Positions 1 to 64,000 of a DNA stretch of 64,000 nt are shown here, in pieces. Positions within the stretch are counted from its first letter, which is position 1, and every line of letters starts with the position of its first letter. The stretch comes from Spizellomyces punctatus DAOM BR117 (taxonomy: Eukaryota). The stretch lies in NCBI GenBank assembly GCA_000182565.2, contig KQ257451.1; one strand, given 5' to 3'. Both the position numbers and the translations under genes were made by a program. A model generated the notes under the pieces. It did not search any database, was not told where the DNA came from, and saw nothing but the letters and a program-made list of their open reading frames with translations.

Positions 1-2301
1 CTGGTTGTGCGTCTCCAACTTACACTTGCCGTTAGTCTCGTTCCTTCTATGATGAAGTTCGAGAAGGATTGGAAGCATGCGGACGTGCTCTGCACAGACG
101 CAATGAAGATGAATCCACGGGCCAGAATACCGATTCCCAACCCGACATGTCGTCCACAAGTACGCGTGCTAATGCAACGCCAGATGAAATCCGCAGAGCT
201 TTACGAGAGCTTCAGGACGATATATTGTGCCAGACCGCCCAATTGGCAAGTATGAAAGCGTCCATCACAGAGGGCGATTCGACCAGTGAGGTGAGGTGTG
301 GCAGTTTGCACACCAGCAGGTAGTTCAATTTTGTTGACGCCATATATCTTTTTAGTCTGTGGAAGGGGAGATTGTGGCACTCTTGACCCAAGTCGGAAAT
401 CTCCGGGAAGACCTCAATGCCGCCCAGCTGCACGTCATTGAACTACGGGACCATTTAACAGCCACCGAAGCGCGGGAGGCAATCGTTGAGGCGGATCTAC
501 ATTCAACTCGTGCGTTACTTAAACGTGCTGAAGAAGATCTGGCCATGGCACGTCAAAAACTCAAATCGAGGGAGACCGATTTGGAGGTATGCCAGGGACG
601 TCTGACAGAAAAGGAACACCAGGCTCTTACCGTGCAAGTGGAAGCAGATTGGCTGAAGAAACGGGTGAATGAGTTGGAGGATGTGGTTGCTGGATTGCAA
701 GAGGACCAAAAACAGCTGAACGATGAACTGGCTTCACGACAAGCAGAGCTGGGAGCGACCGAGGCTGACATCGAGCAGACCCGGGCCACCCTCGCCGAAG
801 CACGCCAGCAGGTTTCCACTTTGATGGAGAATCTACATGTAGCCGAAACATCGCTGCTCCAAAGGAATGAGGAAATGCAGACCATGGAAAAAGAACAGCA
901 GAACCTTGCAGGCCACGTGGCGAGCTTAACCGAACAACTAGCGCGACAGGGTGAATGGCTCAACGAGAAAACCACCGAGATGGAGCGGCTAGTACGTGAA
1001 GTTGGAGACAAGGAATCCCAGTTGCAGGAGGCAGTTGAAAAGTCCACTTCACTACAGAACCATGTTCAAGAAAAGATCTCAGAGGTAGAGACGCTGCGAA
1101 CGACAGTCTCTCAGTTAGAGCGAAATCTTGCCAATGTTCAGCTCGAAATAGCCGAACAGACGCAGATGGCGGATGCCCTCCGCAAACAGCTGATCGATAC
1201 TGAGGGGGATTTAGCTGAACAGACGCAGATGGTGGATGCGCTCCGGAAAAGTCTGACTGCTATCAAGGAAGACTCAGCTGCTGTCCAAATAGAGTGTACT
1301 AAAACGCAGGGCAATGTCAGACAGGAGTCCGAGGATAAGAGTGATCCAATCGTTGCAGATATCCCAAAGAAACAGGATTGTGGTCCAGTGTTGGCCAATA
1401 CTGCAACATATATGCAAGCAGCGATCGGTCAGCTGATTGCCTATCATGAAGCTCTTTATTCCATTGTAACAGAGATTTGCGGATCAGAAACTGCAGAGCG
1501 CGTTCTAAGTCACGCGAGCATCCGGGAGATACTTAGCGCGGATGGCATCACCGCTGATCCCGAAATACCTGATGTTCTCGACCGCGTATGGCTCTCCCGT
1601 CTCAGTGACTCGATAAAAGAAGCTCATGAAAAGTTGATCCAAATTGGCACGGAAGTCGATCCGGCGAATGCTTGGACTCAGGTTTTGGAACGCTGGAAAG
1701 ATTTGATGGAGAGGGAGGTACCACACTTGCGAGGTGCGTTGTTGACGTTTGTCTCAGGGTGTTCATCAGGAGCTTATTCCTTCCTCATGTTGCAGAGACT
1801 TGCGTAAAGGCGAAGGAAGCTGGGCGGAATAAAATCACTTTTAAAAAGTATGTTCATGTGTCTTATTTGATGCTCTTTATACGCTATAACGGATTCTCTC
1901 TTTCAGCTTTCGCGCGAACGATTTGGCACTGTTCTTACCCACCCGGAATCCCAAAGGTAGAACTATCATGCCTCTTGAACGAACGTTTATGCATGTATTG
2001 ATTGGTGGTATATTAGCCTGGGCGGCGTTCAATGTCAATTCCCCGCATTTCTTCTTGTCACCTGAAGTCAGCCACGCCTTCGCTGAGCGAATGAGGTGAA
2101 ACATGACCGATTTTGCACTGACTCTGAAGGATTTCCTAATTAACGCTCTCGATTAGGAATCGCGATTACATTCTTGCGTTCATCACTGACATCAAAGAGC
2201 ACGTAGTAGACCCGGGAGATCCGACAAGTAATCCATTTGGACTCGCTACAAAGACTCGGTTCCGGCTTTGCATGGCGCGAGCATGGGAGCCAAGCAAGTA
2301 A
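1..2301 (+). CDS. ATG11: Autophagy scaffold Atg11/FIP200, 3' portion (gene starts upstream of the window); multi-exon
   Basis: Long heptad coiled coil in ORF 359-1807. Splicing the small downstream exons (about 1796-1847, 1907-1955, 2017-2095, 2157-2301) gives KITFKNFRANDLALFLPTRNPKAWAAFNVNSPHFFLS...RDYILAFITDI...NPFGLATKTRF, the Atg11 C-terminal (Claw) signature. Stop TAA at 2299-2301. Confidence 0.9.
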
Positions 2302-2907
2302 TTGCGGAGAGGGATGCCTGTGTCCGTTATTCACCCGATATTGCCCGCTTTTAAGGGCACCATATCTGCAGGCAGACGGGGAGGGAGACCATGAGTGCTT
2401 CATAAACCCAACACAAAGTGATGGAAAAGGGATATGGGAAGGGTTCGACCTCTTCTTTATACAAGCATACCTGGCTTAATTAAGCGGACTTTTTTTGTAT
2501 TGTAGGTAGCTTCTTGTTGCATTTGTATGACTATGCTTTTATTTTCGCTTTAATGTTTTCCATTGCATTGGGGATTATGTAAATCAAGTTAACTATGGCA
2601 CTCTGCTTATTTTGGGCATATTGTTTTGAATTGCGATCGTCACGCTATCGAACATTGTTCATTTGCCCTTTTTTGGACTATATCTTTCTGAATGATCTGC
2701 ATGTATTCGGACATGGACATGCTTTCGTCTTGGGCTGCACAGTGGTCTTTCGATACTTTGCACAGTGGAGACGACTTGGAAAGAAGACGGCGTTCCACTA
2801 TCGCATTACTCCTTTCACAAAGCTCTCCTTAACCATACGCGTCAGATCGTGCCCATCTTGGCTCTGGTCGGCTGTCACCCTGTGAACACTCCTTTCTTGG
2901 CTGCATC

Positions 2908-4736
2908 ATGAGCTCTTCGAAAAAAAAGAACACCGATAAATCAAAGGGGAAAGCTGCTCCTAGCGACGCTTCACCAGTACCCTCCGATGATACTTCTACA
3001 GACCAGCCGGAAGAAGTGAAAACCATCACAGCCCCTGAACCGGAAAAGCGCAAAAGGGGCCGTCAGCCCAAAAGTGCACAAGAAAACACAAAGGGCAAAG
3101 AAAACATCAAAGGAAAAGACGTAGTTGATAATAAAAAAAAGGAGGAGCAGGAACCAGAAGATGCACCGTCCCCCAAAAGGGCGAAAACTGAAGAGGACAC
3201 TACACCCACTGAAGGCCGTGTTAAGCGCGAGCGAAAGGCTACAGTGCATTACAACGTGGACGCCCCTTCTAAAGCTCCGAAGAAGATTGAGATACCTGAG
3301 GTATATACAAAAGAAAGTATTCTGGTCATTGATGTCACAACTAATCCGAACATTAGGGAAAAGGACAGCCGCTGAAAGACATTCAAGCCAGTGCGTGTCC
3401 TCTGGGTGCTCGCGGCGCCGTTTCTTGTCCACTAATTATCATCATGTAGTTCATGATGTGATAACGACTACCCGCGCGAGCGACGAAGTATTGAAAGGAT
3501 TCCATAGTCTGATTTGGGGAAGAGCTGCCGTAGGTCATCGAGCACGTAGTTCAATGTGGTTTGTGCTAACCCTCCCATTGCAAAGCATAAACATCTCAAG
3601 CAGGACTTGTTGAACTTCAAGGGGTTTAACTTTCAATCGGACGTAGGTGGTCCTACACAAAGCTACATTTGCATTTATCCTGACGCATCTGTGGTCCGTT
3701 AACAGAAGGAGCACGATGTCGTTTTGCGCAAATTAGAGAAATGGATGCTGACTGGGCTAAAGGAACTTTCTCACCTCCTTTGCCTCGAATCTTCTGGAAC
3801 CAAGGTGTGGCTGCTGTAGTATTCCAAAGTTAACAGGAAACTTTTTCTGACTTGCCTTTGGCTGTCTAGGAAGTGATCATTGAAAGGATATTCAAGTTTT
3901 TACAAGAGCCATCGGAGGAGGCTATCAAGTCTGGTAGCAAAAAGGTACCTACTCGGAAGCGATTGGTGAGCTTTGTCGTGCTCGAACTGAAGTTGCCCCC
4001 CATCAGAAGCAGTCTTCCAAATCTGCAAAGAAAGATGCTGCAAAAGATGCCCCGAAAAAGCGTATACCAAAGTCAAAGACAGCTTTTGAGGTCTTTGCTA
4101 AAGAGAAGCGTGACGAGGTCACAAAGGAGTTGGGCGAAGACGCAGAAAAGGACGCTATCGACAAGCAGCTGAATAAGCTCTTCCAAGGCTTAAGCGAAGA
4201 GCAGAAAACAGCATATGAGCAGAAGCTGGAAGCTTCAAAAGTCAAGGCCAAAAAAGACGATGCCGTTAAAAAGGCATCCGGCGACGTTGGTTCAGTCAAA
4301 GTTTTCTTGTGGTTAAAGTGAAACAGCTTGGTAATCTTATCTACCCTAGACCAAACCAAAAAAGCGAGCCGCACCTAGCAAAAAGGCAACGGAAGTTGTA
4401 GAATCAGAAGAGGACGTGGAAAATAAAAACAAAAACGAGGAAACGGCACCTGCGAAAAAAAGCAAACCCTCAAAGAAGAAAAATGGATCATCCACTGGGC
4501 CGACAGATGCTCAAATTGAAAAAGAAATTAAAAGTATTCTCAAAGGTGCATGTCGCCTAACCTTTCTCGCGAGCGACAGAACGCCACTCATACTCTTGTC
4601 CGTAGATGCAAACCTCCAAGATCTGACGTCAAAGAAGGTGCGTAGCCATCTTCAAGAGGTCTTCAATTGTGACCTTTCAGGAAAGAAGGAGTTCATCAAA
4701 GAGAAGATTGATCAATGGTTGGGGGAGCAGGAGTGA
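2908..4736 (+). CDS. DEK: DEK-family chromatin protein (pseudo-SAP/SAP core, HMG-box-like insert, DEK_C domain); multi-exon
   Basis: Spliced core EIPEGKGQPLKDI...LKGFHSLIWGR...LKQDLLNFKGF...GLKELSHLLCLESSGTKEVIIERIFKFLQEP resembles the animal/plant DEK core. C-terminal PTDAQIEKEIKSILK...ANLQDLTSKKVRSHLQEVFNCDLSGKKEFIKEKI matches DEK_C. Linkers are Lys/Glu-rich. Confidence 0.85.
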
Positions 4737-5685
4737 GTAAAGCGTAGCTAGATGCATTAGCTGGATGTTGGCAGACTGGAAACTCGGTCATGGACCGGGC
4801 GCTTTCATGTACTATAGTCTCGACGTCAGCCATCTATTGGCATACCCTGCAATCGGCTAAATTGAAGGCAGCGGGCGTGATTTATAGGAATATTAAAATA
4901 TTCTCTTCGTCGCATTAGCATTCTGCTCTCGTTAGTTGACAAAGCAAACAGCATGCCAGCTACTTGTGACATATCTTAAGCACGATCATAGACTGTCAGC
5001 ATAAACAAAAAGAAACACTGGTCCAGGAGCCGATGGCCGCAACCGTAACATGTTTGAAAATTCGGTCTCATCATCATTTGCAATATACTGAATTTTCTTA
5101 CAATTGCCTCTTCGAGTCGGTCTATCAAAGCTTCCCAACTCGCTGTTCACTCTGTAATTCTCTTCATCCGTCCTTGATATCCTACAAGGACGATGCAAAT
5201 TTAGTCGCATGTCTGTGGTGTCGAGGTCCTCCTGATCCCAATGCGACGACAATCTGCGACTGCCAGCGTATCTATGCTGCCCCAATCGCAAGTGTCTTAT
5301 TTCCCTAGTCCGTTCGCACGCAGCTGCAGTTCCGAGCTTGTGAACCTGTCCCACTAGAGACGGACATGGAAGGTCGCTTCCCAAGATATGGGGACCTAGG
5401 ACCAAGTAGAGTAGCATTCGGAGTGGTGGACAATGTATTCGGAAAAACAACCGATATATTTATTGAAATATAATAGCTGATTAGTATCTTAATTACAGAT
5501 GGGTTAGATACCCTCCTCGCGACCTGACGGTGTGCGATACCCATTCTGGTAGAGGGATGTGGGAGCATGCAAACGTCTTTGCATCGTGTAATGTTGCAAT
5601 CTAATATGCCAGGATCTATCCTAAAACTACTATCCAAAACTCCTATGCAAAAAACCTAGAGACATTGTCCATCTATCTGCAAAGT

Positions 5686-7296
5686 CTACACCAAGTATCG
5701 GGATAGACTCTCTGCGCTGGAATCGCTTCCTCCAAATTGTGACATCCGTCCTGTACTATTTGACGACGTACTCGTTGCGCCAAAACTATCGTGTCGCCGC
5801 GTTGCCATGGTACCAAAAGGTCTGGAGAGTGAATGGCATCGTCTATGTGAAGATATTGAAGCCATTTTGGCCGCATCGGGTAACGACATTCGTCGCAGGC
5901 TGGCTAATGCTGGATCGCTGTGCAATGTCCCGCTGCTTGACAATGTGCTGTTATCGCTGTGCAATGTTCCGCTACTTGATACTGTGTCATTGTCGCTGTG
6001 AAAGTACTGCGACACCGATTCAAGGGATCGAGTGCGCATCGGCATTAGGTAGTCTTCTGCGTCAATATCCTTATCACGCTCTTTAGTAAGAAGGTGAGGT
6101 AGGGCTAATGAGGCAAGTGGTGGTGGTTTTGAGAGTAGTATTGCCGGAAGCGTAGGTTTTTTGGCGGCTGATGAGGCGAGTAGTTGAGGGAGATTGAAGT
6201 TGAGGTGCTTCAGAGCAAATACTGCAAGTCTATTTGTATTCGATCCTGTTTGCGGGACTGGTGCTTTTGGAAGGGGGGTAGGTGTCGGTATACCGCGAAC
6301 AGTTGACGTGACCGAGTTCATGCCAAGTGTTGTGCCGCTTGTTACCGTAGACGTTGAGTCTGAGAACGCGGATGTTGTAAAGGCTGCTTCCAAATTCAGA
6401 GGCTTTGGACTACCCATGGCGGCTGTGTCTCCATCCAAATTGGGAGGGATCTTTGATTCCGGATCACCTCTTCGGCGGCGTTGTCGTTGCAAGAAGCCTC
6501 CTATAACGGCGGCTGCGATAAAACCGCTCACCAACAACCCAACAGCGATTCGGGTGACCGAAGAAGACTGTCCACCTTTGTCGTCAGCGAATGGAGAACT
6601 ACCGGACGGTCCGGAACCTGGCACACCTGGAGCCGGGATTAAAACCGGTCCATCACCACGTCTGGGAGAGATGTCATTCGAACTGTCTAGGGTACCGCCC
6701 GACTGATCTCCATTAGGAAGCTCAGGGCGTTTGGACAACGCTTCCGGAGGCCGCCAATGTCTCTGAGTCGTGCTCGTAGGTAGAGGTTCGGATACTGAGG
6801 TAGAGGACGATGGTAGCGGCCCACCATTGATACTGCTAACCAGTTCAGGTGTATGACTACCGCTCGGAGACGCTGATACAGTATGAGGCGGATTTGTCAC
6901 AATCGGTGATGGTGAGCTCTCCGTTGATGGTGCAGGGGCGGATGGTGCATGGACGGAAGATGTCTGAGAACTTGTGCTCGATGGAATCGCCGTTGCAGAG
7001 GGTGTAGACAGAGCTTCAGTGGAGGGACTTGCCGTCAGATTGCGTTCTATATTTTCTGCTATGGCTTTGGTTGGGGTTATTGATGGCTGGGTTTCCGATA
7101 TTGCCACGGTACTGGCCCGTCTAAGAAGACCGTGAGATGCCTCTTTCCCGCCAGAGCCATTCTGGTGTAGACGGACAGCTAGCGACAGTGGATTCTTGAG
7201 GTTCCAGCCGTAGACTGTAAGTGTAAGACAAAGAAGCTGTAGCAATACGACTAGCAGACACGGTTTAGACTGTCGTCTGGACCGTCCCGTCAGCAT
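5686..7296 (-). CDS. Intronless Ser/Thr/Pro-rich type I membrane protein (Mid2/Wsc-like sensor architecture), function unknown
   Basis: 536-aa ORF: signal peptide (LLVVLLQLLCLTLTVYG), S/T/P-rich ectodomain, one TM helix (IAVGLLVSGFIAAAVIGGFL) followed by RQRRRR, and a disordered cytoplasmic tail. Confidence 0.75.
   Translation of the reverse strand: MLTGRSRRQSKPCLLVVLLQLLCLTLTVYGWNLKNPLSLAVRLHQNGSGGKEASHGLLRRASTVAISETQPSITPTKAIAENIERNLTASPSTEALSTPSATAIPSSTSSQTSSVHAPSAPAPSTESSPSPIVTNPPHTVSASPSGSHTPELVSSINGGPLPSSSTSVSEPLPTSTTQRHWRPPEALSKRPELPNGDQSGGTLDSSNDISPRRGDGPVLIPAPGVPGSGPSGSSPFADDKGGQSSSVTRIAVGLLVSGFIAAAVIGGFLQRQRRRRGDPESKIPPNLDGDTAAMGSPKPLNLEAAFTTSAFSDSTSTVTSGTTLGMNSVTSTVRGIPTPTPLPKAPVPQTGSNTNRLAVFALKHLNFNLPQLLASSAAKKPTLPAILLSKPPPLASLALPHLLTKERDKDIDAEDYLMPMRTRSLESVSQYFHSDNDTVSSSGTLHSDNSTLSSSGTLHSDPALASLRRMSLPDAAKMASISSHRRCHSLSRPFGTMATRRHDSFGATSTSSNSTGRMSQFGGSDSSAESLSRYLV
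5918..6000 (-). repeat. 39-nt (13-aa) coding tandem repeat, about 2.2 copies
   Basis: Encodes HSDNDTVSSSGTL-HSDNSTLSSSGTL-HSD; DNA unit gctgtgcaatgt(c/t)ccgct(g/a)cttga is repeated. Confidence 0.8.
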
Positions 7297-8061
7297 TGTG
7301 AAGCCAACTCGGGGGGCGTCGTAACCTGACTCGAGACCTTTTGTTCCCTTTAGTCAAGTCTATAAACTGCAGACATGCCAGCGCAAACGCAAGTGTACAC
7401 GCTTCAAGAGTAGTGGCTGCCGGAGCCTGTTAACCAGTGAAAGGAAGGAGGACGATGGGGAACAGAGATGAAATGAATGAATGGAAGAAATGATTTCCTT
7501 GAACGGTGGTGGAAAGGCCCCCGACCTGCAAAAGTGTGCAAATTGAAGCCGAAATGGACGGCAGTGAGACAATTTGCTTATTGTGTAACTGTGCCATGTC
7601 GGTTCCGGCCGCGTGACTGTGCATTATTGTCATAGCAACAGTGCGATGGGTGGAAATCTCCTCGCGCGTTTGGCTTTGGCTGGGACAAAGGGGGGAGGAA
7701 TGGAAAGGTTGCGATGCAGGGCGGACGTTGCGAGGTTGACATTACCGCCACATCCCTGAACTTGCCCACCGGTTGCGTTATAAAAAGCAAGTACAAGTGT
7801 CCTCATGCTCATGTAGGTGCGCAGCTTTCATGTACGTTGGGTGAGTTGTGACATCGGCAGATTGGACGCGTCCGGATATGCCAGTGTGTGTCTCATGCTC
7901 CATCCTTTTAGCCTTATCCACAGCGAGGCGTGCCGCCCTCCTTTTTTTCTTTCTTTTTGGACAGCGTAGCTTTCTCGTTTGAACTGCAGACAGCGTGAAA
8001 GCACACTCGGGATTCTTTCCACACGATGGTAATACTAGCGTAGGCAATCTTGCGTTCGACA

Positions 8062-9950
8062 ATGCCCAATTTTGGAGCTCGGCGTGGGAAGAGGCGATTT
8101 AGTGTTTGCAATTTTTCCGCATCAAGACGTGAAATAGCTCACTTCGTAGCCGTTACAATACCATTACTCTTGATGGTTGTGCCAATAACGGCCGAGGGGG
8201 TCGGGGCGATTGGAGAACAGGCTCATTCTCCCTCGCCAAGCGTGGGAAGTCGGTCGGGAAGACAAAGACCAAGTCAGAATAGAACGCTCTCACCAACTCC
8301 CACCAGCCGACCATCTATCAGTACAAAAGTAATAGTCCCCGAAATTACCTCTGGCATTTCTGCACCCACCGAAATCGTCGACACCACTAGTCTTCCAATC
8401 GATTTTGAAATAACCGTCACTGCACTTCCGATTCCTGCGTCACCACCAGAATTTTTCAAATCACTTGTGAATCCACATGGCTTTCACCGCACGGGCCATC
8501 GAAGTTGGCTTCCTGAAACTACAATGTCTGCATTTACGAAGGAACCGGCCACGGAAACTACAACTCCATTACCCACATCAACGGCGATTTCAAACAAATC
8601 AACAGGAAATACTGTTCTCAGTCGTCCTTCTCTCATATCAATTGCTACCGTGGTCCCTCTTCTGGTAATCATAATATGTGCGCTCTTGGGCTGGTGTTTT
8701 TATCGCCGCCGGATAAGAGCACGTCCAAATATGGTGCGTCTTTCATGAATCTTAACGGCAGTTATATCGTGTAGCTAATATATCTGCTAGGCATCTAACG
8801 ACGATGACACCAAAAGTTTAACCTACGACGCCGCGGATGATCTCGCAGATGCGGTGATGGTGGAAACAATCCCTACCAAAACTTCCAAAAGCACATTGTT
8901 TGGAAAGATGGACTTCCGTAGCGTCGCGTCCTCAGTCGAAACTGGCTTGCACACAATGAGCTCGAGCATCAGCAGCATTGGCTCCAGTTGGCGCGGTCGA
9001 ATGAAGCTAGCTGAGGTATGCTCTCAATTCCTGGTTGCTCATTGATCATTCGACAGCCATACAGTCCATTGATGAGATTTGTCACACAGACACCAACACT
9101 GCCTGATATCCTGCGAACACCGCAATCTCCATTGGCTTTCTTGTCACCACATTCTCTGGACCTTGAGAATGGCCAGGTCGAACCGGACTTGGTTGTGCAG
9201 GACTACATACTATGTCTGTCACGATCGTCCTGCGAAGATGCAGTACCAATAAACCCGTTTGCCGACGTACAGGAAATAAACACCGACGTGAAGATATATC
9301 GACATTTGACCCAAGTTAACAAGGAGGACTCCGTCGTGACAATTGTTAATGTGGAACCCACTTGTGGGTCAGGGACATCATTGCAGACCGCACGTTTGAG
9401 GCAATCACCTCCACGTGGTGAACGCGCGGTTGATAGCCGAAAACGTTTATCGCCCTCACTAAAGTCGCCACCGCCTGCGATCTTATGCATCAAGAATGGT
9501 GATGCGAAAGGTGTTTTGAGGGATTGCGCGAGTCGCAGAAGTGCACATGGCCCTGGGCCCATGGCAGCACCCACGCGAGAAGAGCGTAGACAATCTGGAA
9601 GATGCAGATCCATGTCGAGTTATCAACGGCCCTGTTCGACTCCGTCTACCATCGACGGTGACCGATATCGTCTGGGCAGTACTGGGTACAGCACACCTCT
9701 TACCCGAGGGACGGCCGCATTGAACCGATGTCCGTCCAACAGCAGTACGTGTACCAAGGCGACAACGGCAACTGGAGGATCGGGATCCTCGGCCGCTTCA
9801 CGGTATCTATGCCGTCAATGTTTAAACGTACTCGCCGATGGATGTACAAAGGGCACATGTAAGGCTTGTCTAAGGGATGCATCATCAGATGTGTCGGTGA
9901 TATCAGTTGAAAGTGGAGGAAGTGAGGGAAGCTTGTCGAATTTTCTGTGA
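8062..9950 (+). CDS. Ser/Thr/Pro-rich type I membrane protein with a Cys-rich C-terminal motif; 3 exons
   Basis: Hydrophobic N-terminal signal, S/T-rich ectodomain, TM (LISIATVVPLLVIIICALLGWCFY) followed by RRRIR. Introns at about 8734-8790 and 9016-9090 join ORFs 8050, 8854 and 9018. Confidence 0.7.
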
Positions 9951-10997
9951 TATTTATTTATGGGCTTTATATGTTCTATCTTGTACTATACCTTACTGTC
10001 GCCTCTCCATCAGCCTCTCTGGTACATAACTGGTGTGATTTACTTTTTACGGGCAGCTGGTGGGGTGAAATAATCTGTAATATTCCTTTATTCCTTTGAT
10101 AAATAAAGTTTGTACTTGCGCAGGGAAGCCCATGACAGGAAAGTACGTATTGGGGAAATGTTCATCAACGTATTGCCAGGGGGATTTTTCATCCTGTGTG
10201 ATCTTCACCCAGTGGGTTGGTGAGCTGCTTGATAGGTCCTTTCCAAGCTAGAGGTTGAGCGCCCGGCCATTCCATGACTCTCACTTGCATGGTGGGGATC
10301 GTGACACCATTTCGTAAATCCTAAGTAAGATACTCAAAAAGCGCCTGGTAAACCCGTCCATGTTCCATGCAGAAATCTCCACTAGAGCGATGACCTCCTT
10401 CGGGTACGGCAAACTCCGTCACTGCTGCCCCATACGTCTTCCGGATATAAGAGACGGCAAGGGACTTTGAAAGTGGCAGAATGACCCTGCATCTAAAGAT
10501 TATGTTTCGGCTAAGAGTGAAACTGGGTGCGCTGGTGGACTGCAAATATTTGATAAGTGGCGTGAGTAGATAAGAATTTGCACTAATGAAACTGAATATC
10601 AAGCTGAAGTCTGGGAAGAGCAGCTGGTGTGGTCTTGATCCGACATCTCTTGCGCTTTTTCCATTTGCTGAAAGCACCGATTCAGACAACTACGAATCTT
10701 GCCTGCGACAGATGCCAAATGTCGCCGCTACGATGTGTTTCCGTCACCTCATGACGATGAAGTACCTCAAGGACTCTGACATGCGACTAGGAACAGATAC
10801 TGGAGCACAGCTTACTTCTTATCCAGTTCGCGACCTGCTGTCTCGTGGAGTCAGACTCCACATTCTTTCCTCGCTGATAGTAACTAAAGTATATTCGGGA
10901 ACTCAATGCTCTCTCAAGTGCTTGAATATATTACGTCATATGATGTTTAATATAAAATCTGCTCGCCCGTCCTTATTTACAGCATTTCGTCAATCTT

Positions 10998-11403
10998 TCA
11001 TACATGCCTCAAAATCCAGTCTGCACCGCCAGCCTAAAGAAGCGAAGATATACAAAATCAGCTCCCCGTAGAATGAAAGCGGTTCATTAACCCATCGTCA
11101 AGCATTTCCAACTGTTTGATTTGGACAGCCATCACCGAAATAAACCGACTCTGCCAACGCAATACGATTGACTCCGAGGATACTCACATCAACAGCCTCA
11201 ATCTCCTTCTGGCTAAAGGTCTTCTTCTGAAATCTCCTTGGCAGCTGTTCGATTGACTGATAATTAACCGCATTTCCGACGCGTTGGGGTGCAGCAACTG
11301 TTTGTGGTTGTGCTGCTGGTGAGGTGGATGGGTGTTTGAGGAAGCGGCGGGGACCGAGAAACTTGATGAGCGGGACGTGCTTCCGGAGTGCAATGTTTGC
11401 CAT
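10998..11403 (-). CDS. KGD4: Kgd4/MRPS36 (Ymr31) alpha-ketoglutarate dehydrogenase adaptor subunit; 2 exons
   Basis: MANIALRKHVPLIKFLGPRR...QLPRRFQKKTFSQKEIEAVD, intron 11187-11034 (GTGAGT...TTTAG), then AGGADWILRHV*. The PLIKFxGxR, LPxRF and terminal GGA motifs are typical of the family. Confidence 0.85.
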
Positions 11404-12419
11404 TTTTGATTGCGTGAAAGGATGATGTGATGAGGCTGTTCGAGTCCTTGTCGCCTCAGGGGAAGTGGAGGTCAAGTATTATTGTTGACGATGTAAAATT
11501 AGTGGTCAAATGCTCGTTATATTTGGCGATATCGGAACGGATGGAGAGAGTCAGCATTGTTGCTGTGGCAACATGTTACATCAGCACCTCCGCTGTGGAA
11601 GATCGATTTCTGTTGTGTTGACTTTCAGTCACCTTGAAACCATCTTGCAAATCCAGGATTCCTCTTTTCTTCTGTTCCTTCACTTGCAGATATGTCGTCT
11701 AACTTTCGCCATGGTCCTCGTCCATAGGCAAGAGAATCGTTCATTCACATTTAAAGAGAAGGCCACAACTATATCCTAGAGAGCAGGCAAGCCATGATTA
11801 AACTCATCGATGTTGTCGTGATCGCATATATTGGAAGGGAGCATTTTTCGGTCTCTATATGTGTACTGCTCGCAAGGCAGATTGGCTATGTTCTTGTATA
11901 TTTTAGCGTGAAATGTGTTGGCGCTAGGCCACCAGGATCATAGAGGCGTTGAGCTGCACCGATCTAATTAGCAATGCAATCACAGAGATTGGGAGGTATC
12001 AACCCTTGCCGCATACAGAATCAGGCGAAAACCACGATATCATCCTGCTGCAAACTGCCTTCTAAGGAAACCAATACAGTTCCAGAAAGCGCTGATCCTG
12101 GCGTCGGGTACTGTCAAAAAAAATCGGCTGCATTTGCCCCCAGGCAATCAACCCCAACAGCTTTTTCCAAAAGATATTGGTAAACGGAGAAACGATCCTT
12201 TCGCACGCTCGTCCTTTCAGCGACACATCTGCCTGGTAGCGAACCGAACTAGTTGGCCCCTCCTCTTCAAGAAAGCGTAAGGGAATATGCACAGTTGTGC
12301 GGACACTTGGTCGACGGGCGTGATCGAAGTTGGTCTGCTTACGCAATAGATTGGTCAACCAGATCTTTCTTTTCAAAAACTGTGCCCGAACATGTAGTCT
12401 GAGTTGGAAAAGATTGGGA

Positions 12420-14632
12420 ATGAACACCACACGATCCTTACCGTTTCTGTTCTCCCGCACACCCTGTATCTGCCAGATCATTCACCCGACATGTAGGCGA
12501 ACACCTTTGCGCTTTTTTCTAAGAAAACCGGACCGATTCAAGTTCGTCACCAACGAGTTGGCCCTTCCAAAGGAACGTCGCATATCGAAATCAGATCTGC
12601 CGCCACTGGATACCCCATCAGAAGTGGAAGCAGACGTGCCTACCAAAGGAGAGAAACTTGAATGGTACAATGATCCATTCTACTTGCGAGTCCGAGTTGA
12701 AAAGCTGTTAAAGAATGGTGACGAGGACACGGCTGTGGACTTGGTGGACCGACACCGCGGGGCGGCGAATGCAGAGGTGTTTGGAACGCTGATAGCTGGG
12801 TTAGGACGTCGAGGGAATTACAAAAAGGCTGTTAAAGCGTTTAGAGAGGTTAGTTTTGTTTTGGGAAATCATTGCACGGTGTTTTGCAGAGAGAGTTGAT
12901 TGTAACCTTCCCATTTCAGATGCGCCGAAGAAGGATCAAGCCAACACCACATTCTTATACCGCTCTCTTGAACGCTTATGCACAAGCTGCGTATGGTCCG
13001 TTGGATGCAACAGCACGAAGCAATTGCTTGCGAGACGCACGAGAGTTATGGGAATCTATGGAAGACCGTACAGCAGTCCATCTCAATGCGATGCTCAATG
13101 TATGCACGGCATGTTCCTCTGAAGGTGGTTGGGATCTTGGTTGGAATATATACCGGGAATCGGTGCCAGAGAAGGGGCAGCGGGATGCACAGGCACCTCC
13201 GCCCGATGTGATCACATTCACGATCATGCTGCGAATGTGTGCAAAGTTGGGTGGAAATGACGGTCTTGATGCTGCGATGCGTATCTGGACGGATGTGAGA
13301 GCGGTCCTAGATAGGATCCAGCCGGCTGCCGCTAAGAAGAAAGGTGGAAAGTCAGGAGTGCGGGCATTGGCTGTGGACGATCGACTTTTGAGTGCATTGC
13401 TTCTGACTTGTATTCGCGCGGAAGATAAACTGCGTGTTGTGAAAGGACTCGAATTTGTTGATGAGTACCTTGATTTGCCCGTGGACTCAGATTCGCCTAC
13501 CACTCAACAGTCAAACGGTGGAAAAATCTCCTTAAATACTCCTCTATTGTATCACCTGATCCATTTGGCAAGTCGTTTGCGTGAACCGGCGCTTGCTGTC
13601 AGGTGGTTTAAGATCGCGTCAAGTAGAGATGTTCCGGCGGATGAAGGGGTGTACAGTGCACTTATCGGACTTCTCATTTCGGTCGGCGATTTGGAGCAAG
13701 CCTGGCAAATTGTGCAATCGGCCGACACGTTTCGTCCCGCTCTTGGCCTTCGGGTGTGTGCAGCTGCGGTACGTAAAAGCGGGGAAGATTCAAAGATGTG
13801 GGTCACAAGAGCCGAGGAGTTTACAGACAGCATCAAGTCGGCGTCAGTAGGACGTCAGACAGGCATTCATGATCTGCAATCTTTGGTTAACCTTGCTGAG
13901 ATATATGTCGCCGCAGGACGACGAAAGGATGCCTGGGACGTTTTGGAGCGCGAGCGGTCCAATCTGATTGACGTTACGCGCAAAAAGTTAGAGCGATCCG
14001 TAACAGCCGCTGCACCATTATTGTCTGAGGAGGCTCTCGGAAATCCTTCGTTGGATGGAATCACAGAGATGAACGGAAAGACTTCTGCCTTATTATCTCG
14101 ATCCCAACGCCAACAATCTGAACTTCAAACCCGCATTAAGGCGCTCAACTTGGCGCATGAGTTATGCTCGGAGCTAAAACGCCAAACATCAAACCGTTCT
14201 GAGCGTATGCGCTTCTCTCTCATTGATCGACAAATACAGGAAGTTCTCGGGATATTTGAGATGGTGGATAGTGAAGCGCAACGGCTTCGCACTAATGCGA
14301 TAGAAGGAAGAAAGCGATTGGAGAAGGTGCGAGGGGAGGGATATAAACTGGTCGGCAGGGAAAAAGGCCCTGCTGACACGACTGGCGAAGGATATAGAGT
14401 AGTTGGCAGGGAAGGCGAGCACGCAGATGGAAAAGATGATATCCACGGCAAGACAAGGAAGAACTTGTCTCGTAGTAACGCGCCTGAGCGTTCCCGAATT
14501 CGTGAACTGAATGACAGGAACACTGGTGTTCCTGTTGCTGCAATCAGAGGATCGGGGGGACGGAACCACGGATATAGAAATCGTCGATCAGAAGGAACTA
14601 GTCGCAGTGGGCGAAAGAAGACGGAGCAATAA
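12420..14632 (+). CDS. Pentatricopeptide-repeat (PPR) protein, probably mitochondrial; 2 exons
   Basis: PPR-like units: VFGTLIAGLGRRGNYKKAVKAFRE|MRRRRIKPT, HSYTALLNAYAQ, VHLNAMLNVC, PDVITFTIMLRMCAKLG, VYSALIGLLISVGDLEQAWQIV. Arg-rich, acid-free N-terminus resembles a presequence. Intron about 12849-12919. Confidence 0.8.
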
Positions 14633-14836
14633 CATGGCACGGCAGGGATAAACTCTTGTATATAGGATACGCTAGATTTTATTTCTTTTTTTGCTACACA
14701 TTGTGCATTGCAATATCTACATGTTATCCAGCTACCATTCGCTTAACGAGACATTGTTGCCTTCCACTAAGGCAAAACGATTTTCCCATAAACAAGTGGT
14801 TTACAAAGGTCCGAAACCACATTCAGAGTATTGAAT

Positions 14837-16426
14837 TTAGAACATGTCCTGCATTCCTTCTGCCATGGCTGATTCGGTAGCTGGTGCGATCGGTACGAAA
14901 ACTGCTTCATTTGGTACGACTGGGCTGGATGGACTCTTGCTTGGGTGAGCGGTGTGAGTCGGCTTGCATTTGAGAGGAATCGGGATGCTGGAGGACGAGT
15001 AGGGGCTCGCAGCGAGCTCTGAAAACTTTGGATTTTCATTGTATGACGCACCGTCCTTCGACCTAGTTTGCTCCGGTGAAACATCAGTACTGGTATTTGG
15101 TGAACTTTTGAGATTTTCCTCATCTCCTGCAACGTCCATTGGAACGGTTACACCTGAGTCGAGAGCGTCAGATTCCGGTGGTCCCGGTTCCACTTTGCAG
15201 AGAATGACAGAACTTGATGTCAAGGTTGGAGCATCTTTTGTCGCTTGAGTGAGTGTGTCGTGTTCAGATGGAGATGCAGTGTTGGAGAGCTCAAATGATT
15301 CTTCTTGTGGAGCCCCTGATGAACTGAGAGTGTTTAACAGTGATGAGGAATTTGAGTCTTCGGTATCTTCTTCGCCGACCTTCAAAATTGAACTGAGGGT
15401 GCGTGGTGTGACAGAGTCCTCATCCTCGGGGGTTTCTACTGCATCTGGTTCGGGGCCTACCGACGCTGATACAGGTAAGTGCCCGCAAAATTCGGTGTCC
15501 TTCTCCGTTGTCTCTAAGACATCGCCTGGTTTCTCTTCTACAGGCGTGCCACGTCCCTCGACGGCTGAGGAAGTTTTCACATTCATGACATCTTCCCGGT
15601 CTGCTTGAAAGTCGCCCAAGTCAGTTGAGCCGGTTTCATCCGAGGACAACAGTTCGTCTTGGTTGCCTGCAGCAATGCCATAAATAGCCGATGTACATCC
15701 CTCGAATTTCGCGTTCAACGTATTGAGCTCAATCTCAAGGTCGTGAATCCGCGCAGTTAAAATAGCTTCCCTTGCAAGGCTAGCTTGATATAGACTTTCA
15801 AGTAAGGTGTTTCCATCGGTTAGTAGTTGCACGGTGGCTTTGAGGTCTTGGTTTTCATCGACAGCGTTTCGGTATTCCATCTCAAGTGATGAAGTCGACA
15901 GGTTGCTCTTTTCACGAGCTTCTGCGAGGAGATTCAAAACGTTTGTGATCTCCTGTCTAAGTCCTACGCACTCTTGTCAGATCAAGGATTACATGTATTT
16001 GATCCATTGTACGTACCTTCAATCTGTTTCGCAGTCAATGCTCCAAATTTTGATGATTCTCGTACTTGAGCCGATACTTGATTCTACATAAAACATATGA
16101 GCAGACTGAATCTAGCACAATTTAACGTCACGCTCATACCAGCATTAAGTGATGCCGCTTAATCAGTTCGCAAAGATTTCTCACCGTCTGCGTCCACGCG
16201 GATAACGCTGACTTTGGCTGATCCTCGCATAGCTGCATACTATAATCAATCATCGTTCCATGGCGACATTATAATGCAATATCTCCTAGGTTACCGTGAT
16301 CATTTCTGGTATCATCGCCGAATAAACACAGTAGAAGGCTATCAGGGCGGTAACAAGCGCAAGCGCTAGTGAAACTAGGTCCTGTAACGTCTTGTCGTCG
16401 GGGTGGGAATCCATTATTTCGTCCAT
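14837..16426 (-). CDS. Hypothetical protein: N-terminal TM helix, coiled coil, acidic disordered tail; about 4 coding exons
   Basis: Exons can be joined in frame (MDEIMDSH...LVSLALALVTALIAFYCVYSAMI / LCEDQPK / NQVSAQV / GLRQEITNVLNLLAEARE...) into the 366-aa ORF 14837-15937. No family recognised. Confidence 0.55.
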
Positions 16427-16833
16427 GCTAAACAAAGGTACACATCTAAGCAATTGCTGTGCGCTTACGCATAGCTTATACTTCACGTCTTCCACCTGAA
16501 GACAACGGAAAGACATACTCACCTCACAAAATCTTGAAATATCCAAACCAATATTCGGGTTTGGGCTGCTACGTAACGTTGGTTTTCCCACGTTCAAACT
16601 TCCACATACAAGTCAACTGACGTTCGCCGATCGCTGATGTAAGTGAGGCGCAGCAGGATGTGGCGGAATGGCTCATGGAATATGGCTGGTGACAGCCACT
16701 GCCAGCGCGCGCAGGATAGCACCTCTGCCCATCTACTTCACATTTCCTGAGTATTTGCCGCGTATTTCGACAAATTCAGAGTAAATTCATCACTCCAATC
16801 TCGCCAATCTCACATTTGCTTTGGGTCTTTATC

Positions 16834-18102
16834 ATGGTATGCTTTCATTGTATTGGACGCGGGAAATTCCCATACTGAATGTTGCTACTCAAGGTCGATC
16901 CAGTTGACTGTGCGTTGGACCTTATGCGACGACTTCCACCGCAGAAGGTGGAAGAGAGCCTGGCGAATCTTGTAGAACTTGCACCGCACTTGACAGAGGA
17001 GCTACTGTCAGCTATTGACCAGCCGCTGAAGTTGCAACGATGCAAACAGACCGGAAAGGACTATTTGTTATGCGACTACAACAGGGATGGTGACTCGTAC
17101 AGGTATTTTAGAGTGATCTTGATGGATTCTGTGAGTCTCAAAGAAAGATGCGGACCCGCGAGACGGTTGCATATTGGGATCCGCTGTTGAGGGTGTCCTC
17201 ACGTAGCGGCAGGGAAAGGCGACATACGTCGAGAAGGGCCATTGCCATATATCGGACCTGTGGCTAGGGGATAAGTGGTCACTAGCAACACGCTTTAAAG
17301 CAGAAACTACCGATTTGTAGGTCGCCGTGGTCAAACGAATACGAACCACCGTTGAGCGATGGTGCACAACCCTCCCCAAAATTGCGAAAATTGGAGATAG
17401 CGGCCAACGACGCATTTACTACCTACAGAGAACTGTGAGGCAATACTTGAGGTGAAATTATAATTAGAAACTCACTAAATAGCGGTCGAACACAGGTATT
17501 TTGACGGAGGCGTATCGTCGGTGTATATGTGGGATCTCGATGAAGGATTTGCATCAGTTGTGTTGATTAAAAACGGTATGTACGTGGTTGATAGACTTGG
17601 AAGACACGCCTCTCGCTAATCCATTTCGCACCGCAGTAAATGAGAGCGACTCAGGCTTGAAGGGCTCATGGGACTCAATTCACGTCATAGAAGTACAGGA
17701 AAGTGGCCGGAGCGCGCACTATAAGCTGACTTCTACGGTCATGCTCTACATGGAAACTGGTGGTGTTAAGTTTGGGAATGTTAATCTGTCAGGAAGTCTG
17801 ACGCGACAGGTCGGTGGATATCGCATACACCTCATAGTAGAAGGCATTAACCAGTTCCTGTTCAAAACCGACAGGCGGAACAAGATTACCCACTGGATGA
17901 TTATGGCACACACGTAGCAAACATGGGACGGCTGGTTGAGGATATGGAGATCAAATTGCGCAACAACTTGCAAGTCATTTATTTTGGTAAAACAAAAGAC
18001 ATCACCAACGATCTTCGATCGATCAACAGTCTGACTGACGCGCGAAAGCAAATGGCCATTCAGTCAGAGTTGATTGGCAAACTACAGGCGAGATCGCACT
18101 GA
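16834..18102 (+). CDS. CAP2: F-actin capping protein beta subunit; multi-exon
   Basis: [105 protein letters not shown]. First exon is the ATG only (16834-16836). Confidence 0.97.
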
Positions 18103-18316
18103 TAGTAGAGGGACAGTCCATGATTATTGATTGGGGAGACTTGTGTTATATAGACATGAAAAATATGATGACTATGAGACAAAATAAGCAAGCTATTTAT
18201 TGTACATTCTACGAATTCCTTCCCACCAAACGCTGCTTGGCTATTTAATACTATGCGATGCGGGAGCACTATGTATAGCCTAAGCCAGCCAACGCAACCA
18301 ACTACGAGTACATGCC

Positions 18317-21300
18317 TTATCTACTTCCCTGGTCAAACAAGCCGCTAAACCACTCATTTGCGGCATCACCTTCACGGTCTTCATCCCGCGATTGCCGGGG
18401 TTGGCGGGTCAGGAGCTGCTTTTCTGGGATGTTGAGGACAAAGCTTTCCTGCTTTTTACCCTGCTGACTTATTGCAATCTAAGTGGCAAGTTGCCAGATG
18501 GCTTGTGAGGTTGTGCCGCTCATAAGGCTATGTCTTTCTAATGTGAATGCATACGTACTCCGGTAATCGATTGCAGGAAGCCTTTTACGATCGCATTTTG
18601 CTCTTTAGCAGACGATTTTTTTGCTAAGCTCTCCTCAAAGGCCTGTTTCAAGGAAGAAGACAAGACTCGTGTAAATGGACACTGCACAACTTGGCAACCT
18701 GACAAAGGTTGGCTGCACACCACCTTTAGAGAGTCCACATTCATTCCGGGCAAACTGCCAAAAGTTTCATAAGGAAGCATTGATACCGGTCGTAGCCGGA
18801 TATAAACGTCCGCAATGGTGCTGATAATATCCGAATGTATTTCTTGGTGGTATGGGTCATGGAGAGCCTTGAGATCGGGAACCGATTTAGACTGCGTTCC
18901 ATAACTCAGAAGCTGGATTGCCGAGCGACATACCTCAAGCAAAGACATCAACAAATCTTTCCCCAACCAAACATGAAATTCGTAATGCCCAACGAGAACT
19001 GGAAGCAGTTTGGAAGAGGTTACCGCGGCCTTTCGGGACGTTTGCGTATCTTTGTAAGTCACTAAATGGGTGATGCTACTGAGTAGGGGACCGGAGATTG
19101 CCTAGTTTCGAGTGAGATCGCTTAGCGGTAATTGTGCATCGAAAGGGGTGTGGGTATAGGTACCTCATCCCAGAGAAGAAAGCGAACCAAGTCAGGATTC
19201 TGAAATGATTGTTTTAGGATGTTCGCTGGGTTCTCTTCTGTCTTTTTTGCAGCTAGCGCAGCGAGGGTTGATGAAGTCGTTCTTCGAACCTGTCATAATT
19301 CACTACTCACCAGGAGTTGCAGGGGCTAGGAGGGCTGCAATCAAATCAATATAAGCTCTGGTGACATCTCTCAACATCTTCTCTGCAATTATATCGTCAG
19401 ACATGTCCGTCGCCTCCTCGGCCCTATCATAAACTCAGATTTAGCGGGGTTTGCGCCTCTCCCATGCACGTCAACAACTTACTCCTCATTCGTCAACCGA
19501 ATACCCCGTTCGACAAGATCCCGCCACTCTCGGTCTAACTTGGACACCATTGATCTGAGGAATGGTGACAGAATCGGCTCTAGAATAGTGCTGTCAAATC
19601 CTGAGGGACAATTAAGACTCAAAGGTCGCATGACGTTATGTAGAAACGGGAGAAAAAATGAGTTAAGGACTCTGAATGCCGTGACGGCAAACGATCAAAC
19701 TAAAAGTCAGTGTAAGAAGGATATTCAAAATAAGCTTCCAATGCCGATTATCAATGTGCATGGCGTCGGAGAGGAGGGATTGGAGCAGATGTTGTCCAAT
19801 GGAGGGCACAGTATAAAAGTTGGGACTGGCGTATGTAAGGCGGCTCAGGATGTGGTAACTTAGTGGGCATTTTGTTTAATGTGAGTAGAAATATAAAGTC
19901 CTTGGATAAAAGGTAAAGGCTCACCATTGGTCCCGTATACTTCCCAGCCATCGACTCATCATCGTAACCTGATTCATGAATTCGTTGGCACCTACTGCTA
20001 GTAGGTCGTCGGATACATCCGTTCCTGTTGCGCCGCTGTTAGGTCATCCTGAACATTGGGATCAGGACATTAGGCAGCAAACTCTACCTGCAAACAGAGC
20101 TCTTTCTTGTGGAGTGGTTGCCAATACACGAAGAACATCTGAAGGAAACTGTTGCCACACAGAAGGATCCCAGAGCCCGTGAATTGACCTGTTACATGTT
20201 AAATGCATCCATCAGATTGGCTACCCGAAAAACAAGAGGTGTAGATGCAAAATCACAGGCAATACTTGATGATTGTTAGAACAGATCTCAAGATACGGGG
20301 AATATAGTCGGCCCAGAGTTCAACTCTCTTATTTCCTCCGCCAGACTTCGTACCCAAAGTTGTTCAACTTATAAGTGGCACGTTCCATCGCAAATACTTT
20401 GGAATTTAACCTCAACATACCGGTTTAGTTTCAATTGTTAGCTTCAAATATTGTGACATTCCAGATAGCAGCCCAAGAAGCTGGGAAATCGTGTCGTTTG
20501 AGCAGAAGGGTATAGGATTTTTGAAAGGGAGAACATACTTGTCCACGTTGCTCTTTTTTGATTGCGAAGGCGTCTACCAGGCCGGGATTCGCTACTTGCA
20601 GTTGCCCAGGTGATATTTGGATATTTTGCACTATTGACAAAATTAAGCAATTTATAAAAGTTACCTCACTTTTCAAATCCTCATGCTTACCATTCGATGC
20701 CAGAAGGGGAGCCCCCATAAATTCCATAAGCTGACTCGGCGAAGTCAAGTCAACATTAGCTTTGTCCTCCAACGCGCGAACGGTAGGCTCTACAAGAGAA
20801 GTAAAGGCAGGTGCTTTCTCGACAAGAGGCGTGGAGGAGAAATATCTGATATTCATTTTGTTCTTCAGTCACAGTACAACTCCTTGCGAATCGATATCGA
20901 TCTACATACACAATAGCAAGTAGAAACTCTTTCAAAATCGTTTCTTCCGACATGAGCACTAAACGTTCGTCACTGAGTCTTTGTATGGCGGGGCTTATAC
21001 TTGCATAGATGCCCTAAAGACCCCAGTCCCAATTGGTCAGTCAATAGTCGGCCGCAGCAGTAGAGAGGAGTCCCTTACAATTAACGCATCCGGCATCGTC
21101 ATTGCAAGTTTGACCAGTAAGGATGCCGCTTTTCGTCGCAACACCCGCGTCGCCTCACAAATACTGATCTTGCGACGAATAAAATCTTCTTCTCCAGGCA
21201 TAGTAAATGCTACGAAGGTGAAGATCTTGACAAATATAAGTACCATGTCAGTGACAATTGTCCAAGCAGTGATAGCCCTGCAATAACGGACCAACCTTTT

Positions 21301-24261
21301 CCAAACATTGCAGCAGTAAAGGAGGTGCCAGGTGAAGGACCCCGCCAAATGCAACAATCATTTGAAGCTGAATCCGGGCGAGGGTTGGGTCCTGCAATGT
21401 CCAGTCATTCAGCTACATACTGCACTGGGATTTGGAGGTGAACATACATACCGCAGTTTTGAAATTCAAAATCAACTCAACAAGTTCCATCATGAACCTC
21501 CAGAAACCTTCATCGAGTCCCTGTTGATCCTTATGAATGGCGGTCATCATCTCAGGATACAATTGGCATACCTCCGATGATTTGAGACTGCCAACAACAA
21601 TAATTTCGAGCATTGCGCAATTGCCTTCGAATAGCTGGACATATGGTGAGTCGTCTTTCTGAAATCCCAGGTCTGTACAGATAGTTGGGGGCCTTTAGAT
21701 CGGTTGTAAGTGTTCCGTGTGATTGTATAAGTTACCATTCGTGTACGCCGAATTCGGTTGTAGCACCAACATTTGCCTGACACGTTCTGCGATATACGAA
21801 AACGAATCCTTCGGCTGTAGAACAAGTCAGTACCGATGATTATGAAGCGGCGCTGCATGCTTACCTTCAAATTTGCTACGCTCCTCACAATATCCAGCAT
21901 TCGTTGCCGAAACGCACCGGAAAATGTCTCGAACTCGTCCGCTGAATCAAAATCAATATGTCGATAATGGTTTACAGCGTCCTCATGCGTGCGGTCCTAA
22001 TTCAGCACGAAGTTAACGGCCGGACGAGCACATAGGTACTAATCATAATTTTCTTTACATGGCAGACTCTCGTGGCAATGAGGGTTAGCAATCGTGGTAA
22101 GGAAAATAGAATCTCCTGGGTCTAGGTGTTATAAATGAGATGTTAAAGACCGAACAATTTGGTTCGCACATACGTTGCTCTTACCGATTTGAAGTAGTCG
22201 TGCTTTACTAGTTCTCCCCAGAGAGAGGCAGTGGTTGAGGCGACAAGAATTGACGGATGATCGAATATGACCATCATAAACTCCAAATATCTGTACCGTA
22301 TTCTTTAGTCCACACCCTTTGTTCAAGGTGGGGAGGAACATACCTTGTGAAGTTTGGAGGCGCTTCGGCAGCCTTTCTGAAACATATCTGATTCTCTCCG
22401 AGAGCCGTTGCCCCCTGCCCGCATTGCAATCAATATAAAAGCAGGCAGCATGATATTTGCCCTTGTCTTAATCTCACCTGCGCTAACCGTTTCATAAATT
22501 TATAATCCTCCTCCTCCACTAGTGATGTCTGCTCTACACTATCAATGCCACCAGCGTCGGTTTGTCCATGCACCCTCGCCCATGCAGTGATCATCTTTTC
22601 AAGATTTCCGTCCGAGAATATGGGTGTCCATATACAGGAGAGACGGTTTTCAGTGTCGGCGTAGTGAATATTGCGGGAAAAGAGGACAATCAGGCACTCT
22701 GCCGCTGACTTTTCAGAGGCAATTGTATATGAATGATCCAGAAGAGCTGGCACTGAAGTAATCAATGTACCTGACGGATTGGCAAAGAGGCTGAAAGGAG
22801 CAATTCTGTCAGAAGGTATGCAACACGGGATTCACCTATGGCTCTTCAACGGTCAATTGGTACAAGGGCCATCCACTAGCAGCGGGGTATGAATATTCGC
22901 TTTTGATACCTTAGCAGTACCCAGTCCAGATACACAACCAAGGTGTTAAGCGTCAATACCGCCAATCTCTCTGTCACTGGTGCTTGCTCCGCGTTTCCCG
23001 CTCGCTGCAACCCAAGATGTGGACGATCGTCATGGAATGGAGGAGCATAGATGTTCCCTCACCTGTACAATCCATTCTTGATGAAGATCAGCAGCCCCAC
23101 CAACCCACCGGTTCAACCACCCTTCATTCTCAGGGTTTGCACGTATTAGTCTTAGTAGCATCTCAAAATCCGTTCGTCCGCTGTCAGTCGGTTGCTGAGT
23201 GCCTTCGGAACGCAAATTCACATCCGCCCCGCGTTTTGCATGCAAATCCTCTAATATATGTGCGCTGACCGTTACCGCCATCATTCCAGTTACGAGCTCC
23301 TGTTTGCGTAGTTCGGCTACCACGTCGTCGTATAGAAATACATCTTCCGCTAAGGAGCGGTAGATGAGGAGGCATAGTTCTCGGGTGGTTGGCTGTGCAG
23401 AAGGTTAGCAAGAGTAGTTGCAAGCCATTGTGGATCAGACTCGGAAGTTCTACGCACATTTTGCGCATATAGCTCTCGGAGCAAGATGTCCATGTGCGGC
23501 CATTGGATGGGCCACATGCGTTTTGCAACCTCTACAAACAAACGAGACACCTTTTCCTTAATGTATGTTCTTTCGACGAATATCTCGTGCGTGCCCTGTT
23601 GCATGATTAAAAGGTATCAATTGAGTGTCAGGTAGAACATGGCGTCTCCATTGTGCGTCCAAGATACTTTGATAAGAATGTACATATATTACGCTCTCAT
23701 ACTTGCAAATCATACATGACAGGTATACAAAGCACACATAGAAGAATGTTATTCGGTCATTGGGCAATAGGTAGAGGTTCCCCAACGCCATTAAATTTGT
23801 TTCACCACAACTTGAACACTTACATTAGTGACCAAATCCACTACAGCGTCACGCAATCCTGCCCGATCTTGATCAGAGTACGATCCATCGTTCCATTTAA
23901 ACCGTACGGCATTCTCAATAAGAGATAATCCAAAGTGGCGGAGGATGTCCGGCTGGGAGTTTTGTTTGTGTGCAAGGTAATGACCCCAAAGGGGGCTCTG
24001 GGGATTGTCTTTGAGTGTTTCGCAAAACTGTGAAGCAAATCAAGCAACGCGGTTGATGCACTTGGAGATTTGAGAAGAAATGACAGTCAGTGCGCACATT
24101 TTGAGCTAGCTGGCGTTGAGAGTTGGTCGCCGATGCATCGTAGATCGTGTTGACAGCTTGCGCGATTTCTCCCAAAACTTTGCGATGTAAGCTATATGTG
24201 AGGGAACAGAACGTGATATAGGGAAACTCATAGTCATCCCATTACAACCTGCCGAGTTCAT
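18317..24261 (-). CDS. MSN5: Exportin-5/Msn5 karyopherin; many exons
   Basis: IAQAVNTIYDASATNSQRQLAQ (importin-beta N-terminus), IKEKVSRLFVEVAKRMWPIQWP (Xpo1 domain), YKFMKRLAQ, RVLRRKAASLLVKLAMTMPD, and C-terminal YIRLRP...ETFGSLPG. Confidence 0.88.
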
Positions 24262-24714
24262 GGTTACCGTTTACATCAAGTGGTCAAACGCAAGAATACC
24301 AAACAGCTAGCCAAAAATCCTGGGGACTCGATTGACCTGGTTGCAGCCATGTGGCGCAGGGACTATCATGGCGTAAGCGATTAAGCGATGTTTGGGCCCC
24401 AGAATTCCTCGCAAGGCACGGCGGTCCCTCCTTCGATCTCAAGATCCTCAACCTGACCATCTACAGAACGGGGCTGCATAGATAACCCTAAGGTCATTAA
24501 CACATCCATGCCCAGGAAGGAGACAAGGTCACGGCCCACAAATGGGTCGACCCCACCAGCGCGTCATTCGCCCTGGCTTAGTAAGCCAGTCGGCCATTTG
24601 GTCGGCTCATGCTTCCGCTGATACTTGCTTCCCGCTTGTGCCTTTGTGCTCCGCTTCTTTGCTTTTTTCTTCCCGGTGTCTTTCAAAGATTTACACTGAA
24701 CCCCTCATACGGGA

Positions 24715-26202
24715 ATGTATGCGTCGAAAGTGTGTCGAGACTCCCAAGCGACGGAACACGGTCCCCGCACGTACTTTCCTGATGCCCCATATACGATGAG
24801 CACCTCACTTACTCCTACAGTACGTTGGAGTTACATTCCATACTCTACGCATTTAGATGTTTTTGCATCCCCTCATCCCAGTGGTCCTGCACCCTACCTC
24901 TTACGGAACGTTTGTTCAAATTCAAGCGAAATGCCGAACGAATTGATTGACGCGCAAAGCGTCCACATAGTGGAAAATAACCCGCATAGAGCTCCCTGCG
25001 CTGCTGAAGAGGGTGAGGGGAGAATGGAGTGGTGCTCGTTGGTCGACGGGACTTTGACCGAGTGGATGATGTCTCCGGCAGGGTACTCAAAGCAGCGTGA
25101 AGCGGAACGAGACATGCCAAGTCTACCACTCGCCAATTTGACACCACAACGAGTACAACCCAACCCGGCATCAATACCACAACAGCAATCGAGTTCGTCA
25201 CATCTAAAACATCCACAAAATCGAAAACCTTCAATATCTCGGCATGTGTCAGCCGTCATAAATCACTTCACTTCTGTCACGTCGGGTCCAACCCGGTTAC
25301 TCTCGCACATCGACGATGTTATGCACATTATGGATCCCAAATCCTACACCATCCTTCTCGCGTCCGATAGCTCCAAATCTGTGCTGGGAATTGATCCCTC
25401 ACAACTGACATTAAAGCACACCATGCATTACATAATCCATCCCCCCGATTGGGACTCGTTTACTACGTCTGTTCATCGGGCTACGCAGTCACCTGGGGAG
25501 GTTTTCTCATGGTGGGGTCGATATAAAACAGTATTGGATAAACACCCAACAATCTTGGTGCATGTGCGTGGCAGGGTGGATTCTAATAGTGGGGCAGCTC
25601 TACTTTCTGCGCGACCTTACAAATCCTGTGCGATGGAGAGCATGGATGATTTTTTGGAGCTTTGGCTAAGGAATGTCAGGTTGAGACGAGACGTCGGGGA
25701 GTTATTGCGAGGGAGGCAGGGAGAGCCGGTGCCTGCTGTTGCGGTTGAGATCAAAGATGAGCGCGACCGGGGACACGAGCAACGCAGGTTTAGTGTTGAC
25801 TCCGTGTCTAGAAGAAATACGTATCTTGGTCGACGGGGCAGTGTCACTTCCACGGAGGGAGATTTGCCAACTCCAACAGCGAGCTCTGGCCGACGGGTAT
25901 GTAATCAATGTTTCATTGGCAACTCCCAACAATATCTTGCTCTGGTATGCCTGATGCATCTCCTTTAGAAACATCATTCACGACAATTCTGCCAACATTG
26001 CGGAACAAACGAGTCCCCCGAATGGCGGAAAGGTCCAGCGGGCCCAAAAACGTATGTAATCACTCCCTGTAGCCTTGTCTTGGTGCGGGCTGCAGGCAAC
26101 TTACTCGTGTGGTCCATTGTTTCTAGTCTGTGCAATGCATGCGGACTTGCTTATGCGAAACGAGAGAGAAGAAAGTGCGAGAATGGGGAGACGGGTGCTT
26201 GA
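24715..26202 (+). CDS. WC-2: White collar-2-like PAS plus GATA zinc-finger transcription factor; 3 exons
   Basis: PAS region ([13 protein letters not shown]...[13 protein letters not shown]...IIHPPD), WC-2-type ARPY...[16 protein letters not shown] coiled coil, and spliced GATA finger [28 protein letters not shown] (introns about 25897-25968 and 26052-26126). Start codon uncertain. Confidence 0.82.
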
Positions 26203-26410
26203 ATGTATATATTCTCAAAAGATATCAGTTTTTATTTATTGCCAGTGGCGAACTGGCGCTGGAGGGAAGTGATAATCGGTTTGCATACAACTTGGTCAGA
26301 AATATTCACATCATATCCAGAGCCTCATGGAGAATGTCCATATCTTTAAACCTCATTATACATAAACATTAATAATCTACCTCCATCACTCTCTACTGAT
26401 TAAATATATG

Positions 26411-28536
<2,126 letters not shown>

Positions 28537-28621
28537 TGGGAAATGGTAATCCAATTGAAAGTAGGACGGAACGTGTAGAGTAAGGTGCCCAGCACAGAGG
28601 AAAAGGAGACAAGGGGAACGA

Positions 28622-28636
28622 CCTATATATATAATG
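28622..28636 (-). promoter_or_regulatory. Putative TATA element upstream of ERG1
   Basis: TATATATATA tract about 90 nt upstream of the ERG1 ATG (28536). Confidence 0.4.
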
Positions 28637-29316
28637 TATTTCTCTGGTACAGCAGCACAGTGTGGTAGGAAAGTCAAGGATGATGCGCCACGGATATATG
28701 AAAATCTCTTCATCGGCTCCAAGACGCAAGCCGCTGCTAGTCAATCATGTGTTTTTCCGCACTCTCAAAAACTTGGAAAGTTGCTAGCGCCCACGTCGTC
28801 CCAATGCCATCGGATGTTCAACGCGTCTGGTGGGTTGACCGCGTCCTTTGCTTGATGGCCTGATGATGGCGAAATTATGGCTTCTGGTTGGTATGTGTCA
28901 TTATGAGCAGGAATGCAAGAATGCAGACTATCTGTCAACGTTGCCCCAGTTGGATGCAGGATGAGTAACTAATAATCTACAAGCAGAAGGAGAGTTCTCC
29001 TTTCTCCACCATGTACAGCATAGTGCTTGTGGACAGAAAATATACTGTGGTTGAACCCTGTGAAGAAAATTCGTATTTGGCCATGAAGCCTAAAGGATAC
29101 AAGTAGTTTCACGCATGCTTACTATTTGTAGTGTGTTATATGCCAGTCAGCCAGTCATGAGCATGTAAAAAAGATTGGCAGAGCTCGCAATGCTTGTCCA
29201 GTTCCCGATGCACGAGGAGGACGCGTCTAACAGGACGCGTTGAGGTGTTATCTTTCTGGCGCCCAAGTGTTGTCCATACTTCAACATTCTCAACACCATC
29301 CCTTCTAACCAACAGA

Positions 29317-30470
29317 ATGCCAGGTCGTCTCACTGGAAAAGTGGCACTCATAACTGGTGCGGGAAGGTACATATCGTCCACTACATTCAACATTGGGACG
29401 ATTCTGACACCTCTTTCCGCATGACCATAGCGGCATCGGCCTTGAAGCCAGTATCCTGTTTGCAAAAGAAGGCGCCCAAGTAGTCGCTGCGGATATCAAT
29501 GAGCAATCGGGACAAGCCACCGTTAAAAAGATCCACGACCTTGTTGGGCCCAAGTCTGCCGTTTTTGTTCGAGTTGATGTAGCCAAAGAGAGCGATATCG
29601 CCAACGCCGTGAAGGTTGCCGAAACTGAGTATGGTAAGATCCAGCAAGCATTTTGCTCTCAGGCACTATTTCACACAATAACTTAGGGAAACTGAACATT
29701 GTTTTCAACAATGCGGGGATCATGCATCCCGCCGACGATGATGCTATTAACACTGAAGAGAAAATCTGGGATCTGACCATGCAGATCAATGTCAAGGGTG
29801 TTTGGTGGGGTTGCAAGCATGCCATTCCGGCGTTGAGGAGGGCTGGTGGGGGCAGTATCATCAATACCGCCAGTTTCGTCGCTTTGAGGGGTGCGGCCAC
29901 TCCCCAGCTAGCTTGTAAGTATCACAGCAAGCAAGCAATTACTGATATCTCTGGACTATTATGAAATTAACCAAGAGCCTTACAGACACTTCATCGAAAG
30001 GTGCCGTCCTGGCAATGACGTAAGTGCAATCCGTGCTCTACATTACTAGTGAACGTCAACTTACCAAGCAACGTCCATCCTGTCTTCCAGGCGCGAGCTT
30101 TCCGTCATCCATGCCCGCGAAAATATCCGAGTCAATGCCCTCTGCCCAGGCCCGATCCGTACACCCCTCCTTATGGACTTTTTAAACACCGAGGAAAAGA
30201 AACAACGACGATTGATTCATGTGCCTATGGGCCGGTTTGGTACGCTTCACATTGGTACTGCATCTCTGAAACCTGAAGCTCATGCTTATATTCTGCTTCA
30301 TAGGAGAGGCAATTGAACAAGCGTACGCAGTCCTCTTTCTTGCATCCGACGAGTCATCCTTCATCACGGGAACTGACTTTTTGGTGGATGGTGGGTTGAC
30401 CGCGGCGTATGTGACGCCCGAAGGACAAACCAAGAGCCTTCCCCCGCATAGCAACTTTTCTGGAGTGTAA
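29317..30470 (+). CDS. Classical short-chain dehydrogenase/reductase; multi-exon
   Basis: GKVALITGAG-SGIG, FNNAGIM, SIINTASFV, catalytic YTSSKG, IRVNALCPGP, FLASDESSFITG. Confidence 0.93.
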
Positions 30471-30864
30471 CTGTGTAGTTTATAGATGAGCCTTGTAAAT
30501 CTTTTGAAAGACTTGAATTGGCCGGATCTTCAATAAACAAAAGAAATTGACCCGAGAAACTGGCTTAGCTCCGAAGGGTCCGAAAGTCCCCAACTTTGTC
30601 ATATGCCCATAAAAGGTTATATGATGCGTGTAACCTCAACGCATCCCCTGTCTGTCCTTTCGCGCCAGTTTTCTGCCTTCTTGAAGTGCATGTCTGTGTG
30701 CTCGTTTTACGAGTTCTTTTTCGCCGGCGTTGTTCATAGGAAAGCGTGTATTTACCCTCTTTTTTACGGTCGTGCTCGCGGGAAAGATTTTATGAAACTG
30801 GGTAGCGTTTGGCTGGCCGCACAAATCCAGGATTAGGATCCATCTTTGGAGTGGGATTTGAGCG

Positions 30865-31979
30865 ATGTCGACGATACGAGTATTGTCGGAGCAGGATCAG
30901 GAAGATCTTGCCGCGGATTACATGGACGAGTACTTGTTGAGTATGTGCTCTGAAGACGGAGGTTGTGGCGAGGACGGTTCATTGATGGCTGCATGATATC
31001 AGAGATGTCAAAGAAACAGTTAAAAGTGTGGCGTACGGTGTTTGGTCAGGTTAATGTTGCTCCTGGACACTGGAGATGTGCAGGATCGTTTGAAGAATAC
31101 GCACAGGACATGTGGCGGGGCGACCTTGCGCTCAGGAAAAGCTCAATGATATCCCGCTGATCTTGCATGTTCATAGGTCTGGAGTACCTTCCACAAGATA
31201 TGTGCCGCAATCTGATGGAATTACGCAAAAAGGAAATAGAATACCAAGGTATTACTATCCATACCCTACCTCAATGGAGGTTGCTAAGAAGTTTAAAACC
31301 CCCGCAGACCTCTCCGGCCGCGCCACAGCAACCCAATCCACCCTCTTCCAGCACCAACGCTATAATCAATACTCGACTCCCACCCCGCAAGAGCTCCAGT
31401 ACATTGAGCGGATACGAAACTATTTCATCAAAGCAACCCGGGCAGCTGAGCAAAAGTGCGCTGTCGCCAACGAGAGCTTGAAATTGGTACTGTTTGTATG
31501 AACGCAATTGCTCATATCCAAGAATTCACTCTTCATAAAAGCTTGAAGATCACTTGAGAGAACTTGATGAGGGTTTATTGAAGATTGGGATTGAGGTCAA
31601 CGATGAGGAGATTGATGCCATTTCCGTACCGGAAAGTGCGTGTTCTTCACCTCACTTCATCATGGTCTAGCCTTTTAGCTCATTAACAATTTAAGATATC
31701 CCTCACACACCACCTCCCCACTCGCGAATTCGGCCGTCACGAAAGGCCCTTCGCACCCCCCACCTCCGCACACCAACACCGACCCCGTCCTCATCTTCCA
31801 CCTCCTCTTCAGACTCTGAATCCGACCCAATCTATTGTCTTTGTCGCCAAGGCTCCTATGGCGACATGGTCGGCTGTGATAACGAGCATTGTCCATTCGA
31901 GTGGTTTCATTATGAATGCGTTGGGTTGACCAAACCACCTGTAGGAATGTGGTTTTGCCCAAGGTGCCGCGTGCGCTAG
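30865..31979 (+). CDS. ING-family (Yng1/Yng2/Pho23-like) PHD-finger protein; multi-exon
   Basis: N-terminal ING domain ([27 protein letters not shown]) and C-terminal [49 protein letters not shown]. Confidence 0.92.
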
Positions 31980-32235
31980 GGGAGTAACTGGTTGACTTTG
32001 GTCAGGTGCATTAGGCATTGTGGATGCAATATGTGGTGTATGCTATTTTCTCTTTAATATATAATTTTGCTATAAGGATGTGTAAACAGTTTGAAGGGAT
32101 GTCAGCAGTATTAAAGACAGTGTCTTTAAAGGCTCGGCCAAAAGATATCATTTCCTCCTCGTAACATGCTATGTACATTGTTCATCTCATGCAAGTTTCA
32201 TGACGTACAATTGATCTGCTTGGCGATTACACATA

Positions 32236-32892
32236 TCAGATCTTGCGCTTGTCTTTCAGGCGTCCACCTCTGTTCTCTTTGATCTGGCGCACTTCGTCTT
32301 CGCCTTCGTTCAAAGTATCCGCCATGCCAAACGTATCAACTCTACAATATCAAAACTATTTTAGAATCTCCGCCTTGGCACATGGATCCATGGTTCTCAG
32401 AACACACGCACCGAAGCTTCCCTCTTAAACTCTCCCCTTCACCATGCACAGCACCGAGTCCATGCGGGGGACGATCAACTTGGGCTCTATATTCATAGGC
32501 GCTGTTTTTCAAATCCGGGTTTTCGGCAGCTTCCACGACGCTGCCTGGCTTTTCGGCAGGGTCCCTAATGTGCTGAGGCTCTCCTCTTGGGACTGCATCT
32601 CTGAGTATGTCCTCCTTTGAAAAACATAAGCTTTCGTTGAGAACTATTATTCAAGCCAACACCAAAGCCTGCCGACCTGAGCATGCGTATGCTGCGTCAG
32701 AGGATGCCGTTCAGCCTGCTCCTGAGCATATGCCTTCCACTCTTTGTTTGCCACCTCCATCTGCTTCCGAGGAGACAGCTCTAAGAATTCGCGGACGTCA
32801 TTGGATATGGTCGCTGAGGGAGGAGCAGCGGTCCGGATAACCTCGCTCTCGCCCGGCAACGCTTCGTTGGGATCTTTGATATATGCTTGCAT
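32236..32892 (-). CDS. Small hydrophilic orphan protein; 3 exons
   Basis: ORFs 32647-32892 and 32342-32536 join in frame through GT-AG introns and end ...EVRQIKENRGGRLKDKRKI*. Rich in charged residues and Ala; no TM helix. Confidence 0.6.
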
Positions 32893-33408
32893 GTTTTAAG
32901 ATTTTTGTCCTGGTCGAAATGTCGGTCAAAAAGACGGCAGAACCTACTTAGATATCTATCTGTGCTAAAACTGTCTTACCATAGCGTCACAACGACGCAA
33001 AGCTTTCGGGCGGGCAGGGACGATCGTTACGTTTTAAGTTGCTTACCTGGTGTCATTATACCATAAATGGCTTGATGACAATGATCGAGTCACGTGCATA
33101 GTGACTAATGCAAACTCAGCTTTTGGAAGAAACTTTCAACGAAGTCGATTTTTTTGACCAACTGCCCGGGAGACAGCGGCATGTCCTTTTGCGATCGAAA
33201 GCAATAGTATTGTCATTGTGGATCACAAGCATGGCATTTTGGACGATAACGAGAATAATTCTTTAGTATTAGAAATGCCATTTGTCAGTTGGCAGCACAG
33301 ACAATGTGATTTGAAATTCCATTCCCGGCTGACGCGACAAATAAAAGCAAACAGTTTGACATCCTTTCCCCAATGCGCTGGCGTTCTTTGATTGCAAAGC
33401 TTTCGACC

Positions 33409-34254
33409 ATGACAGGTAAAACACCAGAGACATATCGTGCACCTGCTCTCTTCCTTCCTCACGGAGGAGGTCCCATGCCCCTCCTCAACGATCCGGGGCA
33501 CCGCGATCTTATCACCTTCCTTACAAAAACGGGGCGAAAGTATCTGAACCCTCGGCCTAAAGCCATTCTTTTGGTCACGGCGCACTGGGAAACACGCAAC
33601 CCTACAGTCTCGACTGTATCCAAGCCTGAGCTTCTCTACGACTATTACAACTTCCCGCCCGAAACGTACAACATTGATTTTCCTGCCAAGGGTGATCCCG
33701 AAGTCGCCAAGCGTGTCGTAACTCTTCTTCAAAATGCTGGATTCAAAACACAAACCGATGCAGAGCGAGGATGGGATCACGGTGTATTCGTTCCTCTGAA
33801 ACTTTATTTGCCTGATTTCGATATCCCAATCATCCCAATGAGTGTATTGACTTCACAGGATGCCGCAGAGCACTATCGGATTGGAAAGGCACTGGAACCG
33901 CTGAGGAATGAGGGAGTCATGATTATTGGAAGCGGCATGTCCTTTCACAATATGCGAGCCATGCGAGGGCGGCTTGGGTTCAGCGGCACTCTCAATGAAC
34001 CTTTTGACGATGCCGTGGATGAAGCAGTAAAGATTGCCTCAAGCGATGAGAGGGGTAAAGTGTTGAGTGCTTGGGATAAAATGGAAGGTGCACTGGACTC
34101 GCATCCTTATGGGGCTGCAGAGCACTTTATGCCTTTATTAGTCGTTGCTGGTGCAGGCGGCGACGAGCCTGGTGTTCGAGCTTTGTCGTGGAATATGAGC
34201 CCGTTTAGGATTTCGGCATGGGTATGGGAGGGTGCAACGAAGGGGACGGCATGA
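33409..34254 (+). CDS. LigB/DODA-type class III extradiol ring-cleavage dioxygenase; intronless
   Basis: LPHGGGP, VTAHWE, YDYYNFP, RGWDHGVFVPL, IGSGMSFHN, HP...EHFMPL; the metal-binding and catalytic His residues are present. An upstream ATG at 33373 is also possible. Confidence 0.93.
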   Translation: MTGKTPETYRAPALFLPHGGGPMPLLNDPGHRDLITFLTKTGRKYLNPRPKAILLVTAHWETRNPTVSTVSKPELLYDYYNFPPETYNIDFPAKGDPEVAKRVVTLLQNAGFKTQTDAERGWDHGVFVPLKLYLPDFDIPIIPMSVLTSQDAAEHYRIGKALEPLRNEGVMIIGSGMSFHNMRAMRGRLGFSGTLNEPFDDAVDEAVKIASSDERGKVLSAWDKMEGALDSHPYGAAEHFMPLLVVAGAGGDEPGVRALSWNMSPFRISAWVWEGATKGTA

Positions 34255-34739
34255 GGTAACAATTTTTCTTAGTGCAGAGGCTGTCAGTAGGACTTATCCA
34301 ACGTATTCTGGATTTAATAACTACTCTCGTAAACTACGCATTTTTTATACTAAGAAGGTGCCATTAATTTATCATGATTTAAACCTGCTATTCTTTATAA
34401 TCATCTTCCACATGAGAAAGTATATATATTGATCGCACTGACTGAGTTTGTTCAGACGGGTTCAATAAAGGAATAATTGCTACATGAACAATGCAAAACC
34501 GAGACAATGAACATATAAAGTGACGTCCTCAGTCTGGGTTACATGTTACCATTCAGTAGAAAAGAAAGTCTTGAAATTTTAGCAAATGGCAAAAGAACGA
34601 TAAACATTTTGACAAAGGTGAGGTTCAGGAGATGCAAGCCAGGATATGCAAGAAGTATGTTTTACTGTTCATGATTTTAACACAACTATCACTGTTGTTA
34701 ACAAACAATCTTAAATGGTAGTGAGGTAAAGGCAGATCT

Positions 34740-34845
34740 TTAACCAACACATCTATATATAATCTAAAAGACATAGCGAAGGCCTCTAAAAATATCTAAA
34801 CATATCTAAGCTACTGAGTATCTAAATTTATCTAAGCTACAAACC
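34740..34845. repeat. Degenerate AT-rich (T)ATCTAA repeats just 3' of the paraoxonase-like gene
   Basis: atctaaaag...ctctaaaaatatctaaacatatctaagctac...gtatctaaatttatctaagctac: several ATCTAA copies and a duplicated tatctaagctac. Confidence 0.55.
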
Positions 34846-34851
34846 ACAAAC

Positions 34852-36117
34852 TTAAAATCCCTTGGGCACATTGCATCTCACAACACCTCGAGAGTCGAAC
34901 ACCCCGGAGACCAACGCAACATTTAGCGTTGAGTCCACCTCGAACACAGTTGATCCAGATAGCAGGTTTCCATCGTCACTCCACACCCGCTTGGTGGTCC
35001 CATCAGCCTTAATGACATCTACCCAACTGGGTGCAGTAGCAGCCGTTCCAGCCGCGAAAAACTGGAAATCAAATGCCTTGGGATGTCCAGTAGGTGTCAA
35101 AGTCTTTGATACGGGGTCGTAGCCAACATTGTCAGGAACGTAGTCGAGGTTGTACCTCTTGGAAACGTAAAGGGTTTTATCGGCGTTGGGTGTGAAGGCG
35201 ATAGTGTCTCCTCCCAAGGCCTCGTTGGCGAAAATCGTTCCTTGTCCGTCCGTGTTCATCCCATTAGCACCGCGTAGGCCGTCAAAAGCCTTCAAGCACT
35301 GAACCGTGCCCGAGCTAAAATCGCAGTATGTGATCCAGGACAAGGGGAGCTGGCCATATTCTTCCAAGGTTCTTGCAACTCCGGAGCGGTGGGTATGGTC
35401 GTTACTGACGTAGAAAGATGTGGGCCCAGTGGGAGCGACATTGTTGGGGGTCCAGATAAGAGGATCGCTAACGGTTTGACGGTGGGTGAGAACGGTAGGA
35501 GTGGCTGGGTCGTAATCCAACACTTCGACAACCGAGTACAATGCATCCTCATTGTATGGTGGTTGAGCCCGGTGATTCACAACAAACAAACGAATAATTC
35601 CACCATCCATTGGAAGTATTTTCACTCCGTGAGGGTGGAAACTCTGCAATGCTGGCTGGATCTGCAACTTGGTCAAGAAGCGGACGTCACCAGTCCCAGT
35701 CACATCGTTTCCGTAATCATACACAAACACTGCTCCATTCCCTTGAGCACCATAATCGGCATCCAGGAATGCCATCCCGGGCATCCATCCCGCGGTCCTG
35801 TTAGGGTGAATACGGTAAGGGTCTGAACCCATGAAAGCAATTTTGGATGGGCGGTGCATCACAATGTCTTCGACCATAACAGGGTTGACACCATCCTGTC
35901 CAACTGGACCCGGAGTCCACCGTTTACAGTTGGATTGACCCACGTCTGCGACGTACAAACGAGCGACACCCGTGTCAACGAGAAGTTCGGGAATGTAAAT
36001 ATTGAGTGGGGTAGGTCCCAGTTTGGTGTTGTAAACTGGCCCGAGAAGCGTGTCGATTTGGGCTTTGGCGCCCATCAGAGCCAGAGCAGACGCAAGAAGG
36101 AAGGTGCGAGCGATCAT
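34852..36117 (-). CDS. Secreted paraoxonase/arylesterase-like (PON/SMP-30 six-bladed beta-propeller) lactonase; intronless
   Basis: Signal peptide MIARTFLLASALALMGAKA and PON motifs in the expected order: EDIV, FHPHG, FVVNH, PNNV...FYVSNDH, GANG, PDNV, GHP. Confidence 0.88.
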   Translation of the reverse strand: MIARTFLLASALALMGAKAQIDTLLGPVYNTKLGPTPLNIYIPELLVDTGVARLYVADVGQSNCKRWTPGPVGQDGVNPVMVEDIVMHRPSKIAFMGSDPYRIHPNRTAGWMPGMAFLDADYGAQGNGAVFVYDYGNDVTGTGDVRFLTKLQIQPALQSFHPHGVKILPMDGGIIRLFVVNHRAQPPYNEDALYSVVEVLDYDPATPTVLTHRQTVSDPLIWTPNNVAPTGPTSFYVSNDHTHRSGVARTLEEYGQLPLSWITYCDFSSGTVQCLKAFDGLRGANGMNTDGQGTIFANEALGGDTIAFTPNADKTLYVSKRYNLDYVPDNVGYDPVSKTLTPTGHPKAFDFQFFAAGTAATAPSWVDVIKADGTTKRVWSDDGNLLSGSTVFEVDSTLNVALVSGVFDSRGVVRCNVPKGF

Positions 36118-36198
36118 GGTTTAGATGATTTGATGGGATCTAAAGTCTAAGGTTTGTAGCGCTGAATGACTGGAAGAAAACGAACTGCCATCATCGCT

Positions 36199-36205
36199 TT
36201 TTATA
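36199..36205 (-). promoter_or_regulatory. Putative TATA box of the paraoxonase-like gene
   Basis: TATAAAA on the minus strand about 85 nt upstream of ATG 36117. Confidence 0.45.
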
Positions 36206-36801
36206 AGCATCGCCAGCTTCCTGTCAGTGCACTCTTCAAAGTAGTATGAATGCATAGACAAGTACGCCATCTAAAACAACAACAACGCCAACTTAAAGCG
36301 TTCAAGTTAAATTTATTGATAAAGTTTCCAAGAATAGCATCATGCGACGGATAAACTATGCGGTGTCCCCACTGGGAGAATTGGAAATAGATACTAAATG
36401 AGGGTTCATCGTATCTAGTTAGAATTAAAGTTGGGTATGTTTGTGTCTTACCGGTGGTAAGCCATTGTTGCCTTGCGACGATGTTCGGATGGGAGGCGGA
36501 TGGCCGTCCTGCGGGCGTCTTGCCGGATGCGCTTGTTTGTTACTAAACTTAAGAGATGCATTAGTGGACATGGAACCATTTGCTGACGATACATCGCTAG
36601 TTGCTGATGAGAGGTATCTTTTCTTCTCCAGACAAAAGCTGACAAAATACGCTAAGCTATAGTTAACAATGCATGGACGTAAGCAAAATGAGGAGAGCTG
36701 GACAGAAAAGTGTAAGGAAGTAATAAGTTTGAGTAGATACATACACAGATGGAAACAAGATAAGGCCAAAGGAAAAATCATAGTATTAAGCAAATAATTT
36801 A

Positions 36802-39800
36802 CTATCCTGCAACCACCACATTTCCCAGTCCTTCACCTAACCTGCCCTGACCAAAGACTCGTTTCACCAACCCAGCAAGCTTCTCCAGCTCCTCTATCAA
36901 ATCCTCCGTTGCACATGCATAAGCCATGAAATTTATCCAATGACTCTTTTCTTCTTTTCTAGCGGTCAGAGATGGGTCCCGTAGAGCTGGCAGGGTGCGG
37001 ATTTTGCTGAATAGGCGAAGTCGGGCAGCCCGTGCAGCGGGAACGAATGCGGGGAGTGGGGTTTTGGCTAAGAGGGACCCCGCAATGACGTGAAAAAACA
37101 AGAGGATGGCTGCAAACTGTTTGAAGATTTACCGAGTCAACAAAGCACCGCACAAATTTCAAAAGTGAACTAGCCAAACTCACCATATCCATCCGGTACT
37201 TCTCCACGGGCCATATTATCTCCCTTCGTACGAACTCGCCGAATCCATCTTGTCCAACTCCACCATCTACAAACGCACTTTCATATTCCCCATCCACAAT
37301 TCGTCTTACGTTACCCATCCGATCGACTAGATTTTGTACACACCACAACATTTCCTTGTAGACATCGTAAGGGAAAGGTCCTTTTAATCGGGGCTCGTTT
37401 GGTGTAAGTTCCAAGAGCTCTAAATGATATGCTATGGATTTTGTGAGCTTGCGCTCGAGGGAGCGAACATAGAGGCGCTCTTTTTGATGCTTGCTTAGAA
37501 GGTAGTGAGAAGGTGTTGCTGTGTGGGCGGTAGGTGCGGTAGGTGAATCCGCGGGCTGTTGCTTGTCATGGTCATGCATATACACCCCCGCTTCATCTGC
37601 AATAAAAACAGCCAGCCGGGAATATAAGATTCCCATCAAGTATACACTCTTGGACACGCCCTTTCGCAGCTCTATCCGCGCAACAAAGGGCCAGACATAT
37701 GATGTTACAATCAAAGCGGTTAAGACACCGATTGTGATTGTTGCCATCCTTTTCCACGCCAGAAGGCTGACACTATCTCCGTGCTCTGGATCATAGTACG
37801 TAAAGTAGGCCGTCATGACCACTACGTTATATGTGAGGAGTGCTGTCGTGCCAAGACGAGAATGTGGTGTTGTTATGTAGATGTACCAGCAGGGATACGC
37901 GAATATGATGGTCATAACTGAGATGGAGTAGGGATTACGGGGGGAAATAATCCAGGTTACGTAGCCCCAAAGAGCTCCAAAGATGGTCCCAATGATACGG
38001 TAGAGCCCGAAGGCATTTGATCCTCCTACTGTAGGGGAAAGGACAATAATCATCTTCATAAAGATGAAGGGGTGACTCTTCAATTTCCGCATGTACACCT
38101 CAAATAACAATGATACTTACCGTAACCAGCGCCCAAGATCCGCGAAACCATGTCCACCTGTCGAAATGTCAACGTTAGGAGTCTTAGATACCTTTGCAAC
38201 TCTACCAGACTCACCAATCAGGCCAAACATACGCAGGCCATGCCAAAGCAGTTGTCGCAATGGCCATTTTGACACCAAATTTGACAGCATGATTCGCGGA
38301 TCTTTGCAAAGCATTCCACAAATTCCATCGAAAACGGCCTACCCAGCCTGGCGCTATGAATGTTTCCTTTCCCTCTGTATAAAGCGGGATGTCGCGAGCT
38401 GTGCTAACCAATCAGAGCCAAAAGATGGGGATGTTCGATAAGTCGTCAGTTGTACGTACCTTGTCCGTCCTCATAATCCTTCCAGACAATCCCATCTCCC
38501 TTCAGCCACGTACGCAACTTCATTTTCGGCATCCAAAATTTTTGTTTGACCTCCCTCTTTGTTCTCAAAGCGTCCACAGCCTCAGCAAACCTCACAACCT
38601 TGGCCATCGCTTCCCTCATATTGAAAATGAAAAAGAAGGCGAGAAAATATTCTTCTCGAAACAGATTTGCTGCATTCCAGTGTTGAATGGTAATATCCGC
38701 ATCGGTTAGGGAGCTCATGGACGGTGAAGATAGAGGGTCAATTTGGTGGGATACGCGTTCCATAACAGACCATTGAATCTCTTCGAAAGTTGTGATCGAC
38801 TTCTTGAGTCTTGTTATGCTGGTGTCCGAAGGGAGCGAGTGTTGTTCCACCATTGGTATTTCACCCGTGCTTGATTCTAACGACTCAAGCCCTCCCAGTC
38901 CTCCTGCAAAACTCCCCAGTCGGGTCGCTAGCATCATCGAAGACCTCTTTACCGTATCTGTCGTTCGACCCACAATTGTGTCATGCTTGGTCTCTTCGTT
39001 TACACGTAACATGTACGCTGCACTTTGATCCATGCAGTCTGAGCACGCTCTAGAGAGAATGTGAAGACTGGATCGAACGGAAGCGAGATATTTCTTGAAA
39101 AGCTTTTTCGAGCCACCAAACATTCCGCCAGTGATCTCGCGACCAATGACTTGAACCTGGTGCCCTTCAGCGATTTCATCCTGTAAGTCAACACTGGCTG
39201 CCTTGAGCGATCTTAGAGAGCGGATACTGCTGACCGTGAGGTTATTTATGGAGGTGACACTCAGGTTATTGCGTGCTTCATTGTAACGTTGATTGAGTAG
39301 ATCATGCTCAGCCCGGACAGACCGATGTCGGCGAGCCTGCTCTTCAAGGTCTTGTTCCATTCGTTGCTTCAATTTTTCCATGACTTTGGACCGCTTCTCT
39401 TTCCCAGCCGCCTCATCTTCCATTTCCACCAGGGCCTTTTCAATCTTCATGCAAGCCACCATTCCGCTCAAGTACTTCATCATCTCTTGTAGGGGTTGAA
39501 CAATGACCTTATAGTCGTCGGGAGAATATCGGTCGTAGGTTACTTCATATCTACATTCCCGTCTCGCTGCTTTGGTACGTAGAATAGCCGAGCGAACGTT
39601 TGCTTGCTTCGCAAGGATTTCGTCCATGGGGATAGGGTTTTCTGTGTCGGTCAAGAGGAATGCTTTAACGAGGAGATCTAGCAGATCCCTTGTTTCTTCA
39701 ACCGTCCGTTGAATTGAGCTTGTACGTGCGCAAATGTGAATATTGTAATAAGCAAATTCGGTTAGATAAATATCAACCCCTAAGCCTACCTCCTCAACAC

Positions 39801-40819
39801 TCTGCCACTAAATTCAGGAAAAACTGTTATATCAACCACTAAGCATATGCCGGCGCCGGCCATAAACGGTTTGACGATATTCCACACACTAGCAGCCACC
39901 ACCTCTCTCGAGTAGATATTTGTTGTTAATGGAAAAACCATTACCATTATACTTGTGAGAGTCGCGTTGTTCAATCTCAAGTATAGTCTTAGCAAAGAGA
40001 AATTTCACGAATGATCCATTCATCTCAGATACCTCGGATACGTTGCGCGGACATAGCCAAGACAGAATACTCCCACAATGAGGAACAACAGCTGGATCAG
40101 GAATCCACCAACCGGCTCTTTCTCTTGTTCTGGACGGGAGCTGTTGTAGGCTGTAGCACTGGCAAGAGCAGCGAGCGAAACGGCGGCACCAAACATGACG
40201 CCCACAGCACCGACAAGCACTGTTTCCAATATGGCGCCAATGGTCTTGACTAGGTTACCGACGGATACAAAGACATTAGCAATCTGTTACTGGTGAAGGA
40301 AGGTGCGAATGTAAGGTATAGCTGCATACCAGGAGGGAAGAATAGAGTCGCAAATGGCGTCAAATAAACTCCAGATCCAAAGGCAATTGCTATAGGATCA
40401 ATCAGGACAAACAAACTCGCAACATAGAATGCTATTACAGCCTTTGTACATCTCTGGAAGATTTCCCACGAGAGGTATCTCCTTATGGGTTCCCAGACCC
40501 GATTTGTCCATCTTCTCCAAAGCGTCCCTACAGCAGGAAGTGAGTTTTTCTGCTCAGCTGTTGATCTCTCTCCTCTTCTGGTATGACTTTTCTCCTCTTC
40601 TCGTCGCCGGGACCATGTCGTCCGTGGGTTACCGAGCTCAAGTACGATATCGTCTGCTTCGCCGTTTTCTGGAATAGATTGATTGGAGCTCTGAGAGTTT
40701 AAGTTGTGATTGCTCCCGCAAACTTCTTGTGTGGAAGATCCCTGGGAATTGGCTGCAGATGTGACTGGTCCCGGCATGGGCAGTATGATCTCGTCATGCC
40801 TTACAGGTTGTACAGGCAT
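36802..40819 (-). CDS. Aromatic acid exporter/FUSC-like (Bre4/ArAE_2, ALMT-like) transporter; multi-exon
   Basis: Two TM bundles separated by a long soluble region. FUSC-like motifs KFGVKMAIA, PTVGGSNAFGLYRIIGTIFGALWGY, KRMATITIGV, YVWPFVARIELR, EPRLKGPFP. Confidence 0.85.
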
Positions 40820-41465
40820 GACGGGTTTGAGTGGCGAATTTCAATAAATGAATGCTGACTACATAAAAATAAATGATAAATATTGCTTTCTTTTGTGCTG
40901 ATGCTACGAGGTCCTGTCGGTGATATGGCTCATCGTTTCAATGTCGACTATTCCCAGACGGTCCCACTCACTTGGACGGAGTGCTTTGTCATTAAGTAAT
41001 AGGTCACGTGGAAGCGCGACCACCACGCGACATGCAATCGAGTTGGGGTCAGCAACAAGTCGCCGCCGCATGAGGTTGTAGGACAAGTTCTGCTCAGATT
41101 CCTTCGACAGCCCGCCAAATGGAGAAGTGTGCATAGATGCCGGAAACGACCTTCTCCTTTTCATATCCCGAAATTCGAGCTCTTTGCAAAGTCGTGATGA
41201 AGTGAAGGACTACTAGTCCCACCTCAGGCAATTTCAGACTATGCTCAGATCCGAATGGAAAAGCTCATGGTTCTGCTTGTTTGGGTCGTAGTGGTTTTCG
41301 ATACATACATCTCTACACCACATCCAGCTTGCAAACCATGTTCTTGCAATTCGAAATCGTTATTTACTTACAACAACCAGCTGTTATATACACAAATTTT
41401 GCCTGCCATTACCAGATCTGGATCCACTACGGAGATGCAAAGTACACTGAGCCAAAGATGTCCTG

Positions 41466-43553
41466 TCAGAGCTTGTCATCCCAATGCGACCAGTGACGTT
41501 TCGGTCTTCGTCCAGATGAACTCTCTGAAATCTCTTTGGATTCATGCAGTGCATGTTTTGCAAGATGCTTACCATCCTCATTCCTATCACTACCAGCCTT
41601 ATGTTTGATTTGCGACCGTTTATTCCCACCTCGGACGTTCTTTGAGGGTTGTTGGTGATTGTACAGATACAGGTTAAGAAGTCTTCTTTCCTCCGCTGGA
41701 CTGACATGGGGGAATCTACACTTGTCTCCAGCGAAACAGCCCTTTCCATTGTTGAAATATTTGCAAAACGGGGCTGTATTATTGTATCCACCATTCAGGC
41801 TCAGGATTCGATAATTGTAATCCATCCAAGTCTTGGGCCGGGATTCACTCTCTGGTGATCCCTGGACGAAATCATCGCTGACGTCTGCTGGCTTCTTCCC
41901 CTTTGCAACATTCTTAGATGCATTCGAGGAAAGTAAAGTGACGCCAAGTTTCCTCCATTGTTCCTCCGATGCTTCGATGTCCTCTCTGTCTGCCTCTTGA
42001 GGAGTGCTAGTACTGTCCGTGACGGGTATATCTCTCCCGTCAGTTTCCTTTTGATCTGTTGGGTGAGGAGAGTTTGCAGTATAGTCTGAGAGGTGTCCAT
42101 CGATCTGTTCGACCACGCATGAATGGAAAACACTTGTATCCGGCTGATGGCGTTCTCTCGGTCTCTTGACCTCGTCCGCAGCCGCATGAGCTGTTTCACA
42201 GAGTACCCTTTCCTCCAACGACATCTTAGGGTAGTCAGCAAGTATTAACGGTTCCGTAGGAGGACATTCAGGTACTTTGTCATCGGGTTCGACTGTATCA
42301 ATCAACTTCGACGTTGTTTCCGATAATTGATCTTCCGCTGCAGCGTTATTGGCACTGATATCATCAGTTGGAGATACATTGAGTTCTCGAGCATTGTTCT
42401 CGCTTTCGGATTTTGGATCTACGAGATTGAGATGATCCTGCCGTTGTTCAGAAGATTCGTCGATGGTTGTGGCCAGCTGCGTCCTGCCCATGATATCCAT
42501 ATTCCCGCTGCTTTCATTTTGCTCCTCCGCCTCCAAAGTGCTATCAGCTGTAATGTTGACAGTTTCGTGGTCAACGCTATTATTTCTTTCTTCCTGAGCC
42601 TCATCTGTCACTCCGCAAAGGGTCTTGGTGTCGGTTACGCCGTTTGGAGGTAGACCGCCAGCCCGGCTCTCCTCTACTGAGTTCTGCACTCTATCTTTAA
42701 TGGACTCTCCTTTCTCAGTTTCCAGCACTGGTTCTTTTGAACAGGTCACATCTGGCGAACAGGCTACCAATGTGCTTTTGGTGGTTTCGTACACTGGGCC
42801 GTGTAGTAGTTCAATCCTCGCAACAGCCACATCGGAAGAGACATCCCCGCTGACAGAAAGCCGTTCTTCTTTTTCGGTTTTTGACTCGGTATCTTGTAGA
42901 TCAAACGTAAGGTTCGTCTTGGTAGGCTCTTCAAAAAACGGCGGGCACTTCAAAAATGGAGCAGAGACCAAGATGAGCTCAGGGGAAGGGTCTTTGTGAG
43001 GAGTAGTGGCGTTCGGTACAGGGGAGTTAATATATTCTGACTGATCTGGCCCGGTTTGTCCAACAGGAACCTGGCAAAATGCAAAATAGTTACGCGATTG
43101 TATTTGTATATGACTTTCCAAAGCTTCTTGCATGCTTGTTTACCTCTAACTGGATCTGCTGCTCGTCTTTCTTGGAATTCTGAGCCAAATTAACAGTCGA
43201 GCTATCGGAATCAAGATGTTGCCCTCTGAGGTTCAAAGAATCGCCTATGGTCTTATCCAGCTCCTCGTTGTCGGAGTCGCATATAATGTTGCGTCCTTGG
43301 GTCTCCTTCTCATATTCCAAGCGCTTCACGTCTTCCTCAGCTGCTCTTGCAGAATTTTGATACATAGGATCGACTGATATGGTACCCATATCGGCAGCCT
43401 AGCAAATTCGAGATCAAGATAAAACAAAACCCAAGGAAACGCGTTTCTGTAAGCAAAAACACTTACAGTGGACTGGTAGTTGCCTACATCTTCATTGATT
43501 TCTTCTGAAGTCGGATCGGGCATATCTAGCGATGTGTTGCACTCAAGCGACAT
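41466..43553 (-). CDS. Acidic disordered protein with a C-terminal CCCH zinc finger; multi-exon
   Basis: FCKYFNNGKGCFAGDKCRFPH (C-x8-C-x5-C-x3-H) in the 555-aa ORF; upstream ORFs 43090-43389 and 43326-43553 carry splice donors. 5' structure less certain. Confidence 0.72.
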
Positions 43554-44085
43554 AACAAAGGCTCGGCTAGATGCAGTGGGAGATATAGAGCGGATGCCTC
43601 TTAACTACTATCAACTTAAACAAAAGGATGTACGAGTAGATTGATTTGCATAGGGAAGATGTGAATGTGGTCTGGGCCCCTGCAATTGAGTGTTGAACGA
43701 AGTAAAACTATGAAGGAAAGCTTGCGGAAAGACTTTCGAGAAGTGGCACAGTTGTGGCTTGCGCAAGCTGAATCATCATCTTGCGCGATCGCGGTGTCCT
43801 GGAGGCCACGTCACGACTACCTTCCGGTTTGACTTTCGCTAAGGACGACTGGGAGACGAAGAGCATATTGACGAGGAAGACTCATTGTTATCTAGATTTG
43901 CGGCGGGGCTCATGGATGCGAGACTCTCTCTGAAGGAGCGGACACACAAAACAATATTTACCAGTTGGACAGGGAAAGCCGAGAGAGAAAATTTCAAAAT
44001 AGAATCAAGAGGACAAACTGCTATTCAACTTCACATGCATTGTTTCATGTTGTCGGCACTCGATGTAGAATTACAGCTCACAGCC

Positions 44086-44675
44086 TCAATCTTTCTTTGC
44101 CCTCTCACTCCTTGCAACCTGTAATTCCTCCTCTCCTACAGAAGTTTGCATCAACAGGCACGTTACAACAAGCACCCCAACCGCTGCTTGCCAAACCGCC
44201 ACCTCCCACAACATCTTGGCCTCCACATCCGCCTTTTGTCGGACGCTACCCGCCAACGTCTGAATAATAGGATGCACTTTGAGCACGTAGGCTGCTACTG
44301 CCGTGGCAAAGGAGAGAAAAGAGAGGAGGTTGACAACACGATGAGTTTTGTTCACCAGGGTTTGGCCAAATGTTGAGATGAGGATGAGGGCGGAGATGCC
44401 GATTGTCACATATAGGAGGTTGGTAGGTTGGTTCGCGACATTGCGATAAAAGGTCTGAGATACAGATAAAATTGTACATTTAGAGTGTAAGCCAAGTCTG
44501 AAAAAGTACAAAATAGCCAACACACCACTGCTTCCTGCCTTTGAAGGGCGCTGACTTTGGACTTGAGGGTAGACAGATCGGCACCAATATGCGGCCACCA
44601 AACATGGTCAAAAACGGCCCGCGTGAAAAGCTGTCCACCTAGGAAGCCGAGTAGGATGTTTGGAAGGACGCCCAT
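44086..44675 (-). CDS. Four-TM membrane protein, remote Shr3 (amino-acid permease chaperone)-like; 2 exons
   Basis: Four hydrophobic helices with Shr3-like spacing: LLGFLGGQLF...FD, FY...P, LSFLSFATAVAAYVLKV, LWEVA...LLMQ, then a charged tail ending AKKD. Confidence 0.6.
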
Positions 44676-45274
44676 GCTGGGGTGTTCGTATGAAAGAGCG
44701 GATGCTGAGAACTGCGATGAAGCAATCTGCTGGAGAGCCGCGTCGCAATGTTGAGAGGAACGTGGGCCCCGTCGTGATCACATGACCTCAAGATGCACTG
44801 CGGCCCTCTTCACATTGTGTCGTTCATTATATCTTGCAATGTCAAATAGCATGTGTTGACAAGTAGAGCCTTGCTAGTTATCAAGCAGCATAATTGATAT
44901 ATGAAGCCGTTGTCAACACGCCCACGGCGGTTCTTTCAATGGATACGACGAAACGTCGACAGGATTGATTTGGCTGTGACGTGATGAGTCAAACTGAATT
45001 ACCCAATGGCGCTGATCACATGCGCGTCCCTGCCTTGGTCCATGTCGTTTTAAGTTTTACGCTTTCCAGCACGGCCCAGCTGCTAGTAAACGTCGCCAGA
45101 TACTCACTCCTAGACCCCGCTAGGATTTGGGATATTCCCTGCGGTCGCCGAACTACCCAAGGACAATAAACAGGAACAAAAACAAACAAAAAGCAGTTTT
45201 GTAACACTCCGTAGCAAGCCTTGTTGCTGCATATCGTTTAAACGAGACCAACTGCTACATATACCTGCCGAGAA

Positions 45275-46069
45275 ATGGGCCTCATTTTCAAGAGATACCT
45301 TGAAGCTCCTACCCATTGCAATACCCGGATTTTTGGCTGTAGCGAGTGCAAGACCCATCTATCTACCTCGGAGGATATCTTGTCAAAGGTAGGCTGCGAA
45401 GCAACAACACAGCAAAGGCTGAGAATCTATCTGACTATTAACGAATGATCAGGCTTTCCAAGGCCAACATGGGAAAGCCTATCTGTTCAATCATGTGTAA
45501 GTTTCGGGCATGGTTGCCACATTGAGTAACAATTCTCACATCGCCTTGTGTACCCCTCCAGTGTTAACGTTCTGGAGGGTCAGCCTGAGGACCGGAACAT
45601 GACCACTGGCTTGCATACGGTCAAGGATATCTATTGCACTTACTGTCAAACAGTTGTAGGGTAGGTTCCGTTATCTGTCATGTTTGCTTAGGTCATCGTG
45701 CTGTCGCTTGTCTCCCAGACCTGACAATTCAACCGAATCACTCGCAGATGGAAATATGTGAGTGATATCCTTCCCTTCTTTGTAACGTCCTCTTCCGTAT
45801 GTGGCCAAAATGGTTGACGATAGGTGGGCTTTCTTCTTTTCATCGCAAAATACCTTGCCCTCCCCGTTCCTCCATCCGTTTCCCGAACCATGTCACGTGC
45901 CGTTTCCTTCTTGGCTATTTCTCCCCTTTTCTTTGCCTGTGAATACATATCCGTGCTCAACGTCTCTTCTTGAATCTGTATTCAATAGGAGAAAGCCTAC
46001 GAAGATAGTCAAAAGTACAAGGAGGGCAAGTACATCCTGGAACGACAGCTTATGTGCGAGGTGCTATAA
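45275..46069 (+). CDS. MOH1: Yippee/YPEL (Moh1-like) zinc-binding protein; 5 exons
   Basis: MGLIFKRYL...CSECKTHL...AFQGQHGKAYLF...[44 protein letters not shown]. Confidence 0.93.
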
Positions 46070-47309
46070 TGGGTTTGCTTGGATGGTAGGATACCAAATT
46101 TTCCCTCTGATTTGAGATGTGTGACGGACCTTTGTCTTATTTCTGGCATTTCCCGACATGACCTATTTCAACTCCGGCTTCGTAAAAGATTGCTGCCCTT
46201 CGAATCGGTTTTTCGGTGAATTGTATATCAAGTTTTATTCCCCTGTTTATGTATTTCCCTTTCCTTGGTCGAGAATGGTTTTGAACGGCCATCAAGTAGT
46301 TATAGTTTCCCTGTCCTCAGTTGATTTGACAATGAAATGTCTGTTGCTTAATACGAAGGATGATTGCATTCTGTACTTCCTAATTTCTTCGACACCAGGG
46401 ACCGTAGAGGAGCGCGTGGCAATATACATTTGTCGATGCAAGTGTCCTCGCTGTCCATTGAACTGAAAACAGATCGAAAACCATAGAACAATAGTCACTT
46501 TCGATGGTGACAGGATGGTACGTTTCGTACACATCTGGCGACCAAATACTATTAGATCCAAAGTCAAATCGACCGACGTGAATAGTTTGCCGTTAGATGG
46601 GCACCGCCGTCACATCGGAGAAATTCTGTGCTACGAATAGCAACATATCTAACGATGAAAGATTTAATCCCTCTGGACGTGACCTCTCTATTTGAAACCC
46701 ATGATTTTGGCCCATTGTTAAACAATCCGTAGGCATGAAGGATAACTTTCTAAACACTGCGTTTTGTTATACACTGGCAGAACTGTGTACGAGGTTGATG
46801 AAGAAAACGTGGTGCGACACATGGAATCCACAATCTCGTAATGTAGAAGAAACACACCAGAGAGGCCCCGCCTTTGTGTCAGCATTGCACTTTTCCAGCC
46901 GAACCACTCGTAGGCTGCCCACAGCCCGACCGCCATCTCCTGGCGGCGTACAAAACTCACCGGTAGACCGCGAGCTGACACGCGACTAAGCATTGTGTCA
47001 CCATCAAATCCCATTGACGCGCCTCGAGATCCGCTTTGCATTTGTTTATTTTCACTTTGTTTAGAAGCAAAACGCTAACCCTTACATCCAAGAGCGATGC
47101 AAATGACTGCTCATTGGTTGACAGTGGCCGCTGTGGGAGGCACCACTAGGGTGTGCTTTGGGGGAGCAATGAGACAATTCTTTATTAATGGGCGTAGATA
47201 AAAAGTCTCCGGGATATTTCACACATCTCGTTCTTCCACATTCACGTTTACACACCTCATATTTTCAAAGTATTTTTTGCTTGCTTTGCAGACTCAATCT
47301 TTTGCAGAC

Positions 47310-48726
47310 ATGCCCGGCATCATCGTCGATGTACCTCCAGCCCTTGACTTTACTCAATGGATCTTCACGGCTGCCTTGGTGGGTTGAGTCCGTATTCCGC
47401 CGTTACAGGTGGCAGGAGACTGATACATCTTTGGAACTGCAGATTTTTCACATTCGCTTGGGTATTGAGCTTTACCAGTTTGGTAAAGGCTTCAAATATC
47501 TCAAGCTGCGGAACGGAAAGTTGAACTGGCTTGCGATCCTTTTGCAGGGACATCTTGTTGCTGCTATTATTGAGGTACGATAAACGACGCTGTGCTACAA
47601 CGGTTACGTATAAGCTAACCGAATGGCCATTGACAGGCATCACTGATGACTATCATGTTGGGAGGTTTTGTCAAGCAACAATACTGGTAAGTCAATTGGT
47701 TCTAGTAATTTTACTATTCAGAGCTCCTTACTCCAACCTCCGTCATCATCAGCCAACCCTTCATCCGCGGTGTATATTCCGTCTACGTCTTCGATGTCAT
47801 TTGTATCAGCACCGTCCTATACTTTCGCGCCTTTAAGGTTAACAATAGAAATAAGTACCTCCTTCCTGCGGCATTTTTCTTCCCTGCTTTGGAAATTGCC
47901 TCGCGTATTACCGAAGGGGTTTACATTGATGGCACGATTGATGCTTCGTACGTTCCACCAGGAATGCTTTCTCCCTTCTATGGTAAGTAATGTATTCCTG
48001 CGCTTTCTTTATTGCCTACCCTAATCTGCAGATTGGTTTATTTAATAACAGGGTTCTGCGGGGCTCTTTTTGGCTGGCCTACAACCTTCATCACCGTTGC
48101 TTCCATTCTAAACGACTGCGTACAGATGCTCATGTTTGGTTTCCCTATTTACATGGCGATCAGGTAACTTTCAGAGTCACTCTTTTTCCATGAGCACAAA
48201 TTCATCTTTGGTGTAACAGGAAATCGCACGGATTCGGTGCAACTGGCACATATACCAAGATCTTGTGAGTGACGCCAGCTTAACATCGTGCAATGGTGGA
48301 GAACCTAACATCCTTACTCGGGGAATAGGATGAACAGTGCCATCTACCTCGCCATTGCCGCCATCTTTTACATTGCATCCGCTGCTCTTGGTTCTAATCA
48401 CAACACTTGGGGGGCCGTGACCTGGCGTGAGGTTGCCCAGCTAGCGCACACTCTCGGGGCTTGTGAGCTCCAGGTTGGTTTTTTCATTCTCCTTTTCGAG
48501 CTTTGAACGTATCAAAATTGAATTTCTTTCATTTTTGCAGTTCAATGACCACCGAAAGACAACCGGATCATCAGGTGCAGACTCTGCCCCTCAACCTACA
48601 TCTCACACCATGGGCGGAAAAGGCTCTATGGCTGGCAGGTCTGGTGCCATGCTAGTAGATGCCATTCCCAGATTGCCCGTCGACAGTACCTCTACCTCAA
48701 AACTTCATTCCGACCAACACTTTTAA
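47310..48726 (+). CDS. Orphan seven-TM GPCR-like membrane protein; 7 exons
   Basis: Hand splicing through six GT-AG introns gives one open frame with about 7 hydrophobic segments, a Cys at the start of TM3, a Cys in the TM4-TM5 loop, LYFRA at the end of TM3, and a Ser/Gly-rich tail. Confidence 0.65.
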
Positions 48727-49116
48727 GCAATTTGCGGGAAGTTCCGGAGGGACGTGATATCTTCCTCTGTTCTCAGTTTTAGTCAGTAGTTCTTTACAAT
48801 TAGATGCGCGTATGTCATAAATGGGTATATACCCCTTGCGTGTAGAGAGACTCCACCACCAAGAACGTAGGACGATCCCAAGACCATTGTAAGGCGGAGA
48901 CCACAAAGAAGACCCTCGTAGTCGTATCATGGTGCAAACATAGCTCTCGCTCATGGTGAAGTAGGATATTTGGCCGGACCAGAGTTACATGCTCGTGAAA
49001 ATCAAGAAATATAAAATCCTATTCTGCAATTCAATTGTCTACTTGACTCTAAATCCAACCGGGTATACGTGACTCTAGGAAGTTCCTAGGCTTTGAGTAT
49101 CTGTAGACACAACTAT

Positions 49117-50277
49117 CTAAATCATCATCCTCCTCATCAAAGTCCTCGCACTAGAAACATGCAACAAATTCAAATAAAATGGGATCGTTAGCGTTTGACC
49201 CATTCTCAATCTCGGGTTCAATGTGTGCGGGCGTTCCGTTCCACACGGTTTGGGTATCAAGACCGGACGACGGAGCGGTGAAGCATGCGTGTAAGTAGGC
49301 ACCGGCCGACCTATGGGGGCAGTTGTCGCGGTTGTTGTTGGATGGGTTTGTATCGCTCTCCGCCATTTAGTGAGAGATTTTATGATATTTTCAGTCAGCG
49401 TGGTTGAAACGGGTGTAGGGATGGGCTTGGGAGAATTATATATAGGAAGGAAATTTAAAGCGCGGCCTTGTTCAAATGATCCTCCTGGGAGAAAATGCGT
49501 CCTAACCATACGGTAGACAACATCCGCAGGTGGTGTGGCCGGGATACGAATAATACGTTGTTGTCGGCGGCTGAGGGATGCAAACTGACGGGCTTGCTGC
49601 GAGGGTGTGTTGCGAGACATTGATTCTGGGGACGATGATCGGTGGAGGCGTGCTGTTGACGACGACTTGCTAAAGTACGACAGAACAGCGGGAGTTTCAG
49701 TGTCGTGAACGTGCAATCGATGTGCGATGGCATCCAGGTTATCATCTAATCGTCCTCGATGCGCCATTCGTCGACGAAGGACACTCTGGGGACAATGAAA
49801 GTACAACACTAAATGTGGTGACCCAACCGCCTTGTTAAAAAGTTTCGCTTGTTCGAGACTCCGAGGAAATCCGTCCACAAGTACGCCTTTGGTTCCTCGC
49901 GGCAGCTTCTGTACCGCATTTCTTAAGACTGCCATAACAATCTCATCGGAGACCAATTCGCCGCTGGCCAGCAGCGTAGCCACTTCTCTGCCAATCTTGG
50001 TACCTAGCTCGACCTCCTTCCTCAGCAAATCTCCCGTGGACAGATGTGCGAAGCCAAACTCATTGGCCAATTGAACACATTGCGTCCCTTTTCCTGACCC
50101 AGGGCCTCCCAGAACGAGTACAATCGGAGGAAGACCGTTCAAACCCTGTTGGCATTTTGGAGAAGGGAGGGGTGCAGACGTCGTCGTCATACGGGGTGGC
50201 CATCGCCCGGTTCTAAAACGATGCACCCAATCTGCCCTTTCCGATGTGTGGCTATTTGTGAATGTATGTCGTCGCAT
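49117..50277 (-). CDS. Adenylate kinase / UMP-CMP kinase family (short LID) with basic extensions; intronless
   Basis: P-loop VLGGPGSGKGTQC, HLSTGDLLR, GELV, LVDGFPR, RGRLDDN. Confidence 0.9.
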   Translation of the reverse strand: MRRHTFTNSHTSERADWVHRFRTGRWPPRMTTTSAPLPSPKCQQGLNGLPPIVLVLGGPGSGKGTQCVQLANEFGFAHLSTGDLLRKEVELGTKIGREVATLLASGELVSDEIVMAVLRNAVQKLPRGTKGVLVDGFPRSLEQAKLFNKAVGSPHLVLYFHCPQSVLRRRMAHRGRLDDNLDAIAHRLHVHDTETPAVLSYFSKSSSTARLHRSSSPESMSRNTPSQQARQFASLSRRQQRIIRIPATPPADVVYRMVRTHFLPGGSFEQGRALNFLPIYNSPKPIPTPVSTTLTENIIKSLTKWRRAIQTHPTTTATTAPIGRPVPTYTHASPLRRPVLIPKPCGTERPHTLNPRLRMGQTLTIPFYLNLLHVSSARTLMRRMMI

Positions 50278-52121
50278 GATAAAGGGTCTATAAATACCAC
50301 AGCAGAAAACGGTCTTTGTCGTTTAACGCGACTAAGTTAAACGTCAGAAACAAAAAGACACGAGGTAGGCTGGGCAAGTGAGGATCCTTGATCTTTTATA
50401 ATTGTTGATAGCATGACTTCGTTTGTTTACGTGGTGGCTATTTTTTTTAGCGCTTGTTGACTGCACTGCTGCCACACTCCGCCCTATCAGGATAAGCTTA
50501 CATAATGCATTTGGGGGCTTTGACTTGCTGGGTGCGGTAACTGCGCTTGAGAACAGGCGAGGTAATGCGCAGCTGAAAGTACTCCAACAAGACTTCTACA
50601 TTGCCTTCCTTCAGCACGGCCACATAACAACTACCGCTTGGTGTACAATGTGAAGCAATTGGAAACTACCGAGAAATCACTGTAAAAATTTCGCCATTCC
50701 AAGATGGATTGCTGGTGGCCGTAGTGATAGGGGGAGCAATCTCGACCTTTGCAAGTTCCTTCATTGAGAATACCTCAACAACGTCAAGAACTGGTAGACA
50801 TCTGCCATAATACAACGCACCACATTTATCATGCGGAGTATAGGGCAGGGGTATCATAGTGCTGGAGGCTTTGCACCATTTAAATTTGAGAGTAATACTA
50901 GTTGGCGGCCCAACAATGTCCATCTCCAACAGCATCGGCCCCAACCAGCGAAAATTTCCATTCCATTCAAGTATGCCTTTAAAATGTATCTCAATGCACT
51001 GCCTTATTCCTTCCGTACAACAGTGGTTTTGGCCATCTCCTTGCTATGATATGAACTATCGATCAAGAGATAAACAGGTAACTGGATAGCTACGCAAGAA
51101 AGAGTGGCTATGGTAGAGGGTGTGGAACAAGAACAGCGCACAGCACCAAGAGCACGGCAGGAATGGCCACTGAATTGGCGGCAGAATGTAAACATTTTGA
51201 CCGCCAAATTACACAGCAACCATAGACGTCCTTTTGCTCAGGTGAAGGATGGACATAGGGAAGTGAATTGAGATGTGAGTAGAACTAGATGTTATTGATG
51301 ACTCGGAAGGAAGAAGATGCACACGTCTTGCGTAGGACATGAAATCACACACAAAATTTAGTGACGAGATAAAACTGCGGGTCAACCAGCACCGTACATT
51401 CTGGAAACAGAAAACAGTCAATAAGACATCGGAAAGGAAAGGACTAGGCAAGGACGGCGGCTGCTAGTGATTCAAGCTAGCAGTGAATAAATCAGTGCAA
51501 AAAGGGACCTTGCAAGAAATTCATGCCAAAACCATTTCGCTCCGGAAGATGTTTTCATCTTTCCTTTTTCCCTTCTCTTTATCATGCACATTGCAAAGGG
51601 ACAGCGTCAACAGCCCAATCCGCACCTTTCTAGTGCAACCTTATCTCTCGTAACCGACAACCGACAGAAATCTGGGTTCTCGCTACCCATTTATATCTGG
51701 ATCAGACCAACCTAATTCATCCGTCAGCCCGCAAGTTATCATTCAATAGTACACGCCTTTTGTGATTGGTATCGTTTGGATTGTGGCAAGCATTACCGTC
51801 CGCCCCACTGGACATGCCGGATATAGCTAAATGGCATTACGCAAGAATTCAAGCAGGAGCGTGTCAATAATGGAGACATTTTCGACATGGAGGACGGGCG
51901 GTATTCCGATTCATGCAATGATGGATATTGACCTGATCTTACGGAATTTCCCGTTAGTTTCGCTCGCAAGCGCCCATAAGCTAAAAAGAAAAACCCCGCC
52001 CTTGATGCCGTCATTGTTCCGATGGGTTTGCGTTAGCGCTATGAAAAACGTTGGCGCGGTCGCGTGCATTACTGTCACAATACGCAATCATCCCTCGTAT
52101 GCAAGCCCCCCCAGCTTCCCA

Positions 52122-52128
52122 TATAAAA
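52122..52128 (+). promoter_or_regulatory. Putative TATA box of the caleosin gene
   Basis: TATAAAA about 60 nt upstream of ATG 52189. Confidence 0.45.
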
Positions 52129-52188
52129 AGCGCTTTCTCATGCATATTCTTTTTACGCCATTCGACATAAAAAAAGCTCGTAAACATC

Positions 52189-53299
52189 ATGACAGCCAAC
52201 ACACTTGCAGCTCAAGGCGTCTCCAGTGTCCCATCTCCAGTTGACAAGGGAGATGCTGCGACTAATGCTCGTCGAGATTCGGGCCATGGGACTCCCGTTC
52301 CTTTGGAGGAACAAGTGATCGTTTCTGCTGTTGACAAGTGCCCGGCTACCAAAGCATTTCCTGTTCCAGAGGATTTGGACAAATATATTAGGAACCCAGG
52401 TAGGTGTCGAGCCAGGATCCATCCCCGAATCAGTAACTTAATGAGATCACCGAAAAGGCTGTCCGCGCGCTAATGCTGCCCCGAGTGCTGAGCATCCTAC
52501 GGGCTCCCACGACAACAAACGGGACCTTACTGTCATGCAACAACATATCGAGTTTTTTGATCGAGTGAAGGATGGCATCATTTGGCCTTGGGAGACATAT
52601 GTGGGATTTCGGGCAATTGGATTCAACATCGCGTTTAGCATTATGGCCGTCTTTGTAATTCATGGTGGATTCAGTTACTTTTCGATTGGTGAGTCGCTTG
52701 CGTGATGTAAATTATGATCCTTGGAACCTGAATTAATCTTCTCTGACATGGGTTTCAGATAGTTGGATTCCTCATCCTGGCTTTCCAATTTACATCAAAA
52801 ATATCCATCGATGCAAACATGGCAGTGATACCGGCACATATGGTGAGTCCGCAGCAATGCAGCGCATAGCTTGATGGCCTATTCTCATGCTATGATATCA
52901 GACACGGAGGGACGATACATTCCTCAAAGGTTCGAGGAGATTTTCACAAAATTCGACAAGACAGGAAAAGGTGGTCTCACCTTGCGCGAAATTCTCACCA
53001 TGACCCGTGAGATCCGGAACGTTATGGACTTTTTTGGTGTCTTTGCAAATCTTTTCGAATGGGTGACGCTTTGGCTTCTATGCAAGGATGAGCACGGTGT
53101 TGTGAAAAAGGAGCAACTCCGGAGAGTCTACGTAAGTTCTGTGTCCGTTGGTTGTTGGGAACGGTGCTCTAATTTGACATCTGCGGTCCAGGATGGAACC
53201 TTGTTTTATCACATTGAGAGCGAGATCAAGGCAAAGAAGCAAGAAAAGCTGAAACAGAAACAAGCCAAAAAGCAAGCAGCGAAAGCAAAGCGGGGCTGA
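52189..53299 (+). CDS. Caleosin/peroxygenase; multi-exon
   Basis: RANAAP, MQQHIEFFD...GIIWPWETYVGFRAIGFN, proline knot [38 protein letters not shown], FEW...DGTLF. Confidence 0.93.
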
Positions 53300-53583
53300 A
53301 GGGAATTATGCATGCGTCGGTTTTAGTTCGAGATGGGATTTTTTTCTTTTGGCTGCAGATATAATTTCAGTCTGTATAGGAGCTGGAAATTAGCAATCTC
53401 TTTTGTGTATTTTGCAAATATAGCATTTTCGCAAGATATCAACTGTTGATTTTGATGATGCGGCTACCGTCACGTGTCGTCAATCACCTATGTCACATCT
53501 CTCGTCGTAAGTGTTGCGTCTTGAGCATCAACTCCATCTAATTTTCGTTGCTTATACGGCCATAGTTGGAACTCTATACATCT

Positions 53584-55075
53584 ATGGGGCTTTTAGACTT
53601 GGTACAGTGGGTGGTGCAGGGTACTGTGTACGTTGGCCTCACGGCAGTTACTGGAGGACTGTTCCTGCTTTACTTTTACCAAAACAACCTCATATGTATG
53701 TTGAACTTTGGGTGGACCAAGACTGCCTGCGTAAAGACATTGATGCTCACTGTGTTTGAATATGTAGACCCAGCGCATTTCCCACCGGGCTCACGCCAGA
53801 GCGTCTCCAAACCCGACGAATTTAACTTGAATGACTACGAGGATGTCACCATCACAACCCCTGACAATGTCAAAATTAAAGCTTTTCTCATTCGCCGACC
53901 GAAAGGTACAACTGAACAGGAGAACGAAACAGTGGACTTTGCGACCGCCTTAAGAGATGGAGTGCGTAAACGAGGGCCCGAGAAGCAAGACGCCGAGGAG
54001 TTGGCGGAGTATACATTAATTTATTGTCACGCTAATGCCGGCAATATGGTAATGGTGATGGTCGTCTATACTTTCTGTGAAATGGATACTCATTGTGGTT
54101 GTGGTAGGGCCATCGTCTTCCCATTGCCAAGGTCTTCCATTCGCGATGCAACGCAAATGTTGTCATGTTTTCTTATAGAGGGTGAGTTCTGGCGACGTGT
54201 ACGCTTTTATGCTTGGTTTAAATGAAGATATTCTTGCTTACACTCCTTTATAGATATGGACAAAGTGAAGGTTCGCCGTCTGAAGCGGGGCTTAAGATTG
54301 ACGCACAGGTGATCGTAAGCTCTTGATCATCCCGAAAGATCCCACCTGACATATTTTGATTGTTTGCAGGCTACTTTAGACTGGGTGCTTGCTCACCCGC
54401 AATTAAGAAATACAAAGATCGTTGTATATGGACAGTCTCTTGGTGGTGCAGTTGCAATCCACCTGGCCTCCACGAACGAGGACAAGATTGCCGGTTTGAT
54501 CGTTGAGAATACCTTTTTGAGCCTGGTACATATGTCAGATTTCCTGCTTTCGAAAAGAGCTGCCGTCTTACAATAATCTATTGTAGCCCAAAGTTGTTCC
54601 CCACATTCTGCCGTATCTTAAATACTTGACCTTCCTATGCACCCAGGTGTGGGATTCTGAGACTACCATCCAGCGCATCCCCCGTCTCCCGATTCTTCTT
54701 CTCAGCGGTGGCAAGGACGAGCTCATTCCGCCCAGTCAAATGGCTGGTTTGTGTTACGCTGCACGATCCGCACGCGGCAAAACAAAAGCTCCCAGTACCA
54801 GTACAGTCAAGCGCGACGAACACGGCATTCGATTCATCGTTTTCCCCAACGGAACACATAACGAGACCTGCGTTCAACGTGGATACTTTGATGAAGTGCT
54901 GGCTTTCTGGAGGGAGTGTATTGTTGGGGATGGCAGTCAATCGAAGAGTGGTGAAACGCTGGTTCCGAAGGATGTATCCAATGTTGATGGAGTTCTCGAG
55001 GCATACAAGACTATAGAGAAGGGCGGGGAGGGATCGAGGCTGGTGACGGGTGGGCTGGGTGTCCCCCGAATGTGA
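53584..55075 (+). CDS. BEM46: Bem46/ABHD13 alpha/beta-hydrolase with an N-terminal TM helix; multi-exon
   Basis: LYFYQNNLI-YP, CHANAGNMGHRLP, SYRGYG, nucleophile motif GQSLGG, IVENTFLS, SGGKDELIPP, GTHN. Confidence 0.92.
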
Positions 55076-55234
55076 CAGGGATCAGCGAGCGACTGCGGCA
55101 ATATATTTTTTGTCATGATCATAGATTACATGATACATTTCTGGCTGGCCATTACTACACGCGTATATCAATTTTCACAAATGTATTGACCACGATAAAC
55201 CACCGCAGTAATATAATACTGATATCTGACCAGC

Positions 55235-56986
55235 CTATTCTTCGCGACCGTGAATTTCAATCTCCTCACCAGCCTCCTCCTTGCTCTTGATCATATCTTC
55301 TAAAAATGCAAACACGGCTTCTTTTGCGGTGACAGTTGTGTAGGCGTGCTCAGTATGTCCTATGGGTCGGCGCAAAAGGCACCATCAGCCATTTTCTACA
55401 CATGGCCGTCCCGCCATCTACTCATGGTCCGCACCCTACCTGCAGCGCGACACGGGCATCCACACTTGCTCGTTATCCCGCGAGTGATTAATGTGTTTAC
55501 TGGGAGCGGTGAGGGAACCCAGTTTGTGGCTTTCTGCATCCATTCGGTAGCAAATTTGCTATCCATCCCTGTGTCTTTTGCTTTCCCCCGGAACCCGTAT
55601 GCACCCACCTTTGCGAACCACCTCCGCACTCTTTGCCAAGTAATTACTGTTGCATCGTGCAGAGAATCTGTTAATGCGATGCCTTTGACTCTTGCCATAG
55701 TTTCATCCGCTGCCAATATAGTTTGAATAATGAAGGCGTCAGCGTCCTTTGAATGTTGCCAATAGCATATTTGGAACTTACGCCGCTCTTTGAATAGATT
55801 GAAGACCGCAATCCCTCCGGCGCTGTGTGCTACAAAGACGATCGGCTTGTTGACTTTTCTGTTTCGTGCATGTTACCAACGTGACATTGACAAGCAGTAG
55901 GAGCTTTGACATACTTGAGGATACTGTCCCAGACGTAGAGGAGATGGTTTGAAGGAGTCTCATTTCCTGTTAAGAAAGAAAGTTAAGGTGTTGTGAACGA
56001 TCACAATGCCAATGCAAAGAGCCGCGCATACCTCGGATCCATTTCTTCATAACCACGCAAAATAAGAAAGTACAAGCACATCATACATGGAACTGGCTTA
56101 CTTAAAAGACATACCAGGATCCCACTCAGCCTTCCAGTGTTCTCATTTGGATTCGTCAGAAGAACGTCGTATCCTTCCTCATTTGCCTGCTTCAGGTACT
56201 CGAGCATGGCCCCGATCTGAGATGATATCAGTCTTATTATCTGACAGCGCTGTGAGAGGAAGCACTCACATTGATGTTATCGTTGATAATAATGCGACGG
56301 GCCCATTGACCAATGCTAGTTGTGCCGTAGTTAGATGGGGGCGAGTAACTTAGATTTGGCACGGAACTCACGAAACGCCGCTGAACAGAATACCGGTTAG
56401 TTTATCAGTCGAATGTGGAATAACAAGTCGCATACATGCCTCCCCGGAACAAGAACAAGCAATGGTTTCGTGCTCGTCAATGCATCTTTGCTAATCGTAA
56501 ATCCCCCATTAGCTTCAAGTCAACAACGCTCGGCGTAATTTACAAAACAGACCTCATAAAAATCTTACTTTTCGCCTCATTCTCACGATCATCAACAGGA
56601 ATTTGCATCCGCAAAAGTCCAACGTCTCTCTCTAAACGGTCTTCAATGTGCTTATCGATTACCGCTGCTTCAAGTGTTAGTAACTTGAAGTTTCGAGTTT
56701 TTGGAGAAGCTTACCTCCCAAACTTTCATAGTGGGCTTCGTTGTAGTCTTTATCTGTTGGATGAACATTGAACTTAAAGCGCTCGTCTGGTACCTCACGA
56801 TCAAGGTTAGAATGATGGGAGAGGACAGGTTGCAGGCGTGGCCTAACCCGAGTCGATTTTTCGCAACTCTCCCAGGGTGTTGAAATGATATCCGAATTCA
56901 GGCAGAGTGAAAGGGAACCTGAACTTGCGATCTGACTTGGATGAGGAGCTTAATGTTGATGAGCTAGAGGATGTGTTGGATGTCAT
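55235..56986 (-). CDS. FAM172A: FAM172A/Arb2-domain alpha/beta-hydrolase-fold protein; multi-exon
   Basis: FGYHFNTLGELR, GQWARRIIIN, A...GYDVLLTNPN, IAHSAGG, IALTDSLH, NWVPSPLPVNT, GHTEH. Confidence 0.85.
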
Positions 56987-57236
56987 GGTGGTTGAAAATT
57001 ATTGTTCGAAGAAGGGAGAAAAGAGGGCAGGACTACAGTTTACGTGGTGTAAGCGATCTGCTGTGCCACCTACGTGACGGTGACACATCACTAACGAACA
57101 GTCATGTTTTAGAGATGAGATATTCAATGAAAAAGGATTACGATGCAGCAATCTCCTTACAAAAAAAGCAAATAACTATTTACATGGATTGCTGCTAGTG
57201 CCAACCCATCCATTACACATTAATTTGCCGACTATA

Positions 57237-59176
57237 TTATTCAGCAGCAGGTTCCTCGATCTCGATATTCTGGAGGACTGGGATGATATCTTCCCAAACT
57301 CTTAACCCCTTATATGAAAGGACAGTTGGCAAAGGACCCCTTGAACCTCACGCAAGCATAGTATTCTCACCTTTTGGAAATATTCCATTTGGCTCTCAGT
57401 ATAGTCGCGCAAAATGTCTTTAAAATCCGCGACTTTGACAGATTGGAAGAGTTCCAGTTCCTTTGCTACCTCGTTCGAAAATGCTGTAGATATATCGTGA
57501 CTCTGCTCTACAGCTTCGGTTAGCTAGAACCGAGAGCCAAACCAAATTAATAACAGTCCTCTATTTCCGAGAAGATACATCGCATACCTCTGCAATTTTC
57601 GCCTCGAGTCTCGCCAGTTTGGCCTGTCTCGCCTGCTCGTGATTGATATTTCTAAAATCATTATATTTTTCTTTTATAAATGACGTTATTCCTCCGCTGC
57701 CGCGCCCCGACATGGTTCGCTCTCGATCGGAAACGCTATTTTCTAGGTAGGTTTGGAGTTCTTCATGATCCACCTGCTTTTGGTCCCTCAATTTCAGGAC
57801 TTCCTACATGATGTGAAGGGATTGGATTGTGATCAGATGTTATGGAGAAAGAGCTGCAATCGGACCACGTATTGATCTACCTTTACGGAATGACAGTACG
57901 CAATGTACTCCCTAAGACTTCCAACAAAGTCTACCTCTTCCCTTTGAGACTGCACGTACAATGTGAGGAACTGGCACATTTGGAAAACACATTATCCTAG
58001 AACGGGCGTCCTCACCTTATCTTTCAACAGGGTACATATCTCCCGCACAGTATTTCCGAACTCCGTTAGCGGCCCCGTTACTTGGGTCTCCATGACTCCA
58101 AGCGTTGTTATACATCCTTCGAACTCTGCTGTATCCCGTTCCAGGTCTACGGAACCAGTAGACGAATCAGCCACGCGCACGTCTCTCGAACTTGAAGACC
58201 ATGAATTTACCAGCGTGCTGCTTGAGCAGCTTGGTGTGAAGCTTCTCGACTGTGGTGAGGTTCTCTTCAAATTTTTCGACATTCTCCTTGAACTCTAGGA
58301 ACTGTTGATCGGGCTTTCGGACTTTGGCAAATGCGTTCAAAAACACATCGCTGATATTCTCGAGGACGTGGCTATCACGATTTCGCGAGGCTGCTTCTAC
58401 AATTTGCTGAACGCCGTGGGATATCATTAATTGACATGACTATCGGGTAGTGGGAAGAGGATAAACGGCATTCCTACCAAATCACCAGTATCCAGAAACT
58501 TCTTCAGTACCGCACTTCGCTGTAATGTGGGATGCCTTGATACTCGATCAAGATATGTTTGCAAAGACAGCCGTCGCTTCTCTATGAACTCGGGGCTAAA
58601 GCGATCACCTGTTATGTACTCTGACAACGGCCACAATCGGTTACTGCATAGTTTGCTGAAATCTGTCCAGGACGCGTCACCTACCCATTCGATGTTTGCC
58701 CGGGAGTGGTGGAACAATACAGGCGGGATATTCCTCCCCTAAACTGCGGTGCAGCCATACGAAGTCCTGGAAACGTCTTCGGGTTGACATTTCCGGCCGT
58801 GGATATGTATCCAAGATCGTCTATAAGACCCATCATTTGAATAACTAGAACTCTGATAACTCATTCGCTAAACTCGACGTACTCTCGTATTAACTGCATA
58901 TGTAACAAACGCTCCTGAACCTTCGCCATGCTTTTGTGGGTCCGTCACAGTTATTTTGAGCGCATCCGTAGCATTTAGAGCAAATGTTGTGAGCGTTGGT
59001 GATATGCTGGATCGGACTGGAGAGGTGGAGCTTGAAGCCTGAGAAAAGTGGGACTGAAAGCGTTTGAACACGGCGGACAGTGGTGTTTTCACCCTGCGTT
59101 GAGAGAAAGATACCTTGGTTTCTCCAGTTTCCCAGGGAACATCGCTGTAATCTTCCCCCATGTAGACCTCCTCCAT
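57237..59176 (-). CDS. SNX4: Sorting nexin-4 / Atg24 (PX-BAR); multi-exon
   Basis: PX domain ITVTDPQKHGEG...FVTY, RRRFQDFVWLH, IVPPLPGKH, EYITGDRFSPEFIEKRR...LDRVSRHPTLQ; BAR region SDVFLNAFAKVRKPD, LKLRDQKQVDHEEL. Confidence 0.93.
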
Positions 59177-59375
59177 TTTGAGCACGAAACTAGATTGAAT
59201 GTGCTATTAGTATCCGCAATCACAGGATTGCGTCGGCGATGTGTTGGTTGGCAGATGGTTTAGGGGCCAATCCGCACTGGAGCTGCTGACTCACTGCGTG
59301 CTTGGCAGGCTTTGCCATGTATGATGGGCACAGTCATGAATGAGCGCGGTCTAATTACGTGAGCAGGAACACTCG

Positions 59376-61206
59376 CTACATTCTATCAACGCCTTTGACT
59401 CCTAGCAGTGATAATCCCCAGCTAATCACAGTTTGTATAGCTCTTACAAGCTCTGCCCTTGCCTCTTTCACCTCATTCGACTGGCCTTTAACCCGTATTC
59501 CACTTAAGCAGCTGCCAACCTCCCGAGACAACTCTACGAGATATGTAACCAGAACCGAGGGATCATGTGTGTTTAGGGTCGTGAAAAGGACGTGTGGGTA
59601 TCTAGAAAGTTTTGAAACAAGAGCCAGGGGGATGGGTGTGCTCAAAAGCGGTGTGATATCCACTTCGGGATTTGGGGGCGGAGCGTGGCATAGAACGGAA
59701 GCTAGCCGAGCGTGGGTGTATTGGATGTATACACCAATATCCGATTCATTGGAGACGATGCGGGACCAGTTGTAGGAGAAGTTTTTCGTTCGACGTGGTT
59801 GGTACGTTTGGAATAGCAAAGCTGTTAGACCGATCATGTCAGGCGCGTTATTTTGGGTGACCAATTCGTTTTCTACATGTTCACCAATGCTTGACTCCTT
59901 TTCCCGCATGATGTCTTCCATGTACATCTTGGCGCAATTCAAATACGGTTCTGGTGATAGTACCGGCTCGGAGGTTCTCATGTCCATGTCGTAGATCTTT
60001 CCAAAGGGCGCATCGATCAAATCATGGATCCCACTCTCTACTAATTCCACCAGCTTCCTGCTTTGTTGAAAGGAATACTGACGTCCAATTTCAGCAACTA
60101 CATACGTTTTCGAGACGTGACATTCTCCTCTTTCCATCGAAATTACTGCATCCACCAGTACTTGTGTTGGTACACCATCGCCAGTCATCAACAGTGCCGT
60201 TCCCAGTTGCCAATCCCTCAAATCCACAATTTGTTCCCCTGCGTTTCTGCCAGGTTTTAGTAATCCGGCCTCCTGAAGGAACGTAAGAAATCTGTCCACT
60301 CGATCTTTACATATAAGCTCGTCGGTCTCCAATTGGCCGGAGATACCCATGCGCTCGAGGACCGGAGCAAAACTATCCCTCCAAGCTTCCCAAGCTCGGC
60401 TCCACATTTCCACGATCGCAGGAATGCCGCAGTAAAGATCGTAGAGTAGTTTTTTTGAACGCAGCAAAAGGGTTGGATTCGTAGTGATATCTTCAAGAGT
60501 GCGTTCAAAGTTTTTATGAAGTACAAGTGGTGTATAGGGGCCGTCTTCGAAGCCATTACGTTGACAGGCAAGAAGAAGAATCTCTATACATAGGAGACTG
60601 TTACCGATGCTTCCCACATCTCCTCATACATTCGGCAGGATTCTCACCGGTGTGTTTATTCCAAATCCCAATTTTGCAGCGGAGTTTACCATTTTGCGAA
60701 CGGAGCTTGCAGCATCTCTCTACAAACGCGGCAACCGCAAGGGATCTCCAATACCGCGAACTAAACACTTGGCCAATGTTTGGAAAGTCAAACTCGATTA
60801 CAACTTCCTCTTCTCTCTCCACAATGGCGGAATGGTTACGGGATTTTTCCGGTCGTGAAAGTTCGCCGCTTCTGACTGCACCCAAAATGCTGGAGATGAA
60901 CAACCGAGAGTCGACATGAAAGCTCAGATGGTCGCTGGTCGCGGTTACAGCCCGAACATGACTTGTGGGCACCCATCTTGAAGCAATAGAGGCTGCGAGA
61001 GCTGCTGGGGTGAGGTTGGAGTGACTACACTTGGTCTCTGGGTCTTGCCGATACAGAGAGATCAGCTTGGCTACAGGAAGGGTGAACTGTCCTGGTTCTT
61101 TGAATGGACGCCGGTTTCGCTCTATGAAAGGTAGGATGGAGGTGGGGGGGAGTGATACTATTGGAGCGAGCTCGGTAGCAATATGCAGCTGAAAGAGTTC
61201 CCCCAT
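59376..61206 (-). CDS. Arginyl-tRNA synthetase-like protein with degenerate catalytic motifs and a retained DALR domain; 2 exons
   Basis: Colinear with ArgRS: N-terminal Add1-like region, VVIEFDFPNI, YVVA, FSYNW, GVYIQYTHARLASV, LVTYLVELS, ARAEL...GLSLLGV...RM. One intron (about 60649-60584) joins the two ORFs. Confidence 0.85.
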
Positions 61207-61422
61207 GTTCAGCGCAAGCAACGGGTATAGCGAGGAGTTGAAAACTCGAGAGATTCCTATGACTGTGCCATATGCGAGAACGCGTACGGACACAGGTACG
61301 GACACGAGCGTACGAGCTTTCTTCCGACAAGCATCTTTCACATTACATTGCCCATCGCTGCGCGTTCTTGTCCAGTTCCGACAGAGTAGACTGTTGTGAG
61401 AACATAGCGGATCTCAGTATAA

Positions 61423-64000
61423 ATGCGGCTGGGAAGTACGAAAGATGAAAACCCGCCACGGCGCTTGTTCATCGGAGATGTTAAGTCCGGGGCGATATGG
61501 AAGACCTTCGAATGGAGGAAGGCGGTGGGGGGACATGTGAAGTCTGGGTTAGTAGTTCTACTTGGACATGTTGATTAGCGACGGGCGCATAGCTTGGTCT
61601 CCCATCATCTGAACGATAGTAGTAGTTAACGCATACCGTTTCTAGCTCCCTGCTTCGCATTCAGAATGCAGGCCAAGCACATCACACAGCATCGAGAAGT
61701 ACTCGCACCAACCACCGTACTGTGCCGTTTACTTGCGTCGGCTTTAGCAAGGAAATGACGGATAGTAGTCCATCCCAGCAACACCAGGGTTCGCTTACAT
61801 TTGTTATGGGTGCTGTGGATCAGAGGGGTTATGTTTGGGTCTTCGAGTTTTCCAAAAATAAGTTTGTATTGATGGTTGGCAATCCTTATGTCCCTTCAAA
61901 TGAACTTAATGATCAACCTACCGCAGATTTTGGCTTATTGCGAGAACTGGCGTTTCCGGGACGTGTATGGCATTCAATTCTGTGCGAAGACGTGAATTAA
62001 TCATTGGCTTGTCCGACAATTCTTTGCATTGTTACAATATTGGTGCGTTTTTCCAAATACGCGTGGTATGGACTCGCACTAACGAGCGGTCGTACAGATA
62101 CATGTCAGCTTATCGCAAAGCTCCCAGCTTATCACAACTGTGCACCCCATCAAATGGCCGTTCATCCCACCCGACCGCTCGCAATATCAACCTCGCGCAC
62201 GGAAGGAATTCTATGGGATACAGAATTGTGGGAGCGTAAACGACTATTGGTCGGTGCGCAATCCGGTGTACGCCAGGTAAATCAATTGTAGACAGGCAGG
62301 AAATACTCTCAGCCAGCTAAATAACTCCGGCAGGCTGTCTTCTCGGCCGATGGATCTACAATTATATCTGCATTTGCAGACGGAAGTATACTTCTGTGGA
62401 ACGTAGATACATTTAATCTCAATTGGAAGATATCACTGGAGCGTTTCGGTGGGGCCCCGCTGATTCCTTATGAGGAACATGACACAGGATTTGGAAGGTC
62501 TTCTATGGCTGCGTCCCGCAATGGCGAGATTTTGGTTGAGGCTGGAGGGTGAGTTTTGTTGGTATTAAATTTTCGCAGTTAATATAGGCAGCCCTGTCTA
62601 AGTATTTGCCCTTCCGCCTTCAGGTCGTCCACAGTCTTCGTATGGAATCTGGCCGAAAAAAGGCTGATGCATGAAATTCTCGTTCCTACCTTCGAAGGCA
62701 AGAGAATTGTACAAGTGGATTTCCTTGGAGATAGCAATGTAAGGTGATCCTACTTCTGGACATGCGATATCTATTGACGTTTTCTGTCCACAGATTGTCG
62801 CGCTACTATCAGACGGGGGTGACCTGCTGTTCATTGATGCAGCGGAGGCCAGGTTCGTGGGGAAGTTGGAAGGGAAACGGAAGGTTCGCAAACGTTGCAA
62901 GTTTTCCTTGCAGTTGTGATGGTCAGGCTCATTGGAATCTCTTTACCGCAGTTTATATCATTCGCAGCCTCGCCAAACGGCCGGCTGCTTGCTACAGTCT
63001 TCTTGGATTCGACATCTACAATTGGGCTGGTGCGAGTGGATAAGCTTTTGGAACCTCAGGTAAGACTCGCTCTACTTATGTATCCCATAAACCTAAGGAT
63101 GCAAACCAATTCTCAGAAGTGCGAAGGCGTTGGAGATATGGCTGAGCAAGAGGAGGCCGTACGTGTATACAACTTCCTTCTTTGAACTCCACTTTTGCTC
63201 TGCCTGACCGATAATGTGGTCTTCATCAGTCATTCGAGATGCTCGAGGAAACCAAACGTACGTAGCTGGCCCAACACAACAGAGGTTTGGTTGATGAAAA
63301 TGTCTCTGACTGGAAAACTCAGAGTCAGAAGCAGATGAAGGTTTGCGAACAACGGTAGCTGTTGCTCCCGACCAGGCAAAAACGCTCTACGAGCTTGTTG
63401 ATATGGGCGTAAGTGACACCACCATTCAGCAACTTGTGGCGCAAGAGTTAAGGTGCAATTAAAACACAGCCAGAAGCCAAAACCCTTAGTCGATCAAAGT
63501 TGAAGACGTTCTTATCCTACTACGGAAGTTACCCGGACAAATACAGGTCGGTTGTATATCATGCATATGCGAAGGCACCTGGTCTCAACGGCGATGGATA
63601 TAGAACTTTGATATGGCGCTTCCTTCTACACTTGCCTGAGAACCGGAACAGCTACGAGTCCCTATTAGAACAAGGCACGCACCCCTCTGTCAAAGATTTC
63701 CGAAAACATTTCCCACTGAAAAGTGGGAGAAGTCTAAAGAGTATGGAACGGTGTGTCTTGTCATTTACGGGCATTGAGCTTTGAACCGGGCCATGTATGT
63801 TTAAACTCCTTCCTCTCAAGAGTTCTGTCCGCTCTTGCCTATTGGTCTCCAATATTTGAAAGCTTGGATTACCTTCCGTCGTTGGTCTTCCCCTTTGTCA
63901 AAATCTTTCTAAGAGATATGTTTGCTGGATTTGAGGTTGTCATGACAGTGTTGGGTAAGGTATTCGAGCAAATTTGTTATACTGATGGCAGTCTCCGATA
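61423..64000 (+). CDS. TBC1D31: TBC1D31/WDR67 (WD40 plus TBC domain) centrosome/cilium protein, 5' portion; runs off the window
   Basis: N-terminal GDVKSGAIWK, WD40 exons (ILWDTELWERKRLL, FADGSILLWN), then FLSYYGSYPDKYRTLIWRFLLHLPEN...GTHP...LAYWSPIF...YLPSLVFPFVK, characteristic of the TBC1D31 TBC domain. Confidence 0.88.

Follow-up and report, generated by a model that had tools for sequence, protein, structure and literature searches.

A full-length arginyl-tRNA synthetase homologue without catalytic signatures in Spizellomyces punctatus, and its chytrid family of putative pseudo-synthetases

A gene on contig KQ257451.1 of Spizellomyces punctatus DAOM BR117, inside a window of 64,000 nucleotides (the whole stretch of DNA analysed here), encodes a protein resembling arginyl-tRNA synthetase (ArgRS) from one end to the other, in which the catalytic signatures are replaced. 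Is such a protein an enzyme with an unusual active site, a decaying copy, or the carrier of another function? It is probably a catalytically dead ArgRS paralogue, i.e., a pseudo-synthetase, and a putative non-enzymatic binder of tRNA-Arg. The chytrid family to which it belongs would, as part of the same explanation, be old, vertically inherited and chytrid-wide.

The gene and its ArgRS-like product

Translation of the minus strand over 61206-60646 and 60584-59376 gives two open exons. Joined as 61206-60648 and 60583-59376 (Table 1), they form a spliced coding sequence of 1767 nt (588 codons and a stop) for a protein of 588 amino acids. Retention of the intron would put a stop in the frame at ~60601. 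The database orthologue P0003 shows an identical exon join (KHT-E-ILLL), and its first 186 residues are 95% identical to exon 1 (176/186). The intact frame and canonical intron of the initial sequence-only reading are thus borne out.

Raw RNA reads from one run with the same species label cover 59261-59956 and, at low density, 60392-60913, the read strand being ambiguous. In a run where the neighbouring gene is seen in spliced form, two exon pieces of the ArgRS-like gene are present as well, and a contig of run X8 terminates exactly at 60648, the border between exon 1 and the intron. At a threshold of three reads, and with ~6% of the run read, no read or contig crosses the intron junction (60647-60584), and no RNA run with the gene is listed among the indexed sequencing runs. 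The 64-kb window contains no tRNA genes, and a tblastn search of it with canonical ArgRS detects no locus other than 59376-61206.

Table 1. Positions of the ArgRS-like gene, its motifs and its domains in the window (residue numbers of substitutions follow yeast ArgRS)
Feature	Position	Strand	Content	Basis
Exon 1	60648..61206	-	Residues 1-186 and first base of codon 187; N-terminal Add1-like domain, start of degenerate Rossmann-fold core	Translation
Intron, 64 nt, GT..AG, phase 1	60584..60647	-		Sequence and ORF list
Exon 2	59376..60583	-	Residues 187-588 and stop; remaining degenerate catalytic core, DALR anticodon-binding domain	Translation
EFDFPNIGQVF-SSRY-WRS	60742..60795	-	Residues 138-155; degenerate signature region; lysine of the HIGH loop replaced by Gln	
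SSRY replacing HxGH	60762-60751	-		
GIWN replacing GDWG	60658..60669	-		Alignment and site table
TDEL at the canonical sGES site	60315..60326	-	Family-specific conserved motif; Glu294 retained	
TGDGVPTQVLVD replacing (K/R)sDGttlYxTRD	60150..60185	-	Tyr347 to Gln, Arg350 to Val, Asp351 kept; includes family-specific Pro-Thr motif	
MDMRTSE, remnant of the MSTRKG (KMSKS-equivalent) loop	59967..59987	-		Alignment and site table
DALR anticodon-binding domain region	59379..59822	-	Residues 441-588	Pfam DALR_1, E 8e-20
Omega-loop and YxQYxHARL stretch	59750-59703	-	Includes GVYIQYTHARL	Sequence
EARAEL	59465-59448	-		Sequence
GLSLLG...RM	59417-59379	-	C-terminal Met	Sequence

The product is a full-length ArgRS homologue without catalytic signatures, and the match is far beyond chance. 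Its best match in the PDB is yeast ArgRS (1bs2), with an E of 8e-43 for P0003, 3.5e-35 for exon 2 alone and, end to end, 1.6e-97 for the family profile. The AlphaFold2 model (pLDDT 85.7, pTM 0.84) displays the ArgRS fold, composed of Add1, Rossmann core and DALR domain, and Foldseek returns 1bs2 (over 597 columns) and 1f7u as top matches with a TM of 0.84. Alignment and predicted fold thus agree with the end-to-end homology first proposed. Look-alikes in the ESM Atlas are ordinary ArgRS clusters only, with nothing specific among them.

The protein shares with the yeast-type (mitochondrial-origin) ArgRS of 1bs2 and 1f7u the three-part architecture and the fold from end to end, as well as the DALR domain, the omega-loop with the YxQYxHARL stretch and the C-terminal Met. 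Unlike these enzymes, it is devoid of the catalytic signatures and stays below the TIGR00456 cut-off (119.3 bits for exon 2, cut-off 261.65), and PF03485, the N-terminal domain, is found in 0/11 family members. Pfam DALR_1 is present in 11/11. Pfam tRNA-synt_1d is detected in 9/11 members, at 25.1 for full-length P0003 against a cut-off of 23.3, the separate exon products being unmatched. The ArgRS anticodon-binding module is also encountered in bacterial NrtL (NF045898, an ArgS-related anticodon-binding protein), to which the match is weak (E 1.6e-5; 24.5 bits, below the cut-off of 340). Unlike the full-length chytrid homologue, NrtL is a stand-alone module, and its 327-position model matches the C-terminal part only.

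Catalytic residues and tRNA-binding residues

Aligned to yeast ArgRS (1bs2), the window protein carries Ser for His159, Tyr for His162, Gln for Tyr347 and MDMRTS for MSTRKG; yeast Gln375 faces Gly in one alignment and Arg in another. Every motif quoted in the sequence-only reading is found in place, and SSRY confirms its claim that both HIGH histidines are lost. A site table of 12 family sequences and 24 canonical ArgRS, in yeast numbering, extends the picture. S150, S151, K156 and G161 are each present in 0/12 family members and in 24/24 canonical enzymes. The first HIGH histidine, H159, is retained in 0/12 (canonical 22/24) and the second, H162, in 7/12, being absent in Spizellomyces (canonical 24/24). 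At the GDWG site, D191 and G193 each survive in a single family member out of 12, and both are invariant in the 24 canonical sequences. Y347 and Q375 are found in none of the 11 alignable sequences (canonical 24/24), R350 in 1/11 and D351 in 8/11. In the MSTRKG loop, R411 is kept in 4/12 and G413 in 1/12 (canonical G413 24/24), and the whole loop is deleted in 4/12 members. The active-site residues that persist are E148 (9/12), P152 and R164 (both 12/12) and W192 (9/12), together with E294 (11/12). In the family alignment A1, D274 and E275 hardly vary.

N153, Y347, D351 and Q375 are taken here to form the arginine pocket. Only N153 and D351 are kept in the window protein, and N153 is found in 3/12 family members. 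The transition-state lysine is presumably that of the HIGH loop (yeast K156) or belongs to the KMSKS-equivalent MSTRKG loop. In HxGH, the transition-state lysine and the set of arginine-pocket residues, by which a functional ArgRS is recognized, the window protein and its family depart from such an enzyme. Loss of the first HIGH histidine alone proves nothing, because some ordinary-looking bacterial ArgRS are also without it (SIGH, GIGH, AIGH); it is the combined loss that counts.

The anticodon-binding end has a different fate. The equivalents of yeast W475, G486, Y491, H493, R495 and G600 are present in 12/12 family members and that of M607 in 11/12, so that the DALR end and terminal Met, described at the outset as conserved, are so across the family. 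Alignment A1 has 17 invariant columns, nine of them at positions 447-577. In Add1, the family does not conserve the positions that align with yeast N106, F109 and Q111; hence, it may bind tRNA less tightly than a real ArgRS does, or in another way.

A chytrid family and its descent

At E<=1e-3, phmmer returned 2583 matches, and the listing comprises the best 150. FastTree was run on 144 sequences of >=430 aa (142 listed matches, the window protein and P0003), and exactly 12 sequences fall in one clade: the window protein and 11 representatives. The members come from Spizellomyces sp. 'palustris', Powellomyces, Fimicolochytrium, Gaertneriomyces, Borealophlyctis, Quaeritorhiza, Blyttiomyces (two), Phlyctochytrium, Chytridium and Nowakowskiella. 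Among the best 150 of the 2583 matches, the family is restricted to chytrids, where it spans several orders, and branching within the clade agrees with chytrid taxonomy. Full-length open frames are found in all 12 species or strains, and the motif loss is shared by the orthologues across orders, as the sequence-only reading had asked of a conserved pseudo-synthetase. Five of the 11 representatives are named arginine-tRNA ligase or arginyl-tRNA synthetase in their sources, one bears a further UniRef name, and five are hypothetical or uncharacterized. A full-text literature search returned no description of a chytrid ArgRS-like family; Igloi 2020 (Gene Reports), reportedly a compilation of eukaryotic ArgRS with comments on Chytridiomycota, may bear on the point.

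Sequence divergence within the family is large: members are 24-34% identical to P0003, and branch lengths, leaving aside the Spizellomyces pair, are 0.84-3.2 changes/column vs. a median of 0.58. Compared with real ArgRS, the order of domain conservation is inverted: the DALR domain is preserved best and the catalytic core poorly. For five species, mean pairwise identity in the family is 20.8 for Add1, 25.3 for the core and 38.6 for DALR, and in the canonical ArgRS of the same five species, it is 41.4, 69.0 and 62.1, respectively. The family/canonical ratio is therefore 0.37 for the core vs. 0.62 for DALR. Within Spizellomyces, 43 of 584 aligned residues differ; the core changes most (9.8%), followed by Add1 (4.8%) and DALR (4.1%). 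In a relative's DNA contig over the locus (181 substitutions, 40 of them listed, all before 59371), the listed coding indels amount to only 7+4+1 = 12 nt, in frame, and indels of 1-2 nt are found in the flanks. A rough dN/dS of 0.2-0.4 is obtained with an assumed value for flank divergence and on the assumption that the contig's organism matches P0003.

The family groups with zygomycete short (non-GST) ArgRS with SH-aLRT values of 89 and 98 in two trees, inside the fungal/holozoan mitochondrial-type ArgRS group, a placement that rests on very long branches. Its nearest relatives in the tree are these short enzymes (Bifiguratus, Mortierella, Choanephora, Neoconidiobolus) and holozoan mitochondrial RARS2, with which it shares a similar length and a start directly at the first Add1 helix. 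Unlike the chytrid family, these relatives keep HxGH, GDWG, Y347, Q375 and MSTRKG, and their N-termini are net-positive. Judging from the trees, the family most likely goes back to a short ArgRS, probably mitochondrial, that early fungi possessed. An origin as a chytrid-specific duplicate of the GST-type cytosolic ArgRS is disfavoured (AU test, p 0.029, the group having been named after the tree was seen). An origin near the canonical fragment P0080 was rejected, as P0080 groups with choanoflagellate sequences.

A canonical GST-type ArgRS coexists in 6/12 family-bearing species or strains, and five of these six enzymes are included in the motif-intact panel of 24 sequences. With chytrid canonical seeds (E<=1e-50), the best 120 of 4608 and of 5902 matches include the canonical enzymes of many chytrids, but no canonical Spizellomycetales ArgRS is found among them; a separate working ArgRS in Spizellomyces is, for this reason, inferred.

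Candidate function and competing explanations

The explanation considered probable starts from a short, probably mitochondrial, early-fungal ArgRS as family ancestor, and not from the GST-domain cytosolic ArgRS of chytrids. The elements for adenylate formation, namely HIGH with its loop lysine, GDWG, Tyr347, Gln375 and the MSTRKG loop, would have disappeared when the family arose, and aminoacylation would have ceased. The ArgRS fold and the DALR domain would have remained under selection, and new family-specific motifs would have arisen in the old core. The protein would still bind tRNA-Arg via the anticodon stem-loop, and this binding would be put to a use other than catalysis, the protein being an adaptor, a chaperone or a sensor for tRNA. 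A new, non-enzymatic job on tRNA-Arg is probable, given the lost motifs, the retained DALR end and the conservation of this altered copy among many chytrids.

A working but highly divergent ArgRS, being either the chytrid mitochondrial enzyme or the sole ArgRS in Spizellomycetales, with an unusual active site, appears improbable. The ancestry in the short, probably mitochondrial, lineage would suit such an enzyme, as would the lack of a canonical Spizellomycetales sequence among the best 120 matches, the E148, R164, W192, E294 and D351 residues that are largely kept, the second HIGH histidine in part of the family and the existence of natural bacterial ArgRS without the first. However, both histidines are absent in Spizellomyces, K156, G161, Y347 and Q375 have disappeared throughout the sequences compared, the MSTRKG loop is unconserved or deleted, and the core is the domain least constrained relative to canonical ArgRS. 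Moreover, N-terminal net charge is <=0 in 9/12 family members and slightly positive in three, unlike the net-positive N-termini of the short and RARS2-type enzymes, a heuristic and weak argument against a classical presequence. There may also be no organelle-encoded substrate for a dedicated mitochondrial ArgRS: chytrid mtDNAs are stated to encode only 5-8 tRNAs, and the five listed for Synchytrium endobioticum exclude Arg. It is very improbable that the gene is without function and survives as a transcribed, pseudogene-like duplicate under neutral drift. The very long branches, the low identity to P0003 and a rough dN/dS above the expectation for a housekeeping enzyme would be compatible with decay. 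Against it stand the full-length open frames across 12 species or strains from several orders, the in-frame coding indels beside frame-breaking ones in the flanks, the 17 invariant columns, family-specific motifs and invariant DALR residues, and the confident fold prediction. The sequence-only reading had itself proposed that a pseudogene would be unexpressed, with a dN/dS near 1 and no orthologues; the 11 relatives point the other way.

Least probable of all is a fungal orthologue of vertebrate DALRD3 that guides a Trm140/METTL2-type methyltransferase to form m3C32 on tRNA-Arg. In vertebrates, DALRD3 forms a complex with METTL2, and m3C32 on tRNA-Arg-CCU/UCU depends on it. In Lentini et al. 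2020 (PMC7237682), DALRD3 is said to be found only in vertebrates, its N-terminal part is without recognisable synthetase motifs, and it binds tRNA-Arg and acts as an adaptor; the same text suggests a duplicated ArgRS that lost catalysis. The logic is shared, as the chytrid protein is likewise an ArgRS-related, probably non-synthetase protein, with a C-terminal DALR domain and synthetase signature motifs absent. Unlike DALRD3 as described there, it retains a recognisable ArgRS fold over its whole length and belongs to a fungal family of probably separate origin. This family nests with fungal short ArgRS and is chytrid-only among the best 150 matches; no DALRD3-named protein occurs in 68 database matches, and the family-profile search of the PDB yields ArgRS chains only, apart from chance matches above E 0.01, with no DALRD3-like chain. 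Of the sequence-only reading, the full-length paralogue with a degenerate active site and an intact frame therefore stands, and the DALRD3 counterpart by descent is not supported. Its second option, an independent parallel invention, fits the tree placement with zygomycete short ArgRS and the vertebrate-only distribution stated for DALRD3 in that text. The family most likely arose independently of vertebrate DALRD3, as judged from the trees of ArgRS sequences and from the description of DALRD3.

ArgRS is a class I monomer. A parallel to the favoured pseudo-synthetase is found in class II: SLIMP, according to PMC10570016, is a paralogue of animal mitochondrial SerRS with an ablated active site, a retained tRNA-binding part and a new role. 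Both would be duplicates of a mitochondrial-type synthetase that lost the catalytic pocket and kept the tRNA-binding part. SLIMP functions as a heterodimer, paired with an active subunit of SerRS.

What the non-enzymatic task might be can be approached by analogy. The precursor of yeast mitochondrial LysRS escorts tRNA-Lys(CUU) into the organelle, and the mtDNA of S. punctatus presumably carries eight tRNAs. With only 5-8 tRNAs in chytrid mtDNA, import of tRNA-Arg is probably needed. A retired mitochondrial ArgRS could have been retained to handle nuclear-encoded tRNA-Arg, escorting or selecting it for the organelle, a specific version that we regard as unlikely. In a variant of this version, the retained acidic residues E148, E294 and D351 may sense free arginine or uncharged tRNA-Arg.

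To our knowledge, few pseudo-enzymes derive from synthetases: DALRD3, SLIMP and the GCN2 domain resembling HisRS are examples, and every one of them brought a further level of tRNA biology to light. The chytrid family, if the proposed explanation is true, would be an independent, phylum-wide pseudo-synthetase built from ArgRS. The labels arginine-tRNA ligase and arginyl-tRNA synthetase on its members would, in that case, inflate ArgRS gene counts. Chytrid mitochondrial tRNA biology is unusual, with a tiny set of tRNA genes and 5' tRNA editing, and Spizellomyces punctatus is genetically transformable. The family would thus constitute a natural experiment on why an anticodon-binding module persists after catalysis has been lost.

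Gene model, predicted fold and family

The degenerate ArgRS paralogue consists of two open exons joined by a GT..AG intron, in agreement with the intact frame and canonical intron of the sequence-only reading. The unspliced frame runs into a stop near 60601; the spliced coding sequence of 1767 nt encodes 588 residues. Its nearest database protein, P0003 of Spizellomyces sp. 'palustris' (584 aa, named arginine--tRNA ligase), shows 95% identity across exon 1 and 91% across exon 2, with an identical exon join.

Coordinates of the paralogue and its neighbours
Feature	Position	Strand	Basis
Exon 1	61206 (ATG) to 60648	minus	open frame in translation
Intron, 64 nt, GT..AG	60647-60584	minus	read from sequence
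Exon 2	60583 to stop at 59378-59376	minus	translation
PX-domain gene, downstream neighbour	58427-59203	minus	Pfam PX 2.6e-9
Intron of PX-domain gene, 60 nt	59054-59113		confirmed by spliced contig, sequencing run X8
Upstream divergent ORF	62325-62552	plus	weak WD40 repeat match, E 3.9e-4, under Pfam cut-off

End-to-end homology with ArgRS, also proposed earlier, is borne out. Yeast ArgRS (PDB 1bs2) is matched by exon 2 alone at E 3.5e-35, by P0003 at 8e-43 and by the family profile at 1.6e-97 across positions 8-597. Pfam detects DALR_1 (E 8e-20), and tRNA-synt_1d on the full-length orthologue is barely above its threshold (25.1 vs. 23.3 bits); the NCBIfam argS equivalog score is 119 bits, for a cut-off of 261.65. 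The AlphaFold2 model of P0003, with the family alignment as input, is confident (pLDDT 85.7, pTM 0.84), and its best Foldseek matches are the yeast structures 1bs2 and 1f7u (TM 0.84 across some 600 columns).

P0003 was the query of an exhaustive phmmer search against 1.84 billion representatives; 2583 matches reached E<=1e-3, and the best 150 of them were examined. After the self-match, five (E 6e-77 to 2e-45) stand above the general ArgRS crowd, which begins at ~1e-37. In a FastTree tree of 144 sequences of >=430 aa (142 of the best 150 matches, the window protein and P0003), exactly 12 fall in one clade, namely the window protein and 11 representatives. By source name, these come from the Spizellomycetales (Spizellomyces sp. 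'palustris', Powellomyces hirtus, Fimicolochytrium jonesii, Gaertneriomyces semiglobifer), the Rhizophlyctidales (Borealophlyctis nickersoniae) and from Quaeritorhiza haematococci, Blyttiomyces helicus, Blyttiomyces sp. JEL0837, Phlyctochytrium bullatum, Chytridium lagenaria and Nowakowskiella sp. JEL0078; the orders follow general chytrid taxonomy. More divergent members, e.g., in Batrachochytrium, could lie beyond the best 150 of the 2583 matches. The Quaeritorhiza protein (P0075, 1020 aa) carries a C-terminal extension of ~380 residues, which may reflect a fused gene model; a single member of the 11 aligned, presumed to be this protein, matches TCTN_DUF1619 (Pfam, 4.5e-20).

Catalytic signatures and domain constraint

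Yeast numbering was taken from the 1bs2 alignment and from a yeast-like homologue whose numbering is offset by a constant. In the HIGH region of the window protein, His159 is replaced by Ser, Gly161 by Arg and His162 by Tyr, and the HIGH-loop Lys156 by Gln. GIWN is found where GDWG is expected, Tyr347 and Arg350 have become Gln and Val, Gln375 is replaced, and MSTRKG reads MDMRTS. Glu148, Asn153, Arg164, Trp192, Glu294 and Asp351 are kept. All motifs quoted in the sequence-only reading were recovered at the coordinates it gave, and its loss of both HIGH histidines, GDWG and MSTRKG stands. We take the altered and kept positions to serve in ATP and transition-state binding and in the arginine pocket. 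Residue roles in ArgRS catalysis and the arginine pocket were reportedly worked out by Cavarelli (1998), Delagoutte (2000) and Sekine (2001). The title of Sekine 2001 calls the HIGH-loop lysine crucial.

The 12 family sequences were compared with 24 canonical ArgRS; Y347, R350 and Q375 were scored in 11 family sequences. S150, S151, K156, H159 and G161 are each absent from the family (0/12), D191 and G193 are each found once (1/12), and Y347 (0/11), R350 (1/11), Q375 (0/11), R411 (4/12) and G413 (1/12) complete the picture. Every one of these positions is 24/24 in the canonical panel, apart from H159 (22/24). The second HIGH histidine is kept in 7 of the 12 family sequences and missing from both Spizellomyces sequences, Quaeritorhiza, Blyttiomyces JEL0837 and Nowakowskiella. 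Neither the sequence nor the length of the KMSKS-equivalent loop is constant, and family-specific motifs occur in the core: CRxxxW, TDEL (at the canonical sGES site) and PT....D. Many ordinary-looking bacterial ArgRS in the P0003 match list read SIGH, GIGH, AIGH or SIAH at the HIGH site. As S, G or A can stand there, the first HIGH histidine is not universal in ArgRS; its loss alone is not diagnostic, whereas the combined losses are.

Mean pairwise identity was computed by domain in five species carrying both proteins. It reaches 20.8% in the N-terminal Add1 domain, 25.3% in the core and 38.6% in DALR for the family, versus 41.4%, 69.0% and 62.1% for the canonical enzymes. The constraint is inverted: the core, best kept in canonical ArgRS, is poorly kept in the family, where DALR is now best kept. 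The conserved anticodon-binding end described earlier is also recovered, with equivalents of yeast W475, G486, Y491, H493, R495 and G600 in 12/12 family sequences and the C-terminal Met in 11/12; Y491, R495 and the terminal Met are presumably anticodon-loop contacts. In Add1, the alignment counterparts of yeast N106, F109 and Q111 are unconserved in the family. C35 is given as the major identity element for yeast ArgRS in Igloi 2021.

Origin and coexistence with canonical ArgRS

According to Igloi 2021, the ancestral nuclear ArgRS gene of fungi was replaced by the mitochondrial one, from which fungal ArgRS in general derive. In a first tree (47 rows, LG+C20 PMSF, quick search), the eukaryotic sequences form two groups. 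One comprises the GST-domain fungal ArgRS, including the chytrid canonical enzymes; the other unites the holozoan mitochondrial RARS2-like proteins, the short second ArgRS of zygomycetes and the chytrid family. Supports are 100 for the family, 89 with the short type and 86 with the holozoan RARS2-like proteins added; in a second tree (44 rows, LG+G4), family plus short type reaches 98. Within the family, the four Spizellomycetales genera form a group whose sister is Borealophlyctis, the pattern predicted by vertical descent. Grouping the family with the chytrid GST-type ArgRS is disfavoured, at a cost of 25 log-likelihood units (AU p 0.029), for a group chosen post hoc and with long branches. 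N-termini are net-positive in the short and RARS2-type proteins; those of the family are neutral or acidic in 9/12 and slightly positive in 3/12, which crudely indicates loss of a presequence.

Canonical ArgRS were searched for with the enzymes of Zopfochytrium and Borealophlyctis (400-1339 aa), and the best 120 of 4608 and of 5902 matches were examined. A GST-type ArgRS accompanies the family protein in at least six species (Borealophlyctis, Quaeritorhiza, Blyttiomyces JEL0837, Phlyctochytrium bullatum, Chytridium lagenaria and Nowakowskiella JEL0078), and five of these six enzymes belong to the motif-intact panel. The refuting condition set in the sequence-only reading, a paralogue that is the only ArgRS in its genome, is excluded for the family by these six species; for Spizellomyces, we only infer as much. 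Among the best 120 matches of either search, no canonical ArgRS of Spizellomycetales (Spizellomyces, Powellomyces, Gaertneriomyces, Fimicolochytrium) or of B. helicus was found, nor is there a second ArgRS locus within the 64-kb window. Spizellomycetales may have a working enzyme that has diverged unusually far, belongs to another type or has a length outside 400-1339 aa. Almost all other chytrid orders are represented among the same matches. Zopfochytrium polystomum has at least three GST-type ArgRS (765, 746 and 588 aa) and Rhizophlyctis rosea at least two among the matches listed, the extra copies being lineage-specific duplications of the canonical enzyme.

Selection, expression and putative function

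Run X9 contains a 19.6-kb DNA contig, from a related organism, that spans 59000-61586 with 183 substitutions. Among the indels listed, all rows but one, the coding ones total 12 nt at 59883-59896, in frame, and correspond to the gap of 4 residues in P0003; indels of 1-2 nt occur in both flanks. Over 584 aligned residues, 43 differences separate the window protein from P0003 (core 9.8%, DALR 4.1%, Add1 4.8%). The dN/dS bracket of ~0.2-0.4, which rests on an assumed flank divergence, with 40 of 181 substitution rows listed and all of these before 59371, indicates purifying but not strong selection. Orthologues with the same motif loss, which the sequence-only reading had proposed to look for, were found.

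The gene is transcribed. Raw RNA reads (run X21, ~6% sampled) cover 59261-59956 at depth <=47 and 60392-60913 at depth up to ~2. Run X8 holds a spliced form of the neighbouring gene and therefore contains RNA; its error-free pieces of the paralogue are 59788-60010 and 60648-60876, the latter stopping precisely where exon 1 ends. No reads spanning the splice junction were reported in X8 or the ~6% sample of X21. RNA reads of apparently opposite orientation accumulate over the final 600 nt of the gene (59348-59956), and three reads skip 81 nt at a joint 59430/59512 with plus-strand GT..AG ends. They may come from a spliced antisense transcript that begins near the downstream-gene promoter.

The vertebrate DALRD3 is described as an adaptor bringing METTL2 to tRNA-Arg-CCU/UCU; its reported occurrence is limited to vertebrates, and its N-terminal part is unrecognisable (PMC7237682). 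The earlier choice between a DALRD3 counterpart and a parallel invention can be narrowed: this description and the trees set the chytrid family apart, as a putative separate offshoot of fungal short ArgRS, and the counterpart is not supported. SLIMP, a mitochondrial SerRS paralogue with an ablated active site, is described as supplying tRNA binding (PMC10570016). Another parallel is the yeast mitochondrial LysRS precursor, described as transporting into mitochondria a tRNA that it is unable to charge. This parallel is suggestive. Chytrid mtDNAs are described as encoding only 5-8 tRNAs (eight in S. punctatus; Met, Trp, Tyr, Pro and Leu in S. endobioticum). The acidic or neutral family N-termini argue against simple co-import. 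No description of the family was found in the full-text literature searched; Igloi 2020 (Gene Reports), outside this coverage, could mention it.

The predicted full-length ArgRS fold is combined with a family-wide loss of adenylate-forming residues, the anticodon-binding module is retained, and the family has been conserved across a long stretch of evolution. The family protein would be unable to aminoacylate, and the retained acidic pocket residues may leave room for arginine binding without catalysis. It would still bind tRNA-Arg at the anticodon arm and would be kept for a non-enzymatic task, probably functioning like a DALRD3- or SLIMP-type pseudo-synthetase, although it would belong to neither family.
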